From IMG/VR virus record IMGVR_UViG_3300049460_000134, positions 32,001 to 96,000 of that record: a stretch of DNA of 64,000 bases; one strand, given 5' to 3'. This document shows positions 1 to 64,000 of the stretch, piece after piece. The notes below the pieces were generated by a model. The model was given only the letters and a program-made list of their open reading frames with translations, searched no databases and was not told the origin of the DNA. Positions within the stretch are counted from its first letter, which is position 1; each line of letters begins with the position of its first letter. Source of the stretch: a virus. The position numbers and the translations under genes are program-made.

Positions 1-1248
1 TCGGAAGTGGACGATCAGGATGATGAGAGCGACGGCGACGCTGGCGGCGGTGATGCCGATGGTGAGACCGAAGAAGGTGATGAAGCCGACGACGAGAGCG
101 ACGCTGAAGGCGGCTCTGACGTTGCGGTAGAAACCGATAGTGACGACGACGGCGACGGAGCCGAAAAGCCTGAAGAGGAAAACGAAGAAGGCGTGGCTGG
201 TGTCGGCTACGACGAGCACAACCCCTTCGAAGCGCTCGATGACGATGACCTTGTCGACAAGGATCTGTCCTCGTCGATCGCAATCCTCATTCAGAAGGAA
301 GCGATCAAAGCCATCCTCTCGTCTGAATACTCCGTTCTGACGCGCCAATACGATCGCATCGAACCGCTTCCGGTTCCGGAGACATTCGCTCAGGAGCACG
401 TCACGCGGCTCGACGACGCAACGCGGCAGATGACCGGTGTCATGCAGAAGGACATTGAGCGCATGATGGCTGCTCAGTCGCGCGTCTTCAAGGTCGGCGG
501 TCAGCGCTCCGGTCGTCTGAACGGACCTGGTCTGCATCGCATCATGTCCAACGACGATCGCGTGTTTGCTCGCCGAGAAGAGATCAAGGCGAAGGACACT
601 GCCGTCTCGCTGCTGATGGACTGCTCCGGCTCGATGGAAGGTGCAAAGCAGGCGACCGCCGTGTCAGCCTCCTACGCGCTCGCAACGACCCTTGAGCGCG
701 TCAACATTCCTTGCGAGTGCCTGGGCTTCACGACGATGGGCTACATCGGTCGCAACAACACGCAGCAATGGCCCCTCTCCCATCGTCAGTGGGAAGAGCT
801 GATGGAGCATTTCAACGCCGAAGTCGCAAAGGGCGTCACGTTCCATCGGTTCATGCCGATCTTCATGCCGGTCTTCAAAGGCTTCCAGGAGCGCGTCAAC
901 GCCGAGATCAAGCGTCGCTTCGCCTACATGCAAATCAAGCAGCCACACCAGGGCGGCAACATCGACGGCGAGTCCCTGGAATATGCAGCGATGCGGCTCG
1001 CGCAGCGCAAGGAAAAGCGCAAGGTCATCATCGTTCTGTCAGACGGTCATCCAGCCGGCGCTCTGAACGATTCCGAGCATCTGAAGATGATGGCCGAGCG
1101 CCTGACGAAGCAAGGCTACGACCTCGTCGGTATCGGCATCAAGGATCACGCTGTCAGCCGCTTCTACGACAAGCATGTGGTGTTGCAGGACATCGCCGAT
1201 CTCCCTGGTGAAGTCATGAAGCAGCTTCGTGTCATCCTGCAGAAGTGA
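1..1248 (+). CDS. vWA-domain protein, CobT-like partner of MoxR AAA+ ATPase (5' end outside window)
   Basis: Acidic linker followed by MIDAS motif DCSGSM and VLSDG; close to a CobS-like ATPase, as is usual in phages. Confidence 0.85.
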   Translation, partial: SEVDDQDDESDGDAGGGDADGETEEGDEADDESDAEGGSDVAVETDSDDDGDGAEKPEEENEEGVAGVGYDEHNPFEALDDDDLVDKDLSSSIAILIQKEAIKAILSSEYSVLTRQYDRIEPLPVPETFAQEHVTRLDDATRQMTGVMQKDIERMMAAQSRVFKVGGQRSGRLNGPGLHRIMSNDDRVFARREEIKAKDTAVSLLMDCSGSMEGAKQATAVSASYALATTLERVNIPCECLGFTTMGYIGRNNTQQWPLSHRQWEELMEHFNAEVAKGVTFHRFMPIFMPVFKGFQERVNAEIKRRFAYMQIKQPHQGGNIDGESLEYAAMRLAQRKEKRKVIIVLSDGHPAGALNDSEHLKMMAERLTKQGYDLVGIGIKDHAVSRFYDKHVVLQDIADLPGEVMKQLRVILQK

Positions 1249-1255
1249 GGCGCTG

Positions 1256-1993
1256 ATGATCCGAGAGCTCATCAACCGCGGCGCGCTGTTCGTCATCAAC
1301 CACAGCGCCGGCAAGGACAGTCAGGCAATGAGCGTGCTTTTAAAGCGGCTCGTGCCTGCTGAGCAACTCCTGGTCATTCACGCGGATCTCGGCGAGGTCG
1401 AATGGGATGGCAATGTCGAGCATATCAAGAGCACGATTGGCGATCTGCCGCTGATCGTCTGCCGCAACGAGAACAAGACCTTGCTCGAAATGGTGGAGCG
1501 CCGCGGCATGTGGCCCTCCCCTTCTCAGCGCCAATGCACGAGCGACCTGAAGCGCGATCCGATCAATCGAGAGGTCCGGCGCTATCTGAAGGCCAATCCG
1601 CGCTACAACGGGCTTGTGGTGAACTGCATGGGCATTCGCGCTGCGGAGAGTCCCGCCAGGAGCAAGCAGAAGCCCTTCCGCTTCGACCAGCGCAACAGCA
1701 AGGCCGGACGCGAGGTCTATGATTGGCTGCCCATCTTCGAAAAGACGACGGAAGAGGTCTTCCAGATCATCGCCGATGCCGGTGAGCAACCGCATCCAGC
1801 CTATGCCGCCGGCATGTCCCGCCTCTCCTGCGTCTTCTGCATCATGGCGAGCCTGAAGGATCTGCGCACCGCCGCGCGCCTGAAGCCTGATCTTTATCGC
1901 AAATATGTGGAGCTCGAAAAGCGGATCGGCCACACGATCAATATGGAAGGTCGCCCTCTCGAAGAGGTCACAGGGATCCTCGCCGCAGCATAA
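1256..1993 (+). CDS. PAPS reductase family (PP-loop, adenine nucleotide alpha-hydrolase) protein
   Basis: HSAGKDS PP-loop, RQCTSDLK, GIRAAES and RLSCVFC motifs. Confidence 0.85.
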   Translation: MIRELINRGALFVINHSAGKDSQAMSVLLKRLVPAEQLLVIHADLGEVEWDGNVEHIKSTIGDLPLIVCRNENKTLLEMVERRGMWPSPSQRQCTSDLKRDPINREVRRYLKANPRYNGLVVNCMGIRAAESPARSKQKPFRFDQRNSKAGREVYDWLPIFEKTTEEVFQIIADAGEQPHPAYAAGMSRLSCVFCIMASLKDLRTAARLKPDLYRKYVELEKRIGHTINMEGRPLEEVTGILAAA

Positions 1994-2095
1994 TTTCCAA
2001 GTAAAAATTGACTTGCATCCCAAGTCGTTTGTCAGTAAAAATTGACAATAAGAAAAGCGAAGAAATCGCTAGATCAACACAACAAACGGAGCCGA

Positions 2096-3349
2096 ATGAA
2101 CATGACGACTGCTGTCGCCGCCGCCGATGATATGATTGTCTGCAAGATTGATGGCGCTCTCTGCCACTCGATCCGCGTTCACCTCAAGCATAACCACCCT
2201 GAATGGACGATTGACCGCTACAAGGAAGAGTTTCCTGGCGAGCCGCTGTTGTCGGCATTCGGTGAGGCGCAGGCTCGCAAGATCCGCGCACAGAAGCAGG
2301 CTGAAGAGCGCCGCAAGGAGCGCATGGCGCAGTTTCAGCCGTCGCAGCCCTGGGCGTTCGAAGAGCGCTATATGCACGAGGTCTTCGGCATCGACACGCC
2401 GATCGTCGGCTCTGCCGGTCAGCCGATCAAGATCAACTATCTGACGGAGTGCCATCCGGAGGCTGAAATCTACCTTCAGGATATCGATCCGGACTACGTC
2501 TTCAACATCGACCTGCTGAAGAAGGCCAACATCGCCTACGAACTCAACATGCCCTTCTATGCCTGGGGCTTTCACGGCACAGGCAAGACGACACTGCTTG
2601 AGCAGACGGCGGCTCGCACTGGCCGCCCATTCCTGCGCGTTCAGCACACCGGCAACACCGAAGAGGCGCACATCGTCGGCCAATATGTCGTCAAGACCAT
2701 CCCTGTCGAGGAAGAAGAGCTCGGCGCTGACGGCGTGAAGCACAGGGTCATCAAGCAGAAGGCCGTCACGGAGTTTCAGCCTGGTCCGCTCGCCGTCGCA
2801 ATGAAATACGGCATGGTCTACTGCGCCGACGAATACGACTTCGCAATGCCGTCAGTCATCGCGCTCTATCAGCCGGTGCTCGAAGGCAAGGCGCTCGTCA
2901 TCAAGGATGCACCGCCTGAATGGCGTGTGACGCGTCCGCACCCCGACTTCCGCTTCGTCGCGACTGGCAACACCAACGGTTCAGGCGACGAGACTGGTCT
3001 TTATCAAGGCACGATGATGCAGAACGCCGCGAGCTACTCGCGCTTCACCATCACGGAAGAGGTTAAGTATATGCCGAAGGAGCAAGAGGCGCTTGTCCTT
3101 CGCTCGCGCACCGGTCTGACGAAGGCTGACGCGATGAAGTTCGTGGAAGTTGCGACCGCGATCCGTGAGGCGTTCGCAACCGGCCTGATCTCGATGCCCG
3201 TATCGCCGCGCGAAATCATCGGCGCTGCTAAGCTGTCGATCATCTACGGCGACAATCCGAAGCAAGGTCTGCGCCTCGCATACACCAACCGCTGCACGCG
3301 CGTCGATCAAAAGGCGGTCGATGATGTGGCTCAGAGGTATTTCGGCTGA
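2096..3349 (+). CDS. MoxR/CobS-like AAA+ ATPase
   Basis: Walker A GFHGTGKT, Walker B YCADEYD, HPDFRFVATGNT, SPRE. Confidence 0.9.
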   Translation: MNMTTAVAAADDMIVCKIDGALCHSIRVHLKHNHPEWTIDRYKEEFPGEPLLSAFGEAQARKIRAQKQAEERRKERMAQFQPSQPWAFEERYMHEVFGIDTPIVGSAGQPIKINYLTECHPEAEIYLQDIDPDYVFNIDLLKKANIAYELNMPFYAWGFHGTGKTTLLEQTAARTGRPFLRVQHTGNTEEAHIVGQYVVKTIPVEEEELGADGVKHRVIKQKAVTEFQPGPLAVAMKYGMVYCADEYDFAMPSVIALYQPVLEGKALVIKDAPPEWRVTRPHPDFRFVATGNTNGSGDETGLYQGTMMQNAASYSRFTITEEVKYMPKEQEALVLRSRTGLTKADAMKFVEVATAIREAFATGLISMPVSPREIIGAAKLSIIYGDNPKQGLRLAYTNRCTRVDQKAVDDVAQRYFG

Positions 3350-3981
3350 TGCTCGATTACCGCGAAAGCGCACCTCGCATCGCAAGGATCGCGAACGCTG
3401 TTGCATACCAGCTCTCCGGATCTGGTGTGCATTCCATGACCAGGGACGACGTTGAGCAGGAGCTTTGGATCGTCTGGTGCATGGCGCGCGACAAGTATGA
3501 TCCCTCGCTCGGTGTTCCCTTTGAGGCCTTCCTCATCAACGGGATCAAGATGCACATCCGATCGAGCATCAAGCGCAAGGCATTCAAGCGAGCTGCCGAA
3601 GAGTGGGGCAAGAGCCTCGACGCTCCAGTCAGCAAGGATGAAGGCGGCGCGACGGTCGGCGAAACGATCGCGGAAGACTTCAGCTTCATGGATGACATCG
3701 AGGCTGAAGGACAGTTCCAGTTCATCGTCTCGCGTTTGACAGAGCGCGCCGCGACATTCGTTCGTCTGCTGCGCGACCAGCCGCAGATCCTGATCGATGC
3801 ACTGAAAGCTCTCGAAGAGCGCTCCAACTACGCAAAGGAACTTGGCGTCAGCAACATGCTGTTCCGCCAGGTGACGACGTCCATGATTTTCAAGCTGATG
3901 GGATGCGATCGTCCAGAGCGCACGCGCATCCTCGCTGAAGTCCGTCAAGTGACGGAGAAAGAACTGAGGAAGCTCGCATGA
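3349..3981 (+). CDS. Sigma-70 family RNA polymerase sigma factor-like protein
   Basis: Region 2-like DDVEQELWIVWCMARDKYDPSLGVPFEAFL; SLDAPV motif. Confidence 0.7.
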   Translation: MLDYRESAPRIARIANAVAYQLSGSGVHSMTRDDVEQELWIVWCMARDKYDPSLGVPFEAFLINGIKMHIRSSIKRKAFKRAAEEWGKSLDAPVSKDEGGATVGETIAEDFSFMDDIEAEGQFQFIVSRLTERAATFVRLLRDQPQILIDALKALEERSNYAKELGVSNMLFRQVTTSMIFKLMGCDRPERTRILAEVRQVTEKELRKLA

Positions 3982-4502
3982 CAATTCCAAGCTTCGCTCC
4001 TGGCTGTTTTGGTTCTGCAATGGGCTTTGACGATACGGCGCCGATCTGCGTGGTCTGCACTTTCCGCGAGACATGCAAGCCGATGCACGAGGCCAATCTC
4101 GTCAAGCTGCGCGAGGCGTGCGGTATCAAGAAGGTCGAGCGACGCAAGAAGGTTACGGCTGATCCCGCTCAGGAAGGCGGCCTGACTGTGCCGAAGAAGA
4201 CACTGGAGCTGGTCGACAAGTTCGAACAGGCTGGTCTGAGCGTCACGACCGCACTTGCTGAAGGCAAGAACCCCTTCGCGCAGACAGCCATGCACTTCAT
4301 GACGATCGCCTCACATCTGCTGCTCCGGCTCAACCGGCCGCTGCGCCAGGCGGATCTCTGCATGGCGTTGCAGACGAAGCTGCACTGGACCAAAGGCACC
4401 GCAGACAGTCACGCACGTATGGCAATCCAGGCGCTCGAATATGTCGGCGCAGTGCGCGTCACAGAAGGCGGCGTTAGATTGGCAGGTGTGAATGAGGGAT
4501 AA
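3978..4502 (+). CDS. Hypothetical protein with N-terminal Cys cluster and C-terminal winged-helix-like segment
   Basis: C-x12-CxxC-x4-C; WTKGTADSHARMAIQAL resembles the C-termini of 34678 and 55666. Confidence 0.5.
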   Translation: MTIPSFAPGCFGSAMGFDDTAPICVVCTFRETCKPMHEANLVKLREACGIKKVERRKKVTADPAQEGGLTVPKKTLELVDKFEQAGLSVTTALAEGKNPFAQTAMHFMTIASHLLLRLNRPLRQADLCMALQTKLHWTKGTADSHARMAIQALEYVGAVRVTEGGVRLAGVNEG

Positions 4503-4744
4503 GCCAGCCTACCGCATGTTCTTCACCTGCGAAGACGTCAACGAGCCGGCGATCCGGTGCGGCGTCATCGATGTTCGCGAAAACCTGATTGCAGCCGCCG
4601 GTCCAACGAGAGCCGAGCTCCAGGATATCGAAGAGTCCATCGAGCGCATGTGGAGCGTCAAGAACATCGCCATCCATGAGTGGTGCCGCCGCTCAGACGT
4701 CCACCAGTCCAGTTATCACCTCAATACAACTCTCAGGAGACCTT

Positions 4745-7700
4745 ATGCAATCGATCCTCGCAGCCCGGACAGACTTCTCGCTCGGCGAAAGCATTCTGAC
4801 GGCTGAAAAGCTGGTCGATATCGCCGTTGAGCAGAAAGCCACTGCCGTCGCGATCACCGACACCATGTCTGTTACAGGCATGATCGACTTCACCAATCGC
4901 GCCAAGAAGCAGAACGTCAAGCCGATCATCGGTGTTCGGCTGCGCATGTCTGACGATCCGACCTGGCGGCCGGCGAAGGGCGAGAAGAAGAAGCACATGC
5001 CGCCTGAGCACTTCCTTACGGCATATGTGCTGACTGAAGTCGGCATGAAGGCCATCTTCCGTCTGCTGACCAAGGCGAACGGTCCTGATCGCTTCTACTA
5101 CACCGCCAAGCTTTCTTATCAGGATCTCTACGACGAGCTTGGCAAGATGCTCTCCGGCAACCTCGCTATTCATCTCGGCGAGACGCACGGCGTCTTGATG
5201 CATCCAGCCTATGAGCAGATCATTGAGAAGCTGGTGCTGCACCTTGGCGAAGGCTACGTCTACACGCCGGCGATCCCGATCAACACACCCTACTTCGGCG
5301 CCGTCAATCAGCGATCGGAGCAGATCGCGATCAGATACAGCCTGCCGCCGCTTGTCGTGCGCCCCGCCTACTACGAAGCGAACCAGGCCGACGCGCACGA
5401 AATCATGGGTGCGATCTCCAACGGCAACAAGATCGAAGACGGCTGGCACCGCTCGGCGCACAATCGCGACTTCCATGTGCTCGGCGCGCAAGATCTCGCC
5501 AATGAGGTCATTGCCGCAGCAAAGCACCTGAAGCTGCGCGGTGTGCAGAACGCCGGCAACTTCTTCAAGCGTGGTCTCGCCAACACCGATCGCCTGGTCA
5601 ACGAGGTCGAATACGAATGGTCCAAGCAGCCGGTCTCGCTGCCACAGATGGCGCCTGACGAGTTCAAGGCTGTCGTCGATGAGTGCAAGAAAGGCTGGGC
5701 TGAGCGCTTCTCATCTGAAGCCTTCGGTCACGTTCCAACGAAGGAAGAGTTGGTCGAGGTCTATAAGCCGCGCCTCACGTATGAGCTGGAGATCCTGAAG
5801 AAGCTCAACTTCTCTGGCTACTTCCTACTCGTGCAGGACGTGGTGCAGTTCTCCAAGAAGGCAGGCATTCTCGTTGGACCAGGCCGCGGCTCTGTTGGTG
5901 GTTCGCTCGTCGCTTATCTGATGGGTATCACAGACTGCGATCCGATCCGCTTTGGCCTGCTTTTTGAGCGCTTCATCAATCCTGAGCGTCTCGACCTTCC
6001 TGACGCAGACTTGGACTTCATGTCTGAGCGCCGGCACGAGGTTGTCGAATATCTCATTCAGAAGCACGGCGAAAAGCGCGTCGCTGGTGTGTCGAACTTC
6101 GGCCGCCTGGCTGCAGCGTCTTCGATCCGCGACGTCGGGCGCACCTTCGGCATTCCTGAGAAGGAATATTCGGTCTCGAAGTATGTGCCAAAGCTTCACG
6201 GTGCCAACGTGCCGCTACCAGGCTGCGCAGAGCAGGTTCCGGAGATCCAGGCATTCGCCGACAAGTATCCGGCGCACTGGACCATTATGGAGCGCCTGGA
6301 AGGCACGATCCGCAACATGTCGCAGCACGCAGCCGGCATTGTCGTCGGTGGTGTGGATCTCGAAGAGCGCGCGGTCATCGAAAAGCGCAAGGGAGATTCG
6401 GCAGTCGTCTGCTGGGACAAGCGCATCGTTGAGGATCAAGGCCTGGTCAAGATGGATATCTTGGGTCTGAACACGCTCGACCTGATCTCGCTGGTGCTCC
6501 AATACATCATGGAGCGGCGCCAGAAGAAGATTAACCTGATGAAGATCCCGCTCGACGATCCGAAGGTGCTCGAAAACTTCGCCAAAGGGCTCACGACTGG
6601 CGTCTTCCAGTTCGAAAGCTCTGGCATGCGCAAGCTGCTGCGCGAGCTCGGCGCCGATGGCACGATTACCTTCGATGACGTGACTGCCGCGACCGCGCTC
6701 TATCGTCCAGGTCCAATGGAATCTGGCATGATGGACAGCTACTACAAGCGCAAGCAAGGCAATGAATACGTCGAATATGACCATCCACTCATGGAAGACG
6801 TGCTGAAGGAAACCTTCGGCGTTATCGTCTACCAGGAACAGGTCATGAAGATCTCCCAGGTCATCTGCGGCTACTCCGGCGCTGACGCCGACAAGCTGCG
6901 TAAGATCATGGGTAAAAAGCTGCCTGAAGAAATGAAGAAGGAGCGCGGCAAGTTCTGCGACGGTGCGGTCAAGACGATCCAATGCACTGAGGAATGGGCA
7001 GGCGCTCTCTTCGACAAGATCGAAGGCTTCGCTGGTTACGGCTTCAACAAGTCGCACTCGGTCGAATACTCGCTGATTTCCTGGCAGTCCATGTGGCTGA
7101 AGACTCACTATCCGGTCGAGTTCTTCGCGGCAGCACTCACGCTGATGGATCAGGACAAGCTACCGGCGATCCTGCGTGATGCTGCTCGCTTCGGCATTGA
7201 GGTATCGATGCCTGACATCAACATTTCGACCGGTCGTTTCGAGATCGCGACTGATGTGCGCCTGGTCATCCCCTTCCAGCGCATCAAGGGCATTTCAACC
7301 AACACGACGGCCGCCATCCTCGCCGCGCGCGAAGATGGACCCTTCAAGAACAAGGCTGACTTCCTCGATCGCGTCAACAAGACCAAGTGCAACAAGAAGC
7401 ATCAGGAGGCGCTCGACCTTGTCGGTGCGTTCTGTCGCATCGAGGTCGGTCAAGTTGCGTCGGCTGATCCCAGTCGCATTCGTGACCAGCTCGAGCTGTT
7501 GCCTGGCCTCGTGACAGCGACCGTGCCGATCAATCGCACCATGCCGCACGACAAAGCGACCAAGGAGGCAATCGCTGATGTGATCGCCGACTATAAGGAA
7601 GCTCTGTCTGAAGACGGCATCATGGTCCAGCCGTGCTTTGGCAAGCGTGCGCAATTCATGATCATTGCCGACGCGCCAACGAGCGCTGAAGAGCAGGAAG

Positions 7701-8098
7701 GCCTGATTGGCTATGGCAAGACGTCTGCGCCTGTCGTTGACGCTCTGGCGGCCCACGAGCTGTCACGCGATGACGCCTACTGGACGGCAATGCTGAAGCG
7801 GCCGAAGGCTGGCAAGCAAGTTACAGCGGAAGAGATCGAGATGTATTGGCCGTATCTCGAGCGCGAGATCCAGATCCTCGAGCCGCCGACCATCATCCTG
7901 ATCGGCACATCGGTCATCCGGAAGTTCTTCCCTGACATGCAAGGCAAGGCATCCGACAACGCCGGCAAGGTGATCTACCACAAGGAGCTCGATGCAAACA
8001 TCGTCATCGGCTTCAATCCCGGCGAGATCCACTACGCACCCGAAAAGCAGGAGATCCTCGAGGACGCATTCGCGTCGGTTGTCGATCTCCTTGATTAA
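4745..8098 (+). CDS. dnaE: DNA polymerase III alpha subunit with C-terminal uracil-DNA-glycosylase-like domain
   Basis: PHP domain, GPGRGSVGGSLVAY, FERFINPER, PDADLDF, GYGFNKSH; AGGAG SD before ATG 4745. Confidence 0.95.
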   Translation: MQSILAARTDFSLGESILTAEKLVDIAVEQKATAVAITDTMSVTGMIDFTNRAKKQNVKPIIGVRLRMSDDPTWRPAKGEKKKHMPPEHFLTAYVLTEVGMKAIFRLLTKANGPDRFYYTAKLSYQDLYDELGKMLSGNLAIHLGETHGVLMHPAYEQIIEKLVLHLGEGYVYTPAIPINTPYFGAVNQRSEQIAIRYSLPPLVVRPAYYEANQADAHEIMGAISNGNKIEDGWHRSAHNRDFHVLGAQDLANEVIAAAKHLKLRGVQNAGNFFKRGLANTDRLVNEVEYEWSKQPVSLPQMAPDEFKAVVDECKKGWAERFSSEAFGHVPTKEELVEVYKPRLTYELEILKKLNFSGYFLLVQDVVQFSKKAGILVGPGRGSVGGSLVAYLMGITDCDPIRFGLLFERFINPERLDLPDADLDFMSERRHEVVEYLIQKHGEKRVAGVSNFGRLAAASSIRDVGRTFGIPEKEYSVSKYVPKLHGANVPLPGCAEQVPEIQAFADKYPAHWTIMERLEGTIRNMSQHAAGIVVGGVDLEERAVIEKRKGDSAVVCWDKRIVEDQGLVKMDILGLNTLDLISLVLQYIMERRQKKINLMKIPLDDPKVLENFAKGLTTGVFQFESSGMRKLLRELGADGTITFDDVTAATALYRPGPMESGMMDSYYKRKQGNEYVEYDHPLMEDVLKETFGVIVYQEQVMKISQVICGYSGADADKLRKIMGKKLPEEMKKERGKFCDGAVKTIQCTEEWAGALFDKIEGFAGYGFNKSHSVEYSLISWQSMWLKTHYPVEFFAAALTLMDQDKLPAILRDAARFGIEVSMPDINISTGRFEIATDVRLVIPFQRIKGISTNTTAAILAAREDGPFKNKADFLDRVNKTKCNKKHQEALDLVGAFCRIEVGQVASADPSRIRDQLELLPGLVTATVPINRTMPHDKATKEAIADVIADYKEALSEDGIMVQPCFGKRAQFMIIADAPTSAEEQEGLIGYGKTSAPVVDALAAHELSRDDAYWTAMLKRPKAGKQVTAEEIEMYWPYLEREIQILEPPTIILIGTSVIRKFFPDMQGKASDNAGKVIYHKELDANIVIGFNPGEIHYAPEKQEILEDAFASVVDLLD

Positions 8099-8150
8099 AC
8101 CAGCGCAACCCATTGTTTGAGCGCTATTATCACTGAAACAGGAGTTTCAA

Positions 8151-8687
8151 ATGTCAGAACAGAAAAAGGCCAAGACCATTACGGTCGTGGATTACGTCGA
8201 TGCCGCACAGTTGAAGGCCGATCTAGCCTACTCCACCGCGGACTTGTCGACAGCCTTCATGAAACAGGCCAGCCTCTTTGCGCACTACGGCATTCTTGCC
8301 GCCAAGGCCTCGCGCCAGGTGAACAATATCAAGATGCTGGTCGAGAACACCGAGGCGCAAGTGTCGCGCATCATCCGAGACGAGCTCGCAGCCACCGGCG
8401 CGAAAGTGACAGAAGGCAACATTGCCGCCCAGGTCACACGCCACGAGCGCGTCAGAGCGGCGCAGCGTGCGCTCAACGAGGCTCGCCAGATCGAGGACGT
8501 GACGAAGACGGCTGTCGAAGCCTTCCGTCACCGCCGCGATATGCTAATCCAGCAAGGCTTTATCCAACGTGAGGAAATGAAGGGAGAGTTGAAGATCGGC
8601 GCCGCCAACGAGCGCGCTCAGGACGTCGAGGACTTGAAAGCCGCCTACATGGCTCGCGCCAAGAACAAAAGTGCAGAAGCCGCGTAA
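8151..8687 (+). CDS. Helical protein, possibly a UvsY-like recombination mediator
   Basis: Coiled-coil pattern; lies between dnaE and SSB. Confidence 0.4.
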   Translation: MSEQKKAKTITVVDYVDAAQLKADLAYSTADLSTAFMKQASLFAHYGILAAKASRQVNNIKMLVENTEAQVSRIIRDELAATGAKVTEGNIAAQVTRHERVRAAQRALNEARQIEDVTKTAVEAFRHRRDMLIQQGFIQREEMKGELKIGAANERAQDVEDLKAAYMARAKNKSAEAA

Positions 8688-8761
8688 AAAGACTAGCAGT
8701 CCGTGAATTTTTCGTTATTAACGTGTCAGTAAATACTGACTTACAAATCGGAGTGAAGGAA

Positions 8762-9009
8762 ATGAAAATCGAAACCATCGTAGACTTCTTCAGAGCCTCT
8801 TCGGCATCGAGGACACGGTCGAGAGCATCGTCTCGCCGATCACCAAGATCGTCGACAAGCTGGAAAAGCACGAGAAGAAGTCCCTGGACGAAGCCCAGCG
8901 CCACGAAGAGGCCGCTCGCAAGGCCAAGGAAGCTGCCCTCCAGAAGAAGATCGTCGCCAACCGTGCTGCCGGCCAGCGCGTGAAATATTCCGCTCTCGTC
9001 GCTGAATAA
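8762..9009 (+). pseudogene. Small coiled-coil gene with a 1-nt frameshift near 8792
   Basis: SD plus ATG 8762 gives MKIETIVDFF; the well-biased frame continues in -1 as SLFGIEDTVE...LVAE* ending at 9009. Confidence 0.6.
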
Positions 9010-9111
9010 AAGCGCGCAACCCTTCGAACTCTCGCTATTATGTTCTTAGCGAATTAGCGAATTCGCTAAGAACTAACGAACCAAAGAACCATCGAACCAA
9101 AGGACTTAGTT

Positions 9112-10053
9112 ATGGCTCTCTCTCCTGCTCTCCAGAAACTCGTTTCGAACGCTGCTAACAAGTATCAGCGCTCCAGCGGCGACCGCATCAAGCCGAAAGA
9201 AGGCATGAACCGTTACCGCATCGTCATTCCAAATCCTGACGAACAGTTCTGGGCAGATCTCGGCGTTCACTGGATCAAGGCTGAAGAAAACGGCAAGCCG
9301 TTCGCTGTCGTCGGTTGCTCCGACGTGTGCTTCGGTGAACCGTGCGAAATCGACACCGCGATCAACGAGGCGATCAAGAACGCCTTTGATGAAGAATCCC
9401 GCAAGCTCTATGAGAGCTGGCGCGCGAAGAAGACCGTTCTCCTGAACGTGCTCGATCGCTCCAAGGGCTCGTCTGATCCCGACAAGGTCCAGATCCTCGA
9501 AATCACCGGCGGCACGTTCGGTAACATCATGGGTCTGGTGCAGCAGTTCGCCGAAGAAGGCGTCGATCTTCTCGATGCAGTCGAAGGTATGGACATCATG
9601 ATTACGAAGACCGGCAAGGGTCTTCAGACCGAATACTCGGTCAACACGGCGCCTGGCGCTTCGAAGCCGGTCACGAAGGCTCATATGGGCGGCGTGAACG
9701 ACCTGAAGCAGCACATCAACCGTGAGTTCTTCAAGGGCGAAGAACAGAAGGCGCTGACCTTCATCGCGCAGACGGCACAGATCGACGTTCCGCGTCTCGG
9801 CTCTTCGGCCGCAAAGACGCCGACGGCTGCTCTGACTTCGCGTGCCGCTACCGTCAAGCAGCCGGTTGAAGAAGAACCTGCTGAAGAGCCGGTCGAAGTC
9901 GATGAAGGCGATATCGCTCAGGTCGAGCGTGAGGAAGCAGCTACCAAGCCTGCTCCGAAGAAGACTGTCGCTGCGGCAGTCGAAGAAGCCGCCGAAGCCG
10001 CCGTTGATGACGGTGACATCGACGACGTCCTCGCTGATCTGGACAACCTGTAA
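9112..10053 (+). CDS. Single-stranded DNA-binding protein (gp32-like)
   Basis: HW...C...C-EI Zn-type motif, KTGKGLQTEYSV, acidic tail DDIDDVLADLDNL-type. Confidence 0.7.
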   Translation: MALSPALQKLVSNAANKYQRSSGDRIKPKEGMNRYRIVIPNPDEQFWADLGVHWIKAEENGKPFAVVGCSDVCFGEPCEIDTAINEAIKNAFDEESRKLYESWRAKKTVLLNVLDRSKGSSDPDKVQILEITGGTFGNIMGLVQQFAEEGVDLLDAVEGMDIMITKTGKGLQTEYSVNTAPGASKPVTKAHMGGVNDLKQHINREFFKGEEQKALTFIAQTAQIDVPRLGSSAAKTPTAALTSRAATVKQPVEEEPAEEPVEVDEGDIAQVEREEAATKPAPKKTVAAAVEEAAEAAVDDGDIDDVLADLDNL

Positions 10054-10211
10054 CCGCCGCTGCGCCGCGCGAAAACGCGCAGTTGGTCGGCAGCTCGGAT
10101 AGTCGCGCATCCGAGCTTGTCATCTGAGGCAGAGAGCCGCTCCTACACCGCTCTCTGACCTCCAAGCCGGAAGTGCTGCCCCGTTCTCTGCACTTCCGGC
10201 TTACTCTTTTC
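10054..10211 (+). other. Tandem hairpin cluster ending in a terminator-like stem
   Basis: agctcggat/atccgagct, cagagagc/gctctctg and aagccggaagtgc/gcacttccggctt followed by a T-tract. Confidence 0.6.
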
Positions 10212-10225
10212 CAAAAGGTATTTCA

Positions 10226-11185
10226 ATGAACCGCTATCTGCTGATCGACGGCCCCAATATCACGCATGCCGCGAACAACACGAAAAAGCTGACTGTCGGC
10301 GACGTCCAGGTCCAGGCGGTCTATCAGTTTCTCCAAATTCTCCGGCGCATTCAGTCTGTTTACGCCTCCTACACGCCGATCGTTCTCTGGGACGGTGCTT
10401 CCTGGCGTCGCATGGCCTATCCTGAATACAAGGCTAATCGCGACAAGCCTGCCACCTCGCAGATTGAAATTCAGCAGAAGGAAGCTCGCGAGCAGGCACA
10501 GAAGCAGATGCCGGCAATCAAGAAGGCACTCGAGCTGCTTGGCGTTACGCAGATCAAGGCTGCGAACATGGAAGCAGACGACCTGGCCGCCATCGTTGGC
10601 GATCGCTACGCAGCCAAAGGCGCGAAGATCGTTCTCGTCTCCGGCGATAAGGATTGGGTGCAGCTCGTCAACGACAACATCATCTGGTTCGATCCGATCG
10701 TCGATCGCAAGATCCGCAAGTGGGAAGATATCAACGAGGCGCTCGGCTACGATCTCAAGGGCTTTCAGCAGTTCCTCGAAATGAAGTGCCTGTTTGGCGA
10801 CTCCGGCGACAACATTCCTGGCGTCGGTGGCGTTGGCGAGAAAGGCGCGATCGACTTCCTCAATCAGTATGGCTCGCTCGCGAACTTTTCCAACATGTGC
10901 ATCGACGGCTCGCTCGATCTGAAGAAGGTGCCGAAAAAGTATCGCAACCTTGTCGAAGACGAGGACCGGCGCATCAAGTTCGCTTTCAACATGAAGCTGA
11001 TGGACCTGCGCACGACGCAGCGCCCTGATCCGCTGAACCTCGCGGTCAACAAGGGCACGCCTGACATTCAGCGGTTCGAGAACTTCTGCAACCGCTTCCT
11101 CTTCAAGTCGATCACCAAGAACCTAACGGTCTGGGCGAGCGTCTTTCCAGCCCTCCATGAACTGCAACAGGAGCTAGCAGCATGA
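10226..11185 (+). CDS. 5'-3' exonuclease / flap endonuclease (T4 RNase H-like)
   Basis: LLIDG, YPEYKANR, EADD, SGDKD, GDSGDNIPGVGGVGEK. Confidence 0.93.
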   Translation: MNRYLLIDGPNITHAANNTKKLTVGDVQVQAVYQFLQILRRIQSVYASYTPIVLWDGASWRRMAYPEYKANRDKPATSQIEIQQKEAREQAQKQMPAIKKALELLGVTQIKAANMEADDLAAIVGDRYAAKGAKIVLVSGDKDWVQLVNDNIIWFDPIVDRKIRKWEDINEALGYDLKGFQQFLEMKCLFGDSGDNIPGVGGVGEKGAIDFLNQYGSLANFSNMCIDGSLDLKKVPKKYRNLVEDEDRRIKFAFNMKLMDLRTTQRPDPLNLAVNKGTPDIQRFENFCNRFLFKSITKNLTVWASVFPALHELQQELAA

Positions 11186-11382
11186 TTACCCTCTCAATCC
11201 TATCGGTCGCACTGTTTGCGTGCGGCTGGTGCCTCGCAGTCGCTGTCATGCACGAAATGACAGAGCACCGCGGATATCCGGTCTACCTCGCCTCTCTGCT
11301 CTGGCCGTTTGTCGTCCTCTTCGTTCTTCTCCAGGCGATCTACGACTGGCTCAAGCACCTTTACGCCAGGAGATACGCATGA
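11182..11382 (+). CDS. Small membrane protein
   Basis: Two hydrophobic stretches; start overlaps the upstream stop. Confidence 0.5.
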   Translation: MITLSILSVALFACGWCLAVAVMHEMTEHRGYPVYLASLLWPFVVLFVLLQAIYDWLKHLYARRYA

Positions 11383-11942
11383 GCGTCCAGAAGCTCGAAG
11401 AAGCGGTCTCGAAGGTCGCCGGTTCAGTCCAGGCACTGACGAAGTCCTTCGAGAAGATCGCCGCCGATGTCACTGAAGAAGATATGGAAAAGGCGTTCCA
11501 CTATCTCTACGGCATGTTCATCGCAGCGAAGGAACGCGCAGCACTCGATCACCGGATCGCGCAGGGCGTTTCACCGAAGTTCTCGCTGGCAGATATCAAG
11601 CTGCCGCCGAAGACAGTGATGATCCCGGCAGGCACCATTCAGCTCACGCCATCAGCCGCTCCGGCGCATCCCGTTCAGCAGGTTGTGGTCGCGGCGCCAA
11701 CCGAGACAGCCATTCCGGCGGAAGCAGTTGGCGCCGGTGGTGAAATCGATCTGAGCAAGGTCGATGGCAAGCAAGCAGCAAAGCTAATTGGCGGCCGCCT
11801 GACGCGTTCCGCCAAGGAAGCACTCCCCAGAACTCCTCGCGTGCGCAAATTCCAGTCAGTCAAAACTGACTTACACGACGAGGACGACGACGCTTCCGCC
11901 GATGACGAAAGCGAAGTCGATTTCATTGACGACAACGAGTAG
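11379..11942 (+). CDS. Hypothetical protein
   Basis: SD plus ATG, typical codon bias. Confidence 0.55.
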   Translation: MSVQKLEEAVSKVAGSVQALTKSFEKIAADVTEEDMEKAFHYLYGMFIAAKERAALDHRIAQGVSPKFSLADIKLPPKTVMIPAGTIQLTPSAAPAHPVQQVVVAAPTETAIPAEAVGAGGEIDLSKVDGKQAAKLIGGRLTRSAKEALPRTPRVRKFQSVKTDLHDEDDDASADDESEVDFIDDNE

Positions 11943-11952
11943 GAGACAAGAA

Positions 11953-13053
11953 ATGGCATCTGCAGACGATATCGCATCCGTTCTGGCAAGCGTCGTAGGC
12001 GAAAGCGACGAGCAATCGACGGTCACGCAGTATCTCGACACCGGCTTCCCGCCGCTCAATCATGCGCTCAGCCATCGCTGGGATGGCGGTCTGCCGGTCA
12101 AGCGCATCGTTGAAATCTACGGTCCTGAATCTTCCGGCAAGACCGCGCTCGCAACCTGCGCAATGGCTGATGCTCAGCGCCAGGGCGGCTTTGCCGGCTT
12201 CTCCGACCACGAGCGCTCCTTCGACCAGCCGCAGGGTGTCAACCTCGGCCTCTCGACCGATCCGAACAAGTGGCTCTACAAGAAGCCGAAGACGTTCGAA
12301 GAGTCGCTGGCTCTCTGCGTCAAGGTTGCAACCGCTCTGCGCGTCGGCAAGCTGATCGCTCCGGAAGCGCCGATCGCTTGGGTGTTCGACTCCCTCGCCT
12401 TCATGGTGCCGAACTCCGCACTCTACGAAATGAAGGCAGGCAAGGTCGTCAAGGAAAAGGATCCGAACGATCGTTCCATGCACGACAACACAGCTCTGGC
12501 TCGTGCAACGTCGGCTCACTTCCCGGCATTTGCTCAGCACGTCGAGGATCTCGGCATCTGCGCGATCTTCCTCAACCAGATCCGCATGAACATCGGCGTC
12601 GTCTACGGCAACCCTGAAACGACACCTGGCGGCAAGACGCCGAAATACGTGTTCTCGCAGCGTATTTCGCTCGGCTCTTCCAAGATCACCAAGGGCGACG
12701 GCGAGAATGCTGTGGTGCTCGGCGCACAGATCAAGGCCAAGGTCGTGAAGAACAAGGTCTCGCGTCCGTTCGAAACCGCCAAGTGGCGCTTCGAATTCCA
12801 GGACAACGGCCAGGGTCACTTTGCCATTGCTCGCTCGTTGATCGAGTTCCTCATCGGCGAGAAGATCCTCAAGCAGACCGGCGCCTACGTCCAGTGGACC
12901 GACGGCAAGAAGTATTTCGCAACCGCCCTTGCGAAGAAGGTCGAGGATGAAGGCCTCCTGGATGAGCTCAAGGCTCTGCTGCCGGCGGCTGAAGAATACG
13001 AGGCACCGGTCGAAGCTGGCAATGACGCCGAAGAGCAGGCTGAAGCCGCATAA
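11953..13053 (+). CDS. recA: RecA/UvsX recombinase
   Basis: EIYGPESSGKT, VFDSLA, FLNQIR, TTPGG, VVKNKV. Confidence 0.93.
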   Translation: MASADDIASVLASVVGESDEQSTVTQYLDTGFPPLNHALSHRWDGGLPVKRIVEIYGPESSGKTALATCAMADAQRQGGFAGFSDHERSFDQPQGVNLGLSTDPNKWLYKKPKTFEESLALCVKVATALRVGKLIAPEAPIAWVFDSLAFMVPNSALYEMKAGKVVKEKDPNDRSMHDNTALARATSAHFPAFAQHVEDLGICAIFLNQIRMNIGVVYGNPETTPGGKTPKYVFSQRISLGSSKITKGDGENAVVLGAQIKAKVVKNKVSRPFETAKWRFEFQDNGQGHFAIARSLIEFLIGEKILKQTGAYVQWTDGKKYFATALAKKVEDEGLLDELKALLPAAEEYEAPVEAGNDAEEQAEAA

Positions 13054-13137
13054 GGAAAAATAGCGTCCTGCGATTCACTTCCGCTGATTTCACGCTATTA
13101 GTCTGTAACGAATTAGCGATTTAGCGGGGTGATTTGC

Positions 13138-13650
13138 ATGAAGGTTATTTCAATCTGGCAGCCCTGGGCGACACTGATCGTCCGGGGCTTCAAAATCTTT
13201 GAAACACGCACTTGGGCGCCGCCTCGTTCGGTGATCGGTCAGCGTATCGGGATTGCTGCGACGAAGAACCTTTTGCCGCAGCAGATGGCAGCATACAAAG
13301 ATCCGGATTTCCAGTTCATGTATCAGACGCTGGATCTGCCGCCGATCGAAGAGCTGCCGCGTGGTTATCTGCTCGGCACGGCTGAGCTGAACTCCTACGA
13401 AGTCATCACGGATGAGTTCCTGGAGGAGATCACGCTCGAAGAGAAAGCCTACGGTTGGTATAAGCCTGGCGGGTTTGCCTGGCGCATGATGAAGCCGGAA
13501 CTTCTCGACCATCCGATCCCGATCAAGGGCGCTCAAGGCCTTTATGAATGGAAGGGCTTCGAGAATGGCACGCAAACCGAAGGTCAGGTCAACGATCGTC
13601 CGCAAGGGTCGGCGGATCTACGGCCACATCTTTCACTTTGCCAATCGTGA
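13138..13650 (+). CDS. ASCH domain protein
   Basis: SIWQPWATLIVRGFKIFETRTW and PIPIKGAQGL. Confidence 0.85.
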   Translation: MKVISIWQPWATLIVRGFKIFETRTWAPPRSVIGQRIGIAATKNLLPQQMAAYKDPDFQFMYQTLDLPPIEELPRGYLLGTAELNSYEVITDEFLEEITLEEKAYGWYKPGGFAWRMMKPELLDHPIPIKGAQGLYEWKGFENGTQTEGQVNDRPQGSADLRPHLSLCQS

Positions 13651-13963
13651 CGTCTACCTCGCCAGTCGGAAGCTCGATCAGATCTTCCGGTCTGGTGAGA
13701 AGACCAATTCTGACGCCGTGCGCAACGACGTCGCTTGCTGGGCGATCGATGAGGAGACGCTCGGTGAAATGCGCCTGATGGGTATTCGATACGTCGGCGT
13801 GCGCGTGCGGCAGAACAACGACATTTACGTCACCTGCATCGACAATTTCTTCAACCGCAAACTCTCGAAATTCCTTGATTATGGCAGACGTGGTGGTGCA
13901 CAACAGCGCTACCTTCCCCTGCAGCATTTCAAATACTTGCCGGGTAAAGTTAAGATTAGATAG
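13565..13963 (+). CDS. Hypothetical basic protein
   Basis: ORF with start overlapping the ASCH gene. Confidence 0.5.
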   Translation: MARKPKVRSTIVRKGRRIYGHIFHFANRDVYLASRKLDQIFRSGEKTNSDAVRNDVACWAIDEETLGEMRLMGIRYVGVRVRQNNDIYVTCIDNFFNRKLSKFLDYGRRGGAQQRYLPLQHFKYLPGKVKIR

Positions 13964-13972
13964 GAGCAAACT

Positions 13973-14383
13973 TTGAAGCATTTCACTATCCACGTTCCAA
14001 AAGGCACGGATCTTCAGGACCGCCACGGCAATCGGGTGCAATCGGAAGGCGTTAACGTCAGTCTGGCCGCGCCAACGGTTGAAGCCGCACTGCTGCTCGG
14101 CTCTGTGATCTACGCGACCAGGATCGACGAAGATCCAATCACCACCTTCATCACTTCCCCTGCGACCAAGGGAAGCGAAATCCTTTCGGAGCTGATTGAG
14201 CGCGCCTCCGATATCTCCGGCACGATCGCAATTGAAGGCGGTGTGATTGTCGACAACTCTGAAAGCCTCGAGCTGTTTATTAGCGCATCCGAAAATGGCA
14301 AGAAGCGTTGGCTGCGGATGAGCGGCAACGGTTCGAATATGTCACCTTGGGATGTGGTCGAAGGGCTTCAGAAGATCTTCTGA
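13973..14383 (+). CDS. Hypothetical protein
   Basis: AGGAG SD plus TTG start. Confidence 0.5.
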   Translation: MKHFTIHVPKGTDLQDRHGNRVQSEGVNVSLAAPTVEAALLLGSVIYATRIDEDPITTFITSPATKGSEILSELIERASDISGTIAIEGGVIVDNSESLELFISASENGKKRWLRMSGNGSNMSPWDVVEGLQKIF

Positions 14384-14472
14384 GAATCCAATGCGAAGCG
14401 ACTTGCATCCCAAGTCGCTTTTCGTATAACTGCATTAGTAAGTAAAAATTGACTGACGAACAAGGAGCAGCA

Positions 14473-15570
14473 GTGAGCTACGTCATCCTCTCAGATATCC
14501 ACGCTCATAAGTGGACAATGTTCTCCAAGCCGACGGCCGAAGGCGTCAACGGGCGGCTGCAGATCATCATCGACGAGATCCTGCGCGCTGCAAAGCATGC
14601 CGTCTCGATCAAGGCATCGCATATCGTCATCGCTGGCGACATTCTGCACGTTCGCGGCTCGATCGACCCTGAAGTTCTCAATCCGCTCGAAGAGACTTTC
14701 GAGCAGGTGCTGGAAATGGGGCTCGATATCGCTGCGATCCCAGGCAATCACGACCTGGCCGGCAAGGAAACGACGAAGCTCGGCAATGCCATTCGCACCT
14801 TCGGCAAGCTCTCGAAGAAGGGCAAGTGCTTCATTGTCGATGAAAAGCCGACGATCCGCTGGATGGGCGATCACCTCATCGCAATGTTCCCCTTCCGCGC
14901 TTCCTACACCGATCTGCTCGCGGACATGCAAGTCATCGCTGACGAGCTCGGCGAGCGCGTGAAGGAAACGGACGCATTCATCCACTCTGGTATCGACGGC
15001 GTGTTGCCTGCCATGCCGGATCACGGTCTGACGGCGCAGATGCTTCAGACGTTCGGCTTCAGGAACGTCTTTGCCGGCGACTATCACAATTACAAGGATC
15101 TCGGCGGCGGCATCTATTCAATCGGCGCACTCACGCATCAGACCTGGGGTGATGTCGGTTCACGCGCTGGCTTCCTGGTGGTCGAGGATGACGGCACCAT
15201 CAAGCATATGGCAACGCACGCGCCGCGCTTCGTCGATGTCACCGGCATGACTGACGAGGAAGAAATGCTGTCGGCGGTCGCCGGCAACTATGTCCGCTTC
15301 TCCGCAAAGGACATGACGACGACTGAGATTGCAGAGATCCGCAAGTTCTTCGAAGGCGCCAATGCTGCCGGCGTGTCGATCATCGCCACTAAATCAGTTG
15401 TCACCGCTCGGAGACCCGGAGCCGCAAAGGCTGGTGCCTCGCTCGATGACTCGGTCACGGCGTTCGTCGACAACGACACCAATCTGCCGACCTTCATCGA
15501 TCGAGCCAGGCTGAAGTCCGCATGCGCTGACGTGCTCGCAAAAGCCAGATCGGTGCACGAAGAAGCCTAA
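14473..15570 (+). CDS. SbcD/Mre11-like metallophosphoesterase nuclease subunit
   Basis: SDIH, AGD, PGNHD and GDYH motifs. Confidence 0.88.
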   Translation: MSYVILSDIHAHKWTMFSKPTAEGVNGRLQIIIDEILRAAKHAVSIKASHIVIAGDILHVRGSIDPEVLNPLEETFEQVLEMGLDIAAIPGNHDLAGKETTKLGNAIRTFGKLSKKGKCFIVDEKPTIRWMGDHLIAMFPFRASYTDLLADMQVIADELGERVKETDAFIHSGIDGVLPAMPDHGLTAQMLQTFGFRNVFAGDYHNYKDLGGGIYSIGALTHQTWGDVGSRAGFLVVEDDGTIKHMATHAPRFVDVTGMTDEEEMLSAVAGNYVRFSAKDMTTTEIAEIRKFFEGANAAGVSIIATKSVVTARRPGAAKAGASLDDSVTAFVDNDTNLPTFIDRARLKSACADVLAKARSVHEEA

Positions 15571-15660
15571 TGACAAAGCACAGACTTACAATAACCGAAA
15601 GCTTCCCTGCGCGTGACGCGCTAGTGTGCGTTAACACGTTGAATTAACTAAGGAAAGAAC

Positions 15661-16779
15661 ATGCAGCTTTTCAGCATTGAGTATGACCAGTTGACGCTTG
15701 AGAGCCTTTTCGACGCCGATGGCAACTACGTCGAAACGGTCGAGTTGCGTCAGCGCCGACGCATTCACGATCTGCCGCTTCAGACGATGGCTATGTATCG
15801 CGAGAAGATGCAGGGGCTGAACTTCACGGTCGAGCGCCAGAGCGAAGTCTCGAATGAGCCGCTGAAGCGCGAGCGCCGCACTTATTCGCATAAAGGCGCT
15901 GCAAAGGCGCCTGTCAGCACGACGCCGGTCAAGTCGCGCCAGCAACAGATCAACGAAGCCGCTGCGTCCGGCAACATCGCTGCGGCAATTACAGCAGGAG
16001 CACGCTGATGGCGACTTGGTTTGGAGTTCGAGTTGGCGCGTTGAAGAACATTTACGCGCACCGGGACGCCGGTGTGATCATAAGTGGTGCTTGGGCTGAC
16101 CGTGAATGGGTTGATGCAAGCGCTGAAGACGCCAAAGCAGACACGTCATGGAAGCTGATCGGGCGCGTTAGGATCAAAGCTCTCAAGGAGAAGGCTCAAT
16201 GACAAAACTCGTCACTCTCGCCGAATGCCCACCTGGCGCGTTCATGTTCAACGGCCACATGGGCTTCAAGACCGAGTATCGCCTCGAAGGCGGCCGAACT
16301 GAAGCCTACTGCATGTCGAGCGGCGAATGTTTCATTGGTGGCGCTGAAAGCAGCGAGGCGCGCGAAGAGCTCCTTGTTTATCCGGTCAATGCTGAGGCGC
16401 TCTATCTGCACTGCGCCAAGTTCAAGACCGATCAGCGCATCGACTGCTCCGAGACGGTCTACCAGACAGATCGCGTGATCCAGAACGCCTACGAATTCAT
16501 CGATGGCGTCTGCGAGATCATCGGCTACCCCAAAGACGAAGACGAGGAGGGTGACGAGTAATGCGTATGTGGACCCGCAAGAGCGGCTCGCAGCGCCGTT
16601 CCAAAATTCAAGCCGTCGAGATCGCACCCAATTTTTGCGGTCAGAACGGCAGTCAGAACCTCGCAATCAAAACCGAAGACGGTTGGTTGGTCCTCGAGCC
16701 TGAGAGTGAGGCCGAGACGCGCCAGCTCATGAGCACCGCGGCCATCATCTTTCGTAACTACCGGGAGCCACGCATTTGA
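15661..16779 (+). CDS. Four coupled small hypothetical ORFs (15661-16008, 16008-16202, 16199-16561, 16561-16779)
   Basis: Overlapping stop/start junctions between the sbcD-like and sbcC-like genes. Confidence 0.5.
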
Positions 16780-18725
16780 AATTCAAGACCCTAACCATTG
16801 AGAACTTCCTCGCGATCGCTGAAGGCAAGGTCGAGCTCGCAGACCGCGGCCTGGTGCTCATTCAAGGCGTGAACAATGACGACACGTCCGCTGCATCGAA
16901 CGGCGCCGGCAAGTCATCGCTCGCCGACAGTCTGTGCTGGTGCCTCTACGGCGAGACAGCACGCGGTGTTTCCGGCGACGACGTCATCAACGACACCGCT
17001 GGCAAGAACACGCGTGTCGAGGTGGTCATCGAGGACGATGGCAACATCTACACGATCGCGCGCCACCGCAAGCACAAGCCGAACAAGAACGCGCTGACCG
17101 TCTTCCATCAGGGCGCAACGCTCGGCTCTGCGCCGAAGGATCTGACGAAAGGCACCGACAAGCTGACGCAAGTCGTTGTCGACAAGATCATCGGCGCATC
17201 CCTCGAGGTGTTCCGTTCTGCCGTCTACGCCGGTCAGGAACAAATGCCAGACCTTCCGGCGATGACAGATAAGAGCCTCAAGCTCCTGATCGAAGAGGCG
17301 TCCGGCGTCACACTGCTTGAATCGGCCTATACAGAAGCACGCGAGCGGCTTGGTGTCGTCACTGGCAACGTCGAGCGCGTCAAGCAGGAGACGGAGCGCC
17401 TGGAACACAGCGCCAAGCATCACCGCGACAACGTGGCTGAATTCGAGCGCATCCGCGACGAATGGGATACGGCTCAGAAGAAGCGCGCCGAAGACGAGAA
17501 GGATATCGCGCGCACGAAAGTCTCTGACGTCAAGGTGATCGACGCCGAGCTCGCCAGGGATCCGAACGCCGAAGCCGACTATGAGGCTGCGATCGCCGTG
17601 ATCGACAACAAAATCGACTCGGTCGATTATCAGAACACGGAGCTTGCCGAGCACGAGACGCTCGTCGCCCAGGCGTCAGCCAAGATGCTCGCGCTCGATC
17701 GGCAGGTGAAGCTCGCGGCTGATGCAACGCGCAAGCACAAGACGGCATATGAGCAGATCAATCACAAGATCGGCTGCCCCTGCGACGGCTGCGGCCGCGA
17801 AATCACCGCGGAAGAGATCTCCGCAGCATCTGATGCTGCCAAGCGCGACCTGACGACGAAAGCAACTGAATATCGCTCGCTCAAGTCTGAGCTGGAAGCA
17901 GCTCAAAAAGAGACAGAGAAGCGCTGTGACGAGCGGGACGCGTTCAAAGCGTCAATGACTGATCTAAGCACAGTCACGCGCGACAGAGCGCATCTACAAG
18001 CTAAGCTCGACGAGGTCCGTCGCAAGGTTCAGGCGCGAAACACGCTGGCTGATGCAGCGAGAACGCATGTGAACCGGTCGAAGGCGATCATGGCCGAGGA
18101 GAATCCGCACCTGGCGAACATCGAGCGGCATAGGAAGCTGCTCGAAAAAGCCGAGAAGGATCTCGCAGGGCTCAAATCGACAGCCGAACAGCTCGAAACG
18201 GATCACGCGCACGCATCTGCTGTCGCCAAGGTGTTCTCGCCGGCCGGTGTCAGAGCGCACATCCTCGACCAAGTGACGCCGTTCCTCAACGATCGCACGG
18301 CGCACTACCTGGCGACGCTGTCCGACGGCAACATCACGGCGACCTGGACGACACTTGTGTTGAACGCCAAGAGTGAGCTTCGCGAAAAGTTCTCCATCGA
18401 GGTTGTCAATGAGAAAGGCTCGCAGAAGTTCGCCGGCCTCTCAGGCGGTGAGAAGCGCAAGGTCCGCGTGGCGACAGCATTGGCGCTGCAAGACCTGGTC
18501 GCGACACGCGCCGCCAAGCCGATCGAACTCTTCATCGGCGACGAGATTGACCATGCGCTCGATGAGCCTGGTCTGGAACGCCTGACGACGATCCTCGAAG
18601 AGAAGGCGCAAGAGCGCGGCTCAGTGTTCGTCATCAGCCATAACTCGCTGTCCGATTGGATTCCTCAGATCATCGAGGTTGAGAAGAAGAACGGCCAAAC
18701 CACACTCAGAGAGGTTACAGCATGA
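16776..18725 (+). CDS. SbcC/Rad50-like SMC ATPase
   Basis: NGAGKSS Walker A, CxxC zinc hook (CDGC), LSGGE signature, IGDE, ISH. Confidence 0.92.
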   Translation: MKFKTLTIENFLAIAEGKVELADRGLVLIQGVNNDDTSAASNGAGKSSLADSLCWCLYGETARGVSGDDVINDTAGKNTRVEVVIEDDGNIYTIARHRKHKPNKNALTVFHQGATLGSAPKDLTKGTDKLTQVVVDKIIGASLEVFRSAVYAGQEQMPDLPAMTDKSLKLLIEEASGVTLLESAYTEARERLGVVTGNVERVKQETERLEHSAKHHRDNVAEFERIRDEWDTAQKKRAEDEKDIARTKVSDVKVIDAELARDPNAEADYEAAIAVIDNKIDSVDYQNTELAEHETLVAQASAKMLALDRQVKLAADATRKHKTAYEQINHKIGCPCDGCGREITAEEISAASDAAKRDLTTKATEYRSLKSELEAAQKETEKRCDERDAFKASMTDLSTVTRDRAHLQAKLDEVRRKVQARNTLADAARTHVNRSKAIMAEENPHLANIERHRKLLEKAEKDLAGLKSTAEQLETDHAHASAVAKVFSPAGVRAHILDQVTPFLNDRTAHYLATLSDGNITATWTTLVLNAKSELREKFSIEVVNEKGSQKFAGLSGGEKRKVRVATALALQDLVATRAAKPIELFIGDEIDHALDEPGLERLTTILEEKAQERGSVFVISHNSLSDWIPQIIEVEKKNGQTTLREVTA

Positions 18726-19171
18726 TTATTCTCGACTGCCCATTTTGCTCCAAGCCGCCGATCTTCACGTCCATGCGCGATGTGGAAGACGGCTTCGATC
18801 ATTGCTTCTCGCTCGTATGTTCAGAGTGCGGAATCGAAATGACCGACGAGTATAAGGATGACCTCCTTGCGCGCTGGAATAAGCGATCGATTCCGACGAA
18901 CGCCATGCCAAGCGAGGAAGTTCTGAACGCCGGCTATGACGCGGCGCGCGATCAGAATGGTCTCCCGCCGGAAGGTCTGGTTCTCGGTCATGTCGGCAAG
19001 ATTTTCGTGGCGATGATCAATGCCGAAGTCGAAGAGCAGGTGAGCAAGCCGTCGATCCCATGCGAGCCTGATCCGGTCGGCATCTTCCATGCTTACGATC
19101 AGCCGATCGAGTATCTGCATAGCCACGATCTTCATGCAGGCGACCAGCTTTTTGTGAGGAAGGTAGCGTGA
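18722..19171 (+). CDS. Lar-like zinc-finger protein (restriction alleviation family N-terminus)
   Basis: CPFC...CSECG...ARWNKR pattern. Confidence 0.5.
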   Translation: MIILDCPFCSKPPIFTSMRDVEDGFDHCFSLVCSECGIEMTDEYKDDLLARWNKRSIPTNAMPSEEVLNAGYDAARDQNGLPPEGLVLGHVGKIFVAMINAEVEEQVSKPSIPCEPDPVGIFHAYDQPIEYLHSHDLHAGDQLFVRKVA

Positions 19172-19661
19172 CCGACATCGTCTACCACCTGGCACAGCTC
19201 CGGCACGCCTATGCAAAGCTGAAGGCCGGCGAGGTCATTCGCCAGGCTCAATTTGCCGATGGGCTGATCGCACCTGCGATCCGAGCCCTCGAGGAACTGG
19301 TCGATCAGCGCCACGATCATCGAGGCATGGAGCGCTGGGCTGAATACGATCCGAAGCCCTCGTTCCTTTCACGCGTTCTGAGGAGGAAGATATGAGCGGC
19401 CTAGAGGTCGTAGGAGCAGCCGCGATCTACATCGTGGCCGTCATCGTCGCTGGCTACATCGGCGCAGGCCTCACCGCGTTCCTCACTCGCAAGAGCGGCT
19501 TGGAAGGGCTCGCGCTGATCGTTGTCGTCCCGATGGCAATCTGGATCGTCGGCGCCATCGTCGGTCTCATCCTCCTGGGAGCGGCAATCGCGTGAAAAAT
19601 TCACGCAGCCCACGAATTCACTGACTATTATTGTCAGTAAACATTGACTGAAGGTTTGGAA

Positions 19662-20141
19662 ATGGCAAGAAAAACCCTTGATGAAGCCGAAAAGGCAAGG
19701 CTTCAGCGTATTGCCGACCGCATTTTCGAGAAGGTGAAGGCACTCGACGGCATCTATTACGTCGAAGGCATGCATCAGCTTCCGGTTCTGCGGCACGACA
19801 GTGAATACCGCCAGGCGCCGATCGATAGCTCGATCGAGTTCCTGCTCTCCTCCGTCCGCGTTGGCGGCCGCGGACAAATCATCTTCTGCTTCGAGCCGGC
19901 TGATAACCGTGAATTCAAGCATATTGAGGTCGAACAGCGGAAGATGGACGACGTCTTCCCTCTTTTCGGTCCCGCCTATGCTGAAGCAATCGGCTCCGAG
20001 CAAGAGAACTTCGAGGCTCTGATCAACGAGACGTCCGAGGCGCTCGAGCTTGAGGACGAAGCCGCCGAGATCCGCAAGGCTCAAGAAGCTGAAGAGGCTC
20101 TCGAAAACAATCGCAAACTCCAAAACTACGGGAGATTCTAA
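19662..20141 (+). CDS. Hypothetical protein with C-terminal NYGRF tag
   Basis: ORF ends KLQNYGRF*. Confidence 0.6.
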   Translation: MARKTLDEAEKARLQRIADRIFEKVKALDGIYYVEGMHQLPVLRHDSEYRQAPIDSSIEFLLSSVRVGGRGQIIFCFEPADNREFKHIEVEQRKMDDVFPLFGPAYAEAIGSEQENFEALINETSEALELEDEAAEIRKAQEAEEALENNRKLQNYGRF

Positions 20142-20734
20142 TGGCAAAGATCCGCATTGGCGGTCTCGATGGTTCGCTGCGCAACTTCGGCATAGCGAAG
20201 CTGGACTATGAAACGGACACCGGCGAGCTCGAGCTGGTTGGTCTGAAACTGATCGAGACGGAAAAGACGAAGGCAAAGCAGGTGCGCGCCTCGTCCGATA
20301 CCTATGAGCGCGCCAGGACGCTCGCGACCGAGGCAGACGCCTACCTCGAGGACTGCGATATCATCTTCGCCGAAATCCCGTTCGGCGGTAAATCCTATGA
20401 CGCCGTGCTTGGCTTCGGGATTGTGATTGGCGTCTATGGCGCGCTCTCGCTGAAGACCCCGCTGATCGAGGTCGCTCCGGCTGAGACGAAGAAGGCAGCC
20501 GTCGGCACGCGCACTGCGTCGAAGGAAGAAATGATTGCCTGGGCATTTGAGAAGTTCCCGGATGGTCCGTGGCTGCGACACGCCAAGAACGGCAAGGGCT
20601 ACAGCAAGGGCGATCCGACCAACGCAAACGAACACCTGGCAGACGGCTGCGGCGTTGCCTTTGCAGGTATCAAGACGCCGGCGTTCCGCCAGGCTGCCGC
20701 AATGCTCGCGACTTCGCTCAAGAAGGCAGCATAA
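20141..20734 (+). CDS. RuvC-like Holliday junction resolvase
   Basis: GLDGSLRNFG, AEIP, KKAAVG...ASKEEM, EHLADG. Confidence 0.8.
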   Translation: MAKIRIGGLDGSLRNFGIAKLDYETDTGELELVGLKLIETEKTKAKQVRASSDTYERARTLATEADAYLEDCDIIFAEIPFGGKSYDAVLGFGIVIGVYGALSLKTPLIEVAPAETKKAAVGTRTASKEEMIAWAFEKFPDGPWLRHAKNGKGYSKGDPTNANEHLADGCGVAFAGIKTPAFRQAAAMLATSLKKAA

Positions 20735-20807
20735 TCGTAAAATCAAGCCTGTTTAGTCAGTAAAAACTGACTTACAATGAGCACACCTTTCACTGCAGGA
20801 GCACCGA

Positions 20808-21770
20808 ATGCTTTTCGAACGCCAGGTCGAGCGTCTGCCCGACCATTATCCGTGGACACAGGACTACATCGAAGCCATGCAGGATGGCTTCTGGACCGCA
20901 AAGAAGTTCACTTTCGACACCGACAAGACCGACTATGAGCTCAATCTCAATGAGGCTGAGCGCCAGATGGTCACGCGCTGCCTTGCAGCGATCGCCCAGA
21001 TCGAGGTCTCCGTGAAGGAGTTCTGGAAACGCCTCGGCGATCATCTTCCGCATCCTTCGATTAAGGATCTCGGGATCACGATGGCCTACATCGAGGTCAT
21101 CCATAACAACGCCTACGAAAAGCTCCTGAAGAAGCTCGGTCTGATCGACGTCTTCAAGGACAACATGAGTGTTCCGGCTGTTGCTGGGCGCGTCGGCTAT
21201 CTCAACAAGCACGGCGAGCGCGTCTACAGCGACAACCGCAAGCAATACATCTACAGCCTGATCCTTTTCACGATGTTCGTGGAAAACGTCAGCCTCTTCA
21301 GCCAGTTCTACGTGATCCTCTGGCTCAACCGCTTTCAGAACGTGCTCAAGGATGCTGCGCAGCAGGTGAAATACACGCGCAACGAGGAGCTTCTACACGC
21401 CCAGGCCGGCGCCAAGATCATCATGACGCTCCGCAAGGAATATCCGGAGCTGTTCGATCAGGAAATGGAACGCAAAATCAAGCACGAATGCCACGTCGCG
21501 TTCGGCGCTGAATGCGAACTCATCAACTGGATGATCGGCGATTTCCAGGGCGACAAGCTCAATGCCGAAGTGCTCAAGGGCTACGTTGCTCAGCGCTTCA
21601 ACGAAAGCCTCGAAATGGTCGGCTACGAGCCGGTCTTCCACGTCGACAAGTCCGTCCAGGAGGCGACCTTCTGGATGACCGAGGGGCTCTACGCTCCATC
21701 GAAGGTCGATTTCTTCCACTCTGAACCCACCGAATACGCGCAGGCCGACTCTGCGGACGACGAATTTTAA
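20808..21770 (+). CDS. nrdB: Ribonucleotide reductase class I beta subunit
   Basis: EVIH, VENVSLFSQF and NEELLH di-metal motifs; DFF near C-terminus. Confidence 0.92.
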   Translation: MLFERQVERLPDHYPWTQDYIEAMQDGFWTAKKFTFDTDKTDYELNLNEAERQMVTRCLAAIAQIEVSVKEFWKRLGDHLPHPSIKDLGITMAYIEVIHNNAYEKLLKKLGLIDVFKDNMSVPAVAGRVGYLNKHGERVYSDNRKQYIYSLILFTMFVENVSLFSQFYVILWLNRFQNVLKDAAQQVKYTRNEELLHAQAGAKIIMTLRKEYPELFDQEMERKIKHECHVAFGAECELINWMIGDFQGDKLNAEVLKGYVAQRFNESLEMVGYEPVFHVDKSVQEATFWMTEGLYAPSKVDFFHSEPTEYAQADSADDEF

Positions 21771-21784
21771 AAGGACTGAAGATT

Positions 21785-23467
21785 ATGCGACAAGATTATG
21801 CCTGGCTGAACCAGGTGGCTCTAACTACGCTCTCGCGCGGCTATCTGCGCGAGGGCATCGCGCCTGAGAACCTCAAGGAAGAGGCGATCGCGCGTGTCAA
21901 TGCCATCGTAGATCGTGCAGAAGAAATCCTCGGTTTTGAACTGCCGACGCTGCGCCTGGGCGTCAAGCGCGGTTGGGTCTCACCCGCCTCTCCGATCTGG
22001 TCGAACTTCGGCGCTGGGCGCGGTCTGCCGATTAGCTGCAACGGCAGCTTCATGGCCGACGACATGGACTCCATTCTCTTCAAGAATGCCGAGATTGGCA
22101 TGATGACGAAGGAAGGCGCTGGCACTTCTGTCTATATGGGCAAGCTGCGTCCGTTCGGCTCTGCTATCTCTGGCGGTGGACGCTCGGAAGGTCCGACGCA
22201 TTTCGCTCGGCTGCCGCAGGAACAGGTGACTGTCGTCTCGCAGGGCAACACGCGCCGCGGCAATGCAGCCGTCTACCTCGATATCGAGCATGAAGACGCC
22301 GAGCGCTGGCTGGATATGCGTTCGATCTCTGGTGGCGTGCACCATCCGATCCAGCATCTTTCGTTCGGCGTGGTCATCGGCGACGACTGGATGAACGCGA
22401 TGCTCGCCGAAGAAAAGGGCGGTCCTAAGCGCAAGCTGATGGCGAAGATTCGCAACAAGCGGCGCGAGACTGGCTTTCCCTACATTGTCTTCCGCGACAA
22501 CGCCAACAATGCTCGCCCGGAAGTGCTGAAGCGGCTTGGTCTGCTGATCTATGCCTCGAACCTGTGCACTGAGGTCATGCTGCCGTCCGGTCCCGACGAA
22601 AGCTTCGTCTGTGATCTGTCCTCGGTCAATGCGCTCTATTACCACGAGTGGAAGAGCACGCCGTTCGTCCGCGAAATGATCTACATGCTCGACGCGGTGA
22701 TGACGGAATACATCGAGAAGATCCGCGGTGTCCGGCTGCTCGCTGATGCGCTTCGCTTTGCAGAACGCTGGCGCGCTCTTGGTCTCGGTGTTCTCGGCTG
22801 GCATTCGCTGCTGCAATCGCAGATGATCGCCATCGAAAGCGATGAGGCTCGAGCGCTGAATATCGAAATCAGCGAGTATCTCGCCACCGAGTCACACGCC
22901 GCATCCCGCGACCTCGCCGAACGTCTTGGAGAGCCGGAAGGGCTGAAGGGCACTGGCTACCGCAACCTGACGGTTAATGCGATCGCGCCTACCACATCCT
23001 CGTCGATCATCTGCGGCCAAGTTTCGCAGCAACGCGAGCCTTGGACTGCAAATATCTTCGAGAACGACAATGCCAAGGGCGTTTTCACGCAGCGCAACGT
23101 GTTCCTTGAGGAGCTGCTCGAAAGCAAGGGGCGCAACGACCAGCAGACTTGGCTCTCGATCTTGCAGAATGCCGGCTCCGTGCAACATTTGGACTTCCTG
23201 ACGCAGCACGAGCGCAACGTCTTCAAGACCTTTGCCGAGATCGACCAGGCAGAGCTGATCCGTCAGACTGCGGACTGCCAGAAGTATATCGATCAGGGCA
23301 TCAGTCATAACATCATCCTGCCGCCCGAAGCGACGATGAAGGAAGATATCGATCTGATCGTGTTGGCGTGGAGAAGCGGTTTGAAATCGCTCTACTATCG
23401 CAAGGGCTTGAACAAGGCACAGGAACTGGCTCGCCAGAATGCTTCCTGCGTGGCGTGTGAGGCGTAA
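21785..23467 (+). CDS. nrdA: Ribonucleotide reductase class I alpha subunit (short, no apparent ATP cone)
   Basis: PISC, SNLCTE, AIAPTTSSS, KSLYY, C-terminal CVAC. Confidence 0.92.
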   Translation: MRQDYAWLNQVALTTLSRGYLREGIAPENLKEEAIARVNAIVDRAEEILGFELPTLRLGVKRGWVSPASPIWSNFGAGRGLPISCNGSFMADDMDSILFKNAEIGMMTKEGAGTSVYMGKLRPFGSAISGGGRSEGPTHFARLPQEQVTVVSQGNTRRGNAAVYLDIEHEDAERWLDMRSISGGVHHPIQHLSFGVVIGDDWMNAMLAEEKGGPKRKLMAKIRNKRRETGFPYIVFRDNANNARPEVLKRLGLLIYASNLCTEVMLPSGPDESFVCDLSSVNALYYHEWKSTPFVREMIYMLDAVMTEYIEKIRGVRLLADALRFAERWRALGLGVLGWHSLLQSQMIAIESDEARALNIEISEYLATESHAASRDLAERLGEPEGLKGTGYRNLTVNAIAPTTSSSIICGQVSQQREPWTANIFENDNAKGVFTQRNVFLEELLESKGRNDQQTWLSILQNAGSVQHLDFLTQHERNVFKTFAEIDQAELIRQTADCQKYIDQGISHNIILPPEATMKEDIDLIVLAWRSGLKSLYYRKGLNKAQELARQNASCVACEA

Positions 23468-23468
23468 G

Positions 23469-23711
23469 ATGAGTATTCACGTTCTCATCCGATCCAATCC
23501 ACCCTGTCCTTCCTGCCTCAAGACAAAAGCGCTCCTTGAGCGGCGCGGTCTGGCCTTCACGGCAGAAGATCACGAGACGCCGGAGAAGGTTGAGACCTTC
23601 GTCGCTGCCGGCCATCGCACCTTTCCGCGCGTCTTCATTGACGACAAGCTGATAGGTGGCTTCGAAGATCTCGAACGCCATCTTGCTTCGCTGGAAGATG
23701 ACGATTTCTGA
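23469..23711 (+). CDS. Glutaredoxin
   Basis: CPSC, TFPRVFI, IGGF. Confidence 0.88.
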   Translation: MSIHVLIRSNPPCPSCLKTKALLERRGLAFTAEDHETPEKVETFVAAGHRTFPRVFIDDKLIGGFEDLERHLASLEDDDF

Positions 23712-23920
23712 GAAATAGCGCTTGCGTCCCAATCGCGCATCGTTATAAATGCTCTTGTAAGTAAATACTGACTGACACGAAAGCGATGTGTCAGTCAGTT
23801 CCAGCGATCGAAGATCAACCGCTCTACGAGGTGTCGCCTTATGAACCGCTAAGTCGGGTTTATCAGTCAAAATTGATTAAGAAAAAGACGTCGCCAGGAG
23901 CCGTCAGAAAATAAACCTGG

Positions 23921-24028
23921 CTCTTATGTGAGTGGAGCGCGAAGGCTGAGCTAAAGGCCTGTTGTATTCGCGATGCAGCGAAACGAGAAAACCGGATTCT
24001 CGCGTAGCGGGCTCCGCTCACATAAGAG
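23921..24028 (+). ncRNA. Candidate structured RNA (18-bp closing stem enclosing three hairpins)
   Basis: ctcttatgtgagtggagc (23921-23938) pairs with gctccgctcacataagag (24011-24028). Confidence 0.5.
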
Positions 24029-24099
24029 ACCTGACGAGGACTGCGGTGAAGTCTCTCGCTTACAAGCGTGGCTAGGGTTCGAGTCCCTTAAGGGTCGCC
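24028..24099 (+). tRNA. Degenerate tRNA-like element (TAC, Val-like anticodon loop)
   Basis: T-arm GGGTTCGAGTCCC, cgcTTACAAgcg arm, partial acceptor stem gacct/gggtc; loop sizes imperfect and no CCA. Confidence 0.4.
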
Positions 24100-24126
24100 T
24101 GTTCAACACCTACTGAGGAGAAGCGC

Positions 24127-25086
24127 ATGTCTGCCACCATTCTTGCATTCAAGCCGCGTTCTAAGCCAGAGCCGGAGTCCGTAAAGCAGCCGGCGCCTAA
24201 CCAGCTCGAGATTTCAAAGTTTGAGTGCGATCACCTCGACCGCGTGATTGATCGCGCCGTCCATGTGCTTGACGTCATCCACTCTGGTCCGGCGCTCATC
24301 AAGCAGTTCCTCGCCGGCCAGCGCACGATCGCCTCCACCGTCAAGCACGGCGGCGTCGAATACGAGCTGCAGATCAGCCTCGTCGAAAAGCATTCCCCTC
24401 GCTTCGCATAATAGGAGATTCCATTGCGAAACTTTCTTTCTCGCCTTTTCCGCCGCAACCAGACGATCGTCACGAACGTCTCGGTCAATCACCAGGTCAA
24501 CGTGATCCGTGATGACGCCGACTATATCGACGCGCTCGAAAACCGGATCGCCGATCTCCTGGTCGCCAACACCGACTACGTGATGCGCCTTCAGGCTCGC
24601 GGCATTCGCGTCAAGGAGCTCGAGACGGAAAACGCCGAGCTGCGCGCACAGATCCCTGTTGCGGCATAACGCACATGGGGCTTTCGGCTAACGGGAAGCC
24701 TATAACGCCCTACCAAGGCTCGTGGGCATGGAAAATGGAGCAGCGCCGCAAGCTCGGCGCGCTTCGCGAGCAAGAAACCACCCTCTTCATCAATGGCAAC
24801 AATCGCGAGGCTGCAGAGCGTCGCGACGAAGCCGCAGATCTCGAAAGGAGCTTACATGGCGGACAGACGCCTAACGACTGAAGACAGGCATACGCCGAAG
24901 TTGAAGCAGATCGCCGGTCTCATCCAGGGACTGACCTTCCGCGAAATGCAGCATATCTCGGAATTGCTGAGGGATGAGCTGCAAGTGAGCGGCTCAATGC
25001 CTGTTACCGATGCGCTGCTAAAAGTTGCCGACAATCTTCTCGGCTTCGACACGCAGACCGGAATTCCCTTTCGTTCCGCTTCCTGA
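24127..25086 (+). CDS. Four small hypothetical ORFs
   Basis: ORFs 24127-24411, 24424-24669, 24675-24881 and about 24856-25086, most with SD sites. Confidence 0.45.
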
Positions 25087-25105
25087 AACAATAAGGACAC
25101 CTCCT

Positions 25106-26101
25106 TTGACCTTTCTCATCAATGACCCTGTGACGAAGATCACCGGCGACTACAGCTTCGACGGCACGGTCGTCGCAGCATTCGACAAGCAGGACGGCAA
25201 GCAACGCTACGTCGTCGAGGACGATCGCGGCGCGCTGCATATCTACAGCGAACAGAACCTCCGGCTGATCGGCAACATGGCTGATCACCAGTATCTGCGT
25301 GTCCTCAAGAAGCTGCTCGACAAGGGCGTCTATCGCGAAGGTCGCAACGGCGGCACTTATGGTCTCTTCGGCGAACAGATGCGCTTCGACCTCTCTCGCG
25401 GCTTCCCGCTGCTGACGACCAAGAAGGTTCACTTCCACTCCATCGTCGTTGAATTGCTCTGGTTCCTCCGCGGCGAGACGAACATCAAGTTTCTGAAGGA
25501 CCATAACGTCTCGATCTGGGATGAATGGGCTGACGAGAAGGGTGATCTTGGTCCGGTCTACGGCGCGCAGTGGCGCACCTGGCCGACGATCGAGCATCAG
25601 TGCGCCGATATCTACTATCCCGGCCACATCGACCAGATCCAGAAGGTGATCGACGGCCTCAAGCGCGATTCATACGGTCGCCGGCACATCGTCTCGGCAT
25701 GGAATCCGGCTGAGATCGATGAAATGGCGCTTCCGCCCTGTCACTGCCTCTTCCAGTTCTTCGTGTCTGACAACAAGCTGAGCTGCCAACTCTACCAGAG
25801 GAGCGCAGATTGGTTTTTGGGGGTCCCATTCAACGTTGCCTCATACGCGCTGCTGACCATGCTGATTGCGCGCGAAACCGGCCTTCAGCTTGGCGAATTC
25901 GTGCATAGCTTCGGCGATCTGCACCTCTACGCCAATCACATCGAGCAGGCCAAGGAGCAGCTCACTCGCGAGCCGCGCAAGTTGCCGAAGGTGCTCATCA
26001 ATCCGGACATCGACAAGCACATCTTCGACCTGGAAGTCGGTGACGTCGCTCTCGTCAACTACGATCCCCATCCAGCGATCAAAGCGCCGGTCTCAGCGTA
26101 A
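25106..26101 (+). CDS. thyA: Thymidylate synthase with N-terminal DfrB-like SH3 domain
   Basis: [30 protein letters not shown]; about 57 extra N-terminal residues in frame after AAGGA SD plus TTG. Confidence 0.93.
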
Positions 26102-26185
26102 GATATCCACGCGCAACCCAACATTTCTTGCGCTATTGTGTCAGTAACAATTGACTGATAGCGCGAGCAAAGATAAGGACGATCC

Positions 26186-26389
26186 ATGTCAGAAAAGATC
26201 GACATTCACATCGACCACTACATCGCCCAGGAAGGCGGTGTTGGCTTCTACTATTCGGTGATGCCATCGACTGAGCTGTTTGGACCGTTCGAAACTGCAC
26301 AACTCGCCGCTGAAGGTGCTCTCGCAGCGCTTCAAGGGGCGATGGACGACATTGTAATGGCCGCACTCGGCATCGAAAAAGGAGAGTAA
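26186..26389 (+). CDS. Hypothetical protein
   Basis: SD plus ATG downstream of a promoter/operator. Confidence 0.5.
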   Translation: MSEKIDIHIDHYIAQEGGVGFYYSVMPSTELFGPFETAQLAAEGALAALQGAMDDIVMAALGIEKGE

Positions 26390-26391
26390 AC

Positions 26392-26859
26392 ATGGGCGGC
26401 ACGCTCATTGAACAGACCAAGGTTATCGTGAGCAAGGTTCACGAGAAGGCATTCATTCCGACATACGGATCTGACGAGGCGGCCGGCGCTGACCTTTACG
26501 CTGTTGTCGATGGTCCGGACGCTATCCCGGTTCCGGTCGGCGAGCGCGTGCTCGTCAAGACCGGCTTGTCGATCGAGCTCCTGCCTGGCTACGAAGCCCA
26601 GGTGCGTCCTCGTTCCGGTCTGGCACTGAAGCAGGGCATCACGGTCCTCAACACGCCTGGCACGATCGACAGCGACTATCGCGGCGAGGTTGGCGTCATC
26701 CTTTATAACGCTGGCAACCGGACGTATTTCGTCAACCACGGCGATCGCATCGCTCAGTTGGTGATTGCGCCTGTCGTGCGCGGTGTCTTCGTTGTCGGCG
26801 AACTCAGCGACAGTAACCGCGGCGAAGGTGGCTTTGGCTCGACTGGAGTTTCCGCCTAA
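26392..26859 (+). CDS. dut: Trimeric dUTPase
   Basis: AGADL, RPRSGLA, GTIDSDYRGE, RGEGGFGSTG. Confidence 0.96.
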   Translation: MGGTLIEQTKVIVSKVHEKAFIPTYGSDEAAGADLYAVVDGPDAIPVPVGERVLVKTGLSIELLPGYEAQVRPRSGLALKQGITVLNTPGTIDSDYRGEVGVILYNAGNRTYFVNHGDRIAQLVIAPVVRGVFVVGELSDSNRGEGGFGSTGVSA

Positions 26860-27479
26860 TGCTCTACGGCATCTGCGGTGCTCATCGCAGTGGAAAAACC
26901 ACACTTGCCAAGCGCGTCGCGGAAGAACTTGGTATCGAGTTCATCGATACCTCGTTCGGCTCCATCAGCAAGGGCAAACGCAATCCGGTCGCTCCCATGA
27001 CTCTCAGGGAGCGGCTCGACATTCAGGTTCACGGCCTGGAACGCCACCTGGAGCTCATCCTTCAGGCAAGCCGGCCGGCAATCGTCGATCGCACGCCGCT
27101 CGACATGTTCGGCTATCTCCTCGCAGAATTTCACATGACCTCCGATCGCCATGCTGATGCGGACGTCCTGGAAGGAGCTGCCTACCTCGCCGAGCAATAC
27201 CTCGAGGCTGTGAAGCTCAACTACGACATGGTCTTCTTCACGGAGATCCTGCCGGTCTACGAGGTCGATACCTCGAAGCCGACGCCGCCAAACAATCGTG
27301 CCTTCCAGCTTCACCTGGACGCGATCATCCGCGGCGGTCTGCATCGGCTCCATGACGAGATCAACCATGCCGTTGTGCCAGCGATACCGCTTGCGGAGCG
27401 CGTGGAACAGGTCTCGGAACTGATCGTGGAGCGGATGAACGAAATCGACGACCAGCGCAAAGCCGTCGGATTCCACTAA
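26859..27479 (+). CDS. P-loop nucleotide kinase-like (AAA_28 type) protein
   Basis: GAHRSGKTT, VDRTPLD. Confidence 0.7.
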   Translation: MLYGICGAHRSGKTTLAKRVAEELGIEFIDTSFGSISKGKRNPVAPMTLRERLDIQVHGLERHLELILQASRPAIVDRTPLDMFGYLLAEFHMTSDRHADADVLEGAAYLAEQYLEAVKLNYDMVFFTEILPVYEVDTSKPTPPNNRAFQLHLDAIIRGGLHRLHDEINHAVVPAIPLAERVEQVSELIVERMNEIDDQRKAVGFH

Positions 27480-27575
27480 GCCACACGAAAAAGCCACGCG
27501 CATCCCAACTGCGCGTGAGCTATTCAGTAATTATTGACTGACAACAAACAAGAACAGACACAAGGAGACAGAAGC

Positions 27576-29912
27576 ATGGAAGTTTCGCAGCTTGCGCAGC
27601 TCGACACACACGCCGTCATCGGCGGTGAAGATCCTGAAGCGTTCGGCATGGCTGATACTCCAGAATTCTATCAGATGCTCTCAGCCAGCATCTATCGCGA
27701 CAAGATCCGCGCAGTCGTGCGCGAGACGATCTGCAATGGCTGGGACGCGCATATCATGGGCGGCTGCACCGACAAGGCAGTGCAAGTTACACTCACGGAC
27801 GAGGAGCTTGTCATCAAGGACTTCGGTCCCGGCATTCCGCATGAGAAGATGCGGCCGATCTATTGCATCTACGGCGTTTCGACGAAGGTGAAGGATGAGA
27901 GCCAGACCGGCGGTTTCGGTCTCGGATCCAAGTCGCCATTCGCCGTCACCGATCACTTCTCCGTCGTCTCGTGCTTTGCAGGCACACGCTCTGTCTATGC
28001 CATCTCTCGCGGTGGCAAAGCTACAAGCGGCAAGCCTGACATGCGCCGCATGGTCGCCGTGCCGACAACCGAAAGCGGCGTCACTGTCACGGTCCCGATC
28101 AAAAAGGAAGAGCGCGAGAGCTTTGCCAAGCACATTCGCGCCGTTGCAAAGCAGGGCGGCATGCTGGTGACGCTGAACGGCGAACTTCTGGAGCGCTTCG
28201 ATTACGAGGAGGCGCGCAAGACTGAGTTCTGCGTCGTCGCGCCTCACTGGATGCACGAAAGCCGCATCTATACGCTCTACGGCACCGTCCTCTATCCGGT
28301 GATGACGACCGACCCTGATATCTCCAAGCTGACACGCGATATCGAAGGCCTGATCGGCTACGGCTCGACGCTGGTTATCGTTGCCCCGCCGAATTCAGTC
28401 GAAGTCACGCCGTCGCGCGAGTCCCTCTCTTTTACGGATGGAACCACCGACACCATCAAGCGGCTGCTCGACAAGGCATGCACGCGCATCAGCAAGGCAA
28501 TTCCGGCAGCTACTAAGCTCGCTGTCGATGCACGCGTTGCAAAGAACGGCCGCCTAGCGCTCGCGAGCAAGATCCACGCGATCAGAGAGGTGCCTGAGAA
28601 GGTTCTCTCCAGTGCGCTCGCGATCGCCGAGCACGCCGTCCGCTCGAATCCTGATAACCATATCCAGTATGATCGACAGCGGCGCCTATGCCTTCAGGCA
28701 GCGCAGCGACTGTTCAAAGATGATCGCCGCACCTTCCGCCGTGCGCTGAAGCGTGGTTACAACGCTGGCGAGGACAGCTTCAAGGCGTCGAGCAAGCCGC
28801 TCATCCGCATTGCCTCGAAGATGGGCATGCTGAAGGATGCGCACCTCTTCAACATCTACGCCTATCGCTACCAGACGATCGGCTCCAAGACCAATCCGCT
28901 GAAGGAGCACGACACCGGGGTCGTTAGGCCTGTCCTTTGCGTGGCGCGCAATCTGCGCGATCTGCGACCGACGATGAGCGGTGCAAGCAGCGGTTTTCCG
29001 CCGGACAAGGATAGCTTCATCGCCGGCCTGGTCATGCGCCAGTGGACTGCGGAGCGCCTGAAGCAGCTTCGCGCGCTCGCCGAGCACTACAAGCTGAAGC
29101 TGGTCATCTTCGATTACGAAGCAGCGAAGAAGCCGAAGAAAGCACCGGTCAAGCGCGAAAAGATCGTCGACAAGTATTTCGCCCTTGGTGATTTCAGGGG
29201 AACGACTTGCGAAACGGCAAACCTCGAAAATCCGAAATACTTCCTGATGAGCTTTGCGCGCGAAGGCATGCGTTCGCCCTTTCAGGATGAAGGCCATCAA
29301 TACCACCACCTTCTTGCGAAGCGCTATCCGGAGACGGCTGTCATTTCGTCCAAGACAGACGCTGAGAAGCTGATGAAGCGCGGCGCAGTCAATCTGACCG
29401 GTGTCATTGCCAAGCGCATTGCGGAGCTCGCTGGGGTCCGTGAGGTCCAATACGCTTACGCGATCCGCGAAGGCCTGATGTGCAACGGCAATTATCACCA
29501 CTACCCATCAGACCTGGCCATTTCGTTCGCCAAGCTCGACATGCGGATTGCAAAGCGCCTGTTCCCCGACAAGGCGACGCCTGGCGCTCTCGCTGAAGAA
29601 GGCTTGCTTCTGAACGACGTGATGAACTCGCTGCGGCTCGATTATCAGGACCGCAACTGCGGCGGCAATGAAGCCAAGCTCAAGATCTGGACGTCTGCGA
29701 GAGAGACCTACAAGGCCATGACCACGTCATATGCCGACCAGAAATTCAGTTACTTGAGCGTCCTGGCAGGCATCAGAGTTACCGGCGGCATCAAACGCAA
29801 GATCGATGATCTCCACGACATCATCGTCTTTTTGCAGGACCGCGAGAGTAAGTCAAAATTGACTGAATCCCTTTTGAACCCAATTGCTAACGCCCAGAAG
29901 GAGGCAGCATGA
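27576..29912 (+). CDS. rIIA: rIIA-like protein (GHKL ATPase N-terminus)
   Basis: RETICNGWDAH, DFGPGI, GGFGLGSKSPF, TPSRESL. Confidence 0.85.
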   Translation: MEVSQLAQLDTHAVIGGEDPEAFGMADTPEFYQMLSASIYRDKIRAVVRETICNGWDAHIMGGCTDKAVQVTLTDEELVIKDFGPGIPHEKMRPIYCIYGVSTKVKDESQTGGFGLGSKSPFAVTDHFSVVSCFAGTRSVYAISRGGKATSGKPDMRRMVAVPTTESGVTVTVPIKKEERESFAKHIRAVAKQGGMLVTLNGELLERFDYEEARKTEFCVVAPHWMHESRIYTLYGTVLYPVMTTDPDISKLTRDIEGLIGYGSTLVIVAPPNSVEVTPSRESLSFTDGTTDTIKRLLDKACTRISKAIPAATKLAVDARVAKNGRLALASKIHAIREVPEKVLSSALAIAEHAVRSNPDNHIQYDRQRRLCLQAAQRLFKDDRRTFRRALKRGYNAGEDSFKASSKPLIRIASKMGMLKDAHLFNIYAYRYQTIGSKTNPLKEHDTGVVRPVLCVARNLRDLRPTMSGASSGFPPDKDSFIAGLVMRQWTAERLKQLRALAEHYKLKLVIFDYEAAKKPKKAPVKREKIVDKYFALGDFRGTTCETANLENPKYFLMSFAREGMRSPFQDEGHQYHHLLAKRYPETAVISSKTDAEKLMKRGAVNLTGVIAKRIAELAGVREVQYAYAIREGLMCNGNYHHYPSDLAISFAKLDMRIAKRLFPDKATPGALAEEGLLLNDVMNSLRLDYQDRNCGGNEAKLKIWTSARETYKAMTTSYADQKFSYLSVLAGIRVTGGIKRKIDDLHDIIVFLQDRESKSKLTESLLNPIANAQKEAA

Positions 29913-31279
29913 CAAATAAGGTTCGCATTGCCGGTGCTATCGCATCGAACACCGGCGTAACGTTTTATCTCGACAATGGCGGCGAGCTTAACCTCGCCAA
30001 AGACCACCCGACGACGATCAAGGTCATGGACCTCGTAGTCGAGGCGCTGAAGCGCAATGAACAGGTTACGATCAACCTGGATGACTTCTCGGTCGAGAAG
30101 AAGCTGGAGAAGCAGACCAGGGGCGCGATCCGTCTCGTTCGCGGCGCTTTCTCGAAGATCAAGGCGATGCTCGGTGGTTCGACCGAAGACGCCGACGTCG
30201 AAAAGCTTGGACAGGTTCGACTTGCATCGCCGGCGAGTCCCGCCGCGCCTGTCAGCTCGCCGATGCCGATCGAGCCGGAAGAGCTGCACGCCATTGTCGA
30301 CGGCAAGATCATTCCAGGCGTAGAAGCGCTCTCGACGCACATCGAGCACGCCGTCGAGACCAACGACACCGAAGGCTTGCAGCGCTTCATGGAACGCATT
30401 GCAGCCGTCATCGACACGCGCTCACACTCTGTCAAGGAGCTGCTTAATTTCATGAGGCGCGGTGATCTGCCGATCGCGAAGGACGGCTCGATCGTCGCTT
30501 ACAAGGTGCTGCAGTCGAGAGCCACTGGCTTCGTCGATTGCCACTCGAAGAAGGTGACGCAGAAGCTCGGCTCTTTCGTGCAGATGGACGAAAAACTCGT
30601 CGATCCGAACCGTCGCAACGAATGCTCGACTGGCCTGCATATCGCGCGCCGTGCTTATCTCAGCGGCTTTGGTGGCGACATCATCACACTGGTCAAGGTC
30701 GCACCTGAAGACGTGATCGCGGTTCCGCCAGGTGAGCCGAACAAGATGCGCGCCAAAGGCTATCACATCTGCGCTGTGCTGCCGAAGGACGTTCACCAGA
30801 CCCTACGCAACAACCAGCCGATGACTGGCAATGAGAAGGCGGCAAAGCTGCTCGCTGACGTGATCGCCGGCAATCACACGCCCATCCTCGAGTTCGTCAA
30901 TATCGGCTCTGCAATGGGCGGCAATGTGACCGTCACGCCCGTCGAAGGCGCCAAGAAGATTGCTCGTGCTGCAGTCGGCACCTCTGGCACCGCAAAGGCG
31001 CTCGATGACAAGGCGCCTGAAGAGAAGGTCGAGCTGTCGCTCAAGGAAGTCCGGAAGAAGGTCGATGATGCTTACGTAGAGGCCAAGAAGGTCAAGAAGC
31101 CAAAGGCAGTGAAGACTACGAAGGCCAAGGCTCCTGCGAAATCGGCACCTGTCGCACGGCAGATCCCTGAGAAGTATCAGAAGGCGCTCGATCTGATTGC
31201 AGCCGGTCAGTCCCAGCGCGAGGTGGCGAAGCTCCTCAACGTCTGCCCCAAGACGATGCGCAAATACCTGAAGGGCTGA
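29909..31279 (+). CDS. rIIB: rIIB-like protein with C-terminal HTH
   Basis: DGSIVAYK, ECSTGLH, VKVAPEDVIAVP; follows rIIA. Confidence 0.85.
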   Translation: MTNKVRIAGAIASNTGVTFYLDNGGELNLAKDHPTTIKVMDLVVEALKRNEQVTINLDDFSVEKKLEKQTRGAIRLVRGAFSKIKAMLGGSTEDADVEKLGQVRLASPASPAAPVSSPMPIEPEELHAIVDGKIIPGVEALSTHIEHAVETNDTEGLQRFMERIAAVIDTRSHSVKELLNFMRRGDLPIAKDGSIVAYKVLQSRATGFVDCHSKKVTQKLGSFVQMDEKLVDPNRRNECSTGLHIARRAYLSGFGGDIITLVKVAPEDVIAVPPGEPNKMRAKGYHICAVLPKDVHQTLRNNQPMTGNEKAAKLLADVIAGNHTPILEFVNIGSAMGGNVTVTPVEGAKKIARAAVGTSGTAKALDDKAPEEKVELSLKEVRKKVDDAYVEAKKVKKPKAVKTTKAKAPAKSAPVARQIPEKYQKALDLIAAGQSQREVAKLLNVCPKTMRKYLKG

Positions 31280-31429
31280 CATGACGCGCATTGAAGCTCG
31301 CATCCAACGCAATCGAGTGATCGCCAGGTTCCTTTTCGTGGCGGCACTCATCGCTCTCGCAGCCGACTTCGCTCAGCAAGCCGGCCTCATCCCTCACCTC
31401 GAGCCTGCACCGCTCACACGGAGTATCAA

Positions 31430-31837
31430 GTGAGTAGGCCTTCGCTCTACGGGACTTGGGGCTCGATGATGCAGCGCTGTTACAACACAGAACGCGATTC
31501 CTACCCCAAATACGGTGGTCGCGGCATCAAGGTCTGCGATCGCTGGCACGACTTCCGGAACTTCGAGGCGGATATGTCGCCTCGACCAGATAACACAAGC
31601 CTCGATCGTATCGACAACGAAGGAGACTATGAACCTTCAAATTGTCGATGGGCTACGCGCACTGAACAAGCGCGCAACCGCATGTCGAATGTTCCCCTCG
31701 AATTTGAAGGCGTCACCAAGCTTGAGTGCGAATGGTGCGAGGAGAAGGGAATGAAACCAGGAGCCATCAGAAAACGTCTGAGACGCGGCTGGACCGTCGA
31801 GCAGGCTATTTCTCTACCACAAGGAGTTAGACTTTGA
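31430..31837 (+). CDS. HNH homing endonuclease-like protein
   Basis: MMQRC, YGGRGIKVCDRW, SLDRIDNEGDYEPSNCRWAT. Confidence 0.85.
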   Translation: MSRPSLYGTWGSMMQRCYNTERDSYPKYGGRGIKVCDRWHDFRNFEADMSPRPDNTSLDRIDNEGDYEPSNCRWATRTEQARNRMSNVPLEFEGVTKLECEWCEEKGMKPGAIRKRLRRGWTVEQAISLPQGVRL

Positions 31838-32490
31838 ACACTGAACGCAAATCCAATTACATGCACACTTCGAACGGCAAGAAATACTGGCCGCTCGATC
31901 CGCGCCCTGAAGAAGTCCACCTCGAGGTCGTGGCGCACCACCTGGCAACGCGTGCTCGCTACAACGGCGCAACGCAGCATCCGGTCTTCAAGTCGCGCAT
32001 CCTTTTCTCGGTGGCTGAACACTCGGTTTTGGTGTCTCGCTTCATCGAGGAAGAGCTTGGTCGCCCTGATCTGGCGCTCGAAGGTCTCATGCACGACGGC
32101 TCCGAAGCGTTCAACGGCGATCTCATCCGGCCGCTGAAGTATGACGACAGCTTCCGTGCGCCATTCCAGCGCGTCGAGGTTCTGAACGAGAAGGCCAATG
32201 CTCTGCGCTTCGGTCTGGTCTATCCCTATCCGGAAGAGATCAAGATCGCCGACGAGGCTGTTACCGCGGCTGAAGTCAATCAGATCATCGTCAAGGCGCC
32301 TGAAGATGACTGGAGCTTCGGCAAGCTGCATGACGACACGCGCGTCGCGCCATACGAGATCGAAATGCTCCTGCCCTACGAGGCCAAGGTGCTCTTCCTC
32401 GATCGCTTCTATGAATTGGCTCGTCGGCGGAAGGTTGAGGGATATGAAAGATATTTCGACGCCTCGCTTGCATCCCAATCTGCTGCGTGA
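31834..32490 (+). CDS. HD-domain 5'-deoxynucleotidase (YfbR-like)
   Basis: RYNG, SVAEHSV, LMHDGSEA, PLK, KIAD. Confidence 0.8.
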   Translation: MNTERKSNYMHTSNGKKYWPLDPRPEEVHLEVVAHHLATRARYNGATQHPVFKSRILFSVAEHSVLVSRFIEEELGRPDLALEGLMHDGSEAFNGDLIRPLKYDDSFRAPFQRVEVLNEKANALRFGLVYPYPEEIKIADEAVTAAEVNQIIVKAPEDDWSFGKLHDDTRVAPYEIEMLLPYEAKVLFLDRFYELARRRKVEGYERYFDASLASQSAA

Positions 32491-32502
32491 CATTGTCAGT
32501 AA

Positions 32503-32763
32503 ATGCTGACTGACAACTTTAAGCAATCGAACGACGAATGGGTGAGCTTCAACTCGGAGCTCACCCGTAAACTTGAGACGGTGATGGAGCGGTGGGTGAC
32601 GAACCACACGCAAGGCAAGATCACCGATCGCGAGCTTTACATCCTGACGAGTGCGCTCTGGGACACATGCTCAGGGCTCACACAAGAACAGCCTTTGCGC
32701 CTCCTCGAGCAAATCAACAAGGAGCTGCGCCTGAAGATGAAAGCAGAACGGTCCAAGGCATGA
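32503..32763 (+). CDS. Hypothetical protein
   Basis: ORF whose start lies within an operator copy. Confidence 0.45.
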   Translation: MLTDNFKQSNDEWVSFNSELTRKLETVMERWVTNHTQGKITDRELYILTSALWDTCSGLTQEQPLRLLEQINKELRLKMKAERSKA

Positions 32764-33335
32764 GCGAGAAGTTCGACAAAGATTCCTGGATCCTCTCTGC
32801 GATCAAAGCGAAATACATCGTGCCGCAGGAAGACGGCACGATCTACCGCCGCATTAGCTGCACGCGCGACGGCAAGCGCATGAGCGCTGAAGTCCGCAGC
32901 GTCAAATACACGACGCACAAGAAGTCCGGTCGCGTGTTCTTCAACATGACCTGGCTCGGCATCACGAAGTCGGTGCTCGTCAATCGCGTGATCGCGCTGG
33001 CCTTCCTGCCGAACCCCGACAATCTCCCCCAGGTCAACCATGTGGACGGCGAGAAGCAGCACAACTACCTGCGTCAGCCGACCGAAGAGCTGAAAGCCAA
33101 GTGGGGTGAATACCAGCTCGAATGGTCCACCGGCCAGGACAATGAGAAGCACGCTCACCGCACCGGTCTGAAGACAGGCCGCGGATCTCAGAATTCGAAC
33201 GCCAAGCTGACCGCCAACGACGTCGTGGCAATCCGCGCATCCCAGGCGGGAGCTGCTGATCTCGCCAAACAATACGGCGTGGCGCGCTCGACCATCACCA
33301 ACATCATCAACAAGAGGACATGGACGCACGTATGA
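32760..33335 (+). CDS. HNH endonuclease with C-terminal HTH
   Basis: VNRVIALAFLPNPDNLPQVNHVDG, LEW..N..HA, LAKQYGVARSTI. Confidence 0.8.
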   Translation: MSEKFDKDSWILSAIKAKYIVPQEDGTIYRRISCTRDGKRMSAEVRSVKYTTHKKSGRVFFNMTWLGITKSVLVNRVIALAFLPNPDNLPQVNHVDGEKQHNYLRQPTEELKAKWGEYQLEWSTGQDNEKHAHRTGLKTGRGSQNSNAKLTANDVVAIRASQAGAADLAKQYGVARSTITNIINKRTWTHV

Positions 33336-33682
33336 TCGACATTTTCGTCTTCGGCTCAAACCTAGCCGGCCGACATGGCGCTGGCGCTGCAAAGTTCGCA
33401 GTCGAACACCACGGCGCGGTCTACGGTCGCGGCATTGGTATCCAGGGTCACAGCTACGGCATTCCGACGAAGGACCAGTTCATCAAGACACTGCCGCTCA
33501 ACATCATCGAGCGGCACGTCGAAGTCTTCAAGACGTTCGCGCGCAACCATGATGAGCTGACCTTCTACGTCACGCCGATCGGTTGCGGTCTCGCCGGCTA
33601 CAAGCGCGAGCAGATCAAGCCGTTCTTCGAGGACATGCCGTGCAACTGCCGCTTCGCTGAAACCTGGGAGGAGGTGGAATGA
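33332..33682 (+). CDS. Macrodomain-like phage protein (A1S_2505-type)
   Basis: IFVFGSNLAGRHGAGAA, SYGIPT, FYVTPIGCGLAG. Confidence 0.7.
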   Translation: MIDIFVFGSNLAGRHGAGAAKFAVEHHGAVYGRGIGIQGHSYGIPTKDQFIKTLPLNIIERHVEVFKTFARNHDELTFYVTPIGCGLAGYKREQIKPFFEDMPCNCRFAETWEEVE

Positions 33683-34014
33683 AGATGAACTGGCAAAAGG
33701 CGCGGAGCGTCGAACGCAGCCGTGCGTGCTTTGAACCCATGCGCACCGCAGAACTTCCATCCGAAGAGCTTAGAGAGTTTCAGCGTCGCCCTAGTGGCGA
33801 AAAGCATGAGGCTACAATGACAATTCCAAAGGAAACACAAGAGAGACGCAGACAACATCGCAGAAGCGGTCCAGCTCGCGGTCGCAATTTCAAAGGAGCG
33901 ATCGACTGATGGAGCCTTTCGTCCTCGGTCTCATCGCAGCCATCGGCGCCGCACTCGTCTTCATCCCTCTCCTCGTCACCTGCTCTTCCTGTTTTGAAAT
34001 CTGGAGAACCATCC

Positions 34015-34584
34015 GTGGAACCAATTATTGCAGCCCTCGACACCGAAACCACCGGCCTAAGGCCGGGAGATCATAGGTTCGTCGAAATCTATATCAGCCT
34101 TTGGCGCGGCAGCACCAAGATCTACGAATATCACACGTTGATTGATCCGCAGCGCTCCATCCCGGCTGACGTCCAGGCCATTCACGGCATCACGCCGTCT
34201 GACGTCGCCGGCAAGCCGACCTGGCAGCAGGTAGCGAAGAACGTCCAGGCGGTGCTCGCCAAGGCTGACGCTCATATGGCGCACAATGCCGCGTTCGATA
34301 TGGAATTCATCGAAGTCGAGCTGAAACGCCTGAAGCTCGACATGCCGAAGCGACCGGTCATCGACACTATGGACTATGTCTGGGCAACGCCGGACGGAAA
34401 GAAGCCTTCGCTCCTGGAGCTCTGCACGGCTTGCGGCATTGCTTACGACAAGAGCCAGGCTCACCGCGCCGACTACGACGTTGGCGTCATGGTGCAAGCC
34501 TACCACAAGGCGATCGAATTCGGCTTTGCACAGCCGTTCGTGAAGCCGGCAGCGGAAACTGAAGAAACCGCTCTTGCTGCCTGA
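34015..34584 (+). CDS. DEDDh 3'-5' exonuclease (DnaQ/epsilon-like)
   Basis: LDTETTG, AHNAAFD, AHRADYD. Confidence 0.9.
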   Translation: MEPIIAALDTETTGLRPGDHRFVEIYISLWRGSTKIYEYHTLIDPQRSIPADVQAIHGITPSDVAGKPTWQQVAKNVQAVLAKADAHMAHNAAFDMEFIEVELKRLKLDMPKRPVIDTMDYVWATPDGKKPSLLELCTACGIAYDKSQAHRADYDVGVMVQAYHKAIEFGFAQPFVKPAAETEETALAA

Positions 34585-34677
34585 CATATCCACCCGAACC
34601 CCTGCGTGCGCTTCGCTATAACGTATTTGTAAACGAAAACAACGCGCTAGCGAAGCGCACAGCAAGGAGCTTTTGAA

Positions 34678-35493
34678 ATGAAGAACGCACAAATGGCAGG
34701 AAACGTAGTCAACGGCGTGTCGGCAGAAAGCATCGATGATCTCCTCGAAGATCTCGACCTGGGCATCGAGCCGGCGCGTGGCGAAGAAATTGAAACGATC
34801 GTCGCCTCGGAAGAAGTGATCGAGGACGTCGATACGATCGTCGAGGAAGTTGTTGCCGCTGACGTCTCCGGCGACGACGATCTGTCCATCGACGAACTCG
34901 AAATGGGCATCGAGCGCGCTCAGGGCTACCAGGAGCAGGACGGCGGTGAGCAGCTCGCCGGCAATGCGACTGAGACCGTAGCTTCGAAGAAGGCAAACGC
35001 ACCGAAGGCAGACTCGACTGTCAAGACAGTGAAAGCGCCGCGTGCATCTACGCCGCGTCAGCCGCGCGACGTGTCTGCGATCGCCGCTGAAGTCTTCGTC
35101 CTCGAAGGCGACGCCTCGCAGATGTCGGCTGACGAACTCGAAAGCAACAAGAAGGCGGTGATCGACGCTGCGCCGACGCAGAAGAAGATCGCCGAGAAAT
35201 ACGAAAACCTCTTCATGTCGCTCTCGGTCGGCAAGCAGCCTTCGACCTACGTCGTCCAGGCGTTCAAGTTCCTGGACCAGAAGAAGACGCTGTCCTCGAC
35301 GGATATCGTCGCGATGCTTAAGGGCTCCTACAAGCAGGGCACTGCTCAGAGCCAGGCCGGTCAGATCATGAAGCTCTTCGAGGCGACGAAGATCGCGACG
35401 CGGACCAAGAACTCGCTGGAGCTGAACGACAACTCGGTCATCGCCGGCAAGCTGCGCGACATTCTCAACAACGCGAACAAAGCCGCCGCGTAA
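34678..35493 (+). CDS. Acidic N-terminus plus putative winged-helix DNA-binding protein
   Basis: C-terminal YKQGTAQSQAGQIMKLF motif similar to 3978 and 55666. Confidence 0.5.
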   Translation: MKNAQMAGNVVNGVSAESIDDLLEDLDLGIEPARGEEIETIVASEEVIEDVDTIVEEVVAADVSGDDDLSIDELEMGIERAQGYQEQDGGEQLAGNATETVASKKANAPKADSTVKTVKAPRASTPRQPRDVSAIAAEVFVLEGDASQMSADELESNKKAVIDAAPTQKKIAEKYENLFMSLSVGKQPSTYVVQAFKFLDQKKTLSSTDIVAMLKGSYKQGTAQSQAGQIMKLFEATKIATRTKNSLELNDNSVIAGKLRDILNNANKAAA

Positions 35494-35569
35494 GCGACGG
35501 CTCATTCACCGGAGCGGCGGCGCGTCCCAGGCGCGCTGCCACCATCAACCACCCCTGAAAGGAAAGATC

Positions 35570-35833
35570 ATGAAGAAACTCGCAGTAGCGGGTGTGGCTG
35601 TTCTCGTCTCATCGTGCAGCAGCCTATTGCCATCCTACGACTACGCCAAGGTGCGGTCGAACGAATACAAGATGACTGACCATCCGTGGAAATCGGCGAA
35701 AGACTGCGTTCGCAAGGAGCCGAAAGGCAAGTTCGACGCGCGCTGTGACATTCCGGTCGTTGGCTATCGTGGCGACGGCGACATCACACCTCACTTCGGC
35801 GTCGGCTCCAGCGCTGGCGGCTTCAGCTTCTAA
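35570..35833 (+). CDS. Putative small lipoprotein
   Basis: MKK, hydrophobic stretch, then SSC lipobox-like site. Confidence 0.5.
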   Translation: MKKLAVAGVAVLVSSCSSLLPSYDYAKVRSNEYKMTDHPWKSAKDCVRKEPKGKFDARCDIPVVGYRGDGDITPHFGVGSSAGGFSF

Positions 35834-35844
35834 GGAGCACGACA

Positions 35845-36963
35845 ATGCCACAGACAATTAATGGCAGTAAGTTTCCGGCCATCGGCGACGAAGTCGTCTT
35901 CCTCGCGGCGAACGGCCATGACTACCAGCTCGAGGCAGCGAAGAAGGTCTTCGTCAAGGACCAGATCCTCACGGTCAAGGATATCTTGATCGGCGACTGG
36001 TATAGCAGCATCGAGTTCCTCGAGCGGCCAGGCCAGACCTTCAACAGCGTCATGTTCGAGCTCCTCGGCGATGACGTGCAGCCTGAAGAACAGCCGGAGG
36101 AGCTGGTGACGCTCCAAGTCACCGAGGCGCAGCGCGACACTATCCTCGCGGCTCTGCGACTGTGGAAAAACGATCTGGTTGGCGAGTCTCCGGACAACGC
36201 CATGCTCGATGACATCGCCACGAACGGCGGGCAGCACGAGAAGCTGGATGATGAGGCGGTTGATGTGCTCTGCGAGGCGATCAATGTCTAACATCACCAA
36301 CGCTGGTCGCGCAGCCTGGGCTGCAATCGCACTCGGTGCCTTCAAGAGCGTCTGCCAGTGCGACGAAGACGAGGTCGCCAACATCAAGGATCTCATCACG
36401 GATCTCTTGCACCTGGCACGCCGGGAGTTCGGCGTCACCGGCGACGATCTCTATCACCTCACCCTCTCGGCAGCAGACATGCACTTCGCCGAGGAAATCG
36501 AAGATCCGGAGGAATAGACATGTGGATCGCATTTGACGACAGACAGCGCGCCGTCATCAAGAAGGTGCTCCGCGATCGCATCGACGCTCACACCGAGGGC
36601 GACGTGGTCGATGCTACGGTCGCTGACGAGGTTTCGGCGCTCATTCACATTGAGCGCACGGAGAAGACCTTCGATCCGGCTGATCCCTACCGCGCCTACC
36701 TGCAGACGCAGGCTGACGACGACATGGAAGTCGATGACGACGCCATCGTCTCGCCAGGCGACGATCCTGGTGCCTTTGTGCACGCCTGGATTTGGGTCCG
36801 CAACGATGAGGCCGGCGTGCCGGATGAAGACGAGGACTGCTGCGACACCTGCGGCTCGCCGCTCGACGAGGCCGGCGACGGCTATGATGGCAAGTGCGCA
36901 GACTGCGCCGACAAGGCGGATAAAGACACCTACCCCGCCAACTGGACGAAGGACGACGGCTAA
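35845..36963 (+). CDS. Three small acidic hypothetical ORFs
   Basis: 35845-36291, about 36284-36517 and about 36520-36963, followed by a terminator. Confidence 0.5.
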
Positions 36964-36978
36964 AAGAATAGCGATAAC

Positions 36979-37004
36979 AATGGCGGGCTCGAAAACCCGC
37001 CATT
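36979..37004. terminator. Intrinsic terminator
   Basis: aatggcggg/cccgccatt stem. Confidence 0.6.
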
Positions 37005-38314
37005 TCTAGTCGGCGCGTCCCATGGCAAGCCTCGACTTAGGGATGTCCTGTCTTATTTACCCTTTAGTAAATATTGACTGACCGTCCGCATCGCCGAGAC
37101 TGGCGGTCAGATTGGATTTTAGAATAAACGATTAACCATCATCAGTATCCACCCGAAATCCTCTATAGCGTGTATCAATGTATGAACGCGCTAACGAAGT
37201 AGAAAGGTTGAGTGATGGGATTAATATACGATGAAACATCTGTCCGCGCCGCGAGTAATATTCGCGTTCACGATATGGACGGCACGAAGAACTATCTAAA
37301 GCACTATGGCTATAAATTAGAGCTTAGTTTCTTCGCCAAAAACGGCACACGCCAAGAGCGGTGGCAAGCCGAGAAAGAGCTTGTCATCTGCGAGCGGAAG
37401 CCGACCTATTGGGAAAAACATCCTAAGTTTGTCGGAGAGGATGCGCGCCGAGGAATGGAGGCACTGAACAGGGCATTGGAAAGAGGCGAGCGCCCGTTAG
37501 ACACTCGCCGAGAAATGCACTTGGGTTAGGCTGCTACGATCGTCGGCTCAAACTCCGACGAGTCTTCTCTGATGGTGATGCCGGCACCGAAAACCATTAC
37601 GTATCGGGCAAAGTCGTCTAATTGGTCGGCGATCGCGGTCGCCAGGGTCTCGGTATCTACAACGCGTCCACGCTCTGCGAAGAAGCGTGCCGCGTTTGCG
37701 ACAATGAAGGATTGGTATTCATTGACAGTCTGTTCGAACACTCGCCGGTGCATTTCTGTTATCTTCCTTTTCAGATCATCGCCTAGGATAAAATTCCTAC
37801 CATCTTTGCAGATCGGTTGCAACTGCCCAAAAAGTTGTCCCCGGCCCAGGCTTGGCGCTGAGATAGCAAGCGCCAAATGTTCCGACAATAGGGTGCTAGA
37901 AAAAAGTGAGCATCCCTACGTTTAGTGAACTATTATGATGCACTAATTAAACAGATATCAATCGATAGCGTTGCCGCTATGTTACAGTTAGGAGAGGTAG
38001 AATGCTGACCAACGCCGCAAAAACGATCAACAATGAGTTGCGCACAGGCAATGGGCAAAAAGAGTTCTCGGTTCAGCAGGGCGACTGCGGCATCGTCATC
38101 CGCAAGGATGGCACTGTGGATATCTTTCAGTATGGCATGGACGTCGAGACATTGGAGACGGTCGGTCAGTCAGATATGACTGACGAGCAGCGCCAGATTC
38201 TGAAAAATGGGGAGCTTTTGTTTGCGCTAGGTGTCGTAGCTCAGAACGAGGTTCTCAAGCAGGGCATTCTCGACGCGGCAAAGGTCGAAGGTCTCATTGG
38301 TTATGAGGCCGCCA

Positions 38315-38737
38315 ATGCCAACTAGGAAGATGATCTACAAGGCGCTCGAAGCGCTGCCCCACCAAGAGCGGGATGTCGAACGTATATTCGAGGTCATCCG
38401 TGATGTGATCGAGCGCTCTCCCGGCTCGGTCGAAGAGCTATTTCCAGGCATGGCGCTCGTTCCACGGCAGTTGTCGCGGAAGGAAATCTCGACCAAGGCA
38501 GCCAAGGCGTCTGTCGAACGGCGCCAGCGCCAGACCGACGAGCGATACAACGAGATTGTGCCGCATCTGCGGCGCTGGCTCGAGGAGGATCCAGAGATCA
38601 CGCTCTCGAAGATCCGCCAGAAACTGACCGACATGGGCTTGAAGCCACTCCGGTCTGACAAGTGGAACCGCGCTTCCATCCTCTTCATGCTGAAAAAGGC
38701 AGGACTACGAAACGACGATGAACAGAAAGAGACTTGA
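38315..38737 (+). CDS. Recombinase-associated HTH-like protein
   Basis: TLSKIRQKLTDMGLKPLRSDKWNRASI pattern. Confidence 0.45.
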   Translation: MPTRKMIYKALEALPHQERDVERIFEVIRDVIERSPGSVEELFPGMALVPRQLSRKEISTKAAKASVERRQRQTDERYNEIVPHLRRWLEEDPEITLSKIRQKLTDMGLKPLRSDKWNRASILFMLKKAGLRNDDEQKET

Positions 38738-39248
38738 GTTCGCAGCCGAGAAGTTCCTGCTCTCTATGGGGCAGGAGTTTCTCAAGGCCAATCCAGACGC
38801 CACCTCCCCTATCAAGAAGCTCGCCGACTACTCTCCTGAGCAGCGCTCACTGCTGATGAGGGCGGTCGGCCATACCATTAAGGCGTCGCTGCCAGCGGCC
38901 GACGGCGAGTTCCAGGCCTGGCTAGATCGCCAGCGCCAGGCCGCCGAGTAATCGTTTGCGGCAATGTGTCAGTAAAAATTGATTGACGATATCCGCACGA
39001 CCGGCTAGGCGTGCGGTCAACCAGGAGAAACAAATGTTCGCCATTTTGAAAGGTATCGCCGAGCGGCAGAAGAAGGACGACGACAGGCAAGCCGTCTTGC
39101 GCTTCCGTTCCGGCGCCGTATCGCATGTCGAGGAGTGGATCGAGGTCCGCACCAATCTTGTCAAAGTCGTTGTCAACTACAGCCAGAAGTCCACGGAAGT
39201 CTCGTTCCTGCCGGAAGCCGTCGAATCCGTCGAATACAGGTGGCGATA

Positions 39249-39494
39249 ATGGCTCTACCGCTCGCGAACGCCAACCTCCCTATCTTGCCCCTCGATCGTG
39301 AGAGTGATTGGTCCAAGGGCATCAACTTCCTCACCGAGCATCGCTATGGCCTGAGCGTCATGAGGCCAAACATCTACGGCAGCGCCGGCGCCGACAGCTT
39401 CGAGATCCGCCAGGCCAAGAAGACCGCCGACAAACTGAGCGAGGAAGAGCTCGCTGAGCGTCGCAAAGATCAGCCGAACTTCGCCAAGTTCTAA
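39249..39494 (+). CDS. Hypothetical protein with C-terminal PNFAKF variant tag
   Basis: ORF ends DQPNFAKF*. Confidence 0.5.
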   Translation: MALPLANANLPILPLDRESDWSKGINFLTEHRYGLSVMRPNIYGSAGADSFEIRQAKKTADKLSEEELAERRKDQPNFAKF

Positions 39495-39571
39495 TACGCA
39501 CTATCCGCGCGCTTCCCTGCGTGCGCTGTGCGATAAGTAATTATTGACTGACAAATCAAGGAGATAGTCGA

Positions 39572-40159
39572 ATGCACTATAGCAGTGTCGGCATGATCGC
39601 GATCCAACAGGCCAAACTGTTTGCGATCGCCGCCCACGCAGCCGTCGGCCAGAAGCGCAAATACGGCGGTGAGGACTACATCACGCATCCGGTGCGCGTC
39701 GCTGAAATGGTCAAGCAGCTCCGTGGCCACACCTGGGAAATGGTGGCGGTAGCACTCCTGCATGACGTCGTCGAAGACACCGCGATCGACCATGAGCTGA
39801 TTGCCGACCTGTTCGGCACCACAGTCGGCGGCATGGTTCGCTCGTTGACGAACATCGACAAGGCGGCCGGCAACAGCAAGCACCGGCTCGAGCTCGATAT
39901 CCAGCGCCTGAAGATGGCGACGCCCGAGACGAAGACCATCAAGGTCGCGGACATCTACGACAACCTCTACAACCTGGTCGAGCTCGACTTCCGCCACGCA
40001 CGCTACTTCGTGCCGAAGGTCAAGCGGATCATGCTTGAGGCTCTGCACGACTGCAGCGACGCCTGCCTCTGGGGTCTAACGATGATCCGCGTCAACGACA
40101 TGGAAGCTCAGATCGCCAAGATCGAGGCGGGGCAGCAGGAGGCGAAACTTGCCAGCTAA
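39572..40159 (+). CDS. Small alarmone hydrolase (RelA/SpoT HD, Mesh1-like)
   Basis: AH..QKRK..EDYITHP, LLHDVVEDT, IKVADIYDN. Confidence 0.82.
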   Translation: MHYSSVGMIAIQQAKLFAIAAHAAVGQKRKYGGEDYITHPVRVAEMVKQLRGHTWEMVAVALLHDVVEDTAIDHELIADLFGTTVGGMVRSLTNIDKAAGNSKHRLELDIQRLKMATPETKTIKVADIYDNLYNLVELDFRHARYFVPKVKRIMLEALHDCSDACLWGLTMIRVNDMEAQIAKIEAGQQEAKLAS

Positions 40160-41226
40160 CATCCTGAAGACCATGCCGGTGATCACTCGTTGGACCCAAT
40201 GCACGCTTTGCGACCATGTTCAGATGGACGTGATCGTATGCGTCGAGCCGACCGCCGTCGCCGAAATGGAATGCGGTCATACCTATGCGGACGGTCGCGA
40301 GATCTCTGCCAACCGCGCCTTTGACGCCGACGTGCGCCAGATCATCGAGCACGCATGAAGAAGCAGCGGAACAAGATGCGCGCAAACCAGAAGAAAGCGC
40401 GCGAGAAACAGACACAGCGAGTCACCAGCGCGCGCCGTGAGCTTCCGAGGTCTCAGAGTGCGTCGCGCGACCGGATGCTCGCTATGAACGCTGCTATGAG
40501 CGGTCACTCATTGGCTGCAGGCCTTGGCGCCGTCGCTCTCGCCCAGGCTATGTTCTGGGGAAAAAGGAAGGCCGATGTTTCTTAAGGTCGAGAAACCAAG
40601 CTCCACGCTCTACGCCGCGCACGAAGCGGAGAAGGAACGGATCATTGCCGCCGCGATCTTCTTCGGCGGCATTGTCTCGCTTCCACCGCCGGCCAGGCAC
40701 CATACCATCATTCAGACGATGGATCGCGGCATGCACCTCGACGGCGCGGCTGTCTTGCCGCAGATGCAAGGCTTCATCACCAGCACAGGCCGCTACGTCA
40801 ACCGCGTCGAGGCCTACTACCTCGCATATAGCGCCGGTCAGCTCATCAGCGAGACCAAAGGACCGGAGCTCTACTCGGAGGATTTGTGGTGATCCACACT
40901 GAAGTTCTGCGAAAGGGCGAGGCACGCTTCAACATGGTTGGTCAGAGGCTGCCGGACAGCCTTCACGACACCGACCAGGAGATTTCCCCTGGTCTGGCCT
41001 ATCGCCTCTATCGGTATTGCTACGTGCGCCTCACCGAGAATGGCTTCAATCTGGAGGGCTGGAAGGTCCACGTCTACACGATGGACGGCGATCTGCCACG
41101 CTCCGATCGGTATTACTGCGTCGAGTTCGTCCACCAGAAGGGCGGCATGATCGGCTTGCAAGGGATTCTAATCGGCAAGGGTGGCTGGCCTACCCTCGAT
41201 CACGGCGTCAGCACAGGAGAAGGATA

Positions 41227-41511
41227 TTGAGCCTACCTGTTCTTCCGACCGGCTGGGAATGGATCGAGGGGATATCGACGAACGGCGACATCTACCTCGC
41301 CTTTAGAGGCAGGCCAGCGGTTGACTTGGAGGTAGGCATTTTCGTCTGCGGCCTTGGTATGAACCACTGGCGCGTCATCGAGCGCCCATCGCGCATCATT
41401 CTCGGCAAGAAACGCATGAAAGAGATCCGTAACGACATCCAGCTCGGCAAATACACGATCGCCGACCTTGTGCCGGCGCCAGCAACGCAGAAGAATTGGG
41501 GAAGATTTTGA
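41227..41511 (+). CDS. Hypothetical protein with C-terminal NWGRF tag
   Basis: ORF ends TQKNWGRF*. Confidence 0.5.
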   Translation: MSLPVLPTGWEWIEGISTNGDIYLAFRGRPAVDLEVGIFVCGLGMNHWRVIERPSRIILGKKRMKEIRNDIQLGKYTIADLVPAPATQKNWGRF

Positions 41512-41855
41512 GCGACAACGAACACCTTTCCGAGCGCACCGACCGAATCCGCCAGCTCAACGACCAGCTCCGGCGCACAGGCAAGGGCGGTCAGATCGTC
41601 GCGACAGGCGCGCTCACTCAGGCCGATCCAGAGCTGATCTACCAGGCTTCCGTCCAGGTGCGCGACTATGCGGCTTTCGACACTGGCGATGATCCTTATG
41701 GCGAGCATGACTTCGGCTCGTTCGTGATCGGCGGTCAGAAATTCCATTGGAAGATCGACTATTACGATCGGAGCATGGAGTTCGGCGCTGACGATCCGGC
41801 TGATTCCGCCAATTGCGTTCGCGTGCTCTCTATCTTCTACGCCGAGGACTACTGA
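41508..41855 (+). CDS. DUF3768 family protein
   Basis: IRQLNDQLR, DPYGEHDFG, WKIDYYD. Confidence 0.8.
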   Translation: MSDNEHLSERTDRIRQLNDQLRRTGKGGQIVATGALTQADPELIYQASVQVRDYAAFDTGDDPYGEHDFGSFVIGGQKFHWKIDYYDRSMEFGADDPADSANCVRVLSIFYAEDY

Positions 41856-42184
41856 TGAATCGGCACGACTCCCTTATCGCCTCGAGCCAGTGCGACAACA
41901 TCATCGCCCTCCTCTTCTTCGAGGATACGGACGAGGTGATTAAGGTCGTCGAGCCGAGCTACCGGATCGACCTGATTGATCCGATTTCGAATGTGACGCA
42001 CCGGTCGAAGCGCTTCAACGCCAAGGACGACACCGACGCCAAGCGAAAGTTCCGGATAGTCTGCCAGCAGGCCGTCACGACAACCTTTCAGGAGGCAGTC
42101 GCTGAAATCGCGCCGGAGCCTGAGCCGCAAATCCAGGAACCAAGCGCTCCTGCCCCTAAGCCTGCCCAATGGGGACGCTTCTGA
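41855..42184 (+). CDS. Hypothetical protein with C-terminal QWGRF tag
   Basis: Pro-rich linker then PAQWGRF*. Confidence 0.55.
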   Translation: MNRHDSLIASSQCDNIIALLFFEDTDEVIKVVEPSYRIDLIDPISNVTHRSKRFNAKDDTDAKRKFRIVCQQAVTTTFQEAVAEIAPEPEPQIQEPSAPAPKPAQWGRF

Positions 42185-42510
42185 TGGCGATCCGCGTGGT
42201 CCAAGAGGTGACTGATAGAGGCTATCGCTTCACCTGGGAGGAAGAGACCAAGGAGATCGAAACTGCCTCTCACGGTCGCGTGATCGTCGTTAAGGGCTGG
42301 CAAGCAGTTGTCGAGGCGCAGAAAGGCGACATTGTCAGCACGACTGATATCTTTCCCCTACCCGACAAGTTCACGGCGACCCAGGCTGAGTTTGTGAAGC
42401 TGACCAACACCTATCCTGCCTACAGATATGAGGCAGGGCAATTTCCGACGGTCATCATCAAGAAGCCACCCAAGGACTACGAAAAACTCCCCAATTACGG
42501 CCGCTTTTAG
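42184..42510 (+). CDS. Hypothetical protein with C-terminal LPNYGRF tag
   Basis: ORF ends YEKLPNYGRF*. Confidence 0.55.
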   Translation: MAIRVVQEVTDRGYRFTWEEETKEIETASHGRVIVVKGWQAVVEAQKGDIVSTTDIFPLPDKFTATQAEFVKLTNTYPAYRYEAGQFPTVIIKKPPKDYEKLPNYGRF

Positions 42511-43455
42511 CCACGCGTAACCCAACGGGCGCTATGCGAAAACAATCATGTCAACAGCAACAAAGAGGTTACATGAGCAATCGCATTAAGCTTCCGAAGC
42601 GCGTCAAGCAGGCACTCGAACAGGTCGGGAGCTACAGGCTCGAGCAGGGTGGGAAGCATGTTCGGATCTACGTTAACGAAGTGCTGGCAGGAATCGTGCC
42701 ACATGGAGTGCGAGGCGACGGCGAGATCCCTGGACGCGCGATGCTGAACGTGGTCTCCCAGATTCGAAGAGCAGGAAGGGCGGTGACATGCTGACAAGAA
42801 TTGGCGTTTGGGTCTGGCGACTGATGAAGCTCGGCGTGGCTCTTGGCGCGATAGCTGCCGTAAGAGAGGTAGGCAACAATGCCGTCTATCACTTTTCGGG
42901 CCCCGAGAGTTCACCAAGCAATTGGGTGCTCGTGCGGCAGCTCGAAAGCGGCATTCAGGTGCTCGATACCTCAACCGGTCGGCTCTGCTTTATCCTGAAT
43001 GACCCTAAACTGTTCGCGCCTGACTGCTCTCGGACGGCGGTGACGAAGTGACCGAGACAGAAGACTTCAACGAGAAGGAGACGAAGCGGAAAGTGCTCGT
43101 GCGCAACGAGCAGCGGAAGCTTCGTGCCAGCTTTGGGAACACCATAGGCGGTGGCGTCGTTTCTGTCGGAACCGCCGGTCCTGTTGTAGCCTGGTTTGCA
43201 GGCACTATATCTCAGCTACCGGTCCTAGGAATCATGATTTGGTTCTGCATCGGCGTTGTGATACACAGTTTGGCAATGGACGTCTTAGAAGGGATGGAAA
43301 TCTGATGGACTTCAACCAGGCCTATACTACGACCGGCGTTGTCGTTCTCGCTGCGCTTTGCGGCGTGCTCTTCTATCGGAAGCTGGCGCGCGCGAACTGG
43401 AACGTGATGGAAGCGCTCAACAGCTTCATCCATATGACGCGCATCTGATTTTGCC

Positions 43456-43480
43456 AAGGGCGCTTGACGGCGCCCTTTTT
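43456..43480 (+). terminator. Intrinsic terminator
   Basis: aagggcgc/gcgccctt stem plus T-tract. Confidence 0.7.
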
Positions 43481-43624
43481 CGGCTCTAGTTGTGTCAGTA
43501 AATCCTGACTGACTCCTGACATATCCACCCGAACTCCTGTCTCAGACATGCGATAACAAATCATCGAAAGAGACGACGCATGTCCGCATGCGTCAGTAAA
43601 CACTGACTGACAAGAGGATTTGGC

Positions 43625-44134
43625 ATGACTGAACACATCATAAACGAGCAGCGCATCGACGTTCCGGATGACATGACGGTCGTCCTCGAGACAGGCTTCG
43701 CCGGAGCATTCGATCACATTCGCTACCGCGGCGTCGAGATCTGCACCTACGAGCAGGATGACGACCAGGCTTACACCAGCGGATTTGCTGTCTGCATCAA
43801 TGGCGACCCCGAGCATGTGAATGAGCTCGCCGAAGCGCGCACCATGATCGACGCCTACCACGCGGAAATGCTCCTGGCGTTCACTTGCAAAGACTGCGCG
43901 GTCAACACCTCGGCGATCGGCGAATATTACATGGTGACTGACGACCTCTGGGCGAAAGCAGGCATGGCGCCTGACGGCGGCATGCTGTGCATCGGCTGCC
44001 TGGAGACGCGGATCGGCCGGCAGCTCATTGCAAAGGACTTTCCGGACTATCCGGTCAACGCGATCGGCTTCTCTTCCAAATCGGAACGCCTCATGTCGCG
44101 CATCACATGCGCCGAAGTCCTCGAGGCTGCGTGA
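43625..44134 (+). CDS. Hypothetical protein with C-terminal Zn-finger-like domain
   Basis: CKDC...YYMV..DLW...LCIGCLETRIGR. Confidence 0.55.
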   Translation: MTEHIINEQRIDVPDDMTVVLETGFAGAFDHIRYRGVEICTYEQDDDQAYTSGFAVCINGDPEHVNELAEARTMIDAYHAEMLLAFTCKDCAVNTSAIGEYYMVTDDLWAKAGMAPDGGMLCIGCLETRIGRQLIAKDFPDYPVNAIGFSSKSERLMSRITCAEVLEAA

Positions 44135-44923
44135 TGGTGCGTTGGTTCGGCTCGAGACCAACCAATCCAGCCTCCGAGGCTGATAAGATCGACGTTCTGC
44201 TGCTGGCTCGGCGGGACGAAGGCGTGAAGATCGCCGCAAACAATCATGGCGTGGTCGAGCTGCTGTTTCAGCTCGGCATGCTCAAGCACAAAGGTAAACA
44301 GACGGTTCGTGCCACAAAGGCAGGCCGCGCATACTTGGAGAGATTCGAATGGGCGCGCTAGGTCGCATCAGCAAGAAAATGCATAAGCACACCGCCAAGA
44401 TCGACTCGCTACGGATGGGCTCGACTCCGAAAGATCCGCCACGGCGCAAGGAGCTGTTCATGCCGGCTGGATACCAGCCTGGCGAGCTGAACATCGTGCC
44501 GACGCCAGGCATGAGAAGCAACCGCATGTCGATGTCTGTTGGCGATCATGCGCGTCATGGGAGCCAGATCGTGCTCGTTGACATGGAGATCGCCAGGCAT
44601 GACCTAGACGAGCGCATGGCCGGCTACGACGCCGAGATCATCTACGTCGATGAGCTGGAACAGGTCGTGCCACCACACGGACAGAAATATCCGAAACATG
44701 CCCTGGCGCGCAAAGGCTCGATCTTCCAAGGCATCTGCAATCGCACGGCATGCGACAACGTCGACGCGCGCTTCTACAACAAGGGCACGTTTGGCTACTA
44801 TTGCACGTCATGCGGCTGGGCAATCAACGGGCGCAAGACCGGCGACGAGCGGCTCTGCATCGAGGTCGATCACAACCTCACCCATGACGAAATGAACCAG
44901 CTCTACAGAGGACACACGTTCGC

Positions 44924-45124
44924 ATGAGAGAGCACGCCGACGGCACACGCATTCGCCTGATTGAAATGACGGACCCTTATCCGGCCCCGGTCGGCACAGA
45001 AGGCACGATCACCGGCTACGAGCCGAGCATCGGCTATCTGAACGAGGCCTACCACGTCAATTGGGACAACGGCAGCAGACTCAAGGTGCTGGTCGATGTC
45101 GATCACTGGGAGGTCATCGAATGA
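44924..45124 (+). CDS. DUF4314 family protein
   Basis: GTRIRLIEMTDPY..PVGTEGT...VNWDNGS. Confidence 0.75.
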   Translation: MREHADGTRIRLIEMTDPYPAPVGTEGTITGYEPSIGYLNEAYHVNWDNGSRLKVLVDVDHWEVIE

Positions 45125-45503
45125 CGGTTAGCGATCAGCTCATCAAGGATCTCACGTTCTCGCTGGCATGCGGCCATGACGAAGGCTACATCAGAAATCA
45201 GGCCTGGAGCCTTCACTGGCGACTTAAGGTGCGTCGCATCGAGGACAAGGCGCGCGATAACGTCTTCTCGATCGCTACCATCGCTCTCCGCGAGAACCTG
45301 TGCGGCCGCGGACACTTCACGGCGCTGATCCGGCACCTGGTCGAGCATCCAACGATCGCCGGCCGGTCCCTGGACTGGCTTTACATCGAGCAGTGCCGCT
45401 TCAGGCTCGGTGAGCATTTGCGCCGCGAGCTCGGCTTCAAAATCGACGACGGCATGGTCATAGACGCCTGGCGCCGCACGACCTCGCAGATGGAGCTCGG
45501 CCT

Positions 45504-45857
45504 ATGAGCGCAATAGCGGCGCCACCACGCGATCCAGATGGCCTCTGGCATGAGGTCGCAACCAAGTTCAACGGCAAGCATTGGTATGTCCTGCTCGAAG
45601 GCAGAGGCCGCAATCGAAACCTGGCTTCGATCAACCGCCACATCGAAGGCGAGTGGGAAATGTTCGAACACGGCGCCTATGCCGATATCGAAGTGGTTTG
45701 GCTCAGCCTGAAGGACGTCAACGCGCCGGTCGTGGTTGCGGCGAAGCCGGAGATCGAATGGGAAGAGGCTGGCGATTTGCTGGATGAGGCTGAGATCATT
45801 CCAGCCGAGCCGCCGGTCGATCCATACGCCGCCCTGCCGAACTACGGGAGATTCTGA
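45504..45857 (+). CDS. Hypothetical protein with C-terminal LPNYGRF tag
   Basis: ORF ends YAALPNYGRF*. Confidence 0.55.
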   Translation: MSAIAAPPRDPDGLWHEVATKFNGKHWYVLLEGRGRNRNLASINRHIEGEWEMFEHGAYADIEVVWLSLKDVNAPVVVAAKPEIEWEEAGDLLDEAEIIPAEPPVDPYAALPNYGRF

Positions 45858-46075
45858 TGGGTGAGGACGACTATGATCTGCTCGATCGCGGCTGCACCTG
45901 TCACACAAGTCATCCACCCTGCAGCTTTTGCACGGAGCTCGGCGAGGATGAGATCGAGGTTTATCATGACGGCGGCGCCGAGGCTGTGCGCGATCGGCGT
46001 ATCGCTCTGGAGAATGGCGAGACCTGGCCGCCACCGTCGCCATACGCCGACAATCCGGATTATGGGAGGTTCTGA
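45857..46075 (+). CDS. Cys/His-rich small protein with C-terminal PDYGRF tag
   Basis: CTCH..PPCSFC; ends YADNPDYGRF*. Confidence 0.55.
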   Translation: MGEDDYDLLDRGCTCHTSHPPCSFCTELGEDEIEVYHDGGAEAVRDRRIALENGETWPPPSPYADNPDYGRF

Positions 46076-46383
46076 TGATTGAATCCGGTGTTGGTCCAGA
46101 GTCCTGGCGCAAGATCTATCCGTCGTCTGAGTGGGAGACCTACAGGCGGCATCAGTTTCCAGCCGGCGACCGGCTCGTCATGGTCCGGCACAAGGAGAGC
46201 ATGCGCGCCGCGGTGCTGTCGTTCTTTCACAAGGAAGGCGATCTGCATTGGATTGTCCATTGGGACGGTCACTCGATGGGCACGCTGACCTGCTTTGAAC
46301 AGATGGTCGCGCGTGGTGTCACCGCCATGGACTCTGCGCCTGCCGCCGAATACGCGGAACTGCCTAATTTCGGCAGGTTCTAG
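46075..46383 (+). CDS. Hypothetical protein with C-terminal LPNFGRF tag
   Basis: ORF ends YAELPNFGRF*. Confidence 0.55.
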   Translation: MIESGVGPESWRKIYPSSEWETYRRHQFPAGDRLVMVRHKESMRAAVLSFFHKEGDLHWIVHWDGHSMGTLTCFEQMVARGVTAMDSAPAAEYAELPNFGRF

Positions 46384-46487
46384 GTATCTATTAAGCCAAC
46401 AATTCCAGCAGCTTAGCCGACTCTATCCAGTCGGACGCCTTTGTGCGTCGCGCTAAGATGCATCATCAACAACGAAAGCGACACGAC

Positions 46488-47838
46488 ATGAAGAAGACGC
46501 TTTCCACCCTCTTAAAGCACTGCGCATCGCTCGGCATGACGTTCGTCTGCTACTACGACGACTTCAGCGATCCAGACTACAGGGGCACGAGCCAGCCCGC
46601 CGCCAAGGAGGCGCTTGAGGCTTGCGACGTCATGAACCTCGTTGTCCTCGACAGCGAAGGCAAGCGTTGGGGCTGGGCGCTCATCGTCAATGAACACGGC
46701 CAGAATCCAGAAGAGCAGGTCGCCGACTACACGGCGAGGGATCCAATCAATTTTTGGTTCAATCCGGAGGAGGCGGCATGAGCACGGTCAAGATCCGGTT
46801 TACCAATATCGATGCGAGACCCAAGGAGGTTTCGTTCGACATTTCCAAGGATGGTGTCAAAGACGTGATGGCCTGGTATGGCGGCTATCACTCCGGCGAT
46901 CGCTATTCCGTCCACATCGACGGCGCGAAGGTTAAGAAGGATCTGAACGGCGAGCTGGTCGGAGAGCTGGCATGAGCGCTGAAGCAACCGAGATCCAGGT
47001 GTTCGGCATGACCACCAACGGAAAGACAGGGGACAGCCGCATCGCTCAGCGCGGCGAGGTTGTCGAATACTATGACATTCTCGTGCGCGGCGATCCCGAT
47101 GAGGAGACCGGCGAAATTCCGGAGATCGAGGAGTTCGAGGATCTGACCTATCTGCAGATGGTCGAGAAGGTCGCGGAGCTGGAGCGGAAATACGATCTTT
47201 GCTCCGAAGAGGTATGGGGATTCTGATGAAAAATCCAAAGTATTTCGTCCTCAACGAGCACACGCTGGGCTACACAATCGAGGAGACGTCTGGCTGGTTT
47301 GGCATCTTGCACGCCAGCATTCTCAAGGGCAGCACCTACGACCGACTGAGTGGTCCAGTCGTGATCTCGCCGAGCGACACGCTGCGGCCTGCCACCAAGG
47401 CTGACTTCGATGAATATCGCGTATCCTGGAAGGGGCATTTGGATGACTGAACTTATATCTATCGCCGACGACGCGGCTATCGAGCCAGTCTTTGACTTCT
47501 CCTCGCCTGAAGACGTGCTGATCGAGGTCATCATGCACGACCTGGCCGGCTCCAAGACCGACTGGAAGAACTTCGGCATCGAGTCCACGACGATCATCAA
47601 CGGCAAGGAAGGCGTGATCGGCGCTGCCGAGTATGAGCGCACCGAAGGCGGCTTCCTCGACTACACGATCAAGGACATGATCGACCCGCCTGGCGAAGGC
47701 TGGTTCGTAATCGTCGGTGTCACCGCCACCTATCATCGCGGCGATGGATGGATGACCGATGACAATATGAGCTTCGAACATCAAACCGTGCGGCCTGCGA
47801 CGCCGGACGAGATTGCCTCGGAGAGCGTGACTCAATAG
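46488..47838 (+). CDS. Operon of five small hypothetical ORFs
   Basis: Coupled stop/start overlaps at 46778, 46972, 47226 and about 47443. Confidence 0.5.
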
Positions 47839-48287
47839 CTTGCTGCCAATGATTCACATGGGGGATAAGCATGCTCAAAGGACCGCTTAAATGGTGGATC
47901 CTCTTCTTTCTCGTGATGGCCGCTGTGATCATCCACGATCAGAGCCGACGTCGCATCAAGGACGGCGTAGACTGCACGAACATCAAAAATTGGGGTCGCC
48001 AAATCTGTGAAGACACTTGGCGCGACGGCTCTGGTAGCGACGACGTCAAGAGCTAAGGCTCATTTCCGACAAGCGATAGTTATCGATAGTCAGCCACACC
48101 GGCGCCGAATCCCATGGACGACAGAACAGATTGAGCCGTTCGCTTCTTGATCGAGGCGAGCGGCATTTCTTTACAATGCGTTAACGCCACGGCGAGCCGC
48201 AGGGTTAACAAGTGGTTAACGGCCATTCTCCTTGCAGACCCTATCTAGGGCTTCTATTAGACCAGCCTGCAACAACAGAGGTCACAC

Positions 48288-48560
48288 ATGAAGTCCATTC
48301 TCACCGCCGCACTCGTCGCTCTCAGCGCTCTCCCCTCTTTCGCCTATGAGGCAGACACGCCGAGCCGCGCCATCATGATCTATCCGGATTCCACGCCTGA
48401 CGACCGCATCAACGTCTCCGGCATCATGCCCTGGAGCGATTGCGAAAAGGTCGTGGCACAGCCGGCAGACGAGAACAACAAAGGCTCGATCGTCTTTTGC
48501 GTGCCTGCCGACATGCGAGAAGGCTCGATCAGCGGCGCCGTGCCGTTCACGCGCAATTAA
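48288..48560 (+). CDS. Small secreted protein
   Basis: Signal peptide MKSILTAALVALSALPSFA; followed by terminator 48567-48594. Confidence 0.55.
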   Translation: MKSILTAALVALSALPSFAYEADTPSRAIMIYPDSTPDDRINVSGIMPWSDCEKVVAQPADENNKGSIVFCVPADMREGSISGAVPFTRN

Positions 48561-48663
48561 GTGACCAGGCCGCCACGGAGCGGCCTTTTCTTTTGGTCTG
48601 GTTAGTCAGTCAATATTGACTTACAATAACGGAAAGATTTCCCCTTTCTATTGGAGACACGAC

Positions 48664-49299
48664 ATGCCAGCGCCGAAAAATGACATCAGACAGTTCCGCT
48701 TTAAGGTGCGGATCACCGCTCTCGGGCGAGAAGAATACACCGGCAAGATCGCCAAGGTCTCCTTTAAGGACGGGCTTTCCGAGAATTTCGTCAGCTATCA
48801 AGAGGCGATGTCCGTCTGTGCGACTATCACCGCCGAGATCTCTCCGGATTACGGCGACGGCGATCTGAATTTCAGCCCCGCCAGCCCCGCCCTTCTTGCG
48901 GCTCAATTTGCTACCGAGCGCGAAGACGATGCGCCCGATACGGTAGCAACGAAGGTTGTCCTGCCCAATGTCGAACCGCTCGCCATCAAGACCATCCAGG
49001 GTTCTGAATACTTGCTGAGCGACAGCGACGCCGGCTATCTGCTCGACTTCGAGGAGGGCTGTGAAATCACTGTGCCGAGCGGTTTGAAGGAAGGCTTCTA
49101 CTGCTCGCTGCGACAGGGCGGCGACGATCAGATCGAGGTCGCCGGTGATGATCCCGAGATCGGGCGTGCCGTGATCGTCGAGGAAATCGACGACCTGTTC
49201 TTCTCCGAAAAGCGCCTGGCGATCCTGCACCTGGCACGATTCCCTGATGGCAGCTTCCAGCTTACCGGCCGCACCGGCGAAGAGCAGGAGTCGGCGTAA
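48664..49299 (+). CDS. Putative virion accessory/fibre-associated protein
   Basis: YLLSDSDAGYLL...ITVPSGL..GFYC..RQGG pattern recalled from phage fibre-associated domains. Confidence 0.4.
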   Translation: MPAPKNDIRQFRFKVRITALGREEYTGKIAKVSFKDGLSENFVSYQEAMSVCATITAEISPDYGDGDLNFSPASPALLAAQFATEREDDAPDTVATKVVLPNVEPLAIKTIQGSEYLLSDSDAGYLLDFEEGCEITVPSGLKEGFYCSLRQGGDDQIEVAGDDPEIGRAVIVEEIDDLFFSEKRLAILHLARFPDGSFQLTGRTGEEQESA

Positions 49300-51473
49300 T
49301 GCGTCACCCCTTCCTCTCCCGCTTCGATCATAGCGGCCGCTCCGGATCTTCCGGTGGCGTGCCGCGCTTCACCCTTGACTACGACTCGATCGCCGAAGAT
49401 TTCGAGATCGGCTGGTCTGTTACCAGCCTCCTGATCAACGGCGATACCAACGATCCTAACTACACCAGCTTCGTCATCGTCGATGACCCGGATGGGAGGT
49501 TCTCGATCAGCGGAAGCACTCTGTTCCTTGCTGCTCTGGTGGATTACGAGACCAAGTCGAGCCACGACGTGTCGATCATGGCTATTCACGCTACCGACCC
49601 GACCAAGAACATCGTCAAGACCTTCACCATCCAGGTCGAGAACCTTGCAGAAGGCCTGCTTGGCCCGACCGTGGCGAGCTTCATCTCGGGTGCGGCGCCT
49701 GGCACGGTCGTTTGCGACATCACCGGTCTAGACGTCAGCGTGAACGAGCGGCTTTTGGCGATCCTGTATCCCGCGAACAACAAGGTTGTCATCAGTCCGG
49801 ACGGCATGCAGCTCCTTGTGGGCACAAACCTTCAGTCGGCAGGACAGACGGAAACCCTCAGCATTGTTACCAACCGTGGCCGGAATCTCAACATCGATGT
49901 CACCGCCCAGTCGGCAGAGCAGCCGATCTACCGCGTGGCAACGCGTCAGTATGGCACCGGCTACAACGCCGAAAGCGTTGCGCTGACTGGCGATGGCTCG
50001 ACCAAGACCTATACGACCTCGCTCGTCAACGAGAGTGGTCGGCAGATGGATACGGTCGCGATCGCATTCCAGGGCTGGGGTCTCATCACGACTGGCACGC
50101 AGCCTGTCGGGAACGACAACACCATGTCTGGCACGATCACCTACAATGGCGTGACGCAGAACTTTCAGGACGTTGTGGTGCCCAATGGTGACGACACGCA
50201 GAATGCGGATCTTGCTCTCTCGACGCCGATCCCGGCAGGCGCAAGCTTCAGCATCAACCTTAGCTCTCCGGTCGCAAGCGGTGCCAAGTATCCGCCGCGG
50301 CTTGGCTTTGCTGGCGTGCTGACCAAGGCTCTCGAGTCCGAGCTGGAGCCTGCCTTCTACGGCATCGGTGACTCGATCGCGACCAACAATGGCGCAGCAC
50401 TCATGAACGCCTCGATCGGCAAGTGCCCTGTCTACCAGGCGTCGATCGTCGGAACGACCGCACAAGCCTATGGCGAGAATACCGCCAACTTCCTGCGCCA
50501 GAAGAACCTGGCAAAGCGGCTTGGTGCGGACTTCTTCTGCGACTTCGGCACCAACGACCTGATCGCCAGCAAGACGCCGGCGCAGATCCTCGGCTGGCTG
50601 AAGAACATGCGCGATCTCGCCAAGGCAGACGGTATCGGCTGGATCCAGACGACGATGCTGCCGCGCGTCACCAAGAAGGCAGCGGTCGCCGTGACCAGCC
50701 TGACGTCCGATGGCATCAGCAACAGGATGAAGATCAAGGTTGCGGACGCGTCGATCTTCACGATCGGTCAGGCCTACTCGGTGGCAGGCGCAACACCGGC
50801 TGGCTACAACGGCTCGACGATCTGTGACGGACTCGACCTTGCACAGAACGAGGCAACCTTCATCTGCGCCAATGGTCTCGCGAGCCCCGCGACCGGCACG
50901 ATCACCATCACGGCTCGTAATCCGACCAACACGGCCTACTGGCAGCAGCCGGCGAACTCCAACTACAATCCAGGCGCGGCAAGCCCTCGTGGCGTGTTCA
51001 ACACGGCAGTTCGAAATGGACCATCCAGCGGTGACTTCGACGCCTTTGTAGATTGGGCGGATGCCGTAGAGCCCTTCCGTGACAGCGGCCGCTTTGCCGT
51101 GGCTGGCGAAAAGGGCAAACTGCCGTTGCCTGTCATCGCGACCGTCATCGCCGGCGGCACCAGGACGACCACGCGTTTCAATACCGACTACGGCGTTGGG
51201 TCGAGCACGACGGCAAACGGTCTGGTGCAGTTCATCACCGGCGCCAATGCCGGCCAGCTCAAGGGCGCATCGAACAACACCGCCGGCGACATCACGTTGC
51301 TGACGGCTCTGACCGCGGCTCCGGCTGTCGGCGACAAGATGTGGGTTTGGCCTGGCGTCTGCTACCAGTCCGACGACGGTATCCACGACCGCGTCTCGAC
51401 AGGCGGCATGGGTGGGCAGGTGCTCCTCGATGATGAGACCCAAGAGTTCCTCATCGAAGCGATTGCCGCCTAG
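49299..51473 (+). CDS. Cadherin/Ig-like plus SGNH hydrolase protein (putative carbohydrate esterase)
   Basis: LVDYETKSSH cadherin-like motif; GDSI, GTND and DGIH SGNH blocks. Confidence 0.65.
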   Translation: MRHPFLSRFDHSGRSGSSGGVPRFTLDYDSIAEDFEIGWSVTSLLINGDTNDPNYTSFVIVDDPDGRFSISGSTLFLAALVDYETKSSHDVSIMAIHATDPTKNIVKTFTIQVENLAEGLLGPTVASFISGAAPGTVVCDITGLDVSVNERLLAILYPANNKVVISPDGMQLLVGTNLQSAGQTETLSIVTNRGRNLNIDVTAQSAEQPIYRVATRQYGTGYNAESVALTGDGSTKTYTTSLVNESGRQMDTVAIAFQGWGLITTGTQPVGNDNTMSGTITYNGVTQNFQDVVVPNGDDTQNADLALSTPIPAGASFSINLSSPVASGAKYPPRLGFAGVLTKALESELEPAFYGIGDSIATNNGAALMNASIGKCPVYQASIVGTTAQAYGENTANFLRQKNLAKRLGADFFCDFGTNDLIASKTPAQILGWLKNMRDLAKADGIGWIQTTMLPRVTKKAAVAVTSLTSDGISNRMKIKVADASIFTIGQAYSVAGATPAGYNGSTICDGLDLAQNEATFICANGLASPATGTITITARNPTNTAYWQQPANSNYNPGAASPRGVFNTAVRNGPSSGDFDAFVDWADAVEPFRDSGRFAVAGEKGKLPLPVIATVIAGGTRTTTRFNTDYGVGSSTTANGLVQFITGANAGQLKGASNNTAGDITLLTALTAAPAVGDKMWVWPGVCYQSDDGIHDRVSTGGMGGQVLLDDETQEFLIEAIAA

Positions 51474-51775
51474 CGCGGCAGTTGGCCAAGGATCCACATG
51501 TTATGATCCTTGGCCCCACACTTTCGGCACCTAAGCATGTGCTTCAAGGAGCCAATATACGTATTGGCTCCATATTTCCTGACCAGCTCCCAGCGATCCA
51601 CCCATCCGTCATGCTCGCATTTGATGCAGTGTCCGCCGAGCGCATAATACTCAGGCAGATCATCAAAAACCGTGTGCTGTGGATCCATGAGTGGTCCCAG
51701 GTAGGTGATGCCGTCAGACGGTCGCCGCACCAGTTCCACACCTCGCCGGTGTTTCATTGTTCCTATTTTGTTCAC
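51470..51775 (-). CDS. Small Zn-ribbon protein
   Basis: CIKC and CRKC pairs. Confidence 0.5.
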   Translation of the reverse strand: MNKIGTMKHRRGVELVRRPSDGITYLGPLMDPQHTVFDDLPEYYALGGHCIKCEHDGWVDRWELVRKYGANTYIGSLKHMLRCRKCGAKDHNMWILGQLPR

Positions 51776-51788
51776 TAAACAGCCGGAG

Positions 51789-52145
51789 TCAATTAGCCTC
51801 TGGTGATATGGCAGGTTTTCTTTTCCTCGAGCCCTTCAGTTTCAGCCGTGGCTCAGGGCGCAACTGGATATACTCTTCCAGCATCATGAGCATTTCAGCA
51901 GCCGCGGCGGCCGCCACGAACGCAGCTCTTGCCTCTTCCGGATCAACCTTGCCTTCCATAGCGGCCAGGCACACCAGTTGCGCGTTCTGCCACTCCTCGC
52001 CGCGGTCATCTTCAGGCCAGCGGAAGACCAGGCTGTAAGCCAGGTCGCCAAGGGTAGCGTGCCGGCGCATGTTCACGCCTTTGCGCTTCTCGATGCAGAC
52101 GATGGCATCGCGGATGCTCATGTGCTCGCCAATGTATTCAGCCAT
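51789..52145 (-). CDS. DUF982 family protein
   Basis: WP....W..A..VCLAAMEG...PEEARAAFVAAA..A; family typical of Rhizobiales. Confidence 0.75.
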   Translation of the reverse strand: MAEYIGEHMSIRDAIVCIEKRKGVNMRRHATLGDLAYSLVFRWPEDDRGEEWQNAQLVCLAAMEGKVDPEEARAAFVAAAAAAEMLMMLEEYIQLRPEPRLKLKGSRKRKPAISPEAN

Positions 52146-52299
52146 ACGCATTACCTCCAAGGGAGTCCAAGGTAGGCGTCACATGTTACGAATCCAAGAG
52201 CCATATTAGAGTCGCCTAAAAGAATCTTCCGAACATAGCCGCGAGCTTCCCAGCAGCGAGCATGCGATAACAAATCATCAAAGACGAAGAGAGAAAGAG

Positions 52300-52665
52300 A
52301 GCTAACAGTGAGATCGCCATGTGAACGATGAGGGTAGCTACCTCGACCGCAAATAGCTCGGCTCCGATTAAGCTCGTCACGCTCATACGGTAGGCAGACC
52401 GCTACAATAGAGGATGGGATAGATATGCGCCCTACCCTCCGGCTGCTGAGTCCGCTTTGTCGCCCACTCGCTTAGAGATCCGGGGTGAAATCAATCCACC
52501 TGTATGCCTTGCGCCGAACCCTTGACCCCGGCAGGCGCATTGTCACAGCGAGCCATCGCTTGATTGCTCACGATCCACTCCCTACGCGGTGAAGAATGTA
52601 GCCTCGTTGTGAACCGAAGGACCGCTCGGAGTGAGATCAATGAACAATCGCCGCAAATAGCCACT
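52300..52665 (+). ncRNA. Candidate large structured non-coding RNA
   Basis: ORF-free region after a promoter motif, with several long-range stems and internal direct repeats. Confidence 0.45.
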
Positions 52666-52728
52666 TGGACGCCGTTCTCAAGTGTCGTATTCAGTAATTA
52701 TTGACTGACAAACACGAAAGAGCGAGCT

Positions 52729-53578
52729 ATGAAGCGCAAACCGACAAAGACCATAGAATTCACAGCGGCTGAGCACCGCGTCATCACGGCAATCGTCAAC
52801 GCTATCCAGTTCGGCGGCGACGTCGTCGTGGCAGCTCAGCGCGCCGAAGAGCGCAACAACGATGTGAAGCCGGTCGCTGAAGGTTCCGAGGAGGAACTAA
52901 TCATCTGGGGTAACATCACCGATCTCTTCCAAAAGATCCGGCTCGCCTGAAAGGAACAACAATGACCAAGGAACAAATCGCCGAGATCTGGGACCGGTAT
53001 TTCGAGATCGTCAGCGAGGACGATGATGACGTCGTGCCGGTGCATGGCGAGCTGGCTGAGAAGCTCAAGGCTCTGATCGCTGAGGCGCCATACCAGGGCA
53101 AGGATCCGATGTTCTGCACTGGCTTCTGGACATACGAGGACGGCAACCGTGCCTTTGAGATCAGCCTCCACCTCAACAGCGGCGAATCTGCCATCTGCGA
53201 CGCCGACGTCCCTGATGTGGATAAGCGCAGCGATCGCCTCGACAAGCTGCGCTGGGCCCAGATCCGCGCATTGCTGACGGTGGACGAGGCAAACGCCCTA
53301 GTCGAGTGTGCTGAGGCAATGGACCAGTTCGCCGACGAATGCGAGTCTCAAGGCAACGAGGTGTCAGCAGACGAGCTTTGGACCAAGGCAGGACTCGTGC
53401 AAAGCATGATGGCGTGCGCTCCATGATGACGGCAGCATATCAGACCAAGCTCCTCAAAGACCGTCGCACCTTGGCGCAGAGTAAGGTAAAGGCGTTGGCA
53501 GAGGGCGACGCCAAGCGAGCCGCTTACGAGAAGTGGATCGCCGAGCTCGACGAACAGATAATGGCTCTAGGAGGCTAG
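52729..53578 (+). CDS. Three small hypothetical ORFs
   Basis: 52729-52950, 52962-53426 and about 53423-53578. Confidence 0.45.
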
Positions 53579-54051
53579 GTATGATTGGCACAATTGAGCT
53601 CATGGCGTTCTTCTTCGTCGGCGGACTGATGTTCTGCACCGGCGTTCACTTCGAGCGCTGGCAGGTTCGCCAGGAGCAGAGGAGAGAATGGAATGACCGC
53701 TGATCCACGCCTAACCCGATCATTCGGCATCAAGTGGCCGCGGATCTTCCCTGGGACTATCTGATCCCTGGGTGTGTCACTGCCATCAAGAAGAGGCGCG
53801 AGCAAGCTGGGCACGACTTCATCCGGCTCTACGAGGCCTTCTACAAGAGCCGATAACAGTTTCAGGTAGGGGATCTGTCCGTGCTTCCCCTACAGCGCGC
53901 AGCCGGCGGTCGTGCTACCAAACAACACCGGCAGACTGCAGCCGTTCTCTTTCGGCGGTGATGCAGCATAGAGAGCCACGCCATACCCCAGGCGTGTGAA
54001 GTAAAGAGCGACTGTTGGCTCTTTCTCTCTATAGCCAGGTAGAGCCGTGGC

Positions 54052-54519
54052 ATGCCATATCTCTCGCAGAGGGAGATACAGATGATTGACCAGGCGAAAT
54101 ACGACAAAGAGCTCGAGGAATGGCTCGAGAATACACCGACCTTGGCTCACGAGCGCCGCGCACTCGATAAGCTTAGAGCTGCCTACCAGGCGGTATTAAG
54201 CGATCCGCGGTTCAAACTCTCCCCTTGGCTTGCAAATGTGGTCCGCAGCGACGCCAATAACTATCTGTGGCTCGATATTCGCACGCATGCCTGGAACGAG
54301 AACGACGATGCGCAGTGGGTGATGAACTACGACCTTGGGCTCGGCGCCTATTTTCAATGGGTGAGAAACGACCAGGACCACCAAGTGGTGCGCAGCCGGA
54401 TCGACGAGAAGGACGTAATCGACCTCGCCATTCAGTTCTGCCTGAAAGCGCTGGAGAAAGGATGGCTACCGCCACGGTCCTTGACAGGCCAGGCCACGGC
54501 ACCACTCACAGGCGATTAA
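54052..54519 (+). CDS. Hypothetical protein
   Basis: ORF with plausible SD. Confidence 0.45.
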   Translation: MPYLSQREIQMIDQAKYDKELEEWLENTPTLAHERRALDKLRAAYQAVLSDPRFKLSPWLANVVRSDANNYLWLDIRTHAWNENDDAQWVMNYDLGLGAYFQWVRNDQDHQVVRSRIDEKDVIDLAIQFCLKALEKGWLPPRSLTGQATAPLTGD

Positions 54520-55030
54520 CAGCCAATCTCCACAACCTCATCCGCTTAACATTAGACCGCCCTAATGTTAACTCGAAACCGCGCAGTTAACATCCAATCG
54601 TTTAGTGAACATCGCGCCATGCTTAATAGTTTAACCTTAGTTTAACACTAACTTACCCTCAAATGACCGAAATCGAATTTTTCCCTCGAATGTTAAACTC
54701 CCCAGAGCACAACCTGCTGACAACGGAATCGCTATAGAAGCTCACACAATCGATCCGCTCACGTCTAACGATACAGACAGCGCTCTCTATAGCGGATGAA
54801 GCTCAGCAACGCTCTCAGCGTCAAACAGCACACAGGTCTCGTCGTATCTAAACGCTATAGAAACCAGTGCAGAAAACATTCACAGCAACACCGGCTAGAA
54901 ACAGCTCAATCCATAGAGAGACAGCGACCAGCATAGAGAGCCAATAGACCTAGAGAGAGGCTATAGAGCACATAAGCGCATAGCGGGGAGAGAGCATAGA
55001 GAGGTCCGCGGTATAGAGAGGGAGCTATTG
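54520..55030. repeat. AT-rich non-coding region with TTAAC and (CT)ATAGAG repeats; possible origin or packaging region
   Basis: Clustered ttaac/gttaa at 54515-54700; repeated atagag(ag) at 54910-55020. Confidence 0.4.
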
Positions 55031-55368
55031 CAAAGAGTCGATGGTGGAAATGCGTCGGCGCCGATCCTGTCTCGCCAGCCCAATCCACGCCTCGCCTCAC
55101 CCATCCTGTGCACAGCCGACTTAACCCTTTCGCAACCCGACGCGCGACGCGCTACTGTCATTCTGTGACGAGCAGGTGCTCACACGCAGCGAATGATCTG
55201 GGGCTGGGGCATTGGATCATCACCTTAGAGGCGGTCTTCACAGGATCGCCTCTCTTTTTGACCTCCAGGAAAATAGGAACCACGCCAACTCGCCGTCGCA
55301 GACGCCAAACCGTAGGGTGCTCCTAATTGCGGACGTGCCTGATGAGCCGGACCTTAGCCTCTCTATAG

Positions 55369-55440
55369 CCGCGGCATGCCACCTTAAGCCGGAGTGATCC
55401 TAGGATGACCGAGGCGTGCCTTGGAAATCCTCGGCGAGAC
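55369..55440. repeat. 10-bp phased CC(NN)GG array
   Basis: CC at 55369, 55379, 55389, 55399, 55409, 55419 and 55429; five of the seven are CCNNGG. Confidence 0.75.
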
Positions 55441-55453
55441 CTTCTTTCCGAGT

Positions 55454-55511
55454 CCGTGTTCTCACTAATATAATCTTCTTATCTACGTATTATCTATTAG
55501 TGAGAACATGG
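55454..55511. repeat. 17-bp inverted repeat around a 24-nt AT-rich loop
   Basis: ccgtgttctcactaata ... tattagtgagaacatgg (16/17 match). Confidence 0.75.
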
Positions 55512-55665
55512 CTCCGGATATGTCCGGAATGTGTCCGTGGCTCTCCATACGCCGGAACGAGCCTAAACGTGCCGTGAAAAGCCGATTTCTATCCTAAAAT
55601 CAAAGACTTATGTTCTTCTCATCGAAAGCGAGCGCACTCGAAGCGCGTCACAGAGGAGAAAGAGC

Positions 55666-56346
55666 ATGCAGTCCACGTCCAACCAGGCACCGGCCACGTC
55701 CAAGAAGATAGAGGCCTACGACTTCAAGCAGGCGGCACAGAGCCATACATCTGACGAGTTGGCGGCGTTTGCCTTGCGTGTCGAGCAGGCGTTCACCGCA
55801 AGAGCGCAGTTCGAGCTCGACCAGACGAGCAACGCCGACGAGCCGATCCAGAAGAAGCTCGCCACCGCACGCAAGTCCTTCTCTATGCCGGACACACTGC
55901 GCGGCATGATCGAACTCAACCTCGATCCGGAGTTCATCAACGGCACGCTCTCCAAAGACGGCAAAGGCAAGCGCCTGAACGTCTATGCCATCAAGAAGGC
56001 GCAGCAGATCGTGGACTTCATGCTCGGCAAGGACAAGCTGCCGGAGGTGCTGATCGCCTGCCTCAAGTCGATGGTGGCATTCAAGGCGGCCGGCGAGAAG
56101 TTCACGGCAGAGTTTTCCAAGGCTGCAGTCTCAGACAAGATCAGGCTCGCGCCATCTGCCGGCCTTAAGCTCCTTGTCAGGCACAACGTCGATAAGGCTA
56201 CCGCCTCGACGCAGGCAAGTAGTAATATGCGCATTCTGCAGGCTCTTGGTCTGGTGAAGAACGTAGGCAGTGCACGCTCCGGTGTGTATGAGCTGACGGA
56301 TACAAAGCAGGCGGTAGCGCTTGTGGATCTTCTGAGGTCAGCCTAG
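55666..56346 (+). CDS. Putative DNA-binding protein, paralog of 58471-59055
   Basis: Shared blocks NVYAIKKA, LKSMVAFKAAGEKFT and MRILQALGLV. Confidence 0.6.
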   Translation: MQSTSNQAPATSKKIEAYDFKQAAQSHTSDELAAFALRVEQAFTARAQFELDQTSNADEPIQKKLATARKSFSMPDTLRGMIELNLDPEFINGTLSKDGKGKRLNVYAIKKAQQIVDFMLGKDKLPEVLIACLKSMVAFKAAGEKFTAEFSKAAVSDKIRLAPSAGLKLLVRHNVDKATASTQASSNMRILQALGLVKNVGSARSGVYELTDTKQAVALVDLLRSA

Positions 56347-56379
56347 GCCTCGCCGGCTAGGCGAAACTGCAGAGGGGAA

Positions 56380-56419
56380 GAGGCGGTAGGCACCCAAACC
56401 TACCGCCTCGCTTTGTTTT
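56380..56419 (+). terminator. Intrinsic terminator
   Basis: gaggcggtagg/cctaccgcctc stem plus T-rich tail. Confidence 0.7.
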
Positions 56420-56540
56420 GGCTATAGAGAGACCAAGGATATCCGTGGCAGCGGCCATTAGGAACCGGTGGGGTCCAAGGGACCGGCCGCTAGAAACCAC
56501 GCATGTCCGCTCCAGGTGTAGGGGAAGGATTGGGTTGATG

Positions 56541-56586
56541 CCGCGGCGATCCTAGGCGATCCGTGGCAGGCCGCGGCAAACCTTGG
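56541..56586. repeat. 10-bp phased CCNNGG array
   Basis: ccgcgg 56541, cctagg 56551, ccgtgg 56561, ccgcgg 56571, ccttgg 56581. Confidence 0.8.
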
Positions 56587-56707
56587 CTGAGGCATCGCCT
56601 CCCCTCTCCTATCCGTGCCTCGCCGGAGTGATCCAGAGATTGCCGATTGCATGCCTCTCTCTATCATCGTATCAGTAATTATTGACTGACAAACACAAGA
56701 GAGACAC

Positions 56708-57040
56708 ATGAAGATCATTACTGAAGCCGAACTGACGAGCGCTATCGAAGACTGCCTGTGCGAAGTGTTTGAGCTCGTCGTAGGCCAGCGCGCATATCTC
56801 GAAGTGCTCACGAATGAGACGGACTACGTCGGCACGCTCATCGAGTATGAGACGGACCTTGGCTTTCACAACGCGACAAACGTCTTCGATCTGGACCTAG
56901 AGACGCGCAAGTATGCCTTTGAGCGCGCAGTGACTGCCGGCGATGCGAAACAGTCGTTCTTTGCATATGACAGCCTATCTGATGCGAAAGCACACGCCAC
57001 GGCGCTGCTATTCGCAAAGCTCGACGGCTACGAAGAATAG
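56708..57040 (+). CDS. Acidic hypothetical protein
   Basis: ORF after an operator; GAGAG-type SD. Confidence 0.55.
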   Translation: MKIITEAELTSAIEDCLCEVFELVVGQRAYLEVLTNETDYVGTLIEYETDLGFHNATNVFDLDLETRKYAFERAVTAGDAKQSFFAYDSLSDAKAHATALLFAKLDGYEE

Positions 57041-57282
57041 GCCATAGCGAGCGTCGCTGACCGCGGCGCTTTCATTTGGCTTGTCGAGTGCCGTGGCGAT
57101 CCTTGGAACCCGCCGAGGGGCAGTCCACGCCACACCAGGCCGGTCCAGTCCTCATCCGGCCAGGCCAGGTCCACGGCACGTCAGGCCGCCTCACCCTGCA
57201 AGACCCCTGCAATGCCGATTTGATCGCCTTTAGCGACTTCGCTAAAACAATAATTAGCGAAACACGAAAGAGAGACACGCGC

Positions 57283-57606
57283 ATGACCAACGAACTCGTA
57301 AAGACCGCCGCCATTGCTCTGCTCAATCATCTGTCCACGATGAACGATGATGCCTTTGAGCGCGTCGATACCGACTACATCGACTATTCGCCTGACGCGC
57401 ACTTCACAGTCGCCTTGTTCGACGCGATCGAGCCAGCCAAAGACCGCAACTACTTCGACATGATTACCGAGTTCACCTACGAGCTCGCCAGTGTCACCAA
57501 GAGCGATGACGATCGTGCCGACGTCGATCGCTTCTGCACCAAGCTCTTCTCCGCCCTCCTCCGTTTCGAAATGAGCGAGAACATCCAGAGTCTCGACGCC
57601 TCATAG
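57283..57606 (+). CDS. Acidic hypothetical protein lacking Gly and Trp
   Basis: 107 aa; no GG on the coding strand. Confidence 0.55.
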   Translation: MTNELVKTAAIALLNHLSTMNDDAFERVDTDYIDYSPDAHFTVALFDAIEPAKDRNYFDMITEFTYELASVTKSDDDRADVDRFCTKLFSALLRFEMSENIQSLDAS

Positions 57607-57682
57607 CGCCGACAACATCCATTTGAACGCCTTTAGCGAATTCGCTAAATATTTAAGTGTCAACAACGTGAGAGCGAGACAC

Positions 57683-57853
57683 ATGCAAACGATCATTCCA
57701 GCGCCGACCGTCAGATACCACATAAAAGAAATGACGCCGCGCCAGTCGAACTTCGCAAGCCAAGCCCTGTCGCTTGCCAAGGAGACTGCCGCCTTCATTG
57801 CCTTTATCGTCTTCGTCTGTGCTGTCATCGCCGTGTGCGTGATAATCCACTAA
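57683..57853 (+). CDS. Small membrane protein lacking Gly and Trp
   Basis: C-terminal hydrophobic helix; followed by terminator 57860-57902. Confidence 0.45.
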   Translation: MQTIIPAPTVRYHIKEMTPRQSNFASQALSLAKETAAFIAFIVFVCAVIAVCVIIH

Positions 57854-58018
57854 GTCGAGAGCCAGGTCCGGACACCGCCATGTCACCGGACCTGGCTTTT
57901 TCATTGCCTGAAACCATGGCATGCCACGGTTGCCAAAATCAGGAACCGAGGCTATTCGTGCCAAGGGGATCCAGTCCGGCGAGTCCCGCTGGCGATGCCT
58001 GTCAATATATGAGCGCTC

Positions 58019-58083
58019 GCTACATCGCTCGACGCTTCATTAGTCGATGCTACATTACGCGCTGCTGCATTAGTCGACGCTTC
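58019..58083. repeat. Degenerate 15-bp tandem repeat (about 4 copies)
   Basis: gctacatcgctcgac / gcttcattagtcgat / gctacattacgcgct / gctgcattagtcgac. Confidence 0.6.
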
Positions 58084-58164
58084 GAAAGCGCACGCTCTCA
58101 CACCTCTTGCTCAATTAGCGCATGCTCACAGACACGCGCTCGCGAGCCTGTCCGTTTCCGCACC

Positions 58165-58203
58165 AAAAACAAAGAAAAGCACACGCTTGTTTAGCGTGTG
58201 CTT
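58165..58203 (-). terminator. Intrinsic terminator for the minus-strand genes
   Basis: aagcacacgct/agcgtgtgctt stem preceded by an A-tract; the stem contains no GG or CC. Confidence 0.65.
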
Positions 58204-58221
58204 GTATCTGCTTTTGCTGTT

Positions 58222-58401
58222 TTATTCAGCGCTCATGCGCTCGCGTTCTGTGGTGCGCACATAGTCGCGCATGTCGAAATACTCGCTTTCATAGTCGCGC
58301 TCTAACAGCGCAACGTCTGAGGTGTTAGCAAACGACATGCTAAGCGCTTGTCTGAAGTTGTCGCGCTCGCGACGCTCTTTCTTTGTCATGTGTATGCGCA
58401 T
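58222..58401 (-). CDS. 59-aa charged protein not in the ORF track, lacking Gly, Pro and Trp
   Basis: MRIHMTKKERRERDNFRQALSMSFANTSDVALLERDYESEYFDMRDYVRTTERERMSAE*; GAGAG SD; lies between an operator and a terminator. Confidence 0.5.
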   Translation of the reverse strand: MRIHMTKKERRERDNFRQALSMSFANTSDVALLERDYESEYFDMRDYVRTTERERMSAE

Positions 58402-58470
58402 TATCTAAATCTCTCGTTGGTGTTTCGTGTGAGTGTCAGTCAATTAAGACTGACACTCGTTTCTGTGGTG

Positions 58471-59055
58471 TTACGCGCTCAGCTTCGCTTCAATGAGCGC
58501 AAAGATTGCGTTGTTGTTGACTGCATATTCAGTCTTGTTTTTCTGCTCAATCAGATTGAGCGCATGCAGTGCGCGCATGCTCATGTTTGCATGTCGTGCA
58601 TAGTTCGCGAATTGCGTGCGACGCTGATAGATGAGCGCTTTTTTGGTGTCGTCGATTTTCGCGCTCGCGTTCAAGCTGTCTTCAATGTCGCGCACAGTGA
58701 AGTTTACATTAGCGTTCTTGAAGTTAACAAGCGTGCGCAACACTTCTTCGAGATTGCTCTTGAGGTGTTTTACATCGTCGCGCGTTGCGAACTTGAGCAA
58801 GCTATCAACACTGTTGATTGCTTTCATGCACATATACTTATTTTCGACGCGCTTGTCGTGCGAAAACACCTCAGAAACGTTGCTCTTCTTGAGCAACGCA
58901 GCAACGCTTTTCTGCGATACTGTGAGCGTTACATCAGTGATGAACTTGAGCGATGCAGCGCATGCACCATTTTTCAGTTCATCGTCATAGCGCTTGTTCA
59001 AATCTGCAGCGTATGCGTTGATCTTGACTTCGTTGTTCTTCGTTACTTCAGTCAT
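58471..59055 (-). CDS. Putative DNA-binding protein, GG/CC-depleted paralog of 55666-56346
   Basis: 194 aa with 1 Gly, 0 Pro and 0 Trp; alignable blocks with 55666. Confidence 0.65.
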   Translation of the reverse strand: MTEVTKNNEVKINAYAADLNKRYDDELKNGACAASLKFITDVTLTVSQKSVAALLKKSNVSEVFSHDKRVENKYMCMKAINSVDSLLKFATRDDVKHLKSNLEEVLRTLVNFKNANVNFTVRDIEDSLNASAKIDDTKKALIYQRRTQFANYARHANMSMRALHALNLIEQKNKTEYAVNNNAIFALIEAKLSA

Positions 59056-59612
59056 TTGCTTGTCTTTCTTTCGTTGTGCTGTTTAATCAGCGTTGTTAAC
59101 ATGTTCACTAAACACTTATTCGCAAAAACAGTCAAGCGTATCAGTCAAAAATAACTGACATTTTGCGAAAATAATTCGATGCACTCTATTTGACACATAG
59201 ACGCGCACTGACGCGCGTTGTGTGTCGTGCGCTGTCATCTATCGTTTTTGTGCGTCGCTGCATCCCTCGTGCAACGTCGTGACAATGCGCGCGTGATTGA
59301 TTCTCTAGTGTCGCGTGACAGTGTTGCTAGCGTGAGTTTTCGAGGTGAAAGCGAAGTCTTAGAAAAAAGTGCGTCGCTCGAAAGGGATGCCTCCTGCTGC
59401 GCCGACACTTCCCGGCTCGGACTACCTGTCCTCATTCCCGGCCTGGACGGACAGCATAGGTGCGGTATGCCGAGGCCCCTCCCCTGCTCTCCCCTCTACC
59501 AGACCGCCCAGATTCCCGGATCCCGGACTACCTATCCTTATGTGTCAGTAACTATTGACTGACATTCGACGCGCGGCTACAGTCGCCTCATCATCAACGC
59601 AGGATCTCTCCT

Positions 59613-60542
59613 ATGGAAATCACTAACTCCGGCAACCTCCAGGTCAGAACGCACGAGAACGGCGTTCAGGAATTCCTCGAGGCCCCGCTCAGCATGTCGC
59701 TGTTCAACGACTTTGAGGACCGGCTGCTGACACGCCACACGGACGGCCGCTACGTCTTCAGGGACGATCGCGGCAACGTGCTGATCTACATGAGCACTGG
59801 CCTCTCCGCGCTCGACGGCTTCCAGCGCGTCGGTCTGGAGCTCAAGAGCTACTACGACGTGGAGCGCAACCTCTACCAGACCGCCTTCCCTCCCCTCTCC
59901 CTGACGATGAGCGACGTTCTCGTGCCGAACAGGCTTCTCCAGGAGCTGACATTCGTTCCGACCGAGGAGCCGTTCGTCTACAAGCGCACTGCTGGTCCGT
60001 TTGGCTTCCCTGTGCTCGATCTCTTCGGTCAGCTTGCCGACAGCATTCCCCTCGAGGACGCCGTAACAGCAGCCCCTGGCTATCTCAGCGGCGAGCCGAC
60101 CGAACAGGAGCCTGTCACCGCCGGCTCGCTCTCGAATGCGGACGGCAGCTTCAAGATTGACCTGGACGAAGGCGCGATCGAAATTAGCGAAAGCCAGAAT
60201 TCGCTAACTCGCGTTTCCGTTCACTATGACGATCGCCGCGACCTGGTCTTCGTCGGCTATGACGTCTTGGATCACATCGACGACGACGGCGGCGCCCTGG
60301 CGCTCGAGATCGATGGCAAGGCGATCGTGCCGGCCTTTGGCTGGACGCACTACACCTTCGAGGCGCTCGACAATCCGCTTGTGGACGAAGAGGCGCCGCT
60401 TGCTTCTGTCGCGAAAGAGCGAATTAGCGATCCGATCTGCGAAGGACCGGTCTTTCCGGATGGCAGCTTCACCAAGGATCAGATCGAAGAGGCTTTCCGC
60501 TTCCTCGTCGCCGACAAGCTCACCGATCGCAAGGCAGCCTGA
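59613..60542 (+). CDS. Acidic hypothetical protein
   Basis: Long ORF after an operator, with AGGA SD. Confidence 0.55.
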   Translation: MEITNSGNLQVRTHENGVQEFLEAPLSMSLFNDFEDRLLTRHTDGRYVFRDDRGNVLIYMSTGLSALDGFQRVGLELKSYYDVERNLYQTAFPPLSLTMSDVLVPNRLLQELTFVPTEEPFVYKRTAGPFGFPVLDLFGQLADSIPLEDAVTAAPGYLSGEPTEQEPVTAGSLSNADGSFKIDLDEGAIEISESQNSLTRVSVHYDDRRDLVFVGYDVLDHIDDDGGALALEIDGKAIVPAFGWTHYTFEALDNPLVDEEAPLASVAKERISDPICEGPVFPDGSFTKDQIEEAFRFLVADKLTDRKAA

Positions 60543-60665
60543 GCATGGACGCTGTCTCGCTCGCCGGCGATACGACTGACCTGGTGGTGAAGTCCATTGA
60601 CTTCACCTTGGTGCTCATCGTCGTGATCGCCTTCATGCTCCACGATACCAAGAATAGGATCTGAA

Positions 60666-60950
60666 ATGACGGACACCGTCAAAGGACTGCCCATAAAGGG
60701 CTACAAGAACGAGCAGCCGATCCACCTGGTCGAGCTGGTCAACGAGAACAAGGTTCTCGAGGAAATGGTTCTGCGCCAGATCGACCGGCACGTCGCACTC
60801 GGCGCCGAGGTCAATGGTCGTGACGTGCAGATGGCTCGTGGTCTGATCGAGGATGCGTTCATGCGCCTCAACCGCGGCGTATTCCAGCCGCAACGTCTCG
60901 AAGGCGAGCTCGGCGGGGCTGTCCTTGCTGATATGCTGGGAGCTGCCTGA
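60666..60950 (+). CDS. acb2: Acb2-like anti-CBASS cyclic-nucleotide sponge
   Basis: IKGY, N..K.LE and R....A....E.AFM.L.R...QP pattern, and about 90-aa size, match Acb2 as recalled. Confidence 0.65.
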   Translation: MTDTVKGLPIKGYKNEQPIHLVELVNENKVLEEMVLRQIDRHVALGAEVNGRDVQMARGLIEDAFMRLNRGVFQPQRLEGELGGAVLADMLGAA

Positions 60951-61103
60951 TGAGCGTCGTCGCCCTACTCTACGTCTGGCTGGCGCTCTGGCTCCTGATC
61001 GGCATCTTTGTCGCCGGTCTGGTGCTGCTCTTCCTGCGGTTCATCTGGCGAACCTATCGCTTTATCCAGAAAGAGCGATTTCGCGATTTAGCGAATGCAC
61101 GAT

Positions 61104-61131
61104 AAAAGAAAGGGCGCTTAGAGCGCCCTTT
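61104..61131. terminator. Bidirectional terminator between convergent units
   Basis: aaagggcgct/agcgcccttt. Confidence 0.7.
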
Positions 61132-61132
61132 G

Positions 61133-61414
61133 TCATTTCTGCGTCTTCTTCCAGGCCGCGAAGCACTCCTCGAGGAGTTCCTTCATCGACATGCCTCTCG
61201 CGGTCGCGGTCATCTTGAACTCCCGGCTGAATGCGCCGTCCACCTTGAAGTTCAGATCTTTGTAGATCTTCTTGACCTTCATGTTGTCGGCCACGAATGG
61301 CGTCTCGGCGGTATCGGCGATCGTCGCCAGCAGCTTGAACTCGTCGGCCTTCTTGCTTGGCGGCTTGCCTACCGGTGCCTTGGTAGCTGCCGTTTCAACT
61401 GGTGCCTTTGTCAT
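61133..61414 (-). CDS. Ribbon-helix-helix centromere-binding protein (ParG-like)
   Basis: Flexible N-terminus plus DLNFKV...EFKMTA..RGMSMKELL; coupled to parA. Confidence 0.7.
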   Translation of the reverse strand: MTKAPVETAATKAPVGKPPSKKADEFKLLATIADTAETPFVADNMKVKKIYKDLNFKVDGAFSREFKMTATARGMSMKELLEECFAAWKKTQK

Positions 61415-62055
61415 GCTGCTTCCTCCGCGGCCTGGTTGATCCTGGTGACGATCTCGCTGGCGAGAGCCTCAGCGCGCTCGTTGAGCGACGGATACTTGGT
61501 CTCGGAGATCGCAAAGCCGGTGTTTTGAGCGGACTGATACCCTGCCCTGGTGCCTAGATCGGTATCGGCGACGTCGAAGCCCTGCTTCTTGATGAGCGCT
61601 GCTGCCTCGCGAACCGCGGCCTCACTGTCGGCCGTCTTGTTGAGGACGAAGAAGATCTTGTCTCGGCTGACGCCTTTGGCCGCGAGCTCCTGGGCAAAGC
61701 CAAGCTGCGGCTTCAGATCGTCCACGGTCACGCCGGTCGGCACGATGACTTGGTCGGCGACCAGGGCAGCCTCGAGCGAGGTCTGAACAGAGTCCGGCGC
61801 GCCATCGACGATCAGGCAGTCGGCCGTCTCATTCTTCAGCTTCTTGACCGAGTTGAACGGCTGCGCCTCGATCTCCGGCTGGATCACACCGCGGATGCGT
61901 GCCGCCACCCAATCAACCGAAGTGAGCTGGTTGGTGTTGAAGTCGCAGATCTTCACCGACCACTCAGCCGATGCGTAGGTTCTAGCCATCAGCCGAGCGA
62001 GCGTGGACTTGCCGACGCCGCCTTTCTGGGACAGGCACGCGATTATCAGGGTCAT
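61411..62055 (-). CDS. parA: ParA Walker-type partition ATPase (type Ib)
   Basis: SQKGGVGKST deviant Walker A, IVDGAP; short, with no N-terminal HTH. Confidence 0.9.
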   Translation of the reverse strand: MTLIIACLSQKGGVGKSTLARLMARTYASAEWSVKICDFNTNQLTSVDWVAARIRGVIQPEIEAQPFNSVKKLKNETADCLIVDGAPDSVQTSLEAALVADQVIVPTGVTVDDLKPQLGFAQELAAKGVSRDKIFFVLNKTADSEAAVREAAALIKKQGFDVADTDLGTRAGYQSAQNTGFAISETKYPSLNERAEALASEIVTRINQAAEEAA

Positions 62056-62056
62056 G

Positions 62057-62104
62057 GTCGCTAATTCCCGTTTGAACGATTTCGCTAAATCGTTACTTAG
62101 CGGA
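62057..62104. promoter_or_regulatory. TTAGCGA(A)-type repeats upstream of parA (candidate parS/autoregulatory site)
   Basis: tcgctaa, ttcgctaa and ttagcg immediately upstream of parA; the same unit recurs at 61074, 63731, 60181, 60421, 57230, 57633, 13108 and 9046. Confidence 0.5.
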
Positions 62105-62239
62105 TTCGGGTTAACGAGACACTACCAAATTTGAAGGGAGAGGTTGGCGCAGCCCATTTGTGTCAACAACGAAACAACAAACGAGAGAGACCGGGATCTC
62201 AAACGAGAGATTTCTAGGGCTGCGCCGGGGTATTTAGTT

Positions 62240-62734
62240 TCACGAGCTGGTGGTTTTGTCGAGGTTCTTTCGGGACACAAGACGCATCTTTTTCTCCTCC
62301 TGGATGGACTTCATGAAGCCCCAGAGGAAGCCGTAGTCGAAGAGCACCGGTCGGCCTTCGTAAAGACCCCAATTGCGGTCGTGGCAGTCGCTGAAGAAGT
62401 GCGGCACGACGGATGGAATGTCCTTGGGGTCTATCCATTCGCAGCGCTTCTGGATGAGGATTGAGCCCTGGCGTGAGATTCCGCAGCACGGCGCCAGCCA
62501 GTGCGCGTATGGGCTCTCACAGAGATAATTCCAGACCTTGTGCTCGATGACGTTGCAGAAGGCTGCCTGATCGGACGGCCGCTCGACCTTGATGACGAAC
62601 TCGCTAGGCTGCCAGGAGCTCTCATAGACGGCGCGATGCCTGCCGCCGCCCAGGTATTCGCCGAGCATGAAGCCGTTAAACTCCTCCTGGATCTCACGAA
62701 GGAAGTCATACATGGGTGTAGGAGAGTTGCTCAT
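62240..62734 (-). CDS. Minimal protein-kinase-like protein
   Basis: LGGGRHRAVY Gly-loop, VIK, E, DCHDRN catalytic loop, DYG. Confidence 0.65.
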   Translation of the reverse strand: MSNSPTPMYDFLREIQEEFNGFMLGEYLGGGRHRAVYESSWQPSEFVIKVERPSDQAAFCNVIEHKVWNYLCESPYAHWLAPCCGISRQGSILIQKRCEWIDPKDIPSVVPHFFSDCHDRNWGLYEGRPVLFDYGFLWGFMKSIQEEKKMRLVSRKNLDKTTSS

Positions 62735-63105
62735 AGCGGCTCAAACTCCGGCATATCGAAGATTTCCTCGTAGATCTCCGGTGTCTGGGCGTCGAGCGCC
62801 TCCCAGGTCAACCGCATGGCGTCCTGGTTACACATCGTCTCGGTGCAGCAGGTGGCGATATCGACCTTGTGCTTCTCAGCCACGAAGCCGGCGAGGTCAT
62901 TGCCACGCATCATCAGATCGAACCGATCGACCTTGGCGTTGCGCTTGGTTCGCGCAATCGCGAAATCGCTATTTACCGAATTCGTTGGATCGCTAGGTCC
63001 AAGCCCATAATCGGAGTCTCGAAATATGCAGTGCGTCGGCGTGCTCCCATGGGGCTCCCGATCGAGGAACCCCTTGAGCTGGCCTTTAAACCAGACTTGC
63101 ATCAT
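62731..63105 (-). CDS. Hypothetical protein
   Basis: Coupled ORF. Confidence 0.45.
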   Translation of the reverse strand: MMQVWFKGQLKGFLDREPHGSTPTHCIFRDSDYGLGPSDPTNSVNSDFAIARTKRNAKVDRFDLMMRGNDLAGFVAEKHKVDIATCCTETMCNQDAMRLTWEALDAQTPEIYEEIFDMPEFEPL

Positions 63106-63677
63106 GCCGCTTCACTCGACGGGACGGAGCCGATGACCGCGAAGAGCTTCTCAGCCAGGTCTTTGCGCGCAGCTTCCGGCGACAGACCGCGCGCCAGGCC
63201 GTCGTTCTTGATCTTGGCATGCGCATAGGCCGGATTGTAGGTGTCGAATTCGAACTTGGAGGGGCCAGCGAGAGGATTCTCGATCTCCAGCACCAGAGCA
63301 TCTTGTTCGCGCCAGTAGCGGCCTTGCTCGCGACGCACGGAGCCAAAGACGGAGTAGGAGCCCTTGGGGCGCGCGTTGTCGCTCATGATCGGGATGATAT
63401 CGCCGCCAAACTTCTCCTCGAAGGCATTGCCGATCTCGCCGAGGATCTCGCGCACCTGCCATTCACGGCCATTGATGGTGACAAATTCGAGCTTGCCGGC
63501 CTGAGTGAAGACCTGGTCAGCGGTCAATCCCAGGTAATCCATGGCAATCTTGCGCAATGGAAGGCCGTCATCGGCGAGCTCATGCCCGTAGGCGGCGTTG
63601 ATGATTTCAGCGGCCGTGGTTTTGCCGGAAGTCGGGTTGCCGCAAAGGGCGATCTTGCGAGGGAGGTTTGACGACAT
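63102..63677 (-). CDS. Deoxynucleoside monophosphate kinase (T4 gp1-like)
   Basis: ALCGNPTSGKTT, PLRK, VREILGEIG. Confidence 0.75.
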   Translation of the reverse strand: MSSNLPRKIALCGNPTSGKTTAAEIINAAYGHELADDGLPLRKIAMDYLGLTADQVFTQAGKLEFVTINGREWQVREILGEIGNAFEEKFGGDIIPIMSDNARPKGSYSVFGSVRREQGRYWREQDALVLEIENPLAGPSKFEFDTYNPAYAHAKIKNDGLARGLSPEAARKDLAEKLFAVIGSVPSSEAA

Positions 63678-64000
63678 AGAAAAGCTCCTGCGTTTGTCAG
63701 TCAATATTTACTGACACTACAACAGGAGCTGATTTAGCGGAAGCACGAATTAGCGAATTCGCTTAAGCAGGATCGATTTCCTCAATGAAACCGGCCTGTT
63801 TGGCCTTGCGCACGAGCTTGGAAAGCTTGGCGTTGTCCTTCAATAGCTCGTCGATCGAGTCCAGCAGGAACTTTTCCGTGACAGCGGCAAGACCGGTTGT
63901 GTTGAAGAAGTGGATCGGGTCCACAAGGCGACGTTCTGCGGTCATGCTGCTTTCCTCTGTGCTGCAAAGATGGACCAATCGAAATCCTGGTTGGCCGGCA

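Follow-up and report, generated by a model that had tools for sequence, protein, structure and literature searches.

What keeps the dinucleotides GG and CC out of one short segment of a phage genome, and what is served by their exclusion there? The question arises from the window analyzed here, a stretch of 64,000 nucleotides from an IMG/VR virus record, whose source genome is a circular assembly of 115,555 bp with an end overlap of ca. 150 nt and belongs to a family of ca. 115-kb Rhizobium phage-plasmids. The original prediction had counted by eye some 16 GG/CC dinucleotides in a sharply bounded zone of about 48% GC where roughly 150 would be expected, eleven of them being in the context (A/T)GGTG or CACC(A/T). 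Our recount returned the same 16 and the same eleven at a measured GC content of 47%, the rest being accounted for by a CC cluster at 58147–58158 and a CCC at 59264–59265. Shuffles that preserved the bases (n = 20,000) gave 155 ± 10 GG/CC for 58000–59383, with 119 in the lowest shuffle, so that the depletion stays significant after correction for composition (z = −14).

The rest of the genome offers nothing comparable. Among the other 1384-nt windows of the 115,555 bp the minimum is 125 GG/CC, the mean over all windows being 163; and in windows of 400 nt the observed-to-expected ratio is 0.06–0.18 within the segment—hereafter the desert—the genome mean being 0.71 (sd 0.12) and every other zone having a value of at least 0.39. 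The longest gap between GG/CC steps amounts to 35 times the mean spacing versus 7–12 times for the nine other dinucleotide classes, while the ratio outside the desert is 0.72 versus 0.83 in a host replicon, values that do not amount to a genome-wide under-representation; the ban is limited to 1.4 kb within 115.5 kb. The abrupt return of GG/CC on both sides, also predicted, is borne out by the 30 such steps in 57862–57998 and the 17 in 59384–59449. Inside those edges the GC content falls from 57% to 47%; the dinucleotides that compensate are GC (1.88) and CG (1.74), and not TC/CT/GA/AG; and CC is excluded from the sense strand as strictly as GG.

The features of the locus are collected in Table 1. 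The desert is occupied by a leftward operon consisting of a gene for a basic winged-helix protein and a tiny gene, together with their promoter, operators, and terminator and with flanking repeats, and the whole is located in a region of early type, made up of small genes each having its own promoter and terminator. The amino-acid composition that had been predicted for the two products, along with a terminator stem lacking GG and CC, was found as described; and the ribosome-binding regions, which had been given as GAAAG and GAGAG, read GAAAGAAAG and GAGAGA. The operon promoter was missing from our promoter scan because the rule used accepts only A as the second base of the second hexamer. The single GGG word recurs at the same place in most relatives of the RHEph10 branch, in two of them as CAGGGA and in L014 as the reverse complement. 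An open reading frame on the + strand (58348–59154, 268 aa) was rejected as a gene, since its counterparts among the relatives range from absent to 226 aa and the protein of the minus strand is the conserved one. Rfam and tRNA scans of the region returned no relevant match.

Table 1. Features of the desert and its surroundings, in coordinates of the window.
Feature	Position	Strand	Remarks
GG/CC desert	58000..59383	no strand	1384 nt, 47% GC; 16 GG/CC, of which 11 are WGGTG/CACCW
Gene of 194-aa basic winged-helix protein	58471..59055	-	1 Gly, 0 Pro, 0 Trp, 21 Asn
Gene of 59-aa conserved protein	58222..58401	-	Gly, Pro, and Trp all absent; most relatives have 64 aa
Intrinsic terminator of the leftward operon	58177..58203	-	Stem without GG/CC
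Predicted sigma-70-type operon promoter	59107..59135	-	TTGACT, 17 nt, TTTAGT; identified by eye in the alignment
Operator-like inverted repeat A	59138..59160	no strand	GTATCAGT..ACTGACA; adjoins the operon promoter; repeat family D2
Inverted repeat A, copy 2	58433..58455	no strand	Between the two operon genes
GAGGGAT	59264..59270	-	Sole GGG word in the desert, ca. 210 nt upstream of the 194-aa gene
Tandem 15-bp repeats, four to five	58019..58093	no strand	Past the terminator, within the desert; repeat family D1
Conserved GG/CC-rich control block	59384..59530	no strand	Abuts the right edge of the desert
Paralog of the 194-aa protein, outside the desert	55666..56346	+	226 aa, 10 Gly, 6 Pro; 78 GG/CC in 681 nt
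CCRYGG array	56541..56586	no strand	Five units at exact 10-bp phase
Further CCRYGG arrays	starts at 55399 (4 units), 56433, 57091, 52157, 63529		
CCATGG/CCACGG pair	57914..57929	no strand	10-bp phase; left edge of the desert; block conserved in relatives
GG-free stretch	57184..57781	+	597 nt; CC normal

That selection acts on the DNA itself and overrides the protein sequence, as had been supposed, is strongly supported. The original prediction had named the GG/CC content of homologous regions as a test, and in all 17 of the distinct related loci read—these comprising two deep branches and coming from phage isolates, resident plasmids, and metagenomes—the cassette proved to be a desert as well, with the gene of the 194-aa protein as its invariant core; four of them (L006, L008, L010, and L021) contain 1334–1447 nt without a single GG or CC, and in one lineage GGTG is tolerated. 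The GG/CC-rich blocks that flank the desert are kept unaltered. Among the alanine codons GCC is used in 0 of 294 cases versus 33% genome-wide, the codons TCC, CGG, and AGG do not occur, and at the codon junctions we counted 2 G|G against 174 expected and 2 C|C against 97. Between L006 and L008, moreover, 357 substitutions have accumulated with no GG/CC in either sequence, the neutral expectation being 88 ± 8. These counts, along with a paralog that does use glycine, establish that purifying selection of long standing, operating on double-stranded DNA, opposes GG and CC at every step.

The proteins of the cassette have been rewritten to suit that ban through the loss of Gly, Pro, and Trp and the use of Asn at turn positions. 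The paralog lies 2 kb from the desert, and at four of its eight aligned Gly positions the desert copy has Asn; the kinship of the two was seen only in profile comparison, a BLASTP search of the 194-aa protein against the 226-aa neighbor having returned nothing. Gly, Pro, and Trp are all absent from 42 of the 58 sequences in the family, whose median pI is 9.1; and 42 invariant residues as well as the reading frames are maintained among the relatives. Four members (P0029, P0047, P0058, and P0061) have regained Gly or Pro. One member is encoded on a 111-kb contig from a betaproteobacterial MAG; the DNA of three distant members (P0019, P0026, and P0059) was not found in the viral and genome collections searched; and a 46-member alignment of the family was too diverse to search with.

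In the AF2 model of the 194-aa protein (pLDDT 89.8) residues 99–194 form a predicted winged helix-turn-helix of the kind seen in MarR/ArsR-like regulators, which assignment is limited by the generic character of the matches, since that segment superposed on many wHTH proteins (VIA Z 7–8.4, rmsd 2–3 Å, 67–83 residues aligned). Foldseek against the PDB gave nothing at E ≤ 0.001 for this protein, the matches in an ESM Atlas search were all hypothetical proteins, and the cassette and neighboring proteins had no match over threshold in Pfam, PHROGs, NCBIfam, or PADLOC, and hence no place in a curated family. Among the subthreshold PHROG matches of these proteins was one to Gp5.5-like H-NS inhibitors (E 0.006). 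As regards a possible iteron-type plasmid Rep initiator, which would have tandem winged helices, direct repeats at an origin, and an inverted-repeat operator, the locus contains 15-bp tandem repeats and inverted repeats, and the N-terminal half resembles a second winged helix; Rep structures are absent among the fold matches listed.

Since the ban has been kept through deep divergence, some cellular factor must read GG/CC. The first consideration regarding the nature of that factor is that a ban covering ca. 1% of the genome cannot protect the integrity of the genome, so that it must serve a local function, namely the expression and regulation of the cassette; if that function is what is protected, the likeliest reader is a non-destructive DNA-binding factor recognizing GG/CC steps. 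A second consideration comes from the tetranucleotide GTAC, which is absent from the 115.5-kb genome (0 versus 154 expected; 61 per 50 kb in the host replicon), which purge indicates that against a threat of cutting this family loses the sites throughout its genome.

The surroundings of the desert contain what might be the docking sites of such a factor. Pairs of CCRYGG at a distance of exactly 10 bp number 12 versus 1.5 expected, all at 52–63.5 kb of the window, and the phased arrays are restricted to the intergenic gaps beside the desert. When the CCRYGG spacings from the loci of eight relatives were pooled, a peak appeared at 10 bp (52 pairs versus ca. 4 at the neighboring spacings); and in the complete genome of RHph_Y2_11 all seven in-phase pairs fall within the 2.6 kb adjoining the desert. 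The GG-free stretch of the + strand spans, promoters included, two rightward genes that converge on the desert (one of 107 aa from 57283 and one of 56 aa from 57683); these promoters carry an inverted repeat B whose arms resemble the KorB operator.

We tentatively favor, as the best explanation and with confidence well short of even, that the desert is a master-regulator cassette hidden from a DNA-binding factor that reads GG/CC without destroying the DNA and that may be the product of the cassette itself. Such a factor would dock on the CCRYGG arrays, whose units follow one another at one helical turn, and from there would occupy or silence the nearby early-gene DNA; the regulator cassette, in spite of being within reach, would stay expressed because it would offer no foothold. 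The link between arrays and desert is one that we infer from adjacency; and among the causes put forward in the original prediction the exclusion of a GG/CC-reading protein is the sole one to have gained positive circumstantial support, in the form of those phased arrays. Speculatively, the winged-helix protein of the cassette, or else its paralog, could be the reader, in which event the regulator gene would be blind to its own product; that either of the two itself coats or silences DNA, reading GG/CC and nucleating on the CCRYGG arrays, we consider rather doubtful.

Silencers of the H-NS or MucR type, and KorB in its long-range repression, have high-affinity sites beside the genes that are kept off, in which arrangement, as in the KorB-operator-like arms of inverted repeat B, there is a likeness to the present locus; these proteins read an AT-rich shape or a 13-bp site, and we know of none of that type that is excluded by the loss of one dinucleotide. 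Nor, to our knowledge, has any DNA-binding protein been documented to read a bare dinucleotide strictly enough to purge single occurrences. Further observations stand against the favored explanation: a purely double-strand reader does not account for the strand-specific GG-free stretch at 57184–57781, which is present in L005 and L008 as well; the genes that serve partition and replication in the plasmid state, only a few kb away, lack protection; the fold matches are generic, at a Z of about 8; and the GGTG tolerance of one lineage is left unexplained.

Two of those observations would be accommodated by a covalent modification of the DNA, escape from which had been among the causes put forward in the original prediction; this alternative we regard as unlikely. 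According to it, an unrecognized phage enzyme would mark the G in GG or the C in CC, and the first-needed cassette would avoid the word in order to stay plain for the host RNA polymerase and the repressors; a lineage-specific tolerance of GGTG resembles a shift in enzyme specificity, and a strand-specific GG-free stretch would suit a mark that has its effect on the template strand. Nevertheless, searches of the genome for the C5 and N4/N6 methyltransferases PF00145 and PF01555 gave no match, nor did the search for TGT/DpdA (PF01702), which had found its target in each of 14 control genomes; and for RHph_Y2_11 an annotation based on InterPro listed no modification enzyme or methyltransferase. 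The elements, in addition, also live as ordinary plasmids; and a broadly modified genome would have no need of a complete GTAC purge, which purge suggests that this DNA relies on site loss rather than modification.

Evasion of host defense is an explanation to which we assign a similarly low likelihood. Among two-letter readers in bacteria the CC and GG PAMs are the best known, and the cassette, if it were the first DNA exposed or expressed, might be hidden from systems keyed to CC/GG: the CC PAM of type I-F, the NGG PAM of Cas9, GC-rich restriction sites, or an unknown sensor. Its location in a region of early type and the evolution of the family by motif loss, plain from the missing GTAC, agree with that notion; but a cut anywhere is lethal to a phage, so that shielding 1% of the genome would be of little use, and because the DNA adjoining the desert on either side is rich in GG/CC, the cassette would still be severed by a cutter. 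The pooled deserts, besides, are rich in GCGC (345), CGCG (279), and TCGA (121), resident plasmids retain the ban, and PAM recognition leaves the tolerance of GGTG unexplained. Published PAM depletion in phages is a modest statistical under-representation spread over the genome (Kupczok and Bollback, 2014; PMC4246573); the likeness lies in a very short motif that is needed by a DNA-reading machine and is depleted, but the present depletion is near-absolute and local, at 1.4 kb of 115.5 kb. Classical restriction-site avoidance likewise involves selection on a DNA word that overrides codon choice, as seen here for GTAC, but is concerned with sites of 4–8 bp throughout a genome and leaves the proteins intact, whereas the desert involves a two-letter word over 1.2–1.4 kb only and the abolition of three amino acids.

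The related notion of a first-injected end, for which the early DNA of T5 had been cited as an analogy, is weakened by the circular assembly and by the retention of the desert in resident plasmids. The first-step-transfer DNA of T5 was in fact rejected as a precedent, for it exhibits mild dinucleotide shifts and no such ban. Both contain a small set of first-needed genes, and this family encodes an annotated T5-like A1 protein; but the pre-early genes A1, A2, and dmp are not inside the desert, where only the winged-helix and 59-aa genes are found, and in RHph_Y2_11 the A1 homolog (52–54 kb) lies some 40 kb from the desert (10.4–11.6 kb).

A reader of RNA rather than DNA is, in our estimation, improbable. 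The messages of the locus would in that event have to lack GG, for example because an endoribonuclease cuts there or because pairing with the anti-Shine–Dalgarno core has to be prevented; the RegB of T4 cuts at GGAG, the mqsRA messages are free of GCU, and both these and the ACA-less genes exemplify toxin-blind messages without the short word under attack, sometimes by their own product. In keeping with that proposal, the two convergent neighboring genes are without GG on the sense strand only, as they are in L005 and L008; GAGAG/GAAAG instead of GGAGG precedes the start codons of the locus; and the phage has an RtcB RNA ligase. The likeness to the MqsR and MazF systems is that of a gene lacking a short word read by a sequence-specific factor; toxin-blindness, however, is a strand-specific matter of RNA and of three-letter words, whereas here both strands are purged, sense-strand CC as strictly as GG. 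The ban also outreaches the predicted transcript, continuing for ca. 250 nt on the upstream side of the predicted promoter and for 45–150 nt beyond the terminator, and the GG-free sense-strand stretch begins ca. 70 nt before the predicted transcription start.

Avoidance of damage or mutation we hold to be very improbable. GG doublets are preferred sites of guanine oxidation and alkylation, and an old idea of "cathodic protection" envisages dense GG/GGG blocks on either side of a gene without GG; a gene restraining a lethal prophage might accordingly be kept free of such vulnerable sites, with the GG-rich arrays alongside as sinks, for which both the architecture of the desert and the symmetry of the ban on the two strands would be appropriate, but the strictness, non-coding DNA included, and the GGTG exception would not be expected, and other essential genes are unprotected. 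That the desert has no function, being of foreign origin or the product of a local bias in mutation, CC-specific deamination for instance, is scarcely credible: although the drop in GC content is roughly what would follow if each GG/CC had lost one G or C, it is GC and CG that compensate instead of TC/CT/GA/AG, the reading frames and the 42 invariant residues are retained, the flanking GG/CC-rich blocks are conserved untouched, and the freely accumulated substitutions of L006 versus L008, none creating GG/CC, contradict a mutational origin.

Our literature searches, in agreement with the original prediction, found no published description of an architecture like that of the GG/CC-free cassette. 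A two-letter word has been excluded from it for long enough that a protein family folds without glycine, proline, and tryptophan, from which it follows that selection on raw DNA can dominate protein composition; such winged-helix folds are of relevance, too, to protein design. The cassette implies a GG/CC reader in the cell and provides a direct handle on that reader. If the reader were indeed the cassette's own product, the locus would represent a new principle, the self-exemption of a global regulator, which principle—given the 42 of 58 diverged members free of Gly, Pro, and Trp and the member from the betaproteobacterial MAG—would be old and widespread.

The GG/CC desert at window positions 58000–59383 contained 16 of these dinucleotides, of which 11 lay within (A/T)GGTG or CACC(A/T), three in a CC cluster at 58147–58158, and two in a CCC at 59264–59265. 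When the desert was shuffled 20,000 times with its base composition kept, the expectation was 155 ± 10 and the minimum 119 (z = −14), and the next-lowest 1384-nt window anywhere in the genome—a single contig of 115,555 bp and 57.4% GC whose ends overlap and whose positions 32001–96000 are the window—held 125. In 400-nt windows the observed/expected ratio (o/e) averaged 0.71 (sd 0.12) over the genome but was 0.06–0.18 in the zone, all windows outside being at least 0.39; and the maximal GG/CC-free run was 35 times the mean spacing, versus 7–12 times for the other nine dinucleotide classes. Both edges, which are conserved GG/CC-rich blocks with the word G(A/C)GGGA(C/T) present near either end of the desert, were abrupt, there being 30 GG/CC in the 140 nt outside the left edge and 17 in the 66 nt outside the right. 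The desert is thus real, and the count of 16, the 11 in one context, and the abrupt edges of the original prediction were correct. The lack of any prior description, which had also been stated there, agreed with our literature searches, which turned up no case of a dinucleotide banned locally and almost absolutely, with the proteins recoded to fit, the published precedent being motif depletion across whole genomes (PMC4246573).

The zone is a leftward operon amid rightward early-type genes (see the table), with GAAAGAAAG or GAGAGA in place of GGAGG ahead of its start codons, words that may be able to pair with the CUUUCU tail of the alphaproteobacterial 16S rRNA. Upstream of the predicted promoter the ban extends for some 250 nt, and past the terminator for 45–150 nt, so that it is more than a feature of the mRNA. 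A 268-aa plus-strand ORF (58348–59154), antisense to the 194-aa gene, was rejected as a gene, not being conserved in the IMG/VR relatives L006 and L010; its counterpart is annotated as the gene in the RHEph10 record, and the ORF probably arose as a side effect of the restricted alphabet.

Features of the desert and its surroundings (window coordinates unless another sequence is named)
Feature	Position	Strand	Remark
226-aa paralog gene	55666–56346		outside desert; CCRYGG arrays on both flanks
72-nt element	55447–55518		24-nt inverted arms, AT-rich core; upstream of paralog gene
Predicted promoter TTGACT-17-TTTAGT	59135–59107	−	read from alignment
194-aa gene	59055–58471	−	
59-aa gene	58401–58222	−	
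Intrinsic terminator	58203–58177	−	
Type A inverted repeat (GTRTCAGT..ACTGACA)	59138		adjoins operon promoter
Type A inverted repeat (GTRTCAGT..ACTGACA)	58433		between 194-aa and 59-aa genes
Type A inverted repeat	56669 and 59542		on two rightward promoters outside zone
Four to five 15-bp tandem repeats	58019–58093		past terminator, inside desert
CCRYGG arrays	52157, 55399–55434, 56433–56448, 56541–56586, 57091–57106, 57914–57929, 63529		10-bp spacing
Inverted repeat B (TTTAGCGAnTTCGCTAAA)	57229–57246 and 57632–57649		between −35 and −10 of two promoters
tRNA genes near desert, B1VFA	L020 2612–2849		
tRNA genes near desert, RHph_X66	L019 2396–2644		

The 194-aa protein matched no curated family, but its AlphaFold model was confident (pLDDT 89.8, pTM 0.85), and in that model residues 99–194 form a winged helix-turn-helix (VIA Z 7–8.4, rmsd 2–3 Å over 67–83 aligned residues) whose matches are many regulators and generic; the N-terminal half of the model resembles another winged helix, with weak matches to MukE and BpuJI. 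Searching 1.84 billion representatives with a profile gave 52 clusters, mutually less than 50% identical, of a basic family (median pI 9.1) in which Gly, Pro, and Trp were all absent from 42 of 58 sequences and at most one such residue was present in 48, the chance of that absence in one 190-aa protein being about 1e-11. Since one member is encoded in an Undibacterium MAG, on a contig of 111 kb, the habit predates the Rhizobiaceae group. The 226-aa paralog gave no match to the 194-aa protein by BLASTP, their relationship being detectable solely by comparison of the family profiles (96% probability, E 4.8e-9, 179 columns); its gene has 78 GG/CC in 681 nt and its product 10 Gly and 6 Pro, and at four of the eight aligned Gly positions the desert copy has Asn. 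One fold is thus written in one genome in two alphabets.

That selection acts on the DNA and overrides the protein, as originally proposed, was borne out by the codons of the 194-aa gene pooled from ten genomes (1,907 codons): GCC encoded none of the 294 Ala residues (33% elsewhere in the genome), TCC, CGG, and AGG did not occur, and ACC was used in 3 of 81 cases, while the G|G and C|C codon junctions numbered two each versus 174 and 97 expected. Compared with the genome-wide values, Gly fell to 0.1% (7.3%), Pro to 0 (4.0%), and Trp to 0 (1.1%), and Asn rose to 8.0% (3.8%). Between relatives the desert diverges at 11–27% of sites, and random placement of those substitutions would introduce 34–88 new GG/CC, whereas the counts actually found stayed at 0–5 (12–16 in the GGTG-tolerant lineage); L006 and L008 differ at 357 sites with zero GG/CC in both, against an expected 88 ± 8. 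Because substitutions create no GG/CC, and because the compensating dinucleotides are GC (o/e 1.88) and CG (1.74) instead of deamination products, a mutational origin is rejected; the selection against GG/CC is still ongoing.

The phage groups with RHEph10 and pLM21S1, Rhizobiaceae plasmid-prophages of about 115 kb that carry ParA/ParB, RepC, a T5-like A1 protein, Pol III alpha, rIIA/B, a sigma factor, and RtcB. Although zone DNA resembles that of RHEph10 over just 83 nt at 78%, every relative whose DNA was obtained had a desert at the syntenic place, and none had normal GG/CC content there: the isolates RHEph10, RHph_Y2_11, N1_15, and N1_10; the IMG/VR contigs L005–L010, with protein identity as low as 27%; a metagenome contig with one GG/CC in all its 1378 nt; the resident plasmid p5 of Pararhizobium qamdonense; and a second deep branch comprising the phages RHph_X66 and B1VFA and the plasmids pLM21S1 (Sinorhizobium) and pRlX6 (Rhizobium beringeri). 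Runs with zero GG/CC reached 1350 nt in L006, 1339 in L008, 1447 in L010, and 1334 in pLM21S1; GGTG is the sole context tolerated in the lineage of the window, and other lineages tolerate none. In the second branch the desert is smaller (about 0.85–1.35 kb) and covers the winged-helix gene alone, which gene is therefore the invariant core. Genes for tRNAs (Asn-GTT, Met, and Trp or a CCA pseudo-tRNA) lie about 1.3 kb from the deserts of B1VFA and RHph_X66; the 64 kb of the window contained none.

Around the desert, CCNNGG words at exactly 10-bp spacing formed 12 pairs (1.5 expected), confined to the intergenic gaps of window 52–63.5 kb, from a terminator to the next promoter of the early region. 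The unit is CCRYGG, with CCATGG making up 35 of 101; the arrays are kept in all relatives and occur nowhere in the remainder of the genome. Pooling the loci of eight relatives gave a 10-bp peak of 52 pairs, whereas neighbouring spacings had about four, and the peak was echoed at 20; all seven in-phase pairs of the complete RHph_Y2_11 genome fell within the 2.6 kb adjoining its desert, and the second deep branch likewise has such pairs beside the desert. Also adjoining the desert, the plus strand at 57184–57781 has normal CC and zero GG over 597 nt, a GG gap longer than any other in the genome (mean spacing 16.7), across two small convergent genes (107 aa; 56 aa, membrane-like) and their promoters, which loss on the sense strand only is common to L005 and L008. 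Inverted repeat B, whose arms we take to resemble the KorB operator of RK2, is situated in relatives on the desert-operon promoter instead.

The ban being local, with GG/CC-rich DNA at both edges, a local function must be what is protected. Tentatively, we propose that a non-destructive DNA-binding factor recognising GG/CC steps would dock on the phased CCRYGG arrays that adjoin the cassette, and would from there occupy the surrounding early-gene DNA, the cassette remaining unoccupied because it would offer no GG/CC foothold; the candidates would be its own basic winged-helix protein or the paralog. Such docking, which we consider possible though well short of probable, would account for a ban that is local and symmetric, for the promoters, operators, and repeats within it, and for the arrays being found only there, but does not explain the strand-specific neighbour or the GGTG exception.

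A covalent DNA modification, so far unrecognised, that the cassette avoids is unlikely, as modification enzymes are missing (the genome yielded no homologs of C5 or N4/N6 methyltransferases or of TGT/DpdA), and the purge of GTAC also speaks against it. That word is absent from the 115.5-kb genome, the whole window included (154 expected), and from the 117-kb genome of RHph_Y2_11 (116 expected), and occurs 61 times in 50 kb of the host replicon p42f, which loss is a restriction-site purge of textbook strength; GGCC (o/e 0.65) and CTAG (0.36) are low genome-wide as well. Against cutting, then, this phage family removes a word everywhere, and a ban on 1% of the genome with edges flush with GG/CC-rich DNA cannot be a shield against a cutter. 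For that extent, the evasion of defences by a first-exposed segment is logically weak, and we regard it as improbable; nor does phage T5 provide a precedent, since its first-step-transfer DNA (1–9100), unlike the desert, is without an absolute dinucleotide ban, CG (o/e 1.34) and GC (1.58) being raised and AG/CT (0.79) and GA/TC (0.76) lowered relative to the next 30 kb. In R. etli CFN42, the natural host of RHEph10, p42f at 109.7–120 kb (9773–20039 of L016) carries AIPR, PD-(D/E)XK, Z1, and ATPase genes beside a C5 cytosine methyltransferase and a Vsr endonuclease, which set looks like a defence island. A reader of GG/CC at the level of the RNA or the template would fit the sense-only GG-free stretch and the ribosome-binding sites without GG, but is quite improbable in that CC is banned too and untranscribed DNA is also purged. 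Damage avoidance is very improbable, and a desert with no function hardly credible.

What we hold firmly is that selection on double-stranded DNA has excluded GG/CC from a regulatory cassette throughout a large and old family, and that the price of that ban has been three amino acids: Gly, Pro, and Trp.
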